From NCBI RefSeq assembly GCF_004010195.1, contig NC_057718.1, forward strand, positions 49,315,239-49,379,238: a stretch of DNA of 64,000 nucleotides, given 5' to 3'. The stretch comes from Chiloscyllium plagiosum. Lineage: Eukaryota. Positions 1 to 64,000 of the stretch are shown in pieces. How positions within the stretch are numbered: position 1 is the first letter of the stretch; every line of letters begins with the position of its first letter. A program made the position numbers and the translations under genes. Under the pieces are notes generated by a model. That model searched no databases. It was not told the origin of the DNA and saw only the letters and a program-made list of their open reading frames with translations.

Positions 1-33
1 ATACTTCAAAAAACATTCTAGTTAATGAAATAC

Positions 34-195
34 CTTTGAAGTAAAGCCAAGTTGCTGTAAAGTTGGGAATTCAGCAGGCAATTTATGTCCATTTTGTCAT
101 CAAAGTAAAAATTGCACAGTTGTCTCTGTGGAACTCTAGAGCACTTTTCCTTCTCCCCATTTACTTTATCTTGTGCATTAAGCTGGTGTTGCTTC
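34..195 (-). CDS. Candidate internal exon of an unidentified host gene (KQHQLNAQ...SNLALLQR)
   Basis: 162-nt open frame between aatattcag acceptor and AG|gtattt donor; phase 2-2. No homology recognised; may be chance. Confidence 0.2.
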
Positions 196-1984
196 CTGAA
201 TATTGAGATACCTGTTTGGTGTATCTCAGACTCAGGGTGTCTGTACATACATTGCTTACTCTTTAGAACTTCGTTGACTATTAATGTACTGTAATGTTAC
301 TTTATTTCAACTGTACATGGTGGATTATCAAATGCACTACTCTAATGTGATGTCCAAGAACTCTTTCTGTACACACTCATTCTAGACGAATGGCTTCAAT
401 TTTATTAAAGTCAAATTATATCATCAGCTACGTCATCATTATTTACATGAATGTCATGACCCCACAGCTTCCAGCATGCTGGTCCTGCTCCTTTCTGGAA
501 TATGATTCATGAAACAGTCTTTTGGTATCTTTGTGAAATGGCTTGTTTCCTCATTCAAAGTTGAGCTTGACTCCAATCTCCAGTTAGGGGCTACTTCCCC
601 TTCCTAACCTAAAGGCACAGCCAACATGTTCACTGAACTTAGCTAACATACTACGGTTCAAATTGGAGAGATGGCTAGACAGATTGTCTAGACAGATTGT
701 CTAGTCTGCTTCTGTTAAACACTGACTGAAGAAACTGTAAAGTATCATTAAAATAAAACTAGTGTGGAATCATTTGCCGTGGTATTGTCAGGTAAAGTAA
801 GATTTGTCACACAGGTTAAAAATGGTTATGTAGTTTGGACATTATATAATCATTCAGAATGAAATATATCAAAATAGATTACATTATCAATCCACAAGCA
901 TGGGTTTCGCAGTTCATGCATGAAAAATGGAAGAAGTTATTTAAACTCAACAGTGGTTTATAGTTCATTTTTAGCATAAATTACAATTGCCATTGTTAAA
1001 TGCACCATCCACTTCCATCTTTCAAATGCAGACAATCTTGCAGAAATGCCTAAACTGAAATATTTTAAATAAAGACATGAGTATACTTAAACAATAATCA
1101 ATGTAGATTGCTTTCAGGTCAAAAATTGTTCAAGATTCAGATGTATTAGTAATTCCACAGGCAATACATAAATATGTTTAATATACACTAACATCACAGG
1201 TTAAGTTATGTATGAGTACGTACATTTCATGTGTTGAGTGCTCCTTTCACACCGAAGCTCTCTATAATATATGTAGTTGGAAAAAATGTTAATTGAGACC
1301 ATGTTTAGGTTAAAATATCTAAGATCAGTATGCTCAAGACATGTCAGGGAAGATTGAGCTAGCATAAAAGAAAGCACTGATTCTTGATTTCAATATAAGA
1401 TGTAGCAAGGAGGGTACAGGACTGAATTTCTAAAGTCTTGAGGATCATGGGATTTCTGTATAAGTTGTATATGTGATACGTATGTGTCATTTCTTTTTAT
1501 GTATTGACACACTCAGTAAGATAAATCTTGATTGGCATTCTGGATACCTGTATTACTGTGGATCAGAAATGCAGATGTGCTTTAAAGTCATTGATTTTTT
1601 TCTAGTAATGGTGTGTTTCTCCTTTTGCTGAGTAATGAACTGAATTCAATATCACACGCTTCCAATGAAGAAAAAAATACTGACAAGTATTTATAATCTT
1701 AATGGACATATCACAGGCTTTCAGGTTTCTTAAGGGCTTGAAGCCCGTTCCCAGGGAACATCAACGCAAACTGCTGTGGAGGTGGAAGAAAGAAAAGGAC
1801 AAAGACATTGGAAATGAAGGCTTTCTGTTAGAACGGTGCTGCTGCCAATATAGAGGACTCTTGTCAGAGCACATCACTTTTCCTCAAAAGTGGCTGTGAG
1901 CAAGAGAAAGGTTTGTCATTATCTATTACTATTCATAGCCATACAAAGCTCTGTTGTTTGCATCCTGACTTGCATCAAGTTCCA

Positions 1985-2180
1985 ATCATTCACTTCCCTC
2001 AGCTTGCTGACCTATATTTGCTCCTGATTAAGCAATACATTGATTTTAATATTCTCATCCTTTTTTTTGTACTTCTCTAACAATCTCAACCTTTCTATCT
2101 CTGTAACCACTATGACCCACTGGGATGTCTCTCAATTTTAGATTTTTGCACATCCCTAATTTTTATCATACTATGTTTGG
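1985..2180 (+). mobile_element. Decayed L2-type LINE fragment
   Basis: gctgacctatatttgctcc...gattttaatattctcatcc resembles the L2 ORF2 C-terminal region and 2880-3050. Confidence 0.5.
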
Positions 2181-2324
2181 AGAAAAGAAAACACCGGGGA
2201 GCCCTCCCTGCACTTGTGTGTTCTCCTAATATCTATCTGTGTCTCCCTTTTATTTCTCATCTAAAAGGACTGTATTAGTTTGCACATGCATGCTGTCAGC
2301 ACCCGGGAAAACATCATGACCACC

Positions 2325-3320
2325 TCTCTCCAACTGTTACATCTGACATCCAGTACTGGAAGAGCAGAAATTTCTCCATTTAAATGTTGGGAAGATTGAT
2401 GCCATTGGTTTTGATCCCAACTCCAAATCCATTCTCTGGCTCTCTCCCTGTCAACATTCGGAGACCAAGTCAGGAGTCCTGAAGAAGGGTTATATCTGAA
2501 AAGTTGACTTCTCTACCTCCTGATGCAGCCTGGCTTGCTATGTTCTTCCAGTCTCCTGTGTGTCTACTTTGGATTCCAGCATCTGCAGGTTTTTTGTCTC
2601 CAACTATGTTCACAACCTTAACATCACAGTGATCCAAAATTGAACTTCCAAACTCTTATTCATGCCATCACTAAGACTCCCTATTTCCACCCTCATGATG
2701 TTGCTTCATATCGCCCTGTCTCAGCTAATCTGCTTCTGAAGCATGCATTTACGTCTTTGTTAAAACTTGAGTATTCCAAGGCATTCACAGCTCATCTCAT
2801 ATATTCCACCTGCCATAAATCTGAGGTCAACAATCTATCAGTTGCCCATCTTAACGTGTTGTCTCCCTATCACTTCTTTGTGTGCTAACTTGCATTGATA
2901 CCCAATCAAACAACCGATTGACTTTAAAAATCACAAACGTGCCTTCAGCTTCCTCCATTGCCTTGCATGCCCCTATACTGGCATAATTCTGCAGCCCCAC
3001 ACCCCCATATCTGTACTCTTTTAATCTTGGCTTCTTCTGTATTCCCAACTAGAATTCCTCCACTGTATTGAAAATAGCTTCAGTTGCTTCGTTTCCCAAG
3101 TTTTAGGATTAATTTCTTAATTCTCTCTGCTTCACTATCTCATTCTCCTCCTTTAAGACACTCCTTAATCAACTCTTTGATCAAGTTTTTCACTTTTTTC
3201 ACAAATGCCTCCTTCTGTGGCTCAATATCATACGTTGTTTTATTAATCTCCTGTGAAATATCTTAGGATGAAACATTACACGAAAGGTGCTGGATAAATA
3301 GAATTTCTTGTTGCTGTTGT
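2325..3320 (+). mobile_element. Decayed L2-type LINE 3' part, interrupted by a PLE-derived insert
   Basis: Remnant peptide (IHAITKTPYFH...KLEYSKA); 3' end ...ataaatagaatttcttgttgctgttgtt. Confidence 0.7.
2471..2601 (+). mobile_element. Short PLE 3'-terminal derivative with decayed hammerhead core
   Basis: agtc-CTGAAGA(2479)-agggttatatct-GAAA-agtt-gact, then tail ...ccagcatctgcag as in 18370-18460. Confidence 0.7.
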
Positions 3321-4212
3321 TCCTATCAGGTCAAACAGCCTGCATTATATATATAATCTTCAGTATGGTAGCTTAGCTTATTCAGCAATAGGCCTCTGAG
3401 ACTTCACTGAAATCATTTATAATTGTCAAATAGTGGGCTTTGAATTGCCAGAAACCTGATATTCCAGGCTTTAATTCTCCACATAGAGAGTTAGCTCAAA
3501 GCCACCCTGATATTAAATGTAAAATAAAATGTGAAGATGTCTGCTTTCATTGCTCAAGGCATTGCTATACACGGAAGGAAAATCAAAATGGAAATGTGAC
3601 CAGAGGACTTTGTGATCACAGTCAAGCTGCATGACAAATGGTCACAGCAGTCCATAGCAGATTTGCAATCTTGCCTACGGAGTAGTATTTTTATTCATGG
3701 CAACACAGTGTTCCTAGAATGCATTTTGCTTCAAAATGGCCTGTTCCATTTGCAAAATATTTTACAGTTTAACAGCAGGTGAGCGATTTGTACCAAAACA
3801 CTGTGAACACAACCACTGACAAGTATATTTTTCTACATCACAGTATTCTTTAGCAACTTGTGCTGTTTTGATTAACTTCCTGTTTCTGTCGAACAAAATA
3901 AATTGGAGCAACATTTTTTCTCAGTTGTAGACAGAACAGGAAGAATTTTAATTCTTCTGGGGGAGGGGTTGGCGGTGAGCGTCAGGGGTGGTAAACTTCA
4001 GGAGAATACATTGATGGTCCTAATCCGATTTTCTTACCTTCACCACATCACAATTAGATATTCTTACTAAAGGTTTAGTAAGGGGTTTATAAATGTGAAG
4101 CTGCATAATATGTTTCTATGCTATAGTTAGGAAGCCAAAACTATTTTGTTGCTGATATGTAGGTCTTCGTATGGAGAATCCACTATGTAAACCCTAATGC
4201 ACTCCAATAGAG

Positions 4213-5700
4213 TCATAATAGAATCATACCCTTCTGTCCAACCAGTCCATGTCAACCATAATCCCAAACTAAACTAATCCCACTTGCTTGCACTTGGTCC
4301 ATATCTCTCCAAACTTTTCTTATTCATATACTTATCCAAATGTAAGGAGAGGCAGGATAGGCTGGGACATGTTCCCCCGGAATGTAGGAGACTGAGGAGA
4401 GACCTTATAGAGATCTATAAAATTATGAGAAGCATAGATAAGGTAGATAGCCAACAGCTTGGTAAGGGAGTCTAAAGCTAGAGGGCATAAATTTAAGGTG
4501 AGAGGGGAGAGATATACAAGGGTCCAGAGAGGCAATTATTTCACACAGAGGATGGTGAATGACTGGAACAGGCTGCGAGTACAATTTCATCATTTAAGAA
4601 ACACTTAGACTCGTACATGGATAGGATAAGTATGGAGGGATATGGAGCCAACACAGGCAAATGGGACTAGTTTAGTTGTGAAATCTGGATGGCATGGACA
4701 AGTTGGGCCAAACAGCCTGCTTCCATGCAGTAGGTCTCTATGACTTTACGACTCCATGTCTTTTAAAATGTTGTAACTGTGTTTGCATCCTTTACTTTCT
4801 CTGGCAATTCATTTCATACGTGAACCACTCTGTGTAAAAAACTTGTCCCTTAATGCCTTTTTCAATCTTTTTCCTCTTAACTGAAAAATATATCCCCTCA
4901 TCTTGAAATTGCCCATCATAGGGAAAAGACATCTGCCATTCACCTCATCTTATACCCCTCATGATTGTATAAACTTCAACCTCCTGAACTCCAGTGAAAA
5001 ATGTCTCAGACTTTCCCTATACCGCAAACTTTACAGTACCGCTAACATCATAGTAAACCTTTTCTGAACCCTCTACAGATTGATAAAATCCTTCCAATAA
5101 CAGGGCAGCTAGAACTGGACACAGTACTCCAGAAAAAACCTCATCAATGTCCTGCAGACATGACTTCCCAACATGACTTCACAACTCCTATACTCAAAGG
5201 TCTGAGCAATGGAGGTAAGCATGCAAAACCCCTCCTTAACCATCCTGTCTACAGGTGACACAAACTTCAAACAGTTATGCACCTAAACCTCTAGGTCACT
5301 CTGTTCTACAAAACTATTCAAGGGCCTACTTTTAGTTGTGTATGTCCTGTCTTGTTTATTTTACCAAAATGTAAAAACACACATTTATCGAATTTAAACT
5401 CCATCTGCCACTTCTCAGAGCATTGAGTCAATAATGCACAATTACTTTATAATCTTAAATAACCTTCTTCATTGTTCACTGTCCACTATGCCACCAATTT
5501 TGGAATTATCTGCAAACTCACTAACCATGCTTTCAAAATTCTCACCAAAATCATTTATATAAATGCCAAACAAAAGTGGACCCAGCATCAATTCCTGTGA
5601 AGCACTGCTGGTAACAGACCTCCAGTCTGAAAAACAATCCTCCACCAATACACTCTGTCTCCTGCCGTTAAGCCAATTTTGTATTCAATTGGCAAGCTCA
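4213..5700 (-). mobile_element. CR1 LINE 3' half (decayed RT), split by a nested CR1
   Basis: Antisense CR1 tail and RT sequence; host reads ccaaatgt|cttttaaa across the insert. Confidence 0.9.
4344..4757 (+). mobile_element. 5'-truncated CR1 nested in the opposite orientation
   Basis: RRLRRDLIEIYKIMR peptide; ctatgact-type tail; flanked by atgt. Confidence 0.9.
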
Positions 5701-5747
5701 TGGTTGATTCATTGTCAGCACTGTTCCTTATAACTTGCACAGCTGCC

Positions 5748-5984
5748 TGAAATAACTCCACAGAGGCCAGTATCCCATCACCAAGTCACCCTTTATTTAC
5801 ACGTGGTAAGTATTTGACTACTGCTCCAGCTTCCTCAGAGCCAGCTCTCAGAATAAACAGAGCCTCTGACATTCCAGTTTATATCTATCAGCCAGGGCTC
5901 CCTGATTGGACCAGGTTAATAGCCCCACTCAGGGAACTCATATTCTACAAGGCTGACTTGCCCGATATTGTTACAATCACTACA
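5748..5984 (-). mobile_element. Solo LTR (237 bp)
   Basis: Minus strand reads TGTAGT...TTTCA with CCAAT, GATATAAA and AATAAA in order; flanks ctgcc/tcacc are only a degenerate TSD. Confidence 0.75.
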
Positions 5985-7517
5985 TCACCAACACAACAAC
6001 CTGGAAGTAATGTGTAAGATGCTCATAGTTGTCCCCTTTAAGATGCAACACATGTACAGCCATGGAAAAGAAACTAAAGCTGCTACACAGTCAAATGAGC
6101 AGGTCAAGAGCTGCAAAAAAAGTAAAAGGGACATAATTTGTGGGATTTAAGTGCATGCAATCAAGTTGAGGCATTGTGAGTGCTGGTGATGTTTTATTAC
6201 TTTGAGAGTTTGTGTTATTTTAGATTGTCTTGTTGGTTTGCTAATTCTGAAGTGGTTTTACAATACCAGGATCAATGCTGCTCAAAGAGAAACAACAACA
6301 ACTGTCATAGAGGCCTCAACATTCTAGAAAAGTAGCTGGGTAATCTCTAAGAATATAATAGGTATTGAGTAAGGTGAGTCTGCTCACAGGACTTAAACCT
6401 CTCAATAAGGAAACAGGTCAAAGATAATCATTTTTGACATTTCCAAGATGTTACCAGTAAGGGTGTTACATGTAAGAAAACTGCTAAGGGCTTCCAGGAG
6501 GTTGAGACAAATGAGAGCTGAACACAAGGCTAGAATAAACTGTTAAAATTTATCGCCTGTAACTACAGTATAAACAAAAGCACAATAGAGCACAGATTTG
6601 CTAGACACTTCCTCCATCAGGTCCAGTCCCATGTAATCTGGCACCATCATGACAATGTTCCTTTGAATATGCTCACTAGCTATGAGAGTATTGCTACAGT
6701 TAACCCCTTCCTTTGCATCTTCCCACAAATTCTTATATTCTCTTCACAGTCTCTGTCCTTTACAAGATAGCCTGTGGGATGGTTTTACTAATCTCACCAA
6801 ACATTATAGAGTTCCTTTCAAGATTGAGGAGTGCCTGATTGATCCAGATGCATTCCCTTAAGGGTCTTCAGTCCTTGGCTCTGTGGTTATGGTACACAAA
6901 GTTTTGTCCTGGGGATCAGCCCCATCCAGCTAATGCTTTTTGTTTCAGTGTAAGTAAAGCTGTTTCTGAGGGACGATGACATTATCTGAATGGACATGGA
7001 ATGATTTAAGTTGTTGGAGTCTTACAACCATAGTGTTTTCTCACTGTCCTCAGTCTCCTTGCTCACCTGTCTAGATTCTCTATATGTCTGAAAATTCCAG
7101 AGTGCAGTAGAGTGGAGTTCATTGCTAACCCAAGTTGAAGACCAAATCTCCTGTCAGGCTGTTGGTGACAATCACAGTCTGATTGGTGCGGTGACCTTGA
7201 GATCTTTCACCCACTGTTTCGCACTGTAGTTGGGCTTCTCCAAAGGTTCTCTAACAGTTGGAGCTGTTCTGCATTTTTTTGCCCTCCGGATCCTTCAAGG
7301 TTATATAAGTATCACAATGAGTACATTGGTATATCTTTAAGAGATAGGCTCATAACATCATCACTGTATCGTAGCATGTGATCTGAGAATATAAAGGTCT
7401 CAGATCCATTTCAACTTGGGATTACTTGAAGTATGACAAACTGTGAGAGGTATGCTCTGTTGCTGTGCTTGAATAGGCTAATACTAACCCAAACACTGAT
7501 ATGTCTGTGAATGCACA

Positions 7518-7752
7518 GGTGGCATGGTGGCTCAGTGGTTAGTATTGCTGCCCCATAGCACCAGGGACCTGGGTTTGATTCCAGCCTTGGGTGACTGTCT
7601 GTATGGAGTTTGCATATTCTCCCCCGGTCTATATGGACTTCCTCCCACAGTCCAAAGATGTGCAGCTAAGGTGGATTGGCCATGCTAAATTGCCCGTAGT
7701 ATCCTGGGATGTGAAGGCTAGATGGATCAAGTCATGGTAAATGTGGGGATAG
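7518..7752 (+). mobile_element. tRNA-derived HE1/V-SINE-type SINE
   Basis: A box tggctcagtggtt, B-box-like ggtttgattcc, cctcccacagtccaaagatgtgc core. Confidence 0.85.
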
Positions 7753-7785
7753 GAGGCACCCTACCATGGGGCATTATTTCCATAA

Positions 7786-7978
7786 GGCGAAAGTGAGTAC
7801 TGCAGGTGCTGGAGATTCGAGCCAAGAGTAGGGAAAGCACTGCCGGTCAGGCAGCATCTGAGGAGCAGGAAAATAGACATTTTGGGCAAAAGCCCTTCAG
7901 CAGGAATTCCTGATGTTGATTTTCCTGTTATTTGGATGCTTTCTGACCGGCTGTGCTTTTCCAGCACCACTCTTGGCT
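7786..7978. mobile_element. Foldback PLE-derived mini-element with HHR remnants
   Basis: Inverted arms about caggaattcctg; perfect 14-bp TSD cattatttccataa (7772-7785 / 7979-7992). Confidence 0.85.
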
Positions 7979-8526
7979 CATTATTTCCATAATCCTACTC
8001 TCTGTCTTCTGTCTGAAAGCCAATCATTAATCCATTCTAGTACACTACTTCCTATCCTATGCACTCTACTTTCAGAACCCGTCTCCTGTAAAATAACCTG
8101 TTGCTTGGTTGGTTCCACAATGTATCCATTATGGTTCTCCAGGTGATAATGTGAATAAACATTCAGGAAACATTTTCTTTCCATCTTCCCTTCGGTGTCT
8201 TTGATATGCCCATTTGAGCACTGAATAGAACACAATCATAAGGGAGCTGAAGCAAGTTTAATCAGGCCACTTCCTATAACCGAACATATGAATGGATTCC
8301 ATATCAACTAGGTGAGTGGTTGGTAAGCCACCTTTCTTCCAGTTTACTGGTCACCTGGAAAATCTCAAGTTGGGGCCAGGAATCCTTGTGCCCTGGAAGT
8401 CCCCTCCTCTGACTAACACCACTTCTGACTCATGTTTTGGATGAATTGAGATTCAATGGCAAACTAAAATTCTCCAGAAACTCAATACGGAGACTGGAAC
8501 ACAGTGTATCTGAATCCCACACTTAC

Positions 8527-8579
8527 CTTGCGATTTTGCTGAATTCTCCACTAGCATTTATCAAGTTAACAGTTATAAA
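8527..8579 (-). CDS. Candidate 53-nt exon (FITVNLINASGEFSKIA)
   Basis: tttcagtttcag acceptor, CAAG|gtaagt donor, open frame phase 0-2. Confidence 0.25.
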
Positions 8580-9241
8580 CTGAAACTGAAACAAGATCTT
8601 TTAAGTCATTATTGCCTAAAAGAAGTTGTTGCTGTAGTGTATGATTACACTCTCCTGCCGATCCCTTTAAAAGTCACCAGTACAAACATTCCACAAGCAA
8701 CTGATTGATGGATAATTAGTTCATGGGCAATGCTCTGGTTCCATGTTATCTGATTCAAATTAATTCATTAATCTGCTGAAGGATCATTTTTATAGGATCA
8801 TTGACCCTGCTGATCAATAAAAATGGAAGAAAGTGTCACGTTCCATTCATGTTATGCTTTTGGTTTCATTAAAGTATGCATACTGTTAGCATACTTTCAA
8901 AAGCTATCTCATCAATATTTCATTTCTACCATTAAGCATCTAATTACTTGGATAAACCATGACATCATGTTTACCCTATAATAGATGAGCATCTCCACAG
9001 GACACTTTCAGTTGTGTGCTGGAGCGCTAGAATTCCCTTTTGTACTTTCATGGAATTAGTTGGATGAAATGTCAATGCATTGCCTGTAGCTTGGCAGGCA
9101 CTCACAGAACACAATGTGGCATTAAGTAAATTTGTAAACTGTTGACTTTCTTGCTCATTCTTACATTTTGTGTGGTGAATTATTTTCCATATTTCCATTC
9201 CCTCTCCCATTGTGTTGAACATAATGCTGTAAAATAAATTA

Positions 9242-10276
9242 GTGATTGTAAACCTGTTTGGACAGTGGTTTCTAGCAATTATCTTGTCAGAGTAGATTAA
9301 GTGGTAAAAGACACAGAAGTTAAAAGATCAATTACTCTCTTCAATGTAGTTTTGCCTCGTACCTTGGCACAGATGTAAGTGCAGGGAACAAAATATCTAG
9401 GTACTTAAAGATGCTTTTGTGAAGCATAACTAATGATCCGAACTATTGTTTGTGGCAATGGATATTAATTCACTGCTGGATAGACTGTCATAAAAGATAT
9501 ACTCACGACTGCATCTTTTCATGGCTTGCTGGTATACAATTCAGCTCCTGGCATTGACATCCATGATCACTGCAGGGATGACAATCTCACAAGTTCGATA
9601 TTGAACACAGAATAGATATCCATGTACAATGAAAGATCTACTCCAAAGTCGTTAACTTGCACCTCTGTTTAATAATGCATAAAACAAGATAGTTGGAGAT
9701 CTAAACATCATGCAACTTCAGCCACATTTGATGCATCCTTTGAAAAGATTTAAAAGGCATTGACAAAAGATAGAGGAGATCGTCGTCACTAGTGAGTCAT
9801 TCTTGGGAATTTTGCAACTATATTTCAAGCCCACATTAAAGTTTGTCATGCAAGGGGAAATCTGCAGGTATCAATTTAGAATTAGAAGGAGTTCCACAGA
9901 TAGAAGAAGGTCTTTGACCAGATTGCTTGCCTCTGGTTACCTTATCTCCTGTTAGGAAGAAAAAAGTGTTTGCATCAGATCCTAAGAGTTTCCAATAAAT
10001 TGCCAAGAACAAATATGCATGACAATATTGACTTGCTTGCATTGATAACATAGCTCATGAATCAACCAACCCTATTTCTGTTGATCAGAAGTCAACCTTC
10101 AAATCCAACCAAAATTTTGTTCACAATGGCACCCTGCTGCAGGATTTTTCCTTCTTGCTCTTCTCACAACCCAACGTACCACCAACCATGTTCATGGCCT
10201 GTGATTGTAAACCTTTTTTGACAGTGGTTTCTAGCAATTATCTTGTCAGAGTAGATTAAGTGGGAAAAGATACAGA
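9242..10276 (+). repeat. 76-bp direct repeat pair (9242-9317, 10201-10276)
   Basis: gtgattgtaaacc...aaagaYacaga, 4 mismatches. Confidence 0.9.
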
Positions 10277-10548
10277 CTGGTATTTATTACCCTTTTCCAT
10301 TAGGTCAAGAGAATGTGGGAGTGCGCTGCCATCATTAACTGCAGCGATCTATGTGTGGGTACACCCACCATGCTATTAAGTATGAAATTTCAGGGGTTTA
10401 ACACAATAATGATGTCAGAACAGTGATGTGTTTCCAAGGCAGAATGGAATGTGATCAGGATGGAAACTTACAAATGCTGACATATCTACACATCACCTGT
10501 CCGTTTACATCTAGTTGGGTAGAGATCAGCGATTGGGAACATGTTGTC
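10277..10548 (-). mobile_element. Old LINE 3'-end remnant
   Basis: Resembles a common shark LINE tail (recalled); related piece near 41215-41350. Confidence 0.45.
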
Positions 10549-11204
10549 TCACAGTGTGGTAATGAAGTGACTGAAGTTTTAAAGCTTCTATTTCTGTCTC
10601 CTTTTTCTTTTTCAATAAGATCATCATCCATTTTCAACAATTGGATATCATCTGTTTCTTGTGTCAATGCTTTGTCTCTTGCTCTTTCTTAAAAATGAGC
10701 CTGCAGTCAAGTAATGGATTAGGCTCATTTTGCCCTCTTTTTATGGCCAATCAAATGGAGGTGACTCTATAAAAAAGTTTAAATGAAATTCATGATAGAC
10801 AAACTTAAACAAAAGTAAGATGATCTGGACTAAAAACTCAGCAGATGTAATTAGCTTGCACCTTGCTTAATTTGTAAAGTCTATCAAATAATTGCAAAAC
10901 TCTTCTGATGCTCTTATTGGAACAGTTTGAATGAGGCTGCTGTGCCTCTAATTATTTTTGAAATAATATTGAGTGTAGCTTGGCAAAACTTGTCCATCTA
11001 GGGGCAGAGATAGAGACAAAAAGGAATTCTACAAGTAACTGAAGCCACGTGGACACATTGCTTTCTCTCAATAGCCTGGTGGCACCTAATATCATATCTA
11101 AGTAATTTTGTGATTCCACAACTAGACAGAAATTTCTCCCTACCTATACTGTATTTTCTCTTACTGGACCTAAGGCAAAATGTTTTTCTTCAAGTGTTAC
11201 CTGT

Positions 11205-11627
11205 GAATTAGTGGGTTGCACTTACAGTTTTGATCAGAAGGATTTAAAGCTCACTCTGGAAACTTGAGCACAAAATCTGGGTTGGCACAGCGTTGCAGTT
11301 ACAAGAGGGAGTGCTGTAACTTCAAAGGCACCAGCTCTCAGATGGACAGTTAAACCTGTCTGCATTCTTAAGTGAATATAAAATAGTTCATGGCATAATT
11401 TGAAGGATCTTTTCCCTTGTTCTGAGTAATACTTCACCCCATGATGACAGTATTAAAACAGATTATTTGACCATTTTCACATTGTTATTTGTGGGGATAT
11501 GCTGCGTACCAGTTGGTTGCAATATTTCCTACATTATGACAGTGACTACATATGATAAGTGCTTCATTAATTGTAAAGTGTTTTGGGATGTCCTGAGAAG
11601 TTATGTAAAGCTCTACATAAATGCAAG
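11205..11627 (+). mobile_element. Deu-domain SINE (SacSINE1-like) with L2-type tail
   Basis: acttgagcacaaaatct...gagggagtgctg...gtaaagtgttttgggatgtcctgag...ataaatgcaag. Confidence 0.7.
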
Positions 11628-12350
11628 AGTAGACATTAAACCCTTAACCTGCCACATTATTCAATAAGATCATGCCCCACATGCCCCAGACTTCAACTCC
11701 TTTCATATGCCAGCTCAGCATAGCTGTCAACTCCCTGATATTTCAAAATCTATATACCTCTTCTTGGAGCACTTCCAGTAATCTAACCTCCACAACCTTC
11801 AGGTGAGAGAATTCTCGATATTCACTTTCTTTACATATCAATTTTAAGAAAGGAGGGGGAGTGGCAGTTTTGATTAAGGATAATATTACAGATGTACTAA
11901 GGGAGGATATTCCCGGGAATATATCCAGGAAGGTTATTTGGGTGAAACTGACAAATAAGCAAGGGATGATCACCTGATTGGGATTCTCTTATAGACCCCC
12001 CCAATAGTTAGGGGAAATTGAGAAACAAATTTGTAAGTCGATCTCAGTTAACTCTAAGAATAATAGTGTGGTAATAATAGAGGATTTTAACTTTTCAAAC
12101 ATAGACTGGGACTGCCATAGTGTTAAGGGTTTGGATGGAAAGGAATTTGTTAAGTGTGTGTACAAGCAAATTTTCTGATTCAGTTTGTGGATGTACCGAC
12201 TAGAGAAATTGCAAAACTTGACCTACTCTTGGGAAATAAGGCAGGGCAGGTGACTGAGGTGTCAGTGGGGGAGCACTTTGTGGCCAGCGACCATAATTCT
12301 GTTAGTTTTAAAATAGTGATGGAAAAAGACTATCCCTTCCTCAGTCCTCA

Positions 12351-12617
12351 GAGGCATGGTGGCTCAGTGGTTAGCACTGCTGCCTCACAGCACCAGGGTT
12401 CCAGGTTCAATTCCAGCCTCAGTGTGGAGTTTGCACGTGTCTGCATGGGTGTGCCCTTGATTCCTCCCACAGTCCAAAGATGTGCAGGTCAGGTGAATTG
12501 GCCCAGCTAAATTGCCCATAGGTTAGGTGTGTTAGTCAGAGGGAAAATGGATCTGGGTCGGTGTGGACTTTTTGGGCCGAAGGGCCTGTTTCCACACTGT
12601 AGGGAATCTAATCCAAT
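12351..12617 (+). mobile_element. HE1/V-SINE-type SINE inside CR1
   Basis: ggtggctcagtggttagcactgctgcctcacag head; tail ...gggaatctaatccaatct. Confidence 0.85.
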
Positions 12618-13485
12618 CTCGAAGTTCTAAACTGGAGAAAGGCTAATTTTGACGGTAGTAGGCAAGAACTTTCAAAAGCTGACTGGGGGCAGATGTTCAC
12701 AGGTAAAGGGACTGTTGGAAAATAGGAAGCATTCAGAAATGAGATGAGAGTCCAGAGACAGTACGTTCATGTTAGGGTGAAGGCAAAGCTGCTAGGTGTA
12801 GGGAATGTTGGATGACAAGAGAAATTGAGGCTTTGGTCAAGTGTAAGAAGGAAGCATATGTTGGGTATAGACGGTAGAGATCAAGTGAATCCCTAGAAGA
12901 GTATAAAGGCAGCAGGAGTATACTTAAGAGCAAAATCAGAAGAGGAAAAAAGGGATATTAGATAGCTTTGGCAAATAGAGTTAAGGAAAATCCAAAAGGA
13001 TTCTAAAAAACAGTAAGGACAAAGGGATAACTAGGGAGAGAATAGAGTTCCTTAAAAATCAGCAAACCAGCCTATGTATGGAAATGCAGGAGATGGGGGA
13101 GATAATAAACAAATATTTTACATCAGTGTTTACTGTGGAGAAGGATATGGATGATAGAGACGTGGGAAAATAGATAGCAACATCTTGAAATATGTCCACA
13201 TTACACAGGAGGAGGTGTTGGATGTCTTAAAACTCATAAATCCCCGGGACCTGATCAGGTGTATCCTCGAACTCTGAAAGAAGCTAGTGAAGTGCTTGCT
13301 GGGCACCTTTCTGAGATATTTGTGTCATCGATAGCCACATATGAGGTGCTGGAAGACTGGAGGTTGACTAGTATGTTGCCACTATTTAAGCAAGGTGATA
13401 AGGAAAAGCTAGGAGAAAGTGAGGTCTGCAGAAACTTTATTGCTGGAACAGCACAGCAGGTCAGGCAGCATTCAGGGAACAGGAG

Positions 13486-13521
13486 ATTCGACGTTTCGGG
13501 CACAGGCCCTTCTTCAGGAAT
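13486..13521 (-). ncRNA. Minimal type I hammerhead ribozyme
   Basis: AUUC-CUGAAGA-A-GGGC(CUGU)GCCC-GAAA-C-GUC/GAAU; identical to 18333-18368. Confidence 0.8.
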
Positions 13522-13638
13522 GAGCAGAGAGTGTTCAGCAGGAGAAGATAAAAGGTAGGGAGGAGGGACTTGGAGGAGGGGAGTTGGAAATGTGATAGGT
13601 GGAAAGAGGTCAAGGTGAGGGTGATAGGTCGGAGGAGA

Positions 13639-13999
13639 CTAACTATCCGTGATCCCAGTCTGGTTCACTGTGATCCTGACCTAATTAAATGTGATCCCAG
13701 TCTGCTTTACCGTGATCCTGACCTAACTATCCGTGATCCCAGTCTGGTTCACTGTGATCCTGACCTAATTAAATGTGATCCCAGTCTGCTTCACCGTGAT
13801 CCTGACCTAACTATCCGTGATCCCAGTCTGGTTCACTGTGATCCTGACCTAATTAAATGTGATCCCAGTCTGCTTCACCGTGATCCTGACCTAACTATCC
13901 GTGATCCCAGTCTGGTTCACTGTGATCCTGACCTAATTAAATGTGATCCCAGTCTGCTTCACCGTGATCCTGACCTAACTATCCGTGATCCCAGTCTGG
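13639..13999. repeat. Minisatellite: 4.3 copies of an 84-bp unit made of four 21-bp subunits
   Basis: ctaactatccgtgatcccagt / ctggttcactgtgatcctgac / ctaattaaatgtgatcccagt / ctgcttcaccgtgatcctgac; one substitution seen. Confidence 0.97.
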
Positions 14000-14341
14000 G
14001 TCGCCTGAGATGGAAATAGAAAGGTCGAGGAAGGGGAGGGAGGAATCTGAGACTGTCCAGGTGAATTTGAGGTCGGGGTGGAAGGTGTTGGTGTAGTGGA
14101 TGAACTGTTCAACCTCCTCGTGGGAGCACGAGGTAGCGCCGATACAGTCATCAATGTAGCGTAGGAAAAGATGGGGGGTGGGGCCAGTGTAGTTGCGGAA
14201 GATGGATTGTTCCACATATCCTACGAAGAGGCAGGCATAGCTGGGGCCCATGCGGGTGCCCATGGCTACTCCTTTTGTTTGGAGAAAGTGGGAGGATTGG
14301 AAAGAAAAGTTGTTCAGGGTGAGGACCAGTTCGGCCAGTCG
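14000..14341 (-). pseudogene. PLE reverse transcriptase core fragment
   Basis: AMGTRMGPSYACLF, LRYIDDC, FHPDLKFT, LPFLDLSI motifs; no stop in the fragment. Confidence 0.93.
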
Positions 14342-14578
14342 AAGGAAAAGCTAGGAGACTATGGATTGGTGAGCCTAATATGGGTGATGGGCAAGTTGTT
14401 GAGAGAATCCTGAGGAACAGGATTTATAGGCATTTGGAAAGGCAAGGACTGAGTAGGGATAGTCAACATGGCTTTGTGCGTAGGAAATCATATCTCACGA
14501 ACTTGATTGAGTTCTTTGAAGAAGTCACGAAGAGGATTGATGAGCGCAGAGTGGTGGACATGATCTATATGGACTTCA

Positions 14579-15393
14579 TAAAACATAGATTATACAACAT
14601 TACAGCGGAGTACAGGCCCTTCAATGTTGTGCCAACCTGTGAAACAATCTAAAGCCCATCTAACCTATACTATTCCATTATCATCCATATGTTGATCCAA
14701 TGACCATTTAAATGCCCTTAATGTTGGCAAGTCCACTACTGTTGCAGGCAGGGCAGTCCACGCCCTTACTACACTCTGAGTAAAGAACCTACCTCTGACT
14801 TCTGTCCTATACCTATCACCCCTCAATTTGAAGCTATCTCCCCTCCTGCTAGCCATCACCATCTGAGGAAAAAAGCTCTCACTATCCACCCTATCTAATC
14901 CTCTGATCACCTTAAGTTGCGTCTTAACCTTTTCTCTCTAACAAAAACAGACTCGGCTCCCTTAGGCTTTCCTCATAAGACCTTCTCTCCATACCAGGCA
15001 ACATCCTGGTAAATCTCCTCTGCATCCTTTCCAGTGCTTCCACGTCCTTGCTATGATTCGGCGACCAAAACTGTGCACAATACTCCAAGTGCGGCTGCAT
15101 CAGAGTTTTATACCGCTGCAACATAATCTCATGGCTCTGAAACCTAATCCCTCTAGCAATAAAAGCTAACAAACTGTACACCTTTTTAACACCCCTATCA
15201 ACCTGTGTGGTAACTTTCAGGGATCTATGCACGTGGACACCAAGATTTCTCCGCTCATCAGAACTACCAAGAATCTTACCATAAGCCCAGTATTATGTAT
15301 CCCTGTTACTCCTTCCAAAGTGAATCACCTGACACTTTTCCGCATTAAACTCCACCTGCCACCTCTCAGCCCAGCTCTGCAGATTATCTATGT
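14579..15393 (-). mobile_element. CR1 3' fragment, antisense
   Basis: ORFs 14924-15232 (HLEYCAQFWSP) and 14665-14910. Confidence 0.9.
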
Positions 15394-16043
15394 CCAAGGT
15401 CTCTTTGTTCAGCCATGATGTGGAGAAGCTGGTGTTGGACTGGGGTGGCCAAAGTTACAAATCACACAACATCAAATTATAGTTCAACAGGTTTATTTGG
15501 AAGCACTAGCTTTCAGACTACCGCTCCTTCATCAGGTGGTTGTGGAGTAGGACCATAAGACTTTATAACAAAGAATTTATAGCAAAAGATTACAGTATCA
15601 TGCAAGTAAAATGATGCATTTAATAAACTTCAATTGTTGTCAAGTCTGGTTTGATAAATATATAAATTTACTACCATGATACTGTAATCTTTTGCTATAA
15701 ATTCTGTGTCTTACGTCCTACTCCACAACCATCTGATGAAGGAGCAGTGCTCTGAAAGCTGGTATTTCCAAATAAACCTTCTGGACTATAACCTGGTGTT
15801 GTGTGATTTTTATCTTTATTCAGCAACACTCCCCAGGAACTTACCATTGTGTAAGTATGTAAGTTCAGCCCTGATTTGCCTTTCCAAAATTTAGTATCTC
15901 ACACTTATCTAAATTAAACTCAATCTGCCACTTCTCAGCCCATTGGCCCATCTGATCAAGATCTCATTGTACTCTGAGGTAACATTCTTCGTTGTCCACT
16001 ACATCTCCAATTTTGGTGTCATCTATAAACCTACTAACCATAC
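15394..16043 (-). mobile_element. Inverted CR1 RT segment, interrupted by a foldback element
   Basis: Antisense DDTKIG...EQRDLG region. Confidence 0.75.
15414..15812. mobile_element. Foldback mini-element of a second PLE family with an HHR motif in each arm
   Basis: ~150-bp inverted arms; CTGATGA-aggagc...GAAAGCT at 15733-15760 (+) and 15504-15538 (-); 12-bp TSD tctttRttcagc (15402-15413 / 15813-15824). Confidence 0.85.
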
Positions 16044-16246
16044 ATTAGATTAGATTACACATGGCCAATTCACCTGACCTGCACATCTTTGGATTGTGGG
16101 AGGAAACCGGAGCACCCGGAGGAAACCCACGCAGACACGGGGAGAACGTGCAAACTCCACACAGTCAGTCGCCTGAGGTGGGAATTGATCCCGGGTCTCT
16201 GGCGCTGCGAGGCAGCAGTGCTAACCACTGTGCCACCGTGCCGCCC
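16044..16246 (-). mobile_element. HE1/V-SINE-type SINE, internally deleted, CpG-retaining
   Basis: gggcggcacggtggcacagtggttagcactgctgcc head on minus strand; (aatct)n tail. Confidence 0.88.
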
Positions 16247-17445
16247 ACAGTTATAAATGATTTGGATGTTTGGAGGTATAATAATTTAATTAGGAATAGT
16301 CAAGATAGTCTTGTGAAGGGTAGGTCGTGCCTCACAAATTTATTAAGTTCTTTGAGAAGGTGACCAAACAGGTGGATGAGGGTAAAGCAGTCAAGGTGGT
16401 ATATATGGATTTCAGTAAGGTGTTTGATAAGGTTCCCCATGGTTGGCTATTGCAGAAAATACAGAGGCATGGGATTGAGGGTGATTTAGCAGCTTAGATC
16501 ACAGCTATAGGGAGACGCTGAATAGGCTGGGGCTACTTTCCCTGGAAAGTCAGAGGCTGAGGGGTGACATCATCGAGGTTTATAAAATCATGAGGGGCGT
16601 GGATAGGGTAAATAGACAGGTCTTTTCACCGGGGTTGGGAAGGCCAAAACTAGAGGGCTTAGGTTTCAGGTGAGAGGGGAAAAATTTAAAAGGGACCTAA
16701 GGGGCAATTTTTTCACACAGAGGATTGTATGGAATGAGCTGCCTGAGGAAATGATAGAGGCTTGTGCAATTATAGCATTCAAAAGACATTTGGATGAGAA
16801 TGCGCATAGGAAAGGTTTGATGGGTTATTGGCCAAATGCTGGAATGGGACTTGATTTATTTTGGATATCTGGTCAGTGTGAATGAGTTGGACTGAAGGGT
16901 CTGTGTCTGTGTTGTACATCTCTATGACTCCATGACTGTAATTGAGTAACCTCCTAATCTGTAACTGTGTTCCCTAGTTCAGGATTGCCCACCAATGGAA
17001 ACATGTTATCATCTTCCCTGTCGAGCTCCTTCTGAATTGTATTTGCTTCCTCATTATCCCTCATTCTACTAAACATTAATGAAATAATGACTAACGTATT
17101 TAGCCATTCTTAATAAGTCAACACGCTGCTCTAGTATCTTGTATATTCTCTTAATTTTATCACCTCTCTCACATCCCTTAAACCTACTATTCAATTTAAA
17201 ACCCTCTGTCTGTCTTAGTGATATGACTCACCAGAACATTGATCCAAACCTCGTTTAAGTGGAAACCATTTCAATAATAGACCTTCCTCTTGACCCAGTA
17301 CTGGTGGCAGTGTCCCACGTCTCCTGTAAAAATCATGCTCATTTTTTTTCTGGTAATCCATAAAAAAAACACATTGACATTCTCCTTATCACTATCTTAG
17401 TCACCACCAAAGAAAATTCAGATCAATTTTTCCACATGAGTAGTC

Positions 17446-18232
17446 TTTTACAAACCAACCGACTCCCACAGCTACCTGGACTACACCTCCTCCCATCCTG
17501 CCCCCTGTAAAAACGCCATCCCATTCTCCCAATTCCTTCGTCTCCGCCGCATCTGCTCCCAGGAGGACCAGTTCAAAATACGTACAACACAGATGGCCTC
17601 CTTCTTCAAGGACCGCAATTTCCCCCCCGACGTGGTCGACGGTGCCCTCCACCGCATCTCCTCCACTTCCCGCCCCCCCGCCCTTGAGCCCCGCCCCTCC
17701 AACCGCCACCAGGACAGAACCCCACTGGTCCTCACCTACCACCCCACCAATCTCCATGTACAGCACATCATCCGCCGTCACTTCCGCCACCTCCAAACAG
17801 ACCCCAGCACCAAGAATATATTTCCCTCCCCTCCCCTATCAGCTTTCCATAGAGACCACTCCCTCCGCGACTCCCTTGTCAGATCCACACCCCCCACCGA
17901 CCCAACCACCACTCCCGGCACCTTCCCTTGCAACCGCAGGAGGTGCAACACTTGCGCCCACACCTCCCCCCTCACTTCTCTCCAAGGCCCCAAAGGAAAA
18001 TTCCATATCCGCCACAGATTCACCTGCACCTCCACCCACATCATCTACTGCATCCGCTGCAGCCGGTGTGGCCTCCTCTATATTGGGGAGACAGGCCGCC
18101 TACTAGCGGAGCGATTCAGAGAGCACCTCTGGGCCACCCGGACGAACCAACCCAACCAACCTGTGGCACAGCATTTCAACTCCCCCTCCCACTCCACCGA
18201 GGATATGCAGGTCATTGGACTCATCCACCGCC
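17446..18232 (+). pseudogene. PLE ORF remnant: RT thumb, Cys/His linker, GIY-YIG endonuclease lacking its C-terminus
   Basis: YKPTDSHSYLDY, IPFSQFLRLRRICS, CNRRRCNTCAH, IIYCIRCSRCGLLYIGETGR, RFREH. Confidence 0.93.
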
Positions 18233-18332
18233 ACCTCACCTTGACCTCTTTCCACCTATCACATTTCCAACGCCCCTCCTCCAAGTCCCTCCTCCCTACC
18301 TTTTATCTTCTCCTGCTGAACACTCTCTGCTC

Positions 18333-18368
18333 ATTCCTGAAGAAGGGCCTGTGCCCGAAACGTCGAAT
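18333..18368 (+). ncRNA. Minimal type I hammerhead ribozyme; predicted cut after C18364
   Basis: Core CUGAAGA 18337-18343, stem II GGGC/GCCC, GAAA 18357-18360, palindromic ACGU, stem I AUUC/GAAU. Confidence 0.8.
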
Positions 18369-18874
18369 CTCCTGTTCCCTGGATGCTGCCTGACCTGCTG
18401 TGCTGTTCCAGCAATAAAGTTTCAACCTTGATCTCCAGCATCTGCAGACCTCACTTTCTCCTTTTACAAATCTATACTGACTCTTTGACCAGCATGAAAC
18501 TTTCAAATATTTTGTCACCATATTCCTAATTGTACACTCTAGCAATTTCTTGACAGCAGATGTTAGACCACAATTCCTCTGTTTCTCTTTCAAACCTTTC
18601 TAATATAGCAGAGTGGCATGTACAATTTTCCAATTTTAATAAACTGTTTTCAAATCAAGAATATTTTGGAATATTGTAATTTGAGTATCTATAATGTTCT
18701 CACCTAACTCTTTCAAAAGTGTAGCACAGAAACCGATCTGATTCTTGTTATTTCTTGTCCTTCCAGGCATTAATTTCTCTATTTCTGTTTTCTTACTTAT
18801 ATTTATTTTGCTCAGTTCCAGTCCTGGTTCAAAAATATTTACTCAGAATATGGATATTCCCATGTACCCGTGTC

Positions 18875-19800
18875 CACGTTGCACATAGAAGTCTCCAAAA
18901 CCATGTTGTATATATCCTAAAGCACCAACTCCTATTCAATATCACCCATGCTCACTTTTCATTTCCACATTAAATGGGCAATCTCATATTTTGAAATCAT
19001 GCCATCTGGTCTTCTGATTCTGGTCTGTCCCCTTCTGATTCTCCCAGGAATAGAAAAAAAAAATTCTGCATTTATCCTGTCAAACACCCTAAGAATCTTG
19101 TACATTTCAATACGACCCTCATTCATTCCTCTATACTCCAGTGAGTGCAGGTCTAATCTACTCAACCTCTCCTCAAAAAACTGTCCCTCCATACCCAACA
19201 TCAACCCAGTGAACCTTCTCTACTGCCTCCAGTGCCAGTATATCTTCCCTGCTAAGGGGATCAAAATTGTTCACTATATTCTGAGTGTGGTCTCACCAGT
19301 TCCTTATATAAATTTAACAAAACCTGCCTATTTTTATCCTTCATTTTCTTTGAAGTCATGGACAACTTTCCTTCTTTATTACTTGCTGAACTTGAATGCT
19401 AGCTTTTTGTGGTATATGCAGGAGGATACTCAAGTCGCTCTGTGCTATTGCTTTCTGCAGATTTTCTCCATTTAAATAATAATCAGCTTCAATTCATCAC
19501 ATTTTCCCATGTCATACTCCATCTGCCATGTATTTTGCCCACTCATTTTCCTCTCTGTATCCCTCTCGCAAGTCTCTTGCACCACATGCCTTCCTATTTC
19601 TGTGTCCTCTGCAAACTTGGTTACAGTGCATTTACTTGCATTATCCAAGTCTTTAATGTATATGGCTGCAGCACTGATCTCTGTGGTGCTCTTTTAGTGA
19701 TAAACTGCAATCTGGAATATGCCGTCCATATGTCAACTTTTATGAATTAGCCAATCCTCTATTCATGCTAACTTATGACCTCCACACCATGGCCTCTTCT
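18875..19800 (-). mobile_element. Old CR1 3' half
   Basis: ORF 18959-19204 (FEERLSRLDLHSLEYR...IEMYKIL). Confidence 0.8.
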
Positions 19801-19955
19801 CTGAAGTGAAGTGCTGGTGCAAGCAGGATGATCCACTTGGTGCTCTTTTAGTGATAAACTGCAATCTGGAATATGCCGTCCAGATGTCAACTTTTATGAA
19901 TTAGCCAATCCTCTATTCATGCTAACCTATGACCTCCACACCATGGCCTCTTCTC
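19684..19955 (+). repeat. 118-bp local duplication (19684-19801, 19838-19955) with 36-bp spacer
   Basis: Two mismatches between copies. Confidence 0.95.
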
Positions 19956-20326
19956 AGGTGGCATTGATTAACCTCCCGAGCCTCAATTGACAAAGGTGGG
20001 TGAGCTCCCCACTGCCTGTGCTTTGCCTCAGGAAAATTTCAGACAGCTTAAGGGCAGAAAGGTAAGTGGTGGGAAAGTCACTCAATAGATTTCATGAGAC
20101 GTCCTGCGTTCAAAGTCACTGGCTGGGAATTTAAATATCAGTCCCACTTTTCAAGTTTGAAAGCTCTTGATGCATCACAAAACTGGGCGTCATTCTGCTC
20201 CTGCACCCTCCCCCCATCACATGTCACACCAGCTACCTTTTGAAAGTCATCAGTATATTTTTTATGCACATGAAAAATAGAGTGTTGTTCAAAGTGGAAC
20301 AAAATAGCTGTCGGTGAGAAACTTAC

Positions 20327-20392
20327 CATCTGTAAATCACGCGAGTAACAGGCAGAGAGAAAATCTCCTTGTACACAACTCAAATCATTTTT
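20327..20392 (-). CDS. Candidate 66-nt exon (KNDLSCVQGDFLSACYSRDLQM)
   Basis: ccatctcaccctgcag acceptor, ATG|gtaagt donor, single open frame, phase 0-0. Confidence 0.3.
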
Positions 20393-21974
20393 CTGCAGGG
20401 TGAGATGGCAATTGTGGATTTTTTGCATTAATTAAAATATCTCAACAATGTCCTAAATTGAAAATACCAGCCTCACCCATTAACTGATTGGTCTAACATC
20501 CTGAAGGACAGTCCCAAAACCTTAACTCTGAAATGGAAATTCAACACATATTTTCAAAAAGAAAAAACATTCATTTTCTATAGTAAAAAAAATTGCTATT
20601 CGAAATTATGTATTTTAATCATGCCCCTATGTATTGTTTTACTTATTACTTAAAGTATGGTGGCAACTTATTTAACTTGAATGATTTAATAAAATGTTAA
20701 AGCAACATTTTGAAGAGTGGAACTAAGTTTAAAATCTATTTCCTGTTCATCTTCTGGTGAAGGTTTGGTTGCAGCAATCTTCCCCACAAGTTATCAGTAG
20801 CTGAGACTACTATTAGGATTGGTCACAGTAAAACTACTCAATGTTTCTCAGCCCCATCTTATAATTCTCTCTGGGCCAAGCTACAAAAAGGACTGGAAGC
20901 AGAGTTTTCCAATTGAAATTACACGACTGCTGACTTGTTCTCAGCTAAGATGATCCAAAGATTCGAGAAACACTTCCCTTATTTTAGATTGACCTTTATG
21001 TCATAAAATGATAAGTGTTTGTTAGTACTGTCTAACCTTCTGAACTCTTTAGGGGATTTAAGCAATTTTTTGCTAAATGAGATTTTTTTTCTGACATTTC
21101 CAATGACTGGAGGGGAGGCGGAAGCAAACAGCTACGTTGGTAAGGAGACTAAAAAGGAGACACACTTCCAGGAATTTGTACTCAGCTACTGATAACTTCC
21201 AACTGAAGCTCGCCACTCAAAGCAACGCATCTGTATTCTTCTGAGGAGAACAGTAGATTTGGAGCTTTGCAAGAGGAGCTGTCACCTTGCAACACGATCT
21301 ATTGCTTCAGCTGGTACTACATTTCCTTTTGCACTCACGTTCACTACAGTCTTACTTTTTCAGCCAACTTCTTCCAGGCTGCGAAAGATATATCAGCAAC
21401 ATTGGGTCTGCCTGCAGTTCAGGTTTGCATTTAGCAGGTGACATGATTCATAAAGGGAATATATTCATCGCCTTCCCACGGAGACAACGGGAGGGAGCTC
21501 AGGAATTTGCATTTGATTTCAAACTTCCCTGAAGCACAGGGCATCATTGACTTCCCGACATTTCCTCATCAACCATACCAACACTGTAGGAGAAACATTC
21601 CAGATGCCTGTTGCTGAACAGTCTTGTTCAGTGCAATCCATATATTTTATATCATTCTGTTGTGGGGATACATTTTCACCTTCAGTGTGTGGCTATTAAT
21701 GCAGCACAGTGGATTGTTTGCTTGATGCAGAATGCATACATTTTTCATTCTATTCATTTGATGGTGCACTGAGCCAGATAACTGCTCATGCATCGGAGAT
21801 TAAATTGATCTAAAGGTGTCCAATATCCAATTTAATTTCTTTGCAAGCTTTGCTCATCAAGTTGCTCAGAATATTTAAGTTGTTGTTTTCCTTTTAATAA
21901 CTGGGCCTCTGAACTCAAAACCAGACAGACAGCTGGCATTAATATTAAAGTCAGGGTAATCCAAAAGTGCATAT

Positions 21975-22117
21975 ACTTGCATAATACCTTTCATGGTTTT
22001 AGGCTATGTCCAAATGCCTTACAGTCAATAATGCACTTTTTAAAGTCTAGTCACTTGTAAGTGCCGCACCAATTTATCCATAGGGAAGTCCCTTAAGCAG
22101 CGATGATGACCAGATAA
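21975..22117 (-). mobile_element. Deu-SINE/L2-type tail fragment
   Basis: Antisense similarity to 11460-11627. Confidence 0.55.
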
Positions 22118-22530
22118 AGACATAGATTTTATGGTCTCCAAGTAGTCAGAGCTGTAGCCCACGATGTGTGTTGTGTTCCTTTGGAATTCCTGAAACAGTG
22201 ACTATGCGGGAACTGGGAAGTTTAAGTGTCAGACGGACAATTAGCAAGCGGATTCTCTAATAAAATTGCCGAGTCCAAGTTGATCTACAAAGGTTTCTTT
22301 ATGACTTCCCTGAATAGGTACCAAAGAAAATATAAACAGATTAAAAACAGTTCACCCTCTTGTATGATTCTCCCCACCCCCTTGGAAGTCCCACTGAATC
22401 TGCCTGAACAGCCTCCACCCTCTCGGAACCCCCACAATGTCAACTATCCACAACCCCCTAATTATCCACAGAAACACAACGTGACTATCTCTTATACAAT
22501 CAAGCAACCCCGACCCAACTTGACTCGCCC

Positions 22531-22621
22531 CAATGAAGGGCTTTTGCCCGAAATGTCTATTCTCCTGTTCCTCAGATGCTGCTTGACCTGCTGTGCTTTT
22601 CCAGCACCACATGCTGCACTC
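22531..22621 (+). mobile_element. Short PLE 3'-terminal derivative starting within the HHR core
   Basis: ATGAagggcttttgcccGAAAtgtc...ccagcaccac. Confidence 0.75.
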
Positions 22622-22622
22622 T

Positions 22623-23730
22623 AGTGTCGGCACTGTCAGGGCTCAGCTCAACGCTCGTCCTTTCCATCCACTTCTCCTTTTGTTTTCATTGTTTCCTTCT
22701 ATTTTTCCAATTTTTAGTTTTTTTAAACCTACATTGGCTTGTGAAGAGAGCAGCTGTGCTACAGTGACTGAGGGCCCGGAATGGGATAGCCAGTGGTCAC
22801 TGGGCCAGGGCAGAGTGGGATGGCCAGGGATCACTGGGCCAGGGCAGAGTGGGACAGTCAGCGGTCACTGGGCCAGGGCAGAGCAAGGTGGTCAGGGGTC
22901 ACTGGGCCAGGCAGAGTGGGATGGCCAGAGGTCCGTGGGTCGGGGCAGAGTGGGACGGTCAGCGGTCACTGGGCCAGGGCAGAGTGAAATGGCCAGGGAT
23001 CACTGGGCCAGGGCAGAGTGAAATGGCCAGGGATCACTGGACCATGGCAGAGTGAAATGGCCAGGGATCACTGGGCCAGGGCAGAGTGGGATGGCCAGGG
23101 GTCACTGGGCCAGGACAGAGTGGGATGGCCAGGGGTCACTGGGCCAAGGCAGAGTGGGATGGCCAGGGTCACTGGGCCAAGGCAGTGTGGGATGGCCAGA
23201 GGTCACTTGGCCAGGGCAGAGTGAAATGGCTAGGGATCACTGGGCCAGGGCAGAGTGAGATGGCCAGGGGTCACTGGGCCACGGCAGAGTGAAATGGCCA
23301 GGGATCACTGAGCCAGGGCTGGAGCAAAGTGGCTGGTGGGCTGGGGACCTGGAGGGGTTGGTCGCTGGACTGGGGCCTGGTGCCGTTAGTCTATCACAGA
23401 CCTCAAGCTCGGCACTGTGGGGGGAGTGAGACCACGTGTGGAAAGCCCACAGCGTGGAGAGACTAAAGGTGATAGAAGGGCTGTAATGTTTAACTTTTAA
23501 CGTCATTTCTTTATCTTCAAAATTTTTACTATGAAGAATGCTAATATAAAACTTTTAGCTTTTTTCTTATTTCCCAATCTTCCTCCATACGTACTCTATT
23601 TTATTACCTAAGATTTTTATCTAAGTATATTGTATCTAAGATAGTACCGTGTATGGTGGCATTGTACGCATTTCACTGTGCTCCTGTACTTTGTATATAT
23701 AATGTGACAATAAACCTAATTCTAATTCTA
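22623..23730 (+). mobile_element. Putative non-autonomous composite retroposon: head + T tract + VNTR + LINE-like tail
   Basis: Ends tttcactgtg...gtgacAATAAAcctaattctaattctaa; head resembles 55790-55935 (-). Confidence 0.55.
22773..23320. repeat. GC-rich VNTR, about 16 x 34 bp
   Basis: Unit cactgggccagggcagagtgRRatggccagggRt. Confidence 0.95.
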
Positions 23731-23812
23731 ACCATCACCTGAGTCACCAACTACTGGCCAAATGTATGCTTCATGAACCCTGACTACATACTTGACCCAC
23801 CAGTAATATCCA

Positions 23813-25520
23813 AAAAAATACAAAGAACTGAGGATGCTGTAAAACTGAAACAAAAATAGAAACTGCTGGAAAAACTCAGCAGGTCTGGCAGCATCTGTTG
23901 AGAGAGTTAACATTTCAGTCTCGTGGCCCTTCTAAAGACTCTTCACAGTATCCCCAAGTGGAAAGTGAGGTGTTGTTCTTCCAGCTGGTGCTGGGCTTCT
24001 CTGGAGCACTGCAGCAAGCCTGAGACAGAGATGTTGGCCAGGGAACAGGGTGGTGTGTTGAAGTGGCAGGCAGCTGAAAGCTCAGGATCCTTTTCACGAG
24101 CAGAATGTGAGCGTTTCGTCTGTGTTTCGTCTCCCCAGTATAGAAGAAAATACCTTGTGTCCAGATTGAGCGAAGCGCAGGTAAATCACTGCTTCACCTG
24201 GAAAGTGTATCTGGGGCCTTGGATAATGAGGAGGGAGGAAGTAAAAGGCCAGTGTTACACCTTCTGCGATTGCAGGGGAAGCTGCCGTGAGAGGTCTTGA
24301 GAGTGGAGGAAGAGTGGACCACGGTGTCTCTGATGGAATGATCTGTGGGGAAGGCTGACAAAAAAGTGGGGAAGGAAATACGTGCCTGGTTAATGGCATC
24401 CTATTGGAGGTAGTAGGATTGGCATCTTATGATCTTTCGGATACGGATGCTGGTGGGATTGAAAATAAGGCCAACAGGCCCCTTTCATTGTTATGGTGGG
24501 GAAGAGAAGGAGTGACGGACGAATTGTGAGAGATGGGTCGGGCGTGGCTGAGGATATTGTTGACTACAGTGGTGCGGACTCCTCAGTTAAATAAAAAGCT
24601 GGACATTTCTGACATCATCAGAACCAATGTAATGGAGATGAAGACACTTGGAAAATGGAATACAGTCCATAGAGGAAACAGGATGTGAGGATGTATAGAT
24701 GAGGTAACTGTGGGAGTAATTGGGTTTGTCATGGATATCACTATCCAGCCAATCCCCAGAAATGGAAACACAGGTGTCAAAAAAGAAAAGGCAGGAGTCA
24801 AAGATGTGAAGGTGAGAGCAGGGTGGAAATTGGAAGCACAATTGATAAACTTTCCAATTGCAAATGAAAGAGAGAAGCTGCCGATGTCATCAATGTATCG
24901 GAGAAAGAGTTATGGAGAGAGATCTGAGTAGGATTGCAACAAAGAATATTCCACATATCCCACAAAAGACATAGGCATAGCTGAGGCCCACATGGGAGCC
25001 ATGGGTACAGCTTGGATCTGAAGAAAGTGAGAGCAGTTAAAGGGGAAGTTCTTCAAAGTGAAGGTGAACTCGATCAGCTGGAGGAGAGTGGTGGTGAATG
25101 GAGATGGTGCAGACCTTTTATCCAGGAAGAGGCAGAGAGACCCAAAACCATTCCACCGGGGGAAGGACCTGTGAAGGGATTGCACACCCATGGTGAAGAG
25201 GAGGTGGCTGGTGCCTGCGAATTGCAAATTTTTCAAACTGACATAGAGTGTCAGAAGAATCGTGGATATAAGTGAGAAGGGACTGGACAATGAGATAAAA
25301 CATCGAATTGATGGAGGAAGAGATGAGCTGTGTGGTGCATGAGCAGAGAGAAAAACAATGGGTCTGCCTGGGCAGTCCTGTTTGTGGCATTTGGGAAGAT
25401 AGTAGAAGCGCGCTGTGTGGGATTGAGGGACTACAAGCTTGGAGGCTGTAGTTGGAGGAGATCCCCAGATGAGATAGGATTAGTGACCATTGTGGACATA
25501 ATAACTGATGTTCAATGGTG
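23813..25520 (-). mobile_element. Old decayed PLE (RT, GIY-YIG, 3' terminus)
   Basis: TTTLLQLIEFTFTLKNFPF, DKPNYSHSYLIYTSSHP, CIPFSKCL remnants; HHR-like remnant near 23905-23940. Confidence 0.85.
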
Positions 25521-25524
25521 GCTC

Positions 25525-25795
25525 CCTCTGTCCTTTAATCTGCACTCAACCTATTAACTGAGAACTGTCAATGTGGCATTGGTTAACTTAACTTCTCTGA
25601 CCCTCACTAATTCGACCATATCTCCCTCTGAACTGACTGCACTCCATGCTCTCAGATCCAACTCTGACATTGTAATCAAGCCTGCTGACAAGGCTGGTGC
25701 TACTGTTGCCAGGCATACTGTGCAGAGGCTGAAAGCCAGCTCTCAGATACCTCTTCCTGTCTCCCTCAGCACATAATGCTACTATGTTGAACATC
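25525..25795 (+). mobile_element. Inverted 5' segment of the same PLE
   Basis: ISPSELTALHALRSNSDIVIKPADKAG, the PLE RT N-terminal motif (IKPADKG). Confidence 0.8.
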
Positions 25796-25814
25796 TACCA
25801 GCTTCAGGGATGAT

Positions 25815-26985
25815 CCAATGTCCTGTTGAACTGCCAATGGCAGATGAGGTTTGTGTTGGTGCACAGGTGAAGGCTGAACTCGAAGCTATCATCAAAACCA
25901 TCACTTTGGCGTACAAGAACATCGGTCATACACTGAAAAATTGTAAACTAAGGTCTTTTATCAAGCAGGCACTGCCTTCCCCCTCAGCCATAAAATTCTA
26001 CAACAAGCTTTTGGACAAAGTGAACCACTTCCTATACCTTAGGAGCTACTGTGAGCAAGACCAGGCATGAATGATAAGATTCCACATTGTCCTCAATATG
26101 ACAGAGCAACTTTTGATCAGATCCTGAAGATAGTTTATGGTCGACAGATCAGCAGTGATATCCATCTTCCTACATGGCTCAGAGGTAATGGATGATGATT
26201 AGCTCCTCTGGGCTGATAATATCATTTACATGACTGACATGAAACTCCAGAAACAAGCCCTGTACTTGGAGATTTGATATGACAGGTGAGGTCCAAAAGA
26301 CTGGACAAAATTGTTTAAAGCTTCTCTCAAAGTGTCCTTGAACAAATGCAACATTCATGTCAATTATCTGGGAAACTCTGGCTCAAAACCTCCCAAAGTG
26401 GTGGAAGGCACCTAGGAAGGGTTTGCCCACATAGAATCAGGCAGCACAGTGGCTCAGTGGTTAGCACTGCTGCCTTACAGCACCAAGGACCCAGGTTCCA
26501 TTGTAGCCTCAGGTGACTGTCTGTGTGGGGTTTGCTTATTCTCCCCGTGTCTGCGTGGGTTTCCTCTGGGTGCTCCAGTTTCCTCCCACAATTCAAAGAT
26601 GTGCAAGTTAGGTGGATGGGACATACTAAATTGTCCACAGTGTCCAGGGATATGCAGGCTAGTTGGGTTAGCCATGGGAAATGTAAGGATGGGGTGGATC
26701 TGGGTGGGATGCTCGTTGGAGGGTTGGTGTAGATTCAATGGGTTGAATGGTTACTTCCACACTGTAGGGATTCTATGAAAGAACCTCATCACTGATGGCA
26801 AGTTGAAGTCAGGCATTGACAAGAAACTTGGGATACCTATCTTTGCAATGCCCCAAACACTGGCAGCTCCCCTCCAATCACAGAAACTGTAGCTCATGCA
26901 TTGAACACTTTAGTCACCAGAGAACTCATTTTTAATGTGGAAACAAATCATTCTTGACCATGAGGAGCTGTGTAAGAAGGGAAGT
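25815..26985 (+). mobile_element. Decayed RTE-type LINE interrupted by a SINE
   Basis: ELPMADEVCVGAQVKAELEAII and LDKVNHFLYLRS resemble RTE YADD and FPYLGS regions. Confidence 0.65.
26440..26777 (+). mobile_element. HE1/V-SINE-type SINE, near full length
   Basis: A/B boxes, V core, tail ccacactgtagggattctatga. Confidence 0.9.
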
Positions 26986-28835
26986 ATGCTTAAGTTACTG
27001 AAGTGAAACTCAACCGACAACGTTTTAACTGAGACAAGAGAGCTTGCACTGAGCGGTGGCTGATGCTGTACAAAATGAATACGCCATTACTGATGCTTAG
27101 CTCTGGCAAGTAGACTACTTCTCCTGCCCCTGCAGACATTCCATGGAAATTCCATGTCACATGTTCTAATTATAACCTAGAAATTACTGTTTTGGGTAAA
27201 GCTTTACACTGGCAGCAAATATGTGATCACCTCCAGTCATGTCAGGATTGTTTATAGCAATACTTTATTACCCACTTACCAACGCTTAACAAATTTGCTG
27301 GAAGAAGAATATTTATTTTTAGTGCTATTGCACTCAGTTCATGCAGAACAACAATTAATGTGGCAGATTAGGCAATTAAAAAGGAAATGCCCCATGTTGC
27401 TGCAGTAACATAGCACTGGTGCAAGATGCTATTTTCTCAAACAGCACAGACATTAGAAACTGCAGTGAGAAAATGTATTTTTTTAAAGGGAAATTGCCTC
27501 AATTTTCTTCTCTGATCCTAGCTTTTGTATGGTATGTGTATTTATATATATATATAGCAATGATCTAAATCTGCTGGATTTGGCAAAGGAGGATTCGGAA
27601 AATAAAACAATAAGGACTGTCTATAATATAATGAAAAATGGATACTTTACCATTAGGACACTGCAGATCAACTTTCTCAGATACATCAACAGGTTGCGTC
27701 TACTCAGTTAATTCAGCCATAGGCTTAATTTACATCATCTCTTACAATTCTGTGCAATATGTCTGAACTTTGTCCATAGGTAGTATTTATTCAACAGTCC
27801 CAATGGTTATCAGACTGTGCATGATGCTCAAATTATTTTGTGATTTGGTTCTTCTAAGCTAGTGCTCAGTCATCTGAAATCGACACAAAGTTAAAATTAA
27901 AGCAGAAAAGTAACTGCCTGTTTTTTTTCCATAGTCAATAGTGGGCAAACTGCGCACTTTAAAACTGCATACGCTCCCACTTGAATGAGTGTGAGCTCTC
28001 TGGAATGTGTGTAGGAATAGGATCTTGTAGAGTACAGATCAATATTTTGTACATTGCTGCAGCAGCATCCAAGGCTATAGCTGTGAGTGTAATACAAACA
28101 ACACTTAAGGCAATAACTCAGACTTTCCGATCTCTGGATATTTGGATGACTGACATACGACCGAATATACATCTGAGGAACCTGTGGAAATCCTGGTACA
28201 CTGACTCCAGGGGATTGTCTGGAAAGTTTAAAATCCAATTGCAATTTCCTCTGGAAACTCTGAAAAAGTCTCAAACTCTGAATTAGAATTGGAGAGTTTA
28301 GACTGTTATGATCAGCTCCCCAGGAAATATTTGACAGAAAATGTCTATTTCTGAGTAACTCCTGGATAACTACAAATGATCAATTCTCACTTCAACACCA
28401 GCCCCAAAACCCAATACCCTCTTTTCCACTATTGAACTTCTCATTATAAGCTGTCATCCCCAACTCCACAAAAACTTAACTTAACTCAGTCTCACTGCCC
28501 TGTCTAGCTGCCACCCTATTCACATACCACTTTACCCAGCTATTACAATACCCACTTACCTCAACCACTCTACCCACTTACACACCTGTGCATTCATCAC
28601 CTTTTCATTCAAAGTCACAATATGTAATGGTCTCTTATACAAAGCTAACCCACACACATTGCTTTAAACACAATTGTTACATTTGTCAGTTGCATTTTTT
28701 CACAGAAATATATTGGATTTTTATCTGAAATGAGATGTCACTTAAAAGTTGAGAATGAATGTTTAGAACAAGCAGAATGTTGAAACTTGCCTCAAAATTG
28801 TTACAAGTGTTGAGGAAGTTTCACTGCCTTCTCTC

Positions 28836-28980
28836 AAGGATGTGGAGGTGCTGGTGTTGGACTGGGGTGGAAAAAGGTGGAAATCATATGACACCAGGTT
28901 ATAGTCCAGTAGGTTTATTTGAAATCACAAGCTTTTGGAATGTAGCCCCTTCGTCAGATGAAGTCTTCACTTCTCACTGA
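28836..28980 (-). mobile_element. Short PLE derivative (second family) with HHR remnant
   Basis: Homologous to the left arm of 15414-15540. Confidence 0.75.
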
Positions 28981-29043
28981 TTTCTGGGAAACTCAAGAAT
29001 TGTCCCCAATCCTAATTATTTTGATATTGCTAGTAACAGCCTA

Positions 29044-30865
29044 GGAGAATTCTAAAGCTTTCTATAGGTATGTGAGGAATAAAAGGATGATTAGGGTAGG
29101 AATAGGGCCAATCAAAGACAGAAGTGGGAAGTTGAGTGTGGACCCTGTGGAGATCGGAGAGGTGCTAAACGAACATTTCTCATCGGTTTTCACTAAGGAG
29201 AAGGATAATATTGTTGAGGAGAAGAATAAGGTACGGGATATTAGACTAGAAAGGATCAAGGTAAGTTACGAACAGATGTTATCAATTCCAGAAGGAGTGA
29301 AAGTAGACAAGTCCCCTGGGCCGGATGGGATTTATCTGAGGATTCTCTGGGAAGCTAGGGAGAAGATAGCAGAGCCTTTGGCTTTGATATTTGACTCATC
29401 ATTGTCTACAGGTTTGATACCAGAGGACTGGAGGATTGCAAATGTTGTGCCCTTGTTCAAGAAGGGCAGTAGAGATGACCCAGGTAATTATAGACCAGTG
29501 AGCCTTACCTCTGTTGTAGGAAAGATTTTGGAAAGGATTATAAGAGATAAGATTTATAATCATCTAGCAAGCAACAATTTGATTTCAGATAGTCAACATG
29601 GTTTCGACAAGGACCGGTCGTGTCCCACAAATCTCATTGGGTTTTTTGAGAAGGTGACCAAGCATGTAAATGAAGGTAGGGCAGTTGACGTGGTATAGGT
29701 GGACTTCAGTAAAGTCTTTGATAAAGTTCCACATGGTAGGCTGTTGGAGAAAATGCAGAGGCATGGAATTGAGGGTGATTTAGCAGTTTGGATTAGAAAC
29801 TGGCTTTCTGAAAGAAGGCAGCGAGTGGTGGTTCATGGAAAATCTTCAGCCTGGAGTGTGGTTACTAGTGGTGTGCCACAAGGATCTGTTTTGGGACTGC
29901 TGCTGTTTGTCATTTTTAGAATTGACTTAGACACAGGCATAGATGGATGGATTAGTAAACTTGCAGACGACACTAAAGTCGGTGGAATAGTAGACAGTGT
30001 GGAAGAATGTTACAAGTTGCAGGGGAATTTTGATTAACTGCAGAATTGGGCTGAGAGGTGGCAAATGGAGTTCAATGCAGCTAAATGTGAGGTGATCCAA
30101 TTTGGGAAGAATAACAGGAAGGCAGAGTACTCGTTCGATGGAAAGATTCTTGGTAGTGTGGATGTGCAGAGGGATCTTGGAGTCCATTTACATAGATCCC
30201 TGAAAGTTGCCACCCAGGTGGATAGTGCTGTTAAGAAGGCATACAGTGTGTTAGGTTTCACTTGTAGAGGGATTGAGTTCCGGAGCCACAATATCATGCT
30301 GCAACTATACAGAACGCTGATGCGGCCACACTTGGAATATTGTGTACAGTTCTGGTCTCCATATTTCGGGAAGGATGTGGAAGCATTGGAAAGGGTGCAG
30401 AGGAGATTTACCAGGATGTTGCCTGTTCTGGAGGGAAGGTCATATGAGGAAAGGCTGAGAGACTTGGGTCAGTTCTCATTGGAAAGAAGAAGGCTAAGAG
30501 GGGATTTGATAGAGACATCCAAAATGATCAGAGGGTTAGATAGGGTAGACAGTGAAAGTCTTTTTCCTAGGATTATGATGTCAGCTTGTACGAGGGGGCA
30601 TAGCTACAAATTGAGGAGTGATAGATTTAAGACAGATGCCAGAGGCAGGTTCTTTATGCAGAGCGTGGTAAGGGCATGGAATGCCCTACCTGCTAATGTA
30701 GTCAACTCAGCCACATCAGGGAGATTTAAACAATCTTAGATAAGCACATGGATGATTTTGGGATAGTGTAGGGGGAACGAGCTGAGAATAGTTCACAGAT
30801 CGGCGCAACATCAAGGGCCAAAGGGCCTTTTCTGCGCTGTATTGTTCTTGTTCTATGTTCTATGA
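29044..30865 (+). mobile_element. 5'-truncated, fairly young CR1 LINE (RT domain with a few stops)
   Basis: ORFs 29072-29698, 29699-30037, 30065-30739 (GVPQGSVLG, LADDTK, LEYCVQFWSP); (ttctatg)n tail. Confidence 0.97.
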
Positions 30866-32235
30866 TTGCTATGGGCTTCTTCCCCTTTGAGAAACCTGCC
30901 CTGGGCTCCTTCTCTCTCCCTTTTGTCATCATAAAACTCAAAGCAGCAGAAATCATAGTGGTTATTTCTCCTCGTTGGCTTGCTGGTAATGTAATTGAAA
31001 TCACAGAAATTCTTGTAGATGGTGTGTTGAATTCAATTTTAAAAATGACTTTTGAACTTAAAAAGAGTCTGGTCTTCGCAGACTGAATAACAAAAATAAT
31101 CTTAATTCCATTCTGGAATAAAAGTTTTCAAACAATAGTAATAAATAATGAATAAACAATAAATTATAAATCTTCATAACAACTCCCAATAGAAAACTGA
31201 ATCATTAAGAGGTATTTTTATTTTTAAAACTAGTATCCTATTACCACAAATTCTATTTGACAAAATAGAATTTAAGTACCAAAAAATCTTATATTGATTT
31301 TACTTTGACAACATGCTTACATTAAATACACAGGGACTGTCCAAATAAAAAAATCATATTCTACACAAGCCCATTTTGATGGCAATGTTGATTTTCCTTC
31401 TTATTTTATGTTGATAAAGCATCTGCTATAATCCTGCCTCTTGCTATTTACATGCATGACTTTCAAATTGTCTGCTTGCAGCATTAACATCCATTGAAAC
31501 AGTCGCAGACTCTTACTATGAAATCTTGTTGGGAAAGTTAAATGATATGGTCTGTATAAATAACACTCTCTGCAGAGTTGGTGGATATGTAGGTGCCAAA
31601 ATCAAACTCACTTCAGAGGGAGTCTGAGAGGCAATGGACCTGTGAGAAAGCAGCTCAGAGTGGGATTGGATAAATTGGGCCAACGTTCAAAGTCTGCACC
31701 ACCTGTCTGGCAGTTTCAGAGGTACACCACTCACGCAAGAAGATAAATAATGACATCAAGAGAAATTCTAGACTCTTTGATTGTTTAGAAACTGCTACGA
31801 GACTGTTTTCAAATTAATGTAAATTAGAAAAATGCATTATTTATTTTTAACAATTAGATGTTGTTGGATTTAATTGATTAAAGTCAGTGATAAAGAAAAA
31901 TCAGGTACAGCAATATAAGTAGAGCCAACCTAATGTAAGACAAGTAAATATAAAACATGGCAGCACAGCTCAGTCAAGTGGAAGTTGCAGCCTGTAACAT
32001 GTGGGGTGTCATGTATCTTATTAGTGTCCTAGATAGCCAGACATGCTGAAAGTGCTGTCATTTATTGAAACCTGATTTAGATTTTCAGGTCAGGAGGCAC
32101 TAGTGTCATTACAGCAAATCTGCAAGGTTGAGAGCAATGTGGATAGTATGTTCAGAGTGGTGGTCACACCACAGGCCTAGAGATGGGAAAGGAAAGTATG
32201 GCCATCAAGCAGTCCAAGAGAAACAAGCAGGTAAG

Positions 32236-34398
32236 AGTGGTCCTAAAGGAAGAGTGCTAAATTAGGGGAAGGTTAACTATAGCAAAATTAAGTAGGAGCT
32301 GGGGAATGTGGATTGGGAACAGCTGTTTGAAGGTAAATCCACATTTGATATGTGGGAGGCTTTTAAAGAGAGATTGATTAGTGTGCAGGACAGGTATGTC
32401 CCTGTGAAAATGAAGGATAGAAATGACAAGATTAGGGAACCATGGATGACAGGTGAAATTGTGAGATGAGCTAAGAAGAAAAATGAAGCATACATAAGAT
32501 TGAGGCAACTGAAAACAACAGAGCTTTGGAAGAATATTGGGAAAGTATGACCAATTTGAAATGACGAATTAAGAAGGATCTCTTAATTCCAAAAGGGGTC
32601 ATGAACTATCTTTAGTAAACAGAGTTAAGGAAAGTCCCAAAGCCTTCCATTCATATATAAGGAGCAAGAGGGTAACTAGAGTTGGGTTGGCCCACTCAAG
32701 GACAAAAGAAGAAAGTTATGCATGGAGTCAGAGAAAATAGGTGAGATTCTTAATGTGTACTTTGTATTGATATTCACCGAGGAGAGGGACATGATGGATG
32801 TTGAGGTTACTGATAGATGTTTGATTACTCTAGGTCAAGTCGGCATAAGGAGGGAGAAAGTGTTGGGTTTTCTAAAAGGCATGAAGGTGGACAAGTCCCC
32901 ATATTCGGATGAGATCTATCTCAGGTTACTGAGAAAAGTGAGAGAGGAAATAGTTGGGGCCTTAACAGCATCCTTGAATATGGCTGAGGTCCTGGAGGAC
33001 TGGAGAATTGTTAATATTGTGCCTTGTTTATGAAGAGTAGCAGGGATGATCCAGGTAATTGTAGACCGGTGAGCCTGAGGTCAGTGGTAGGGAAGCTACT
33101 GGAGAAGATACTGAGGGATCAGATCTATTCCCATTTGGAAGAAATTTGGCTTATCAGTGATCGGCAACATGGTTTTGTGCAGGGAAAGTCATGTCTTACC
33201 AATGTAATAGAATTTTTTGAGCAAGAGACAAAGTTGATTGATGAGGGAAGGGCTGTAGATGTCATGTACATAGACTTCAGTAAGGTGTTTGATAAGATTC
33301 CCCACAGTAGACTGATAGAGAAAATGAAGTCGCATGGGGTCCTGGGTGTACTACCTAGATGGATGGAGAACTGGCTGGGCAACAGGAAACAGAGAGTAGT
33401 AATGGAAGGGAGTTTCACAAAATAGAGAACTGTGACCATGGTGTTCCACGGGGATCCATGTTGGGACCATGTGATATACATAAATGATCTGGAGGAAGAT
33501 ATAGGTGGTCTGATTAGCAAGTTTTCAGATGACACTAAGATTGGTGGAGTTTGGAGAGTTGAGCAGACAAATGGCACATGGAGTTCAATACGGGCAAATG
33601 CGAGGTGATACATTTTGGAAGATCCAGTTCGAGAGTGAATTATACAGTAATTGGAAAAGCCCTGGGGAAAATTGATGTACAGCAACGTACAGCAATGGGT
33701 TATCAGGTCCATTAAATTCTGAAGGAGGCAACACAGGTCAATAGAGTGGTCAAGAAGGCATACAGGATACTTTCCTTCATCAGATGGGGTATGAATACAA
33801 GAATTGGCAGATCATGTTATGGATGTATAGGACTTTGGTTCGACCATATTTGGAATATTGTGTACAGTTCTGATCACCTCATTACATAAAGGATATGGAT
33901 GCTTTGGAGAGGATGCAGAGGAGGGTCACCAAGATGTTGCTTGGTATGGAATGCACTAGCTATGAAGAGAGGTTGAGTAGATTAGAATTATTTTCATTGC
34001 AAAGATGAAGGTTGAGAGGGAACCTGATTGAGGTCTACAAAATCATGAGTGGTATAGACAGGGTGGATATCAAGAAGCTTTTTCAAAGAGTGGGGGACTC
34101 AGTCACTAGGGGTCACGAGTTCAAGGTGAGAGGGGAAAAGTTTAAGGGAGATATGTGTGGAAAGTTCTTAACACAGAGCGTGGTGGGTGCCTGGAATACA
34201 TTGCCAGTAGAGGTGGTAGAGGCGGCATGATAGCAACATTTAAGATGTATCTAGACAGATACATGAATGGCAGGGAGCAGAGGAATACAGACTTTTAGAC
34301 AATAGGAAACAGGTTTAGATAGAGGATCTGAATGAGCACAGGCTTGGAGGGCTGAAGGGCCTGTTCCTGTGCTGTAATTTTCTTTGTTCTTTGTTCTT
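32236..34398 (+). mobile_element. 5'-truncated CR1 LINE
   Basis: ORFs 32722-33033, 33024-33425, 34012-34230; (tttgttc)n tail. Confidence 0.95.
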
Positions 34399-34414
34399 CA
34401 TAAGGATTTGGTGT

Positions 34415-34675
34415 CTTCCATTTAGAACTGAGATTTCTTTACAGAATGAGTTGTGAGCCTATAGAATTTTCTGCCACACAAATTAGTTGAGGCCAAAACA
34501 TTGAATGTTTTCAAGGATATGTTAGATATAGTTCTCATGGATAAAGGGGCCAAAGTTTATGGGGAGAAATCAGGATCAGGACTTTGAGGTAAATGATCAG
34601 CCATGAACATATTGAATGGCAGAGAAGACTCAGAAGGCTGAATGGCCTACACTTGCTCCAATTTTCTATGTTTTT
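34415..34675 (+). mobile_element. CR1 3'-end fragment
   Basis: gatcagccatga...ggctgaatggcctac...ttctatgtt tail. Confidence 0.75.
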
Positions 34676-35899
34676 ATGCAGTATAGGTAGCCTTCCTCAC
34701 AAATCGATTTTTTAAAATTTTGGTAGTTGGTGGAAGCTGTATAGGGGGGAATGAAGCAGAGAGAAAGAGTGTGAATGACAGGGCATTCACTAGCTGGGGG
34801 AACAGACAGCTGCTTCTGTGTCTGTGGACGTAACTCCAGGATGATGTGGTACCCTGTTGTGCCAGGGTCAAGGATGTCACAGAGTACCTGCAGGACATTC
34901 TTCTGCGGGGGTGGGGTTACTAACCAGAGGTCCTGGTCCACATTGTTATCAATTACTTAGGTAGAAATTTAGGGACGTGGTCATGCGATCAGAATTTCAG
35001 GAGCTAAGTAGAAAATTAGCATGTGAAAAGTCAAATATTGTCATCACAATGTTACTCCCAGTATCATGTGCAAGTGAGTGCAGAAATAGGAAGATAAAGT
35101 AAATGCTGGAAAAATGGTGCAGGAGGAAGGGCTGTGAATATCTGGGACTGGCTCTAGAATAGATTATAATTGTGTAAAGAATAACTTACATCTGAAAAGT
35201 GCAGGAATTGAGTTCTTTTGGGGTGGGGGCACTTTACTCATGCTCTTTGTAGGGCTTTAAGCTAACTCATAAGAGTGTGTGAACCGAGACAGAATATGAG
35301 AGGCATATCAGAGTTCACAAAATGCTGGAAAAGATATCAGAGTAGGTGTGAAATTAATTATGTCTAAACTAGGGTTACACTTCATATAGGTGAAAGCATG
35401 GAAGACAGTAAACACCATTGCACAGTTATAGGCACAGTTTACCTTGTGGAAGAATGATGTTGGGCTGATACCAGAGACCAGGTTCAGGAAAGGGCAGGAC
35501 TGGTATTATCTTTCTTGACATATGTACATGGTCTAGATCTGACAAGTTCAATGTTTGTAGTTGAAACAAAATCATGGATGCATTGCAAACTGTGAGGAGG
35601 GCATCGACAAGTTGACAGAGTGGATAGATAGGTTCAATGCAGAAAAATGCGATGCAATTTATTATGTTAGAAAGAATATGGATAGAAAATATAAGGGCTT
35701 GCAGAGGCAGGGGTAAATATGTGTATATTTAAGATGAGTTATTAGTTAAAGTGGCAGGAATGTTGGAGACAGTAGTTAATAAAGCATCCAGTACTCTGGG
35801 CTTTGTAAATAGAACATAAGGCACAGGAGCAAGGAGAATATGCTGATCTTGTACAAAGCATTTGTTATACTTCATAAAACCAAAAGACTTGCAACACAT

Positions 35900-35990
35900 T
35901 CTGAGAAATGACCTGAAAGATTTACTTTGATTTCTCTCCATGGATACTGCCAGACCTGCTGAGCTGTTCCAGTAATTTCTGTTTTTTATA
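35900..35990 (+). mobile_element. Decayed PLE 3'-terminal derivative
   Basis: ctgccagacctgctgagctgttccagtaatttctgttttt matches 23850-23895 antisense. Confidence 0.6.
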
Positions 35991-36348
35991 TTTGTTAAAC
36001 CTCAGCTGGGACATTGCACACAGTTCTAGGTGCCACACTTTAAGAAAGCTGTGAACCCTTGTCGAGAAGAAGGCCAGAAGGAGATCTGATGGGAGTTTCC
36101 AAAATATGAAAGTAAGTGGAGATAGAGAGAAACTCTCCTATTTATAAAGCAATTGAGAACAAGAGAGCACAAATTTAAAGTGATTTGCAAAAGTAGCAAA
36201 TGTGATGTGATAAACTTCTTTCTGACAATCTTCCCAATCATAGTTTCACTTTAACAGATTGCAGCGATATATCCTCTTGTCTGGAGCATTTGTTACATTA
36301 TTTGTTCTTTGCATTTCTTTTGATTTGACAAGGTCCACTTGCTCTTAC

Positions 36349-36389
36349 CGGTTCATCATAGGCAGATAACAATATTATCACTCCGTCTC
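36349..36389 (-). CDS. Candidate 41-nt exon (DGVIILLSAYDEP)
   Basis: tttttttgcag acceptor, CCG|gtaaga donor, single open frame, phase 1-0. Confidence 0.3.
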
Positions 36390-38137
36390 CTGCAAAAAAA
36401 ATTGGAGTTTTGAAATCTTCCAACATTTGTTGACCACTTTTCATGTACTTATTACCCAAATTTCACACTTTGGTTAATCTTACCTTGAAATTTGATAGAT
36501 CAGTATACTCTCTGACATTTGGTTTGTAACTTTTTTATTGAACTAATGCAATCAACCACTCATTATATGTCCATACATCAATCCATGTTTTATTAATACC
36601 TAAATGAAATGCCATCAGAATGTCATGAGCCACTGGGAGACAAGACTTGAAAATGTTGTAAATTAGAGTTGTGTATTATTTTAAAAGAAACAGACTCATT
36701 AAGGCATTCATAATAGTAAATAATAGAAACCAAATTCCTTTATCCCAATCATCCTGACACTCCTGAAAATAAGTTTTAATCATGGTCTTTAAAGTTTGAT
36801 GCCATTTTTCTAATTCCACCTCTGATTGTGGAATCACTATGATTTACTTCTAAACAATTCATTATTTCTTCAAATATTTGTTGCAACATTTGAATCTTGG
36901 TTGATTGTATTTCCTAGGGAAAACCATATCTTGCAGTTGTTTTTTTTAAGTTTCCCCACTCACATTTTTGCTGCTACTTTTCCCAAAGTCACTGCTTTAG
37001 AAATCTTGCTGAAACAACAATAATTGTGAAAAATGTTGATTCCTGCTCTTATTTTTAACCAAGTGTCCTGCACAATCTATTAATACCCTGCTAAATTCCA
37101 ATCCGAAAGAAGTGGTATTGGAAGTAAGGATGCAGGTTTAATTGATATTTGGAGTTCCCTCACTATCTGATCTGTATGCTTTCTTCAGGGTCCTTTCAGT
37201 AGTGGTAAATCTCAAGTCAGTAAGTACCTTAGCAACAATCTCCCCAAGGTGATTCCTGATCATTTCTCTGAAATGCTGTTCTGTGCTCAAAGACAAACAA
37301 ACTTTGTGGCCTTTTGCAGGAAACAAGTTACATTGTCACAGAATTGAGAAACTAAAATTCATTTCTCTTTCACTTTGGAAGACAATTTTTCATGTGATAA
37401 TAAAACATTATAAACTTTCATGTTATGTGTGAGTTTTCCAGTTCAGAGGATGTTTTGTAAAATGATTCACTGAAGGATTGGCCAGAAATATTGAAGATAG
37501 TTAAGTGGATACGTTTTGTTGTCTACAAGTTTCAAAACATGAGATCCATTGTTGATCGGAGGATTTGAACCAAATTTGTCCAATTGGAATGCCGATGTAA
37601 ATAATTTTCATAATTTGTTATGAAAAGGAGCAAAATCGAAGGGAAAGAATTGTGAAGGAATTGCGTCAAGTGAATTTCAAATGAACTCCATTGAGCTAAG
37701 TATCTGCAGCATTCCTTTAAAAAGCATTTTGAAATCAATTTATCTATCTGTCCCTTTAAGATGTGCGACTTGCATATTTTGCTCTGAAACTGGTATTAGA
37801 TTCCCTATTGACATTACAGAATCTTGATTGAAATGTCAATGATCACAATTGCAATAGGCATGCAGCAGTATTAAAAATCTTGAGTTAATTGGGAGAAAAT
37901 GGTGAGTGCAATATCCCAATTTTCTGGTTGCCAATACCCTACTACATTAAAATTGATTATATTGAAGTTTCAAAATAATGAGATCAGAGCTGGAAGTGTT
38001 TCAACTTATGTATCAAGAAGTAGAATACAAGAATCACATGTGAAAGAGTCAGGAAAAGTGATTGTTCAGCCATAATACATTTTTGATTTTTAACACTGGA
38101 CAATGATGAAAAATGAGAAAAATTCTCTTTAATATCT

Positions 38138-39770
38138 TGGAACATAGAGCAGTATAGCACACTAAAGACCCTTCAGCCCTCGATGTTGTACCGACCTTCT
38201 ATCCTACTCTAAGATCAAACTAACCCACATACCCTTCATTTTACTATCATCCATGTGCCTACCCAAGAGTCACTTAAATGTCCCTAATGTATCTGAGTCT
38301 ACGACCACTGCTGGTAATGCATTCCATGCATCCACCATTCTCTGTGAAAAGAACCTACCTCTGACATCTCCCTTAAACCTTCCTCCAATCACCTTAACAT
38401 TATGTCCCTTGTGATAGCCATTTCTGTCCTGGGCAAAGCTCTCCAGCTATCCACTCTATCTATGCATCTCATCATCTTGTACACCTCTAACAAGTCACTT
38501 CTCATCCTTCTTTGCTCCAATGAGAAAAGCCCTAGCTCCCTGAATCTTTCTTCATAAGACATGCGGTTCAGTCCAGGCAACATCCTGGTAAATCTCCTCG
38601 GCATGCTCTCTAAAGCTTTCATATCCTTCCTATTATGAGGCCATCAGAACTGAGCACAATATTCCAAGTGTGGTCTAACCAGGGCTCTAGAGAGCTGCAG
38701 CATAACCTCACATCTCTTAAACTCGATACCCCGCTAATGAAAACCAATACACCATACGCTTTCTTAACAACCCCACCAACGTGGGTGGAAACTTTGAGGG
38801 ATCTATGGACATAGACCCAAGATCCCTCTGTTCTTCTACACTGCCAAGAGTCCTGCCTTTAACCCTGTATTCTATATTCAAAGTCACCTTCCAAAATGAA
38901 TCACTTCACACTTTTCCAGGTTGAATTCCATCTTCCACTTATCAGCCCAGTTCTATATCCTGTCAATGTCCTACAACAGCCCTCCACACTATCCACCACT
39001 CTACCAACCTTCTTGTGATCAGCAAACATATTAATCCATCCTTTCACTTCTTTATCCAAATCATTTATTAAATTACAAAGAACAGAGGTCCCAGAATAGA
39101 TCCCTGCAGAACACCACGGGTCACCGAGCTCCAGGCTAAATGCTTTTCATCTGCCATCACCCTCTGTCTTCTATGGGCCAGCCAATTCTATATCCAGACA
39201 GCCAAATTTCCCTTATCACATGCCTGCTTACATTCTGAATGAGCCTACCATTGGGAACCTTATCAAGTGCTTTGCTAAAATCCATATACACCACATCTAC
39301 TGCTCTATCTTCATCAGTGTGTTTTGTCACATCCTCAAAGAATTCAATAAGGCTTGTGAGACATGACCTGTCCCTCACAAAACCATGCTGACTATCTCTA
39401 ATCAAACTATGGTTTTCCAAGTAATCATAAATTCAGTCTTTCAGGATCTCTCCAATATTTTGCCCACCACTGATGTAAGACTGACTGATCTGTAATTCCA
39501 GGATTATTCCAATTCCCTTTCTTAAACAAGGGAATAACATTTGCCACCCTCCAACCATCTGGCACTACTCCAGTGGATAATGAGGATACAAAGATCATCA
39601 CCAAAGGTGCAGCAATCTCTTCCCTCACTTGCTGTAGAAACTTTGGGTATATCCCATCTGGCCCAGGGGACATAGCTATCCTTATGTTTTTCAAAATTTC
39701 CAGCACATCTTCCTTCTTAACAGTAACCTGTTCGAGCATATCAGCCTGTTTCACACTGTCCTCACAAAGC
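38138..39770 (-). mobile_element. 5'-truncated CR1 LINE
   Basis: ORFs 39425-39754, 39157-39420, 38389-38622; same subfamily as 50702-52701. Confidence 0.95.
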
Positions 39771-40779
39771 TTTTGAGCAACTTGGATCTTCTGACAAGTT
39801 CCAAATGTTAGTTACTTGAGCTGCTTCAATTTATCCATGACAGGCAATCTCTCGTGAGGTGTTCCTTATCCTCCTTGTTGTCCTCTCAAGGTCAGTCAAG
39901 TGATGGATAGGAAGTGAGGATAATGTCTCTTTTTGACATTCCATTCCAGAAAAGACGTTACCAAATGTTTAAAAAAACAAAAAAAAGTATCCCACAAGGA
40001 CTAATGGAATTGCCTTTGAAGCGTTATTCTTTCTAATTTAAATTTGATAGATAACGATGTTTATCTTTGCCACCTATATACAGTTAAAATTTTTAAGTTT
40101 GCAGTTACTGGTTGCCTTCACATGTGAAATCATCAGTCTCTCAAAAATATATTGCATTTACTTCATATTTGCTGTCCTGCACTAAAATGGATCTGTATAA
40201 TTTTCTAACAGTAATGCCTCATTCCATATCGCAATAGATCTCTATGAATCTTAGAATAGCCCTGATTTTTCAAATCAATGATGCTTTCCATGGTGTTTGC
40301 TCCTTTTTATTCCCTGTGTTTAGCAGGTGTACCTGCCATTGTAGATGTGCCATGAGCCAGGCTTTCAAAGACAAGCTTTAGACTTCCAGCAACAATCTAT
40401 TCTGTTTTATTTTTTGTTTAAGTGATGGCAATTCCCAGTTCTGATAAACCAGGCATTACTGAATTGCTTGCTTCACTTGAGCAGTACGGATTGGCTGATA
40501 TTTCTAATATCAGTTTGGCAGCCTGGGATACACATCAGCTTAGAAATTCAGGTTGATGAGTTTGACAATCAGGGATATAGCTCATGCTGTTTCACTGGAA
40601 TTCAACAGCAACCATCAGTACAACTCTCATAGTGCCCCTAGGGAAGTGACTGTTGCATCATGAAAGTAATGTTATTGAATCTCCCTCTGGCTTCCATCCT
40701 AATACAGAATTTTCCACTTGTTATTCATGCCCCCTCCTACTTGCACTGGCTCAAAAATTCTTCCTTATTTTTTCTCTTC

Positions 40780-40905
40780 AGTTCTGGTGAAAGGTCATTG
40801 ATCTAAAACTATGTTTGCCTTTAGAGAGGAAAGCCTGACCTGCTGTCTTTTCCAGCTTTTTTTGTTCTTATTTCAGATTTCCAACATCCACAGTATTTTT
40901 CTTTT
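40780..40905 (+). mobile_element. Decayed PLE 3'-terminal derivative
   Basis: ttCTGGTGAaaggtca...cctgacctgctg...tttcagatttccaacatc. Confidence 0.55.
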
Positions 40906-42516
40906 GCATTAGAGCAGGTGGGTAGATTCTCTTTCGGGTATTCTATTGTTCCATTTCTTTTCTTCCTCTAAATCAACCAAAACTGCTGATGGGGTCATTC
41001 ACTCACAGCAGAAATTCACTTCTCTGTCATGTACTTTGTGCCTGAAGATTCAACAGAAGCAACATTCAAGGCCCACCTGCCGAAAACAAGTGGAACACAG
41101 TTTAACTATCCAAATCAGAGTCTATGTCATTTGTAAGAAAGCAGGAGTTGTAAAAATATGTGAAACATAATTTATTTGGGGCATGGAAGCAGGCTTATTC
41201 GATTTTGCATTCCTCCTAAATGTTGGAGATGGCCATAATTTATTGTGCATTCCCAACTGCCCTGTAAAAAGTACCCTTCCAAACTTCTACAGTCCTTGGT
41301 TGTGTATGGACACCCTCAGTGATGTTATAAAGGGGGTTCCAGGATTACTCCAGGAATAATCTGAGTGGCTAACATCCTGAATTGTTGAATGGTACAAGTG
41401 CATTACTCCAACTATGTACTTGTGCTGTCTAGCTAGTTCCCTGAGGTTTCTTGTTATCAAACTGTTCAGAGTCAGTAAAGGTGGAGTAGGCTGGAACCTA
41501 ATGGTTTGCTGCTTGCCTTTGATGTTGGTTTAGGCTTCACTGCGCCAGCACAATCAGACAGTCACTGCTGACACACTGGGTTTCAAGCAGTAGTCAAAAT
41601 TCCACCCACAAACCTCTCAATCTCTAGGTGAAAGCCCAACAACACCAGGAGCCAAAATAATGCATCATACCCTACCAACAACTACATAGACAAAAATTAA
41701 TTCTTCATAGAAAAATGTCCCTGCATGAAAACAATTTAAAACAGAATACAAAACATCTGTGTTTTGACAATAATCTTGTGCTGTATCACTTTAAACTGAT
41801 TAACATTCCAAAGTAATTGATTTTTATGAGAAAAATATATACAAAGTGCATTTCCTATGTCCTAAGCAGGATACTGTTTTGTCTGAGATATGAAATGAAA
41901 CACCTGTCTCTTTTCATCAGAAATTTCCCTTGCCCATAATCTGCAGAATCTCTGCTCATATCGTCTAGTCATTAATGTCCTATCTGTTTATAGTGTTGTG
42001 ACATAATAAACCGGATTTCATAATATGTTTATTGAGTGCAATCTCGGTAAATATCTAAACTGTAAACAAATATACAACTTTAAAAGAAAGGATAAAACTT
42101 ACACTATTAAATTGCTCACTACACATACTGGTCTGAGCACACTTAATAAAACTTGTATTTTATTCAATTGTGAAAAATATGGTTTGCCAATTTCATGCCA
42201 GTGTGATGTTATATAAATAAGCCTGATGTCTCAATGATTGGCTAATCAAATCAAACAAAATGCTTCTCTTATGTTTATAATAGGCTGAATACAAACTGTA
42301 TTTAATCAGCCAATGTTTGCAAAACTAAAAGCAAACTTTCTGTTGATCGATGTATTACTGTAGCTGGGCATTGCTTTCCTGAACAATTCTGACTGTTCTA
42401 AAATTAGCAATACTGATATTAAGCTTTAGTAATAACTTAAGGCAATCCGTCAAGTACATAACGTGTCTTATGTTTGCCTGCTAGAAGAGACATACATTCA
42501 TATGCAGGGATTTGTC

Positions 42517-42600
42517 GTGATGAAATAGCGGCGCTCCGAAAGCTAGTGTGCTTCCAATTAAACCTGTTGGACTACAACCTGGTGTTGTGTAATTTTTAAT
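42517..42600 (+). mobile_element. Short PLE derivative (second family) starting within the HHR core
   Basis: TGATGAaatagcggcgctccGAAAGCTAgtg...acaacctggtgttgtg. Confidence 0.75.
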
Positions 42601-42606
42601 ATGGTT

Positions 42607-43308
42607 TAGATGGATTGTTAGGGATGGATGAGGGAACCGGGGGCATTCTAGCGAAGTTTGCCGATGATACAAAGTTAGGTGGACAGGCAGGTAGTACTGA
42701 GGAAGTGGGGAGGCTACAGAAGGATCTAGACAGGTTGGGAGAGTGGTCCAGGAAATGGCTGATGGAATTTTGGTCCCCTTACCTCAGGAAGGACATACTG
42801 GCACTGGAATGTGTCCAGCGGAGATTCACACGGATGATCCCTGGCATGACAGGTCTAACATATGAGGAACGGCTGAGGATATTGGGATTGTATTCGTTGG
42901 AGTTTAGAAGATTAAGGGGAGACTTAATAGAGATGTACAAAATAATACATGGCTTGGAAAAGGTGGATGCTAGGAAATTGTTTCCGTTCGACGAGGAGAC
43001 TAGGACCCGTGGACATAGCCTTAGAATTAGAGGGGGTCATTTCAGAACAGGAATGCGGAGACATTTCTTCAGCCAGAGTGTGGTGGGCCTGTGGAATTCA
43101 TTGCCACGGAGTGCAGTGGAAGCCGGGACGCTAAATGTCTTCAAGGCCAAGATTGATAGATTCTCGTTGTCTAGAGGAATTAAGGGCTACGGGGAGAACG
43201 CTGGTAAGTGGAGCTGAAATGCGCATCAGCCATGATTGAATGGCGGAGTGGACTCGATGGGCCGAATGGCCTTACTTCCACTCCTATGTCTTATGGTCTT
43301 ATGGTCTT
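42607..43308 (+). mobile_element. Young CR1 3' fragment with an in-frame internal deletion
   Basis: ORF 42615-43217 (FADDTK...LMEF|WSPY); (cttatggt)n tail; CpGs retained. Confidence 0.95.
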
Positions 43309-43619
43309 AAATTAATAAACTACTGATGTGGAAGGCACTGTTCAAATGTTTGGTGTTTGCAGAGCTTCTTAAGGCAAGGAAACAAGCATAAAGGAAAATG
43401 TTATAGGAAAGGTGATCTAGAAAGAAAAAGGTAATGCGAGAATTATTTGCCTCAAGATATAAAGTAGAAGAAGTAGAAACAATAAAATGCCTGGATGTAT
43501 ACTGGAGGATATTATTCAGCTAGTGTTAGTAAGAGCAAAGAAAATTTTGAAGTTGAGGAATCTGTTTAATGGAGCTCAAAAGAAACTTCCCAAAGATGAA
43601 TGTGTGAGAAAATATATGA

Positions 43620-44220
43620 ACCACAGAGTCGAAAGATCATGAATAGCTACAGATGAGGAAAGCCATTCACACCACCTTGGTTCATTTCTTTCACACAAAA
43701 CGATCCTAAAACTCTCTGACTACAATTATCAAATTATCTGTTAAATAATTCCAAGGCTTTCACAACAACTGCTCTAATAGGGAGATTATTCTTTGTTATT
43801 AAAAAGTTTTTGATATCTGTCTGAAATTGCCTTTTACAATTTTGAACATGTACCACTTTTCACTATCCGTGTGAAATAATTTAAATGAATTCCCCCATCT
43901 CACCATTTTTGGAGCATTTGTGGACTCTCAAGTGCTTCCTATCAAAGCAAGAGCTAAATCTTTCTATTCAATTATCCTAAATCAAACCATTATCAAAAAG
44001 GAAAATGTTGTAATATTTTTCTGTAGTATTTATGTGTGAACATTTTACCATGTCTCAGAAGACAGATCCTAAAGGCATAATTGACCAGAGCACTGTATAA
44101 TTTACTTGTGGCTTCTTCTGGCTGTATTCTACAGTTTTTCTGTGTGGCTCAATGCTCTGTTGAATTTGTTGTTTGCTGCTCTTTATATTGAGTGATTTAA
44201 GTTTGCTTCCTTAGATATCT
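43620..44220 (-). mobile_element. Very old CR1-like remnant
   Basis: Weak antisense resemblance to CR1 3' ends. Confidence 0.4.
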
Positions 44221-44949
44221 TAAGAAGCAGAAAGATAAATGATTAACGTTGTCATGGTTCATAATTAATTTTCAATATTAGTAAAACAAATCATAACTGT
44301 GTAAGACACTGCAGTGGAGACATGTGATTTCTGCCCTCAGTGCTCCTTCCATGAAAGCATTTCCTATCCTGACTACACTCTGCCACTTTCTCTCCTATTA
44401 GTTTTGTATCTGTCTCAGTGTGCAACTGAGCTCCACTTAAAACCACAATTCATGCTTGACTTTCTCACAGGTTGGAAATGATCACAGAATTTTCTCCTGC
44501 CATGTAAGATCATCTAATTTTGAATTCCTGAAAGGTGAAAGTTCAGCAGAACTGCATGATCATGAGATCATTAATATGCAAGATGGCATAACTTTAGGAC
44601 ATGATGAAACACACGTATTATAGCTTGACTCCTGCACTCTTCAGCTAAGCATTGCTTGAACTTTACTGGGCATGTAATTGAAGGGGAGGAAATGGACATA
44701 CAGACAAGATTTGTCTGCATAGTAGTTTAATTGCTTTTGAATTTTACAAGCCATGGAAAAGATGGAGGGAAGATTTCTTACTGTGTCATGGTGAGATCCT
44801 CTGTAGGACAATTAACCTGAATTTGAAAGCAATTGACGAGAATTGTTCCATCTAGTTTACATTTTATGAGTGGTATTTGAAGGTCACAGACTCCAACTGG
44901 TTAAAGGTTAATTAATGACAAAAGTTTGCCAACCAGCCATGGAAAATGG

Positions 44950-45660
44950 AAGATGAGTACACCATTCAGCCCCTGCTCTTCCATTTAATAAAATTATCTG
45001 GTTGTCATCTGAAACATGTATTCCTGTCTATGCCGAGTAACTTTTCAACTCCCCAACCCCTCTCTTTCTGAACAAGAATCTATTCACCCAGAAACGACCT
45101 TACAGAAGTTTATAAAATAATGAGGTGTATAGATAGAGTTAATGGTAGTTGTCTTTTCCCGAGGGTGGGGGGTTCAAGGCTAGGGGGCCACATTTTTAAG
45201 GTGAGAGGAGAGAGATTTATAAAAGGCATGAGGGTTTTTTTTACACCGAGCGTGATTCACATGTGGAATTAACTTCCTGAGGAGGTGGTGGATGTGGGTA
45301 CAATTGCAACATTTAAAAGACATTTGGATAAGTACATGAATAGGAAAGGTTTGAAGGGATGTGGGCCAAGTGCAGGCAACTGGGATTAATTTAGTTTGGG
45401 AGTATATTCAGCATTGGCCAGTTGGACCAATGGGTCTGTTTCCATGCTGTATAACTGTATGACCCTACAACTTTGCCTTAAAAATATTCAAAAGACTTTA
45501 TTTCCACCATATTTTCTGGAAGACATTTCCAAACACTCATGACCTGTTGCTTTCCTCACATCTGTTTTTAATAGGAACCGCTGACTTTAAAACAGTGGTC
45601 CCCCCCAGTTCTAGAATCATCTAGAAGAGGAAGCAGTCTTCTACATCTACCTGTTGCAAC
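44950..45660 (-). mobile_element. Old CR1 3' end containing a sense CR1 fragment at ~45095-45465
   Basis: Insert gaccttacagaagtttataaaat...ctgtatgacc; flanks colinear with 59005-59395. Confidence 0.7.
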
Positions 45661-46039
45661 CATCATGACTGATTTCTGATCCACTTGCAGGTTGCTTGTA
45701 AAGCAAACCCTTCTATTGCAGGCTGCACCAATAACTAGCTTTGAAAGACTGCTGCAAGCAGTTTGCACACTGGACTAGGCAGCCAGCCCACAGATTGAAC
45801 CAGGCTGCACCCCAGGCCTGCTCACTTTGTCTCTTAACTCTCATCTAGTTAGTATCTACCTGCCTGCTCTCACAGCAACCATGCTTTGTCTTGCTATGCC
45901 GCCTGTAAGTGCATTGACATTTCAGCCAGAGCTAATGACGATGAGTACTGATGTACTGACATGCTCCTTTCTGCAGACACGGACAGGTACATTTGCCAGC
46001 ACCAGGGTAGGGGGAAACAGGAAAGGTGGATTTGGATTA

Positions 46040-47340
46040 GATGGTAGCTTGGCATGAATAAGAGCATTGGCAGCAGAGCTACTAGGTGGAGGGTAGAATT
46101 TATGAGACTGATCAGGATTGTGTTGGAACAGTTAAGTCTAGAAATAAAGAGGGCATAAATGAGTGTTTCAGTCACTTCTGAGCATAATTGGGATGTACCA
46201 GGAAGGTGAAAATAGGATTTGTTTTGCTGGTTAAGAGCAATTCTTGAGGGATATATAATCTGAAGGTCAACATGAGCTCAAATATAACACCAAGGTTATG
46301 AACAACTTGTTTCAGCCTCAGGTGGTTACTGGGGGTTGGGGGCAGAGCGGACAATGGATATGGTGGATTAGGGATGTCGATCCTTGCAGGGACCAAAAGA
46401 AAATCAGCCCAGTCTTCCCAAAACTGGAGAAAATGTTTGCTCGTTTAGCATTTGATGTCTGATCAGCAGTCTGACAATTTAGAGACAGCGCAGAGATCTC
46501 TGGTGTGAGCTTAAGGTTAATGTCATCAGGGAATGTCATATAGAATCTGAAAGCCATGGTTTTCAGGTGAAGAAATTGATGGGAAGCATCTGATGAAAAA
46601 TAGGAGACCTAAGATAGATCTTTGGTGATAGCAGAGATAATGATGGCATAGGTAGAGAAGCCATGACAGGTGTTAGTTATAAGAATAGGTGTTAGTATAT
46701 AAGAATGGAATGAGATGAATGGTGGAAAGACTTTACAGGAAGATGGTATGTTCATCCTCACCAAAGACCTTGTATTTTGATAAGGATCAGGAGACATTAT
46801 TCACCTTTTTCTCATCACAAGGAATATTATAATTTGTGACTTCGATGAGAATCAGTTCAATACTATGCAACAGGAATGGAATTTTGATGATTAGGATTCA
46901 TATGGGAAGTTCTGGAAAAGTCAGCTATAGATTCAGAATGTGACAATAATGGTTGCAGAACAGGATCCATAGGTAAATGGTAAAACCAATTATTCCTCAT
47001 ATCTAATTCCGTGATCTTTGGATTTAAAAGTGCAGTAAAGAGGACTGTACCTGAAGGAATAACCAAAATGAATTGAGTAATGTTTTCATTGAGATTAAGA
47101 TGATCAAATAATTGAGGTGAAACTATTGTTGAACAGATCAGTCATTGTGGAACTATTGTGTTGAAGAGAAAGCCAAAGACTAAAATATTGGGATTTTGGG
47201 ATTGCCAATGTAATTTAATTCAGGGAATAATTTTTGTAGTTTTTTTCCAGGAATGGACATGGATAGAAATAGGGTTTAGAAGTGGATGGAGGAAATGAGT
47301 GGGATGCAATACAAGGAAGTGACCAGACATGGGTCTATGT
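46040..47340 (-). mobile_element. Decayed L2-type LINE
   Basis: VHNLGVIFELMLTF and LIYALFISRLNCSN remnants. Confidence 0.7.
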
Positions 47341-48999
47341 GTAATTGATTCTGTAGGAATTCTCACTTGTAATTAAACAGCTATAGAGCTTTCCTTTCTG
47401 ATGCGCATTGGAATTAATTCTCTGAAAGCATATGGCTATTTGCTGACATCTAAGGCAGACTGTCTTACAAACTCCTTGCTTAATATTTCCTCATTACCTT
47501 CATTTGGCAAACAGTGATATGAGGGACTGCCATTAAACACTTTCTTTGCATTCTTCCTCAATATGCAAAAATATCTACATCCCTCATATCAAGAATCTAG
47601 TTTATGACTGTCTTATTTTGTATTTTCATGATGATGCCATTCACTTTAAAATTCATCTTAACAATGACAGTTCAAAGTGAATCTCTCCTCAGTCTCGTGC
47701 AAATGAAACAAGGAAGGTTCAGATTTGAAATGAGACAAGTGGAATATGAATGTTGAAAACACCACTAATGTCATCTTGTTTGTTAGCAATTACTCAAGTA
47801 ATTATTTGATTCAGAAATAATAATTTATTCATAGACAGCTGATTAAAAGTACCAGGAACTAAAAGGAGTGCTACAAATTTCCATTGTTGAAAGGCAGTTT
47901 CTGTTGGTCAAGCACAAAGCAACAGAGCAGATAATTTCAAGTCTGGAACTTTCTTCCAGTGAAGTAGGAAGTGTTGTTTGGAAGATATTACCTATGTTTT
48001 AGTAAAAAAAACCTTATAGATTAAAATGTAATAAAATGAAAATCTTGAGTAACATTTTCAATCCCGGCAAAAGCATGCTAAAAATACACACAATAAAATC
48101 CTAATCTCTGTCAGAAGGAAAAAGAACACTGAATAAATATGAATAGCATATGATTATAATGTTCAAATAATCATCAGACACTTACTAAATATTAATTGAA
48201 TTCAAGGTCACATTCCACCCTTAGACAAGTTTGCATCTGCTTTTTGCCAAATAATATATGCAGTACATGTTGTGCCCTGGAACCCGCAAGGAAATAAAAA
48301 GTGTTAACATTTCAATTCAAATCATATTGTACATATGTTACTAGTTACAACTGCATTTCAGTAGAAATAGTCCAAGGAAATCAAGCATGCCTACTGTGAA
48401 ACAGAACTGCATGTTAATATTGACTAATAAAACATTGATTATTAAGTAGAATACCACATATGGAATAATAAGTATGTTTCCCCTCTTTCTGACTCAGCTC
48501 CTCATTTTCCAGGAGCCAGCATAGAGATGACAGTAGCAGCACTCAATAAAGTATACAGACCTCTCATTATCTGGTTTCCTTCCTCTGGTTCATCCCAGAC
48601 AATCAAGCGCTAATGGTGCCGTACCAAGGTAAGCGCTTTTTGTTTTAGCCTTCAGATTCTTCTCTGGAATTTCTCACTATTGGTATTTAATTTGTCTGAA
48701 AACACTCATCAAGGTACCTTATGAGGTATTTACTTTGAAGGTGCTTTGTAAATGCTTATTGTAGTTTTTAGAAGCCTACAGGACATATGCAATAAGACCT
48801 AAGTAGGGAATTGGACCAAGGATAGGCTGTATGGATATAGGAAGTGCAGATAAATATTGGAGCTCTAACCTAAAGTAGAAGATTCATAACCTCCCCCTCC
48901 ACCACCCCGCCACAATTCTAAGTTTTGCTCGGCTATATGAGAATTGGGCCACCAGGATCAATGTTGATCCTGTTGAGACTCAATGATCACATATATATA

Positions 49000-49173
49000 C
49001 AGAGGAACCTCGATTATCCGAAGGACACAGCCAGGGAGTATTTCAATCGGTTAATTGAATTCCAGATAATCGAATGCTGGATAACATGGTTTACCCAAAT
49101 ATCGGGATCTTGCGATCTTGCCAGATAATTTGCTATTCAGATAATTGAATGCCGGATAATCGAGGTTCCTCTG
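49000..49173. mobile_element. Tigger/pogo-type MITE
   Basis: Perfect 21-bp TIR cagaggaacctcgattatccg; TA on both sides; internal gataatYgaat repeats. Confidence 0.93.
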
Positions 49174-50701
49174 TATACATGTTTCAATGGGGAAAATTAA
49201 ATACCAATAATGTCGCATTGTCCAATTATTCTCTTTCCAAAAGCAGGCCTCTGAGCCAAAACATAGTAGCATTGATGGATCCCAGAAAGATCAGCACAAC
49301 TTGGGACCAGTAATTGCAGCATTTAATTAAAAATAGATTTACTGCTAGAAACAATTTCAATCAGCTGCTTAACGCGGCAACTCACTCTTGTGATGACATA
49401 ATTTCCTTGATTTATGTTATCTGAAGCAATTGAAATTTTACATATGTGAATGTAGACAAATGCTGGAGGATGAATAGTGTACCACTACTGTCAGCCATTG
49501 AATACAGCCTGTGCGTGAATACAAAGGGAATCCTTCTCCTAATTATAACTACTCTAGCTTGTTTGAAATGTCACCTTGCAGACAATTTTAGGAATTCCAG
49601 GAGTAATTTAAAAGTAAATCAGAATATAATTTAGAATATAACAATAATTATCTAACCATTAATCACATCACATCTGAATCTTACAGGAACTGGACAAGGC
49701 ATTTGATCAAATTTCCATTTTCTCCATCCTTGAGCTGAGGAGATATTGTTTCATGCTCTGTGATTATTGCACTGATTTAAACTTAAGCAGCAAATTACAA
49801 TAAAATTGCATTTGAAAAGATCACCAACATATAAGTACCAAATTGTATAATTTTTCTTTCATATTTACCTCTATTTATTACTGTCAATTCAATAATTTCT
49901 TCCAGTGGTCATCTTTTTTATTTATTCAGCAAGGCAGTTCACATGCCAATTCAGTTTGCTAGTTTACCACTTGTGTCTTAGTATTTGTTTGTAATCATTT
50001 TTACTCCTTCTATTCAGGTCATGAAAAATTACCAGTAGCATTTTTACCTTAAAATGATAATCACCATTTACCGCCATATAATTTTCAAGGAAAACTGCTC
50101 AGTTAACCTTTTTGCAAGGAGAAGATCTAAGGAGCAGAAAGGGTGTATTTATTTTAGTGAGAATAATTTTGGAGCTCGTGACACATTTATGCTATTTTAT
50201 GCTATATTGTACATCATGGCAATTGTAAAAAGTGTTTGTCAAACATGTTTGACACAGGTAGTGTATGTTTGAAAACTATTTATGTAGATTTAGGCTTATG
50301 GCCCTTTCTTAATATGTAAAGAACAACTTTCTCTTTTTCCTTTAGTTTCAATTTTTCACCATACATGTACCATTTACATTTAACTAGTCATACTTGCTTA
50401 AATCCTGAGAAATATTAAACTTGTTACCAGAGGATTTGAAAATCTCTCCAGTGCTGACTCCCCCATAGTTTATTGGATAATTAGGAGGACATTTCGATGT
50501 CTTTCCAGAGGCAGATGCAGACATCATTGCTTCCACATTTCCAGTGCCTGCCTACACCATGCAGCCAGACACGCAGTATACACATCTTTCCAGCATTGCA
50601 ATAGTTGTCCGGGCTTACTTTCTGTCCATTACAAGGTGATCAGTATTATGTTTATACCTTGGATACATGGAGAGATGATAACAGTTTCTTGTGTTTAAAC
50701 A

Positions 50702-52701
50702 TGTGAAGCAACCTTAGATGTCAAGAGATGTGGAACATCTAGTCAAGGGGAAGGAGGAAGCTTACTTATGGTTGAGGAGGCAAGGATCAAACAGGGTTCT
50801 AGAGGGTTACAAGGTAGATAGAAGTAACTGAAGAATGGACTTAGAAGAGCTAGAAGTGAGCATGAAAAAGACTTGGATGGTACGATTAATGAAAACCCCA
50901 AGGTGTTCTACACTTATGTGAGGAACAAGAGGATGGCCAGAGTGAGGGTAAAGCCGCACAGGGATAGCGGAGGGAACTTGTGCCTGGAGTTGGAGGAGGT
51001 AGGGGACGTCCTTAATTAATACTTTGCTTCAGTATTCACTAGTGAGAAGGACCTTGTTGTTTGTGAGGACAGCGGGAAAGAGGTTGATATGCTCAAACAG
51101 GTTGCTGGTACGGAGGAGGATGTGGTGGAAATTTTAAAGAACATAAAAATATTTATATCCTCTGGGTATGAAGGGATATGCCCAAGTTTACTACGGGAAG
51201 CTAGAGAAGAGATTGCTGTGCCTTTGGTGATAATCTTTGCATCCTGACCATCCACTGGAGTAGTGCCAGATGATTGGAGTGTGGCAAATGTTATCCCCTT
51301 GTTTAAGAAAGGGAATAGGGCCAACCTTGGGAATTACAGACCAGTCAGTCTTACATCGGTGGTGGGCAAATTATTGGAGAGGATTTTGAGAGATGGATTT
51401 ATGATTAGTTGAAAAAGCATAGCTTGGTTAGAGACAGTCAGCATGGCTTTGTGAGGGACAGGCCATGCCTCACAATCCTTATTGAATTCTTTGAGGACGT
51501 GACAAAACATATTGATGAAGGTAGAGCAGTGGATGTGGTATAAATGGATTTTAGCAAAGCGTTTGAAAAGGTTCCCCATGCTAGGCACATTCAGAATGGA
51601 GGCAGTGAAATTTGGCTGTCTGGATCAGAATTGGTTGGTTCATAGAAGGCAGAGAGTGGTGGTAAATGGAAAGTATTCAGTCTGTAAATCAGTGAACAAT
51701 GATGTTCTGCAGGGATCTATTCTGGAACCTCTGTTCTTTGTGATTTTTTATAAATGATATGGATGAGGAACTGGAAGGGTGGGTTAGCAAATTTGCCAAT
51801 GACATGAAGGTTGGTGGAGTTGTGGATGGTGTGGAAGGCTGCTGTAGGTTGCATCAGGACATTGACAGGATGCAAAGCTGGGCTGAGAAGTGGCAGATGG
51901 AGTTCAACTTGGAGAAGTGTGAAGTGATATGTTTTTGGAAGGTCAAATTTGAATACAGAATACAGGGTTAAAGGCAGGATTCTTGGCAGTGTGGGGGAAC
52001 AGAGGGATCTAAGCATCCACGTTCCTAGATCCCTCAAAGCTTCCACCCAAGTTGATAGGGTTGTTAAGAAGGTGCATGGTGTGTTGGCTTTCATTAGCAG
52101 GGGAATTGAGTTTAAAAGCTGCGAGGTTATGCTGCAGCTTTTTAAAGCCCTTGTTAGACCACACTTGGAATATTGTGTCAAGTTCTGGTGGCCTCATTAT
52201 AGGAAAGATGTGGAACCTTTAGAGAGCTTGCAGAGGAGATTTATCAGGATACTGCCTGGACTGGAGGGCATATCTTACGAAGAAAGATTGAGGGAGCTAA
52301 GGCTTTTTTCAATGGAAGAAGGATGAGAGGTGACTTGATAGAGGTGTACAAGATGATGAGAGGTGTGGATAGAGTGGATAGTTGGAGAGTTTTTTCTCAG
52401 GACAGAAATGGCTATCATGAGGGGGCATAATTTTAAGGTGATTGGAAAAAGGTTTTGTGGAAATGTCAGAGGTAGGTTCTTTACACAGAGTGTGGTGGGC
52501 GTGTGGAATGCACTGCCAGCAATGGTAGTAGAGTCAGATACATTAAGGACGTTTAAGTGACACATATATAGGCACATGAATGATAGTAAACCGAAGGGTA
52601 TGTACGTTAGTTTGATCTTAGAGTAGGATAAAAGGTCCGCACAACATTGAGGGCAGAAGGGCCTGTCCTGTGCTGTACTGTTCCATGATCTATGTCCTAT
52701 G
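50702..52701 (+). mobile_element. 5'-truncated CR1 LINE
   Basis: ORFs 51759-51971, 51949-52326, 52363-52560; tail; flanked by aaca. Confidence 0.95.
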
Positions 52702-53697
52702 AACAGAAGCTTTGTTCACAATTTTCTTTTAAAATGCCTGTATCCTTTTGCTTCCAGCTGCTTTCTTTTAGTTCAGTTTCTCATTCTCTGTAATGATACC
52801 CAGATATGATGGATCGCGCAGAGAACAGCCATGCGATGCACAACCAGACACTGAACAATTTAGAACTATATCTTCTCCCTTTGTTAAAATGAAAATGTGT
52901 TATTTTAAATGAAACGCCTCCTAAAAAAACGAATGTACGGACATTGAGTCATTTCTTAGAATTTAGCTTATCCATTTTATCGAGATACAGAAATAGTTTT
53001 TGTAATGTGAGTGTTGATGATCTTGGTATTGAGATCTCTGAACTTGAGACGTAATTCTGCAATAATTAGCTTACTGGGGGAGATGATCAACTGATAGACG
53101 GTCATCACAAAATGAAACGTTTCCTCATATCGACTGTTCTCAAAATAGCTGGTCTGCTTGCTATCAAGTGTCACACATCCCACTTGATGTCGTCATTCAC
53201 CTGATAAGCCTTGTTTAGAAGCCACTGCTTGATCTATTACTCTGCTCCTGAAAGAGCTGACGCATGGCTGTGGTTATGATTTAGCAGTTTGATATAATCC
53301 CAAACTTCAAATCATTCCCTTGCACATGGTCACTTAGTGAAGTACAGTTTCGTTTTACTTTGTTTTGCTTTGTGATATTTTTCTGCTTCCATTCCTATAT
53401 TCTCACTGGATTACAGAAATGGTTTGAGAAAATTCAGCAACATGCAAAAGCTACTTTTGGTCATAATTTCAGGCAGTGTCTTTCTGGTCAGAGAGGGTAG
53501 GGTGAATTGTTATGTGCAAAAAATGGATATGAATGGATTGTTCAAACACTTTCCTCTCCAGTATTCCAGCTGTCGGATTATCATTACTGTTGAATTTTGA
53601 CAACACTATCCAAAACCAGGCTGTAGCATTATGTCAGCTAATGCTGAATTCCATAGCGTGCTAGGAAATCTGCAAACTGTCTGGATACAAATATTGA

Positions 53698-55345
53698 AGA
53701 ATGTGGAAGGTAAAAAACTTGGAGAAATAAAGAGAGATATCTTGAAAAGTGTTCTTAATACAGAGAAGGAGGTGCTGGACATCTTAAAATGCATAAAGAT
53801 GGATAAATCCCCAGGACCTGATCAAGTGTTTCTCAGAACTTTGTGCAAAGCTAGGGAAGTGATTGCTGGTCCGCTTGCTGAGGTATTTGTTTCATTGACA
53901 GTCATGGGCGAGGTGCTAGAAGACTGGAGGGTGGCTAATGTGCTGCCATAATTTAGGAAAGGTTGTAAGGAAAAGCTAGGGAACTATATATCAGTGAGCC
54001 TGACATCAGTGGTGGGCAAGTTGTCAGAGAGAATTCTGATGAACAACATCTACACATATTTGGAAAGACAAGGATTGATTAAAGATAGTAAATATGGTTT
54101 CTGCGTGGGAAAGTGTGTTTCATCAACTTGATTGAGTTTTTTGAAAAAGTGACAAAGAATAGTGATGAGGGCAGAGCAGTGGATTTTGTCTATTTGGACT
54201 TCAGCAAGATGTTAAACAAGGTTCTATTTTGTAGACTGGTTAACAAGGTTAGATCATAAGGAATCTAGGCAGAGTTAATCATTTGCATACAAAATTAGTT
54301 TGAAAGTAGGAGACAGAAGGTGATGATGGAGGGTTGTTCTTCAGACTGGAGGCCTGTGACTAGTGGAGTGCCACAAGGATCCTCTACTTTTTGACATTTA
54401 TATAAATGATTGGGATGCGAGCATAAAGGTACAGTTCGTAATTTTGCAGATGACACCAAAATTGGAGGTATAGTGGACAGTGAAGAGGGTTACCTCAGAT
54501 TACAACAGGATCTTGACCAGGTTGGCCAATGGGCTGAGAAGAAGCAGATGGAGTTTGATTCAGATAAATGCGAGGTGCTGCATTTTGGGAAAGCAAATCT
54601 TAGCAGGACTTATACACTTAATGGTAAGGTCCTACGGAGTGTTACTGAACAAAGAGACCTTGGAGTGCAGGTTCAGGTAGATAGGATAGTGAAGAAGGCA
54701 TTTGGTATGCTTTCCTTTATTGGTCAGAGTATTGAATACAGGAGTTGGGAGGTCATGTTGCGGGTGTACAAGACATTGGTTAGATCACTGTTGGAGTATT
54801 GCGTGCAATTCTGGTCTCCTTCCTATCGGAAAGATGTTGAGAAACTTGAAAGGGTTCAGAAAAGATTTACAAGGATGTTGCCGGGATTGGATGATTTGAG
54901 CTATAGGAAGAGGTTGAATAGGCTAGGCCTGTTTTCCCTGGAGCATCAGAGGCTGAGGGGTGACCTTATAGAGGTTTATAAAATCATGAGGGGCACGGAT
55001 AGGATAAATAGACAAAGTCTTTTCCCTGGGGTGGGGGAGTCCAGAACTAGAGGGCATAGGCTTAGGGTAAGAGCAGAAAGATATAAAAGAGACCTAAGGG
55101 GCAACTTTTTCACTCAGAGGGTGGTACATGTGTGGAATGAATTGCCAGAGGAAGTGGTGGAGGCTGGTACAATTGCAACATTTAAAAGGCATCTGGATGA
55201 GTATATGAATAGGAAGGGTTTGGAGGGATATGGGCCAAGTGCTGGCAGGTGGGACTAGGTTGGGTTGGGATATCTGGTCGGCATGGACGGGTTGGACCGA
55301 AGAGTATGTTTCCGTGCTGTCCAGCTCTATGACTCTATGACTCTA
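53698..55345 (+). mobile_element. CR1 LINE with a 282-aa open C-terminal ORF2 stretch
   Basis: ORF 54410-55258 (FADDTKIGG...LEYCVQFWSP); (ctatgact)n tail; a further CR1 scrap to ~55497. Confidence 0.95.
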
Positions 55346-55494
55346 AGCTTGCAGATGTCACCAAAATTGATGATAGTGATGGAGAGTGAAGGAGATTATC
55401 GTACAGGGTACAACAGGACCCTGATCAGATGGGGCGATGTGCCAAGGAATGGCAGATGGAGTTTAAGTTAGATAAGTGTGAGGTGTTACATTTT

Positions 55495-55935
55495 GGTCCA
55501 ATCAGGAGTTATGTGCCTGAGGATTCAGGGTTCCATACCTTCTGTCCTCCATCTGACACTCTTCCAGACACTGCTGGGATCCTTCGCCGTCCCTTTCACT
55601 GACACTTCCACGCCTTCAGGTGCCCAGGCTCAGCCACAGTCATGGACCTTGGTTCAGCCTGTGAGTCCGGGCCAGGGAGCTCAACCTGGGAGCTGCTCCT
55701 TGATTGCCGGGAGACTCAAGGCTGGAGTGGAACTGTGTCTGACTCATCCTGGTGTTGCTTCTGCCACTGCCAGAGGCTCCCTCATTCACTTACTACTCTT
55801 CAGACTTTAAAGTAAAAAGTAAAAAAAGAAAGCAAGCAAAACCAAAACGAAAAATCATGAAATAAAAAGAGAAAGAAAGCAGAGGGGAGTGGATGAAGCC
55901 CGGTTCAACCCTACTACTCTGTCGCCATGTTGGAT
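55495..55935 (-). mobile_element. Putative 5' part of the composite retroposon family, without a VNTR
   Basis: Minus strand: caacatggcgac...catccact + T tract + tgaagag + GC-rich body. Confidence 0.45.
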
Positions 55936-56294
55936 TTAATTTTTCTTTGTATTTGTCCTTCTGAAGTGTCAAATTGTGCTGTGTGAATCGAGTGAGCACT
56001 GAGCTAATGATTGATCATGTTTTCCTTTATTCATTCCAATCTTGTCAAGCAATTTGAGTGTCTCTTAATGTCTAACAAGGCTGACAAATAGATTCTCTTG
56101 AACATGTTAAGTGCTGAATTAAATTAGAAGGCATTCTGTGGTAAAACACATTCTTGTGAATAACTAAAGCTATAAGATATTGATTTTGCTCTGCTTGAGG
56201 TATCTGAAGACAGTTGCACCACATGCTAAAATTTATGAAAAAATAATGCTGATGGTTTATGGATCACTGGAAAAGGATACTTGTACGGATTGAT

Positions 56295-56509
56295 AGTTTC
56301 CAAAAAGTGTGGTGCTGGAAAAGCACAACTGGTCAGGCAGCATCTGAGGAGCAGGAGAACCAACATTTCGAGCACAAGCTCTTCATCAGGAAAGCTAATG
56401 CCTGAAACATCGACTCTCCTGCTTCTCGGATGCTGCCTGACCAATTGTGCTTTTCCAGTTCCACATGTTTTGACTCTGATCTCCAGCATCTGCAGTCCTG
56501 ACTTCCTCC
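56295..56509. mobile_element. Foldback PLE-derived mini-element
   Basis: Inverted arms meet at the HHR (minus CTGATGAagagcttgtgctcGAAAtgtt, 56358-56392); degenerate 9-bp TSD cggattgat / tggaatgat. Confidence 0.85.
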
Positions 56510-56849
56510 TGGAATGATTTTTTTGTTGACCACCTCAAGGTTGATTTACACTCTAAGTTCACCATTCCTGCATCATGCAATGGCCAGTTTTGATATCTAA
56601 TGATGTCATCTGTTTCAAGTTGCTTCTCATACTGCCACACCAAATAGAGATGTGTCTTCTGTGAGCTGCTTGAATATTTGCTAGCCTTTGTTCTGAAACA
56701 ATGCAACAAACCATCTCCTTCCAGATTGTTACTTCAGATTGTCCAACCCCATAGCGAGCAAGTGTACCATGTCATGGGTTGTTTGCCCAGATGAAAGAGA
56801 GTTTTTGGAGCCAGTAAATCCATAATCCTTCTGCATCCATGTTACCAAT

Positions 56850-57070
56850 TGTGTTTTATGTCCTGGAGGTATGCAGAGATGACACCAGTTTCTGTGTCTG
56901 AACAGGAGTTTTGTTTACAATGCTCTTTTCAAAATGTCTGCTCACAGCTGCTTGCTTCTAGTTCAAATTCTTTTTCTTATTTTCCACACCAGTCTGACTA
57001 AACAGCAAGCAGTAAACTGCCACGCACAATCGACAACCAAATTATTGAGCAATTGAAAACTACAGACCTC
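56850..57070 (+). repeat. Old unclassified repeat, paralogous to 50640-50701 + 52702-52870
   Basis: agagatgacaccagtttctgtgtctgaacaggagttttgtttacaat vs agagatgataacagtttcttgtgtttaaaca|gaagctttgttcacaat. Confidence 0.65.
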
Positions 57071-58294
57071 TTTAAAACAGGCTTTGTTCCCTGGCATGGA
57101 CAGCATCTGTGACACCCAATTTGTCCAATCTAAAGCTGAAATGCTTTAAAACATTTGACTGAATAAGGCAATTCTGTCAAAAACAGACTCACTACAGACA
57201 TCATTTGCCTTGTAAGGAGAGAATAGAGGTTATACCCCTCCCATTTTAATCTGGAATTGAGTAATCAGGATTCCATTTTTCTTTCCTTTTGGTGGATCCT
57301 GCCAATCCTCTGTCAGCGTTATGACTGGAGACAGGGAAAACACAAGTTTTCTTTTGGGAATTAATTCATTGTGTTGTGATTTATATGATGGTGCAACTGA
57401 GGAGTTTACTGCTACTCAAAGTGAGAATTGTTATTAATAAATGATGCCAAGTGGAGGCCAGCTGTTTCCTTGCACACTTCCTCATAGCTATTTGTAAAGC
57501 ATCGCTGGCAGAGAAAAGAGGGGATGGGAGGTTCATGATCTCCCAACAGGAATTGTCCATGGGAAATGAGAGCAGAAGGGCAGCTAAAATTAAAATGGTT
57601 GCCGGAATGTAAACATGAAGATATTGACATGCCAGTAGATTTTGAAACAAATTGATATCATGCAGAATTATGGAGGGGTTTACTTGCAGCTTAAAGGCCA
57701 CTGTAAGCTTCATCCATTGTAGCCATGTCATTGCATCTTACCCTGGCAAGTTTCAACTGATTCGAATGTGCAATTTTAAAAATTGCTGTGATCAATTGAG
57801 ACACTAAAGCTCATTCCTCAATGTAAGACTTTTGAGTTTTATCAACAAATAAATAATACTGAATTATTAGTTAAGGGATTTCTTAGGTCCACTTCTGATT
57901 CAAGAAGGGGAGAATGCGATAGAAATCCTCTTTTTTCGCATGACTTTCACAATAAGCAAGGGAGCACCAATGTAGTGGGAACAGTTCTAAGGAAGTTCCT
58001 AGGAAATTTATATCCTGAAAATATTCTAGTTTCTGTTGGAAGCTTATTTATAATATATTTTTGTTGAAGGTAACTTAAAAGACGCAACACAAAGAGGAAG
58101 ACAAAATAGATACAATAAACATATTTATGACTCCTGATTCCTTAGGTGAAACTGTAATTGCTTCATTGCAAATTGTGATCTTGCTTTTAAATTTCATGAG
58201 GGTGACCACAGAATGAGAGATAAAATTATCGTTTGTCTGTGTGGGAAATAAGCCTTCTAGGTACATCAGTGATAAGTGGTTTAGCGATGTAGAA

Positions 58295-58530
58295 AGAACC
58301 TGTATTGATACAGCATTGTTCATGACCTCAGGGCATCCTGATCTTATTCACAACCAATGAAGTGCTGTTGAAGCGTCGACACCATTGTAACTTGGCATGC
58401 AAAACAGCTCATTTGCATTCAGGCAATCTCCTTCACCAAAGACAGCAATGAGATAAATGATCAGATAATGTATGTTTTAATGCTTTTGGCTGAGGAATAA
58501 ACATTGGGTAGGTTACCAACGGAACTCCAT
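58295..58530 (-). mobile_element. Deu-SINE 3' half
   Basis: Antisense similarity to 11400-11627. Confidence 0.6.
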
Positions 58531-58579
58531 GAGAGTTAAGTTGGACTTGGGTATTAAAGAAATGCTTTGTATCCTTTTA

Positions 58580-58766
58580 AAGGTTGTTCTGCTAAAGTAT
58601 GTGTTTTGTTAATGCAAATTGGGGAATTTTTATTAACTTTTAAAGCGTGTATTGGTTATAACGGGATTCTGGCCCCATTAGTTTAAATGGTGCTGCTATT
58701 GTGCGATTTTCTTATAACATGGGATTGCATGAGAATGGAACTACAGCATTGTAGCAGAACTGACTG
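58580..58766. mobile_element. Older Tigger-type MITE
   Basis: Right end tagcagaactgactg|ta; left end degenerate gttctgcta. Confidence 0.55.
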
Positions 58767-59004
58767 TACTCAAAAATTGGACTATATGTTGGAATGCAGA
58801 ATTGATATTGGACAGGATGTATAGCACACAGCAGATGTAATGCCACCTGCTTGGTGTCAGGGCACAGGTTGAACTTCAGTCCTCCACCACTGCTCTGGCA
58901 ATTCGTAAGCATCTGTGAATTAAACAAAGTAGTCTGTTTGGGGGCCATCAATCACCTGAGACAGCTCATTGATGGATTCAAGCCCAAAATGGTTTATCAT
59001 CAGA

Positions 59005-59395
59005 CCATAAAACCTGAAAAGTAGGAACTGGAGCAGGCTATTCAGCCCTTCAAGCCTGCTTTGCATTCAACAGGTTCATGGCTAATCCAATATCGACTTT
59101 CCTGTATTTCCCCATAACTCTTGATTCCCCTACTGATCAATATTCTATCTCTGCTCCACACACGGCTCTCTGCTGCAAGGAATTCCAAAGACTCAGCCTT
59201 CTCAGGGAAGAAATTCCTCCTCATTTCAATCTTGAATTAGCACGGTTTAATTCTGAAACTGTGCCCTCTGGTTCGAGAGAATTGTATGAGGGGAAATATC
59301 TTGTCAGCATTTACCCCATATGTCAAACCCCATAAGAATCCTATATGTTTCAATCAGATCACTTTTCATTCTGCAAAACTCCAGTGAGTAGAACC
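59005..59395 (-). mobile_element. CR1 3'-end fragment
   Basis: MRRNFF...SRGIKSYGE. Confidence 0.8.
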
Positions 59396-60899
59396 TGGGT
59401 ATGAAAGAAAATGCTTAGTATCCCATTACAGCTAATTCTGCTCTAACACATTTTCAGGCCCTGTTCTCTATCCACTAGCGGAAATGTTAGAATTGCTTCC
59501 CAGCTCATTTTCATGGTTGAATCAGCAGTCAGGCCCCTGGTGGCTTTGTCGATTTTAACCTTTAAGGAATAGCCCTGTCAGTTTTTTGCCAGATGTTCTT
59601 CTTACCTGTTAAATCAAGGCATGGAGGAAGAGAGTGACGCACAGCTGTGTGGGTCCCACAATGGAATTTAACTTTCCACAGACTTCATTTCAGCCACACT
59701 TTTAGAGTTAATTTTGCCCCTGCAATGTTATCACCATGAATGCAGCAATTCTGATTGAACTACTGAAGACAGATTGGGCAGAAAGAAATTTCTGGTTACA
59801 ATTTTCATATTACAGGAACAGAGCTGAATGGTTGTATCTGAAGCTCTGCAGTCAGTAGCAAAGGTATGGCCTGAACATTCATTGTGTAGTGATCAGTAAC
59901 CCAGAAAACATCTGAAAGAACAGGCAGGTCCTAATTCTGGATTGCCAATCCAATTACCAGACTTTTCAATTTACATCAGTACCCTTTAAGGGTGTGGGCT
60001 GGGTCAGGTTGTTAACAAATTATCCTTATGGCTACCTTCCACCTTTACCCTCTGCCAGTTGGTTCAACTATAGCTGTCACCATACCACCGGCAATGGAAA
60101 TCTGACCCTTTCAGACATTTTCTCCTGAGGCAGGTGGCCTGAGCTGCAAATGTTCCCAATTCTTGTTATCAGTTACAAAGGTGAAAATCTAGGCCATTGT
60201 TTCCACTTGGGAATCAGTAGGAAGCAGTAATTTGGAAGTGACATACAATACATAAGCTCCAAAGGGAATCAATACTTCAAAAGATTCAGGCACTACACAC
60301 CTATCAAACAACTTAATAACGAACATCTCTGGAGAGCAATGTTTAACAGGCAAATGTTTACCAGCTCTGTGGCAGTGGGAACAGAGGCAGGGTCTGGTAA
60401 AATGTCATGGACAAATATTGACCCGGTTCTCTGATGCCAACCTGCCACTGAACTAATTCATCACCATGGTAGGAAGCACCATAGCAGCAGAAGGTGCAAC
60501 TAACTGGAAGAGTTAGTGACAGGCACAGCACTGTGGAAAGGCAATCAAAGTAATTAAACATCCAATTGTCAGTTATTTCTTAACTGTTTGCCAATATTGT
60601 GAATAATGCATGAAGATGTATGTCTCATGTGAGGAGGGGAAGCCTCAGGAGCAGCTGAGCTGTGGTGGAAGCTGGCAGCCATGTTACAGAGCTGTCAATA
60701 TTTTGAAGAAGGAATGTTTTTATCATGTTTGATGGCACAGCAGAGCATAAGGCAAAGGTGATGTGCTGTTGGTGAAATAGTGTTCCCCAGGTCCACAACA
60801 GCCACCATGAGACAGAGCAAGGTTCTCGAGAGGTTCACCACAATGCAGGCTCATCTGATTACTTGGTCAATGCTTTCAGACCTTACCAATTCCAGGGAG

Positions 60900-62045
60900 G
60901 AGGAGGAAGAACGCATAGAAATGGAGATCTAGCAACCCAGAGATCCACTGCAGAGGTCAGTGGAGCTCCAGTTGCATGAGTGAAGCATTGGATATGGACA
61001 AGAAGGGTACATGGAGGAAGGATGGAAACACCATGGTAGCAGCAGATGCAACTAAGCTCAAGGGGTGCACCATCTCAGGCTGACTTTCATCAAAATATCC
61101 AAGTGCCAATGTCTACAAAAAGTCCAAGGACATGCTGGTAGAGATGTGCAGTTTGTTAGAACAAGAATTCAAGTCACTGGGAAGTGACGGACACCCAGTT
61201 GGCACTCAGTGTTTTTGCTTATGGTTCATTCTATGGGCTGAATGGAGATTTATGTGGCAGCTGAGTCAGCAGTTCATTGTAGGAGCTCACAGGTATCATG
61301 TACTGTCAGGCTCACCCAGGTTTAAAATCTCAACTGATCAGGTCAGTGAAACTGAAAGGGGAGCTTTGGTGTCAGGGCTTTATTTCCTCAGGTGTAAGAG
61401 GATATTGAGTATACCTATGTGACTATCAAAGCAAGGCATCTTTGTAAACAAGAGGGGCTTCCACTCCTGAATAATCAAATCATCTGTGACACTGCAAATG
61501 AAAACTGCTATTGTGTTTGTATGTTTTTTTTCCACAGGCTGCTCCCATAACTCCTAAATCACCCAACAGTCCTAATTGTCTCAGCTCTTCAGATCAGTTA
61601 GATGCCATAGGAGCTAATGCCTTGGCAAATGGGGGTAGTCACTGAAATCATTGTTCCTGATTCTTTTATGGACCCCCAATAAACAGGTAGATGACATGTA
61701 CTACCCATGCCATATAACTCAAAGCGCCATCTGAGACTTAACTGCCTTGATAGATCTGGGAGAGTCTTACAATATTCACTAGGGTACTCCACATCTTTGT
61801 CATCTGCTGCACAATGCCCAGCTGGTGCTCCAGCACTGGGGTCAGGTGAAGACACTGAGGAAGCTGCAATTGCAGGTGAAAGGGAATCAGCCTGAGGCAT
61901 TTGCATATGTGCCAGTGGATGAAGATGGCACTGAAGGACTAAATGCATCAGCTACACCCATGCAAGGTGGAAGTCCTATGATTTTCCGATTGGCTTCACA
62001 CAAAGAGAGGCACAAGGAGTCACAGAATCAATAAGTTATTTCCTG
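60900..62045 (+). pseudogene. Decayed PIF/Harbinger DDE transposase
   Basis: LVEMCSLLEQE, FVNKRGFHS, NQIICD, CLDRSGRVLQYS resemble Harbinger NRKGFHS and RFRCLDRSGG motifs; many stops and frameshifts. Confidence 0.75.
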
Positions 62046-62224
62046 AAATAACCTTGTTGACTTTCAATCAGAGACTCTCAGCACCACTGTACGCTCTGTC
62101 AACACCTCAGAAGACATTCAGTTTTCCACACCATGTCTGGTGACAATGACTTAGTTAGAAAGAGTACACTGATAGTCATGTCCCCATGTGCCACATGTTA
62201 GTGAGACCAGAAACAGGAGGATAG

Positions 62225-62683
62225 TACAGCTTAATACGTGACTATGTGACTATAGAGCTGCTGGAGGAGGGAGGGATTCAGATATCTGGATCAATAGAAT
62301 CACTTCCTGCTTTAAAAGGATAGAATGCACCTAAACTGGAGGAACACCAATATGCCACTCAGGAAGGTTTAAGCTAGTATGCCAGGGACTGGGAACCACA
62401 GCAGCAGGTCAAGTAAAGGTAGAAATAAAGGTAAGGGCTCATAATATGAATGAAGCAATGCCAGTTTAATGGACAAGGTGGGACTATAAAAAGTGTATTA
62501 AGTAAGACAGGAGGGAGAAATAATAAATAGATGCTGAAGGACAGGGTAGAGTGTACAGCCAAAAGCAAAGAGTGTAAAGACCAAATTAAATGAGGTGCGG
62601 GCACAGATTCAAATTGGAAACTAAGATATAGTAGCCGTTATGGAGGCATGGCTGCAGGATGCTGGGGTGGCAAAATAAATATT
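62225..62683 (+). mobile_element. CR1 ORF1-end / ORF2-start remnant
   Basis: ggagggagggattcagatatctggatca; DIVAVMEAWLQ resembles DIVAITETWL. Confidence 0.6.
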
Positions 62684-62744
62684 CTGTTTCCTTCTCTTTT
62701 TTACGTCTCTTCCCCTCTGGTCTCTTGGTGAGTTTCAGCCTCAT

Positions 62745-63030
62745 CTCCTGGCGGACTCCAGACTGTTCTCCCAGCAGCTCCTGGTGGGTCCTGGCCTGTT
62801 CTCTCAGCAGGACCTGGCGGGCCCTGGCCTTTTCACTCAGCAGGCCCTGGTGGGCCCTGGCCTGTTCTCCCAGCAGCTCCTGGTGGGCTCCGGCCTGTTC
62901 TCTCAGCAGGAACTGGCGGGCCCTGGCTTGTTCACTCTGCAGGCCCTGGTGGGCCCTGGCCTGTTCTCCTGGCAGCTCCTGGTGGGCCCTGGCCTGTTCT
63001 CTCAGCAGGTCTTGGCAGGCCCCCATCTGA
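62745..63030. repeat. VNTR, about 8 x 33 bp
   Basis: ggcctgttctcYcagcagNNcctggYgggccct. Confidence 0.93.
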
Positions 63031-63760
63031 TTTCTTTGCACATGGTGGGTTCTGGCCTGGTTTCTTGGCACGTAGTAGGCCCGGCTTAGTCTCTTGGTAT
63101 GTGGTGGGCTTCGGCCTGTTCTCTCAGCAGGTCCTGACGTGCGCCGGCCTGTTCTCGTGGCAGCTGTTGGCAGGCCCCTGCCTGATCTCTTGGTACGTGG
63201 TGAGCCCTGGCCTGGTTTCTCGGCACACGATAGACCCCAACCTTTTTCTCTCGGTATGTGGTGGTCCCCAGCTTGGTCTCTTAGCATGTGTCGGGCCCTG
63301 GTCTGGTCTCTCGGCATGTGTTGGGCCCCCGTCTGGTCTCTCGGCATGTAATGGGCTCCTGCCTCATCTCTCGGCACGTGGTGGGCCCCTGCCTGGTCTC
63401 TCGGCACACGATAGGCCCCAACCTTTTTCTCTCGGTACGTGGTGGGCCCCAGCCTGGTCTCTCAGCATGTGTCGGGCCCCAGTCTGGTCTCTCAGCACAT
63501 GTTGGACTCCCGTCTGGTCTCTCAGCATGTAATGGGCTCCTGCCTGGTTCCTCGGCATGTGGTGGGCCCCTGCCTGGTCTCTTGGCACACAATAGGCCCC
63601 ACCTTTTTCTCTCGGCACGTGGTGGGCCCCGGCCTGGTCTCTCAGCATGTGTCGGGCCCCGGTTTGGTCTCTTGGCACGTGTTGGGGCCCCGTCTGGTCT
63701 CTCGGCACGTAATGGGCTTCTGCCTGGTCTCTCGGCATATGTCAGACCAGCCTGGTCTCT
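63030..63760. repeat. VNTR of ~30-bp units with a 181-bp higher-order repeat (about 3 copies)
   Basis: gcctggtctctcggcacgtggtgggcccct; marker variant recurs at 63211, 63392, 63573. Confidence 0.93.
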
Positions 63761-64000
63761 CAAAAACTCCTGGCCAACCCCGGACTAGTTTCTTGGCATC
63801 CTGGTCTCTCTGGGGCTTCTGGCAGTGTCATGGCTCAGACTGCCCATGGATCCTGCCTGGGCATGTTCCTGAGGCACTGAGGGAGATCAGAAAGGTAGCA
63901 GTTTCAGTGGCAGTGATGGTATCTGCGGCAGTGACATCAAGAATAGACAGCAGAACGAGATAAGTGGAGGACTCATCAAAGACTGTTGAACTTTTAATTT

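Follow-up and report, generated by a model that had tools for sequence, protein, structure and literature searches.

In sections of PMC3846280 (Arkhipova et al. 2013), Penelope-like elements (PLEs) of Adineta vaga are described as having captured host genes and non-coding DNA between their terminal repeats under one target-site duplication (TSD). The same sections report unique spacers before the 3' pLTR of rotifer PLEs, as well as long inserts between core RT and thumb in Pen3 and Pen4, for which template jumps were proposed. Two-template, TSD-flanked insertions are documented in parts of the literature on L1 (PMC11702581) and R2 (PMC3414825). Internally deleted, non-autonomous elements appear in the portions considered here of PMC3414825, as R2 SIDEs, and of PMC8557442, as Chlamys PLEs such as MRC1. 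Mobile elements can also seed or carry tandem repeats, the central repeats of Helentrons being an example given in parts of PMC9659126, and some Chlamys PLE families contain internal tandem repeats (PMC8557442, in part). For a lizard PLE, internal initiation and the tail have been demonstrated; the examined sections of that paper (PMC11167929) contain no repeat addition by the element, and the word 'Penelope' does not occur in the examined sections of the tandem-repeat review PMC9659126. A search of titles and abstracts, with most subscription papers outside its reach, found no report of a minisatellite captured inside a PLE. SVA, with its VNTR, is another mobile element that has a tandem repeat.

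Here we describe a PLE copy whose interior is occupied by an 84-bp minisatellite array. It lies in a 64-kb stretch of Chiloscyllium plagiosum DNA, which we call the window. As in the A. vaga PLEs, to the extent that the cited sections describe them, unrelated sequence lies under one TSD, the break falls between core RT and thumb, and the target is an older non-LTR element. Unlike in those elements, the cargo is a non-coding higher-order minisatellite that replaces about 1.1 kb instead of adding to the element, and the array-bearing copy has lost its frame and has one pLTR only. The locus resembles the L1 and R2 template jumps, as partly surveyed here, in that pieces apparently from different templates share one TSD-flanked insertion; the joints of those jumps show microhomology or untemplated bases. 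Most of them involve one jump, whereas the array-bearing copy leaves the element and returns. The internal deletion, the retained 3' cis end and a potential to move in trans are features shared with R2 SIDEs and MRC1, in the parts of the sources that cover them. Those elements are shown to be multi-copy, whereas here depth gives only a hint of several copies, and the 5' end was truncated at random. Like Helentron-type carriers, as described in part of that literature, the locus indicates that a mobile element can disperse a minisatellite; the difference is that the repeat is foreign to the Penelope element. Non-LTR retrozymes also link tandem repeats to PLE machinery (10.64898/2026.07.22.740005, in part). 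Each retrozyme unit, however, has a type I hammerhead, and the 84-bp unit has none. Capture within a PLE is a known type of event; here the cargo is a minisatellite.

Results

One target-site duplication encloses an RT fragment, an array and a tail

The features of the insertion, in window coordinates, are as follows.

13140..14578, plus strand: older LINE, presumably CR1-type, that served as target; flanks at 13140-13416 and 14342-14578
13400..13416: left TSD copy, 17 bp; six element-side bases also match the family 3' end
13417..13634, minus strand: 3' tail, or pseudo-LTR, belonging to a young Penelope-like element; 19 nt are deleted at about 13430/13431
13486..13521, minus strand: predicted minimal type I hammerhead motif (pattern match) with core, 4-bp stem II, 4-bp stem I and a palindromic helix III stub
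13635..13638: four junction bases that continue neither tail nor array, untemplated or micro-templated
13639..13999: minisatellite array, 361 bp (4 x 84 + 25), with a 21/42/84 hierarchy
14000..14341, minus strand: 5'-truncated RT fragment of 114 open codons, with GVAMG, YIDD and FLDL, breaking just before the thumb
14342..14358: right TSD copy, an exact repeat of the left one

The direct repeat is exact over its 17 bp and no further extension is possible. A pair like this would arise by chance within 20 bases either side of two fixed ends with a probability of about 1e-7. The two LINE flanks are 73% and 77% identical to one paralogue at 53696-54203, which aligns with both of them and has the target sequence once. 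Because this paralogue is continuous with a single target sequence, the 17-bp repeat is a TSD in the older LINE. A TSD of this kind, 17 bp long and single in the paralogue, is what an endonuclease-positive Penelope-like element would leave. On the minus strand, the space between the TSD copies holds, in order, an open RT frame (342 nt), the array (361 nt) and the tail (about 220 nt), with three discontinuities within the 925 bp of the Penelope copy. This bears out the sequence-only reading, which had placed an RT piece, an array and a tail inside one perfect 17-bp TSD. The three-part structure is confirmed as genuine, young and well formed. Read on the element strand, the TSD ends in 6 nt that double as the 3' end of the family itself; this match may be what priming by a short match would leave.

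The RT fragment and its family of origin

Against residues 387-500 of P0002, a Chiloscyllium punctatum Penelope-like ORF, the RT fragment shows 91% identity. Its best named matches, among the best 120 of 792, come from bamboo, whale and zebra sharks, which by themselves would make a carpet shark or a near relative the likely host. The fragment had been described as an intact RT core with YIDD. Its frame is indeed open and the YIDD is present, but it begins 38 residues past the MDxQS motif and comprises only the C-terminal half of the core. Its Pfam RVT_1 match (E=0.00095, 19.4 bits) lies under the 29.6 cut-off. The assignment to PLE-type RTs draws on this match, the 114 codons, the identity to P0002 and the YIDD. 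The fragment stops where its relatives continue into the thumb. Whale-shark P0003 has 318 more residues (954 nt) from this point, and we estimate that roughly 1.0-1.2 kb of element sequence would be absent from the interior of the array-bearing copy.

The window contains a sister copy of the same family.

17445..18470, plus strand: sister copy with thumb, CX4CX2C linker, GIY-YIG, internal deletion, tail and a 10-bp TSD-like repeat

This copy is 5'-truncated at the thumb and lies between the two halves of its TSD-like repeat (17445-17454 and 18461-18470). Its frame is open through the GIY-YIG domain, which scores 22.7 bits against a cut-off of 22.6, and, through an internal deletion, the end of the endonuclease runs directly into the tail at about 18234. 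Relatives and the sister copy carry both the RT thumb and GIY-YIG at the place where the array stands in the array-bearing copy, as the sequence-only reading had proposed; the array also replaces the end of the ORF. A GIY-YIG with two cysteines between GIY and YIG is found in the sister copy (IIYCIRCSRCGLLYIG) and in P0003, and is deleted from the array-bearing copy. The RT piece and the sister thumb do not overlap, and they rank their relatives alike (Spearman 0.67 over the 41 of 121 proteins long enough on both). Within this set, P0002 and P0037 rank highest for the RT piece, and both figure among the three best proteins for the sister thumb. This ranking fits an origin of both pieces from one family, without being proof of it.

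According to parts of PMC8557442, Neptune and Nematis have a CX2-5CxxC linker between RT and endonuclease, and Penelope/Poseidon do not. The predicted CX4CX2C linker of the sister copy, taken alone, marks the family as Neptune/Nematis-type rather than Penelope/Poseidon, whose lack of such a linker it does not share. A 'Poseidon-type' label was also considered, and was set aside on account of this linker. A search of metagenome contigs for relatives of P0037 gave 44 pattern matches, none of which was confirmed.

The tail and its predicted hammerhead

The tail differs from that of the sister copy by 2 substitutions in 190 nt (99% identical) and, relative to it, is without 19 nt near the 3' end. 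A hammerhead in the terminal repeat is predicted at 13486-13521 by a descriptor whose features we took from parts of PMC4209133; the same parts state that minimal hammerheads alone cleave poorly. Rfam gave 0 matches in 12400-15400, the predicted motif included, and folding of the whole tail neither recovered the hammerhead nor did better than shuffles (z 0.58 and 0.47). Of the PLE 3' end with an intact hammerhead that had been read from the sequence, the predicted core and stems I and II are complete, whereas the tail itself misses the 19 nt.

The 84-bp array and its junction with the tail

The array has a period of 84, 4.3 copies and 99% identity. Its unit consists of four 21-mers, of which alternate ones are alike at 19/21 and 17/21 positions and neighbours at 11-13/21, and the sole substitution among the units is at 13708, in the first unit. 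The period, the 4 x 21 hierarchy and the single substitution were all recovered as first described. Family contigs from three DNA runs diverge from the window sequence after 13630-13634, and for this reason we conclude that bases 13635-13638 continue neither side. There is no clear microhomology at the tail/array junction.

No source of the array was found elsewhere within the window, where 16 of 16 pattern matches fall in the array itself, and the array pattern had 0 matches in each of the metagenome, viral and prokaryote contigs. A hammerhead scan of the window gave three motifs, all of them outside the array, and the 84-bp unit folds weakly (z -1.8 and -1.5). On the plus strand, the array (13639-13998) is open in one of six frames, reading as a 7-residue repeat; the chance of this is 0.26 per frame. 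We rejected a coding role, as such an open frame is expected by chance and the only match among 8,000 proteins is a platypus model at 40%. That match is likely convergence, probably by chance.

Public reads identify a multi-copy repeat family

A search with 17 words from the array and both junctions found 24 public runs. Eight of them, from four samples of organism A, hold 41-53% of the words, and no run holds more than 53%. Nine others (organisms B, C and D, plus four more of A) hold 12-18%, and five hold next to none. We aligned four of the 24 runs to 13250-13722, a segment that spans the tail, with the left TSD before it and one unit of the array after it. Among the organisms in the 12-18% group, the comparison uses B, through run X9.

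In run X2, which might be the assembled individual, a 79-nt contig matches 13606-13684 with 0 differences, 33 letters lying on the tail side and 46 in the array, and it includes bases 13635-13638. This match establishes the tail/array junction and the four odd bases in it as real DNA. For the TSD together with the 19-nt gap, no crossing contig was seen among the eight pieces listed for each of X1 and X2 (26,677 others); such a piece would be about 73 nt long, and the shortest ones listed have 71 (X1) and 74 (X2) aligned letters.

Variant letters occur in X1 at 13669 (39 contigs) and at 13689 (28 contigs). The summed depth at 13650-13665 is 35,253 in X1, 15,604 in X2 and 443 in X9, a run of organism B, whereas five of the six private joints in X1 have depths of 19-22 and the sixth has 7.8. 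Summed contig depth was not used as a copy number, but the gap between array and private joints spans three orders of magnitude. Contigs with non-window letters wrap with a period of 84, from 13719 to 13639 in X1 and X2, and from 13722 to 13640 and 13641 in X2. The array pieces among those listed differ from the window at 2-8 of about 79 bases, and a 60-nt array piece in X9 has 6 differences. The 84-bp repeat forms a multi-copy family: variant arrays of this period were seen in two individuals, and a second species has related units. From these variant arrays and the X9 piece, it follows that the 21/42/84 repeat existed in many variants before the insertion and apart from it. No RNA run was among the listed holders of the 17 words. 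RNA was represented by a sample of about 2 in 100 of one single-cell run, with 0 of 643 aligned reads on 13650-13722, too few to judge.

A model for the origin of the insertion

We consider it somewhat probable that the array was captured from the existing multi-copy minisatellite family through a template switch by the copying enzyme. The two element pieces share one orientation, and each is young, the RT piece as judged by its identity to P0002 and the tail by its few substitutions relative to the sister copy. From the observed anatomy, this youth and the family status of the cargo, we infer the following template and order of events. Target-primed synthesis would start at the element 3' end, aided by the approximately 6 bases that match the target, skip 19 nt and then copy about 200 nt of tail. 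Four bases would be added, and the enzyme would cross onto minisatellite RNA or DNA and copy it. It would rejoin the element RNA an estimated 1.0-1.2 kb further upstream and copy 342 nt of RT sequence before joining to the target. The switch could have taken place at the present insertion, during target-primed reverse transcription or while it was being completed, or in a parent copy of which the present one is a daughter, and slippage may have added units later. A switch away and back in one event demands more than a single jump.

The sequence-only reading had suggested a jump onto a foreign minisatellite and back. The anatomy fits this, and the cargo belongs to an existing multi-copy family; the template may have been RNA or DNA. 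It had further suggested that PLEs are a route for creating or dispersing minisatellites. Dispersal holds for one copy, and creation is unsupported. Under template-switch capture, the locus would be a recent record of a Penelope-like element carrying a minisatellite piece to a new site, and would show jumpy copying. The copy encodes no working protein, and its retained tail could allow mobilisation in trans.

Alternative explanations

The chimera may have formed once elsewhere, the present copy being a daughter in a small non-autonomous family that carries the minisatellite. This overlaps with template-switch capture, and we regard it as doubtful, though worth serious attention. The tail required in cis is still present in the array-bearing copy. 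The X2 contig that spans the tail/array junction has a depth of 42.9 against a single-copy depth of 6-11.5, itself estimated by multiplying that of X1 by the X2/X1 ratio, taken over 30 bins; if depth is uniform, this gives 3.7-7.1 copies. However, 16 of the 49 31-mers of this contig are pure array, and the same mean would result if the junction were single-copy and the array words had a depth of 108-119. The X2 depth of the window-type letters at 13685-13689, about 85-150, is of that same order. No second flank was seen for the junction, and no X1 junction piece is among the eight listed (26,677 others in the runs). Should the junction be multi-copy, a prospect we also find doubtful, it would point to a PLE-driven non-autonomous family with a variable repeat, and to a route scattering minisatellites in shark genomes. 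We think it unlikely that an ordinary 5'-truncated insertion came first and that a later double-strand break deleted its interior, with repair patched from a minisatellite locus. Such a patch would yield the identical final anatomy. End-joining repair typically leaves a few junction bases of no evident origin, and bases 13635-13638 would fit it. In parts of PMC3846280, microhomology-mediated deletions in PLE copies are ascribed to repair. The array-bearing copy is nevertheless very young, about 1% diverged from its sister, so there was little time for later repair. Its two structural breaks are independent of each other, and the sister carries a further one. These breaks seem too many for a divergence of about 1%, and would exceed what post-insertion decay gives, which argues for a template switch at the insertion.

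How many units arrived is a separate matter. It is quite possible, though short of probable, that only about 1.3 units were captured, with the 25-bp direct repeat at their ends, and that the tandem grew later by slippage or unequal exchange; this is compatible with template-switch capture, with a daughter copy and with repair. The X2 contig (13606 to 13684) crosses the array's opening 30-mer without a break. In the window that 30-mer is preceded once by A and thrice by C, so a graph that contained the window's tandem would be expected to break at 13668. No exact joint 84 bases back is among those listed for X1 or X2, and the upper limit of 53% of the 17 array and junction words in any run points the same way. 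A C at 13708 in at least 5% of the depth is not among the variants listed, and the odd letter of the first unit may be the family's common one. These observations hint at a lower number of identical units in other individuals or copies, and at growth of the near-perfect tandem in the window copy. Contigs simplified from a tangled repeat are a caveat to all of them, as graph cleaning can drop branches and words, and a missing entry proves nothing. A further proposal was that the array was created by the RT itself in four rounds of copying on one 84-nt template, by telomerase-like realignment or by rolling on a small RNA circle. The units differ at a single base, the outcome expected if copying was repeated and erred once. 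Tandem repeats are made by the bacterial DRT2 and DRT10 RTs, as partly documented, and tandem retrozymes have been proposed to be PLE-mobilised via a rolling circle in portions of 10.64898/2026.07.22.740005. The closeness of PLE RTs to telomerase RT, on which this proposal leaned, agrees with the sister relation given in parts of PMC8557442; it is no evidence for reiteration. Against such copying, 84-period arrays with other letters in the two individuals X1 and X2, together with related units in organism B, indicate that the period predates the insertion, and the unit has neither a hammerhead nor a strong fold. The single odd base is possibly ancestral, and near-identity is expected of any young captured or expanded array. 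The variant arrays argue against reiterative copying in general, although this does not extend to the exact window unit, and we consider such copying very improbable. If true, it would mean that PLEs write new perfect tandem arrays while inserting, and would give PLE RT chemistry an in vivo link to telomerase-type repeat addition. An assembly artefact joining unrelated repeats is the most improbable account of all, given that one exact TSD brackets the whole structure and that the tail/array junction occurs in X2 with 0 differences, although this read support covers neither the RT-side junction nor the unit count.

PLE tails in the reads and other repeats in the window

Run X9 of organism B contains an 81-nt tail piece, 13494-13574, that is identical to the window and has a depth of 1087; the same young PLE family is abundant in this second species. 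In X1, five private skips of 40-74 nt lie within PLE tails at 13450-13597, and several fold-back joints lie near 13471 and 13521. These skips and joints are a sign of recurring internal jumps or deletions in the PLE family.

Within the window, short fold-back PLE tail insertions with hammerhead-like cores are present at 7776-7974 and 56301-56510, and an old, decayed PLE with remains of RT, thumb and GIY-YIG lies on the minus strand at 23852-25464. A 34-bp minisatellite (22779-23319, 15.9 copies, 85%) starts some 170 bp past the end of an older PLE tail (22533-22611). Neighbouring GC-rich minisatellites of 33 bp and 30 bp occupy 62763-63761, with higher-order periods of 99, 90 and 181. An inverted self-match of 367 bp (79%) is found at 15451-15817. 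Two local direct duplications are recent: one of 118 bp (98%) at 19684-19801 and 19838-19955, and one of 76 bp (95%) at 9242-9317 and 10201-10276, about 1 kb apart, which could be a templated insertion.
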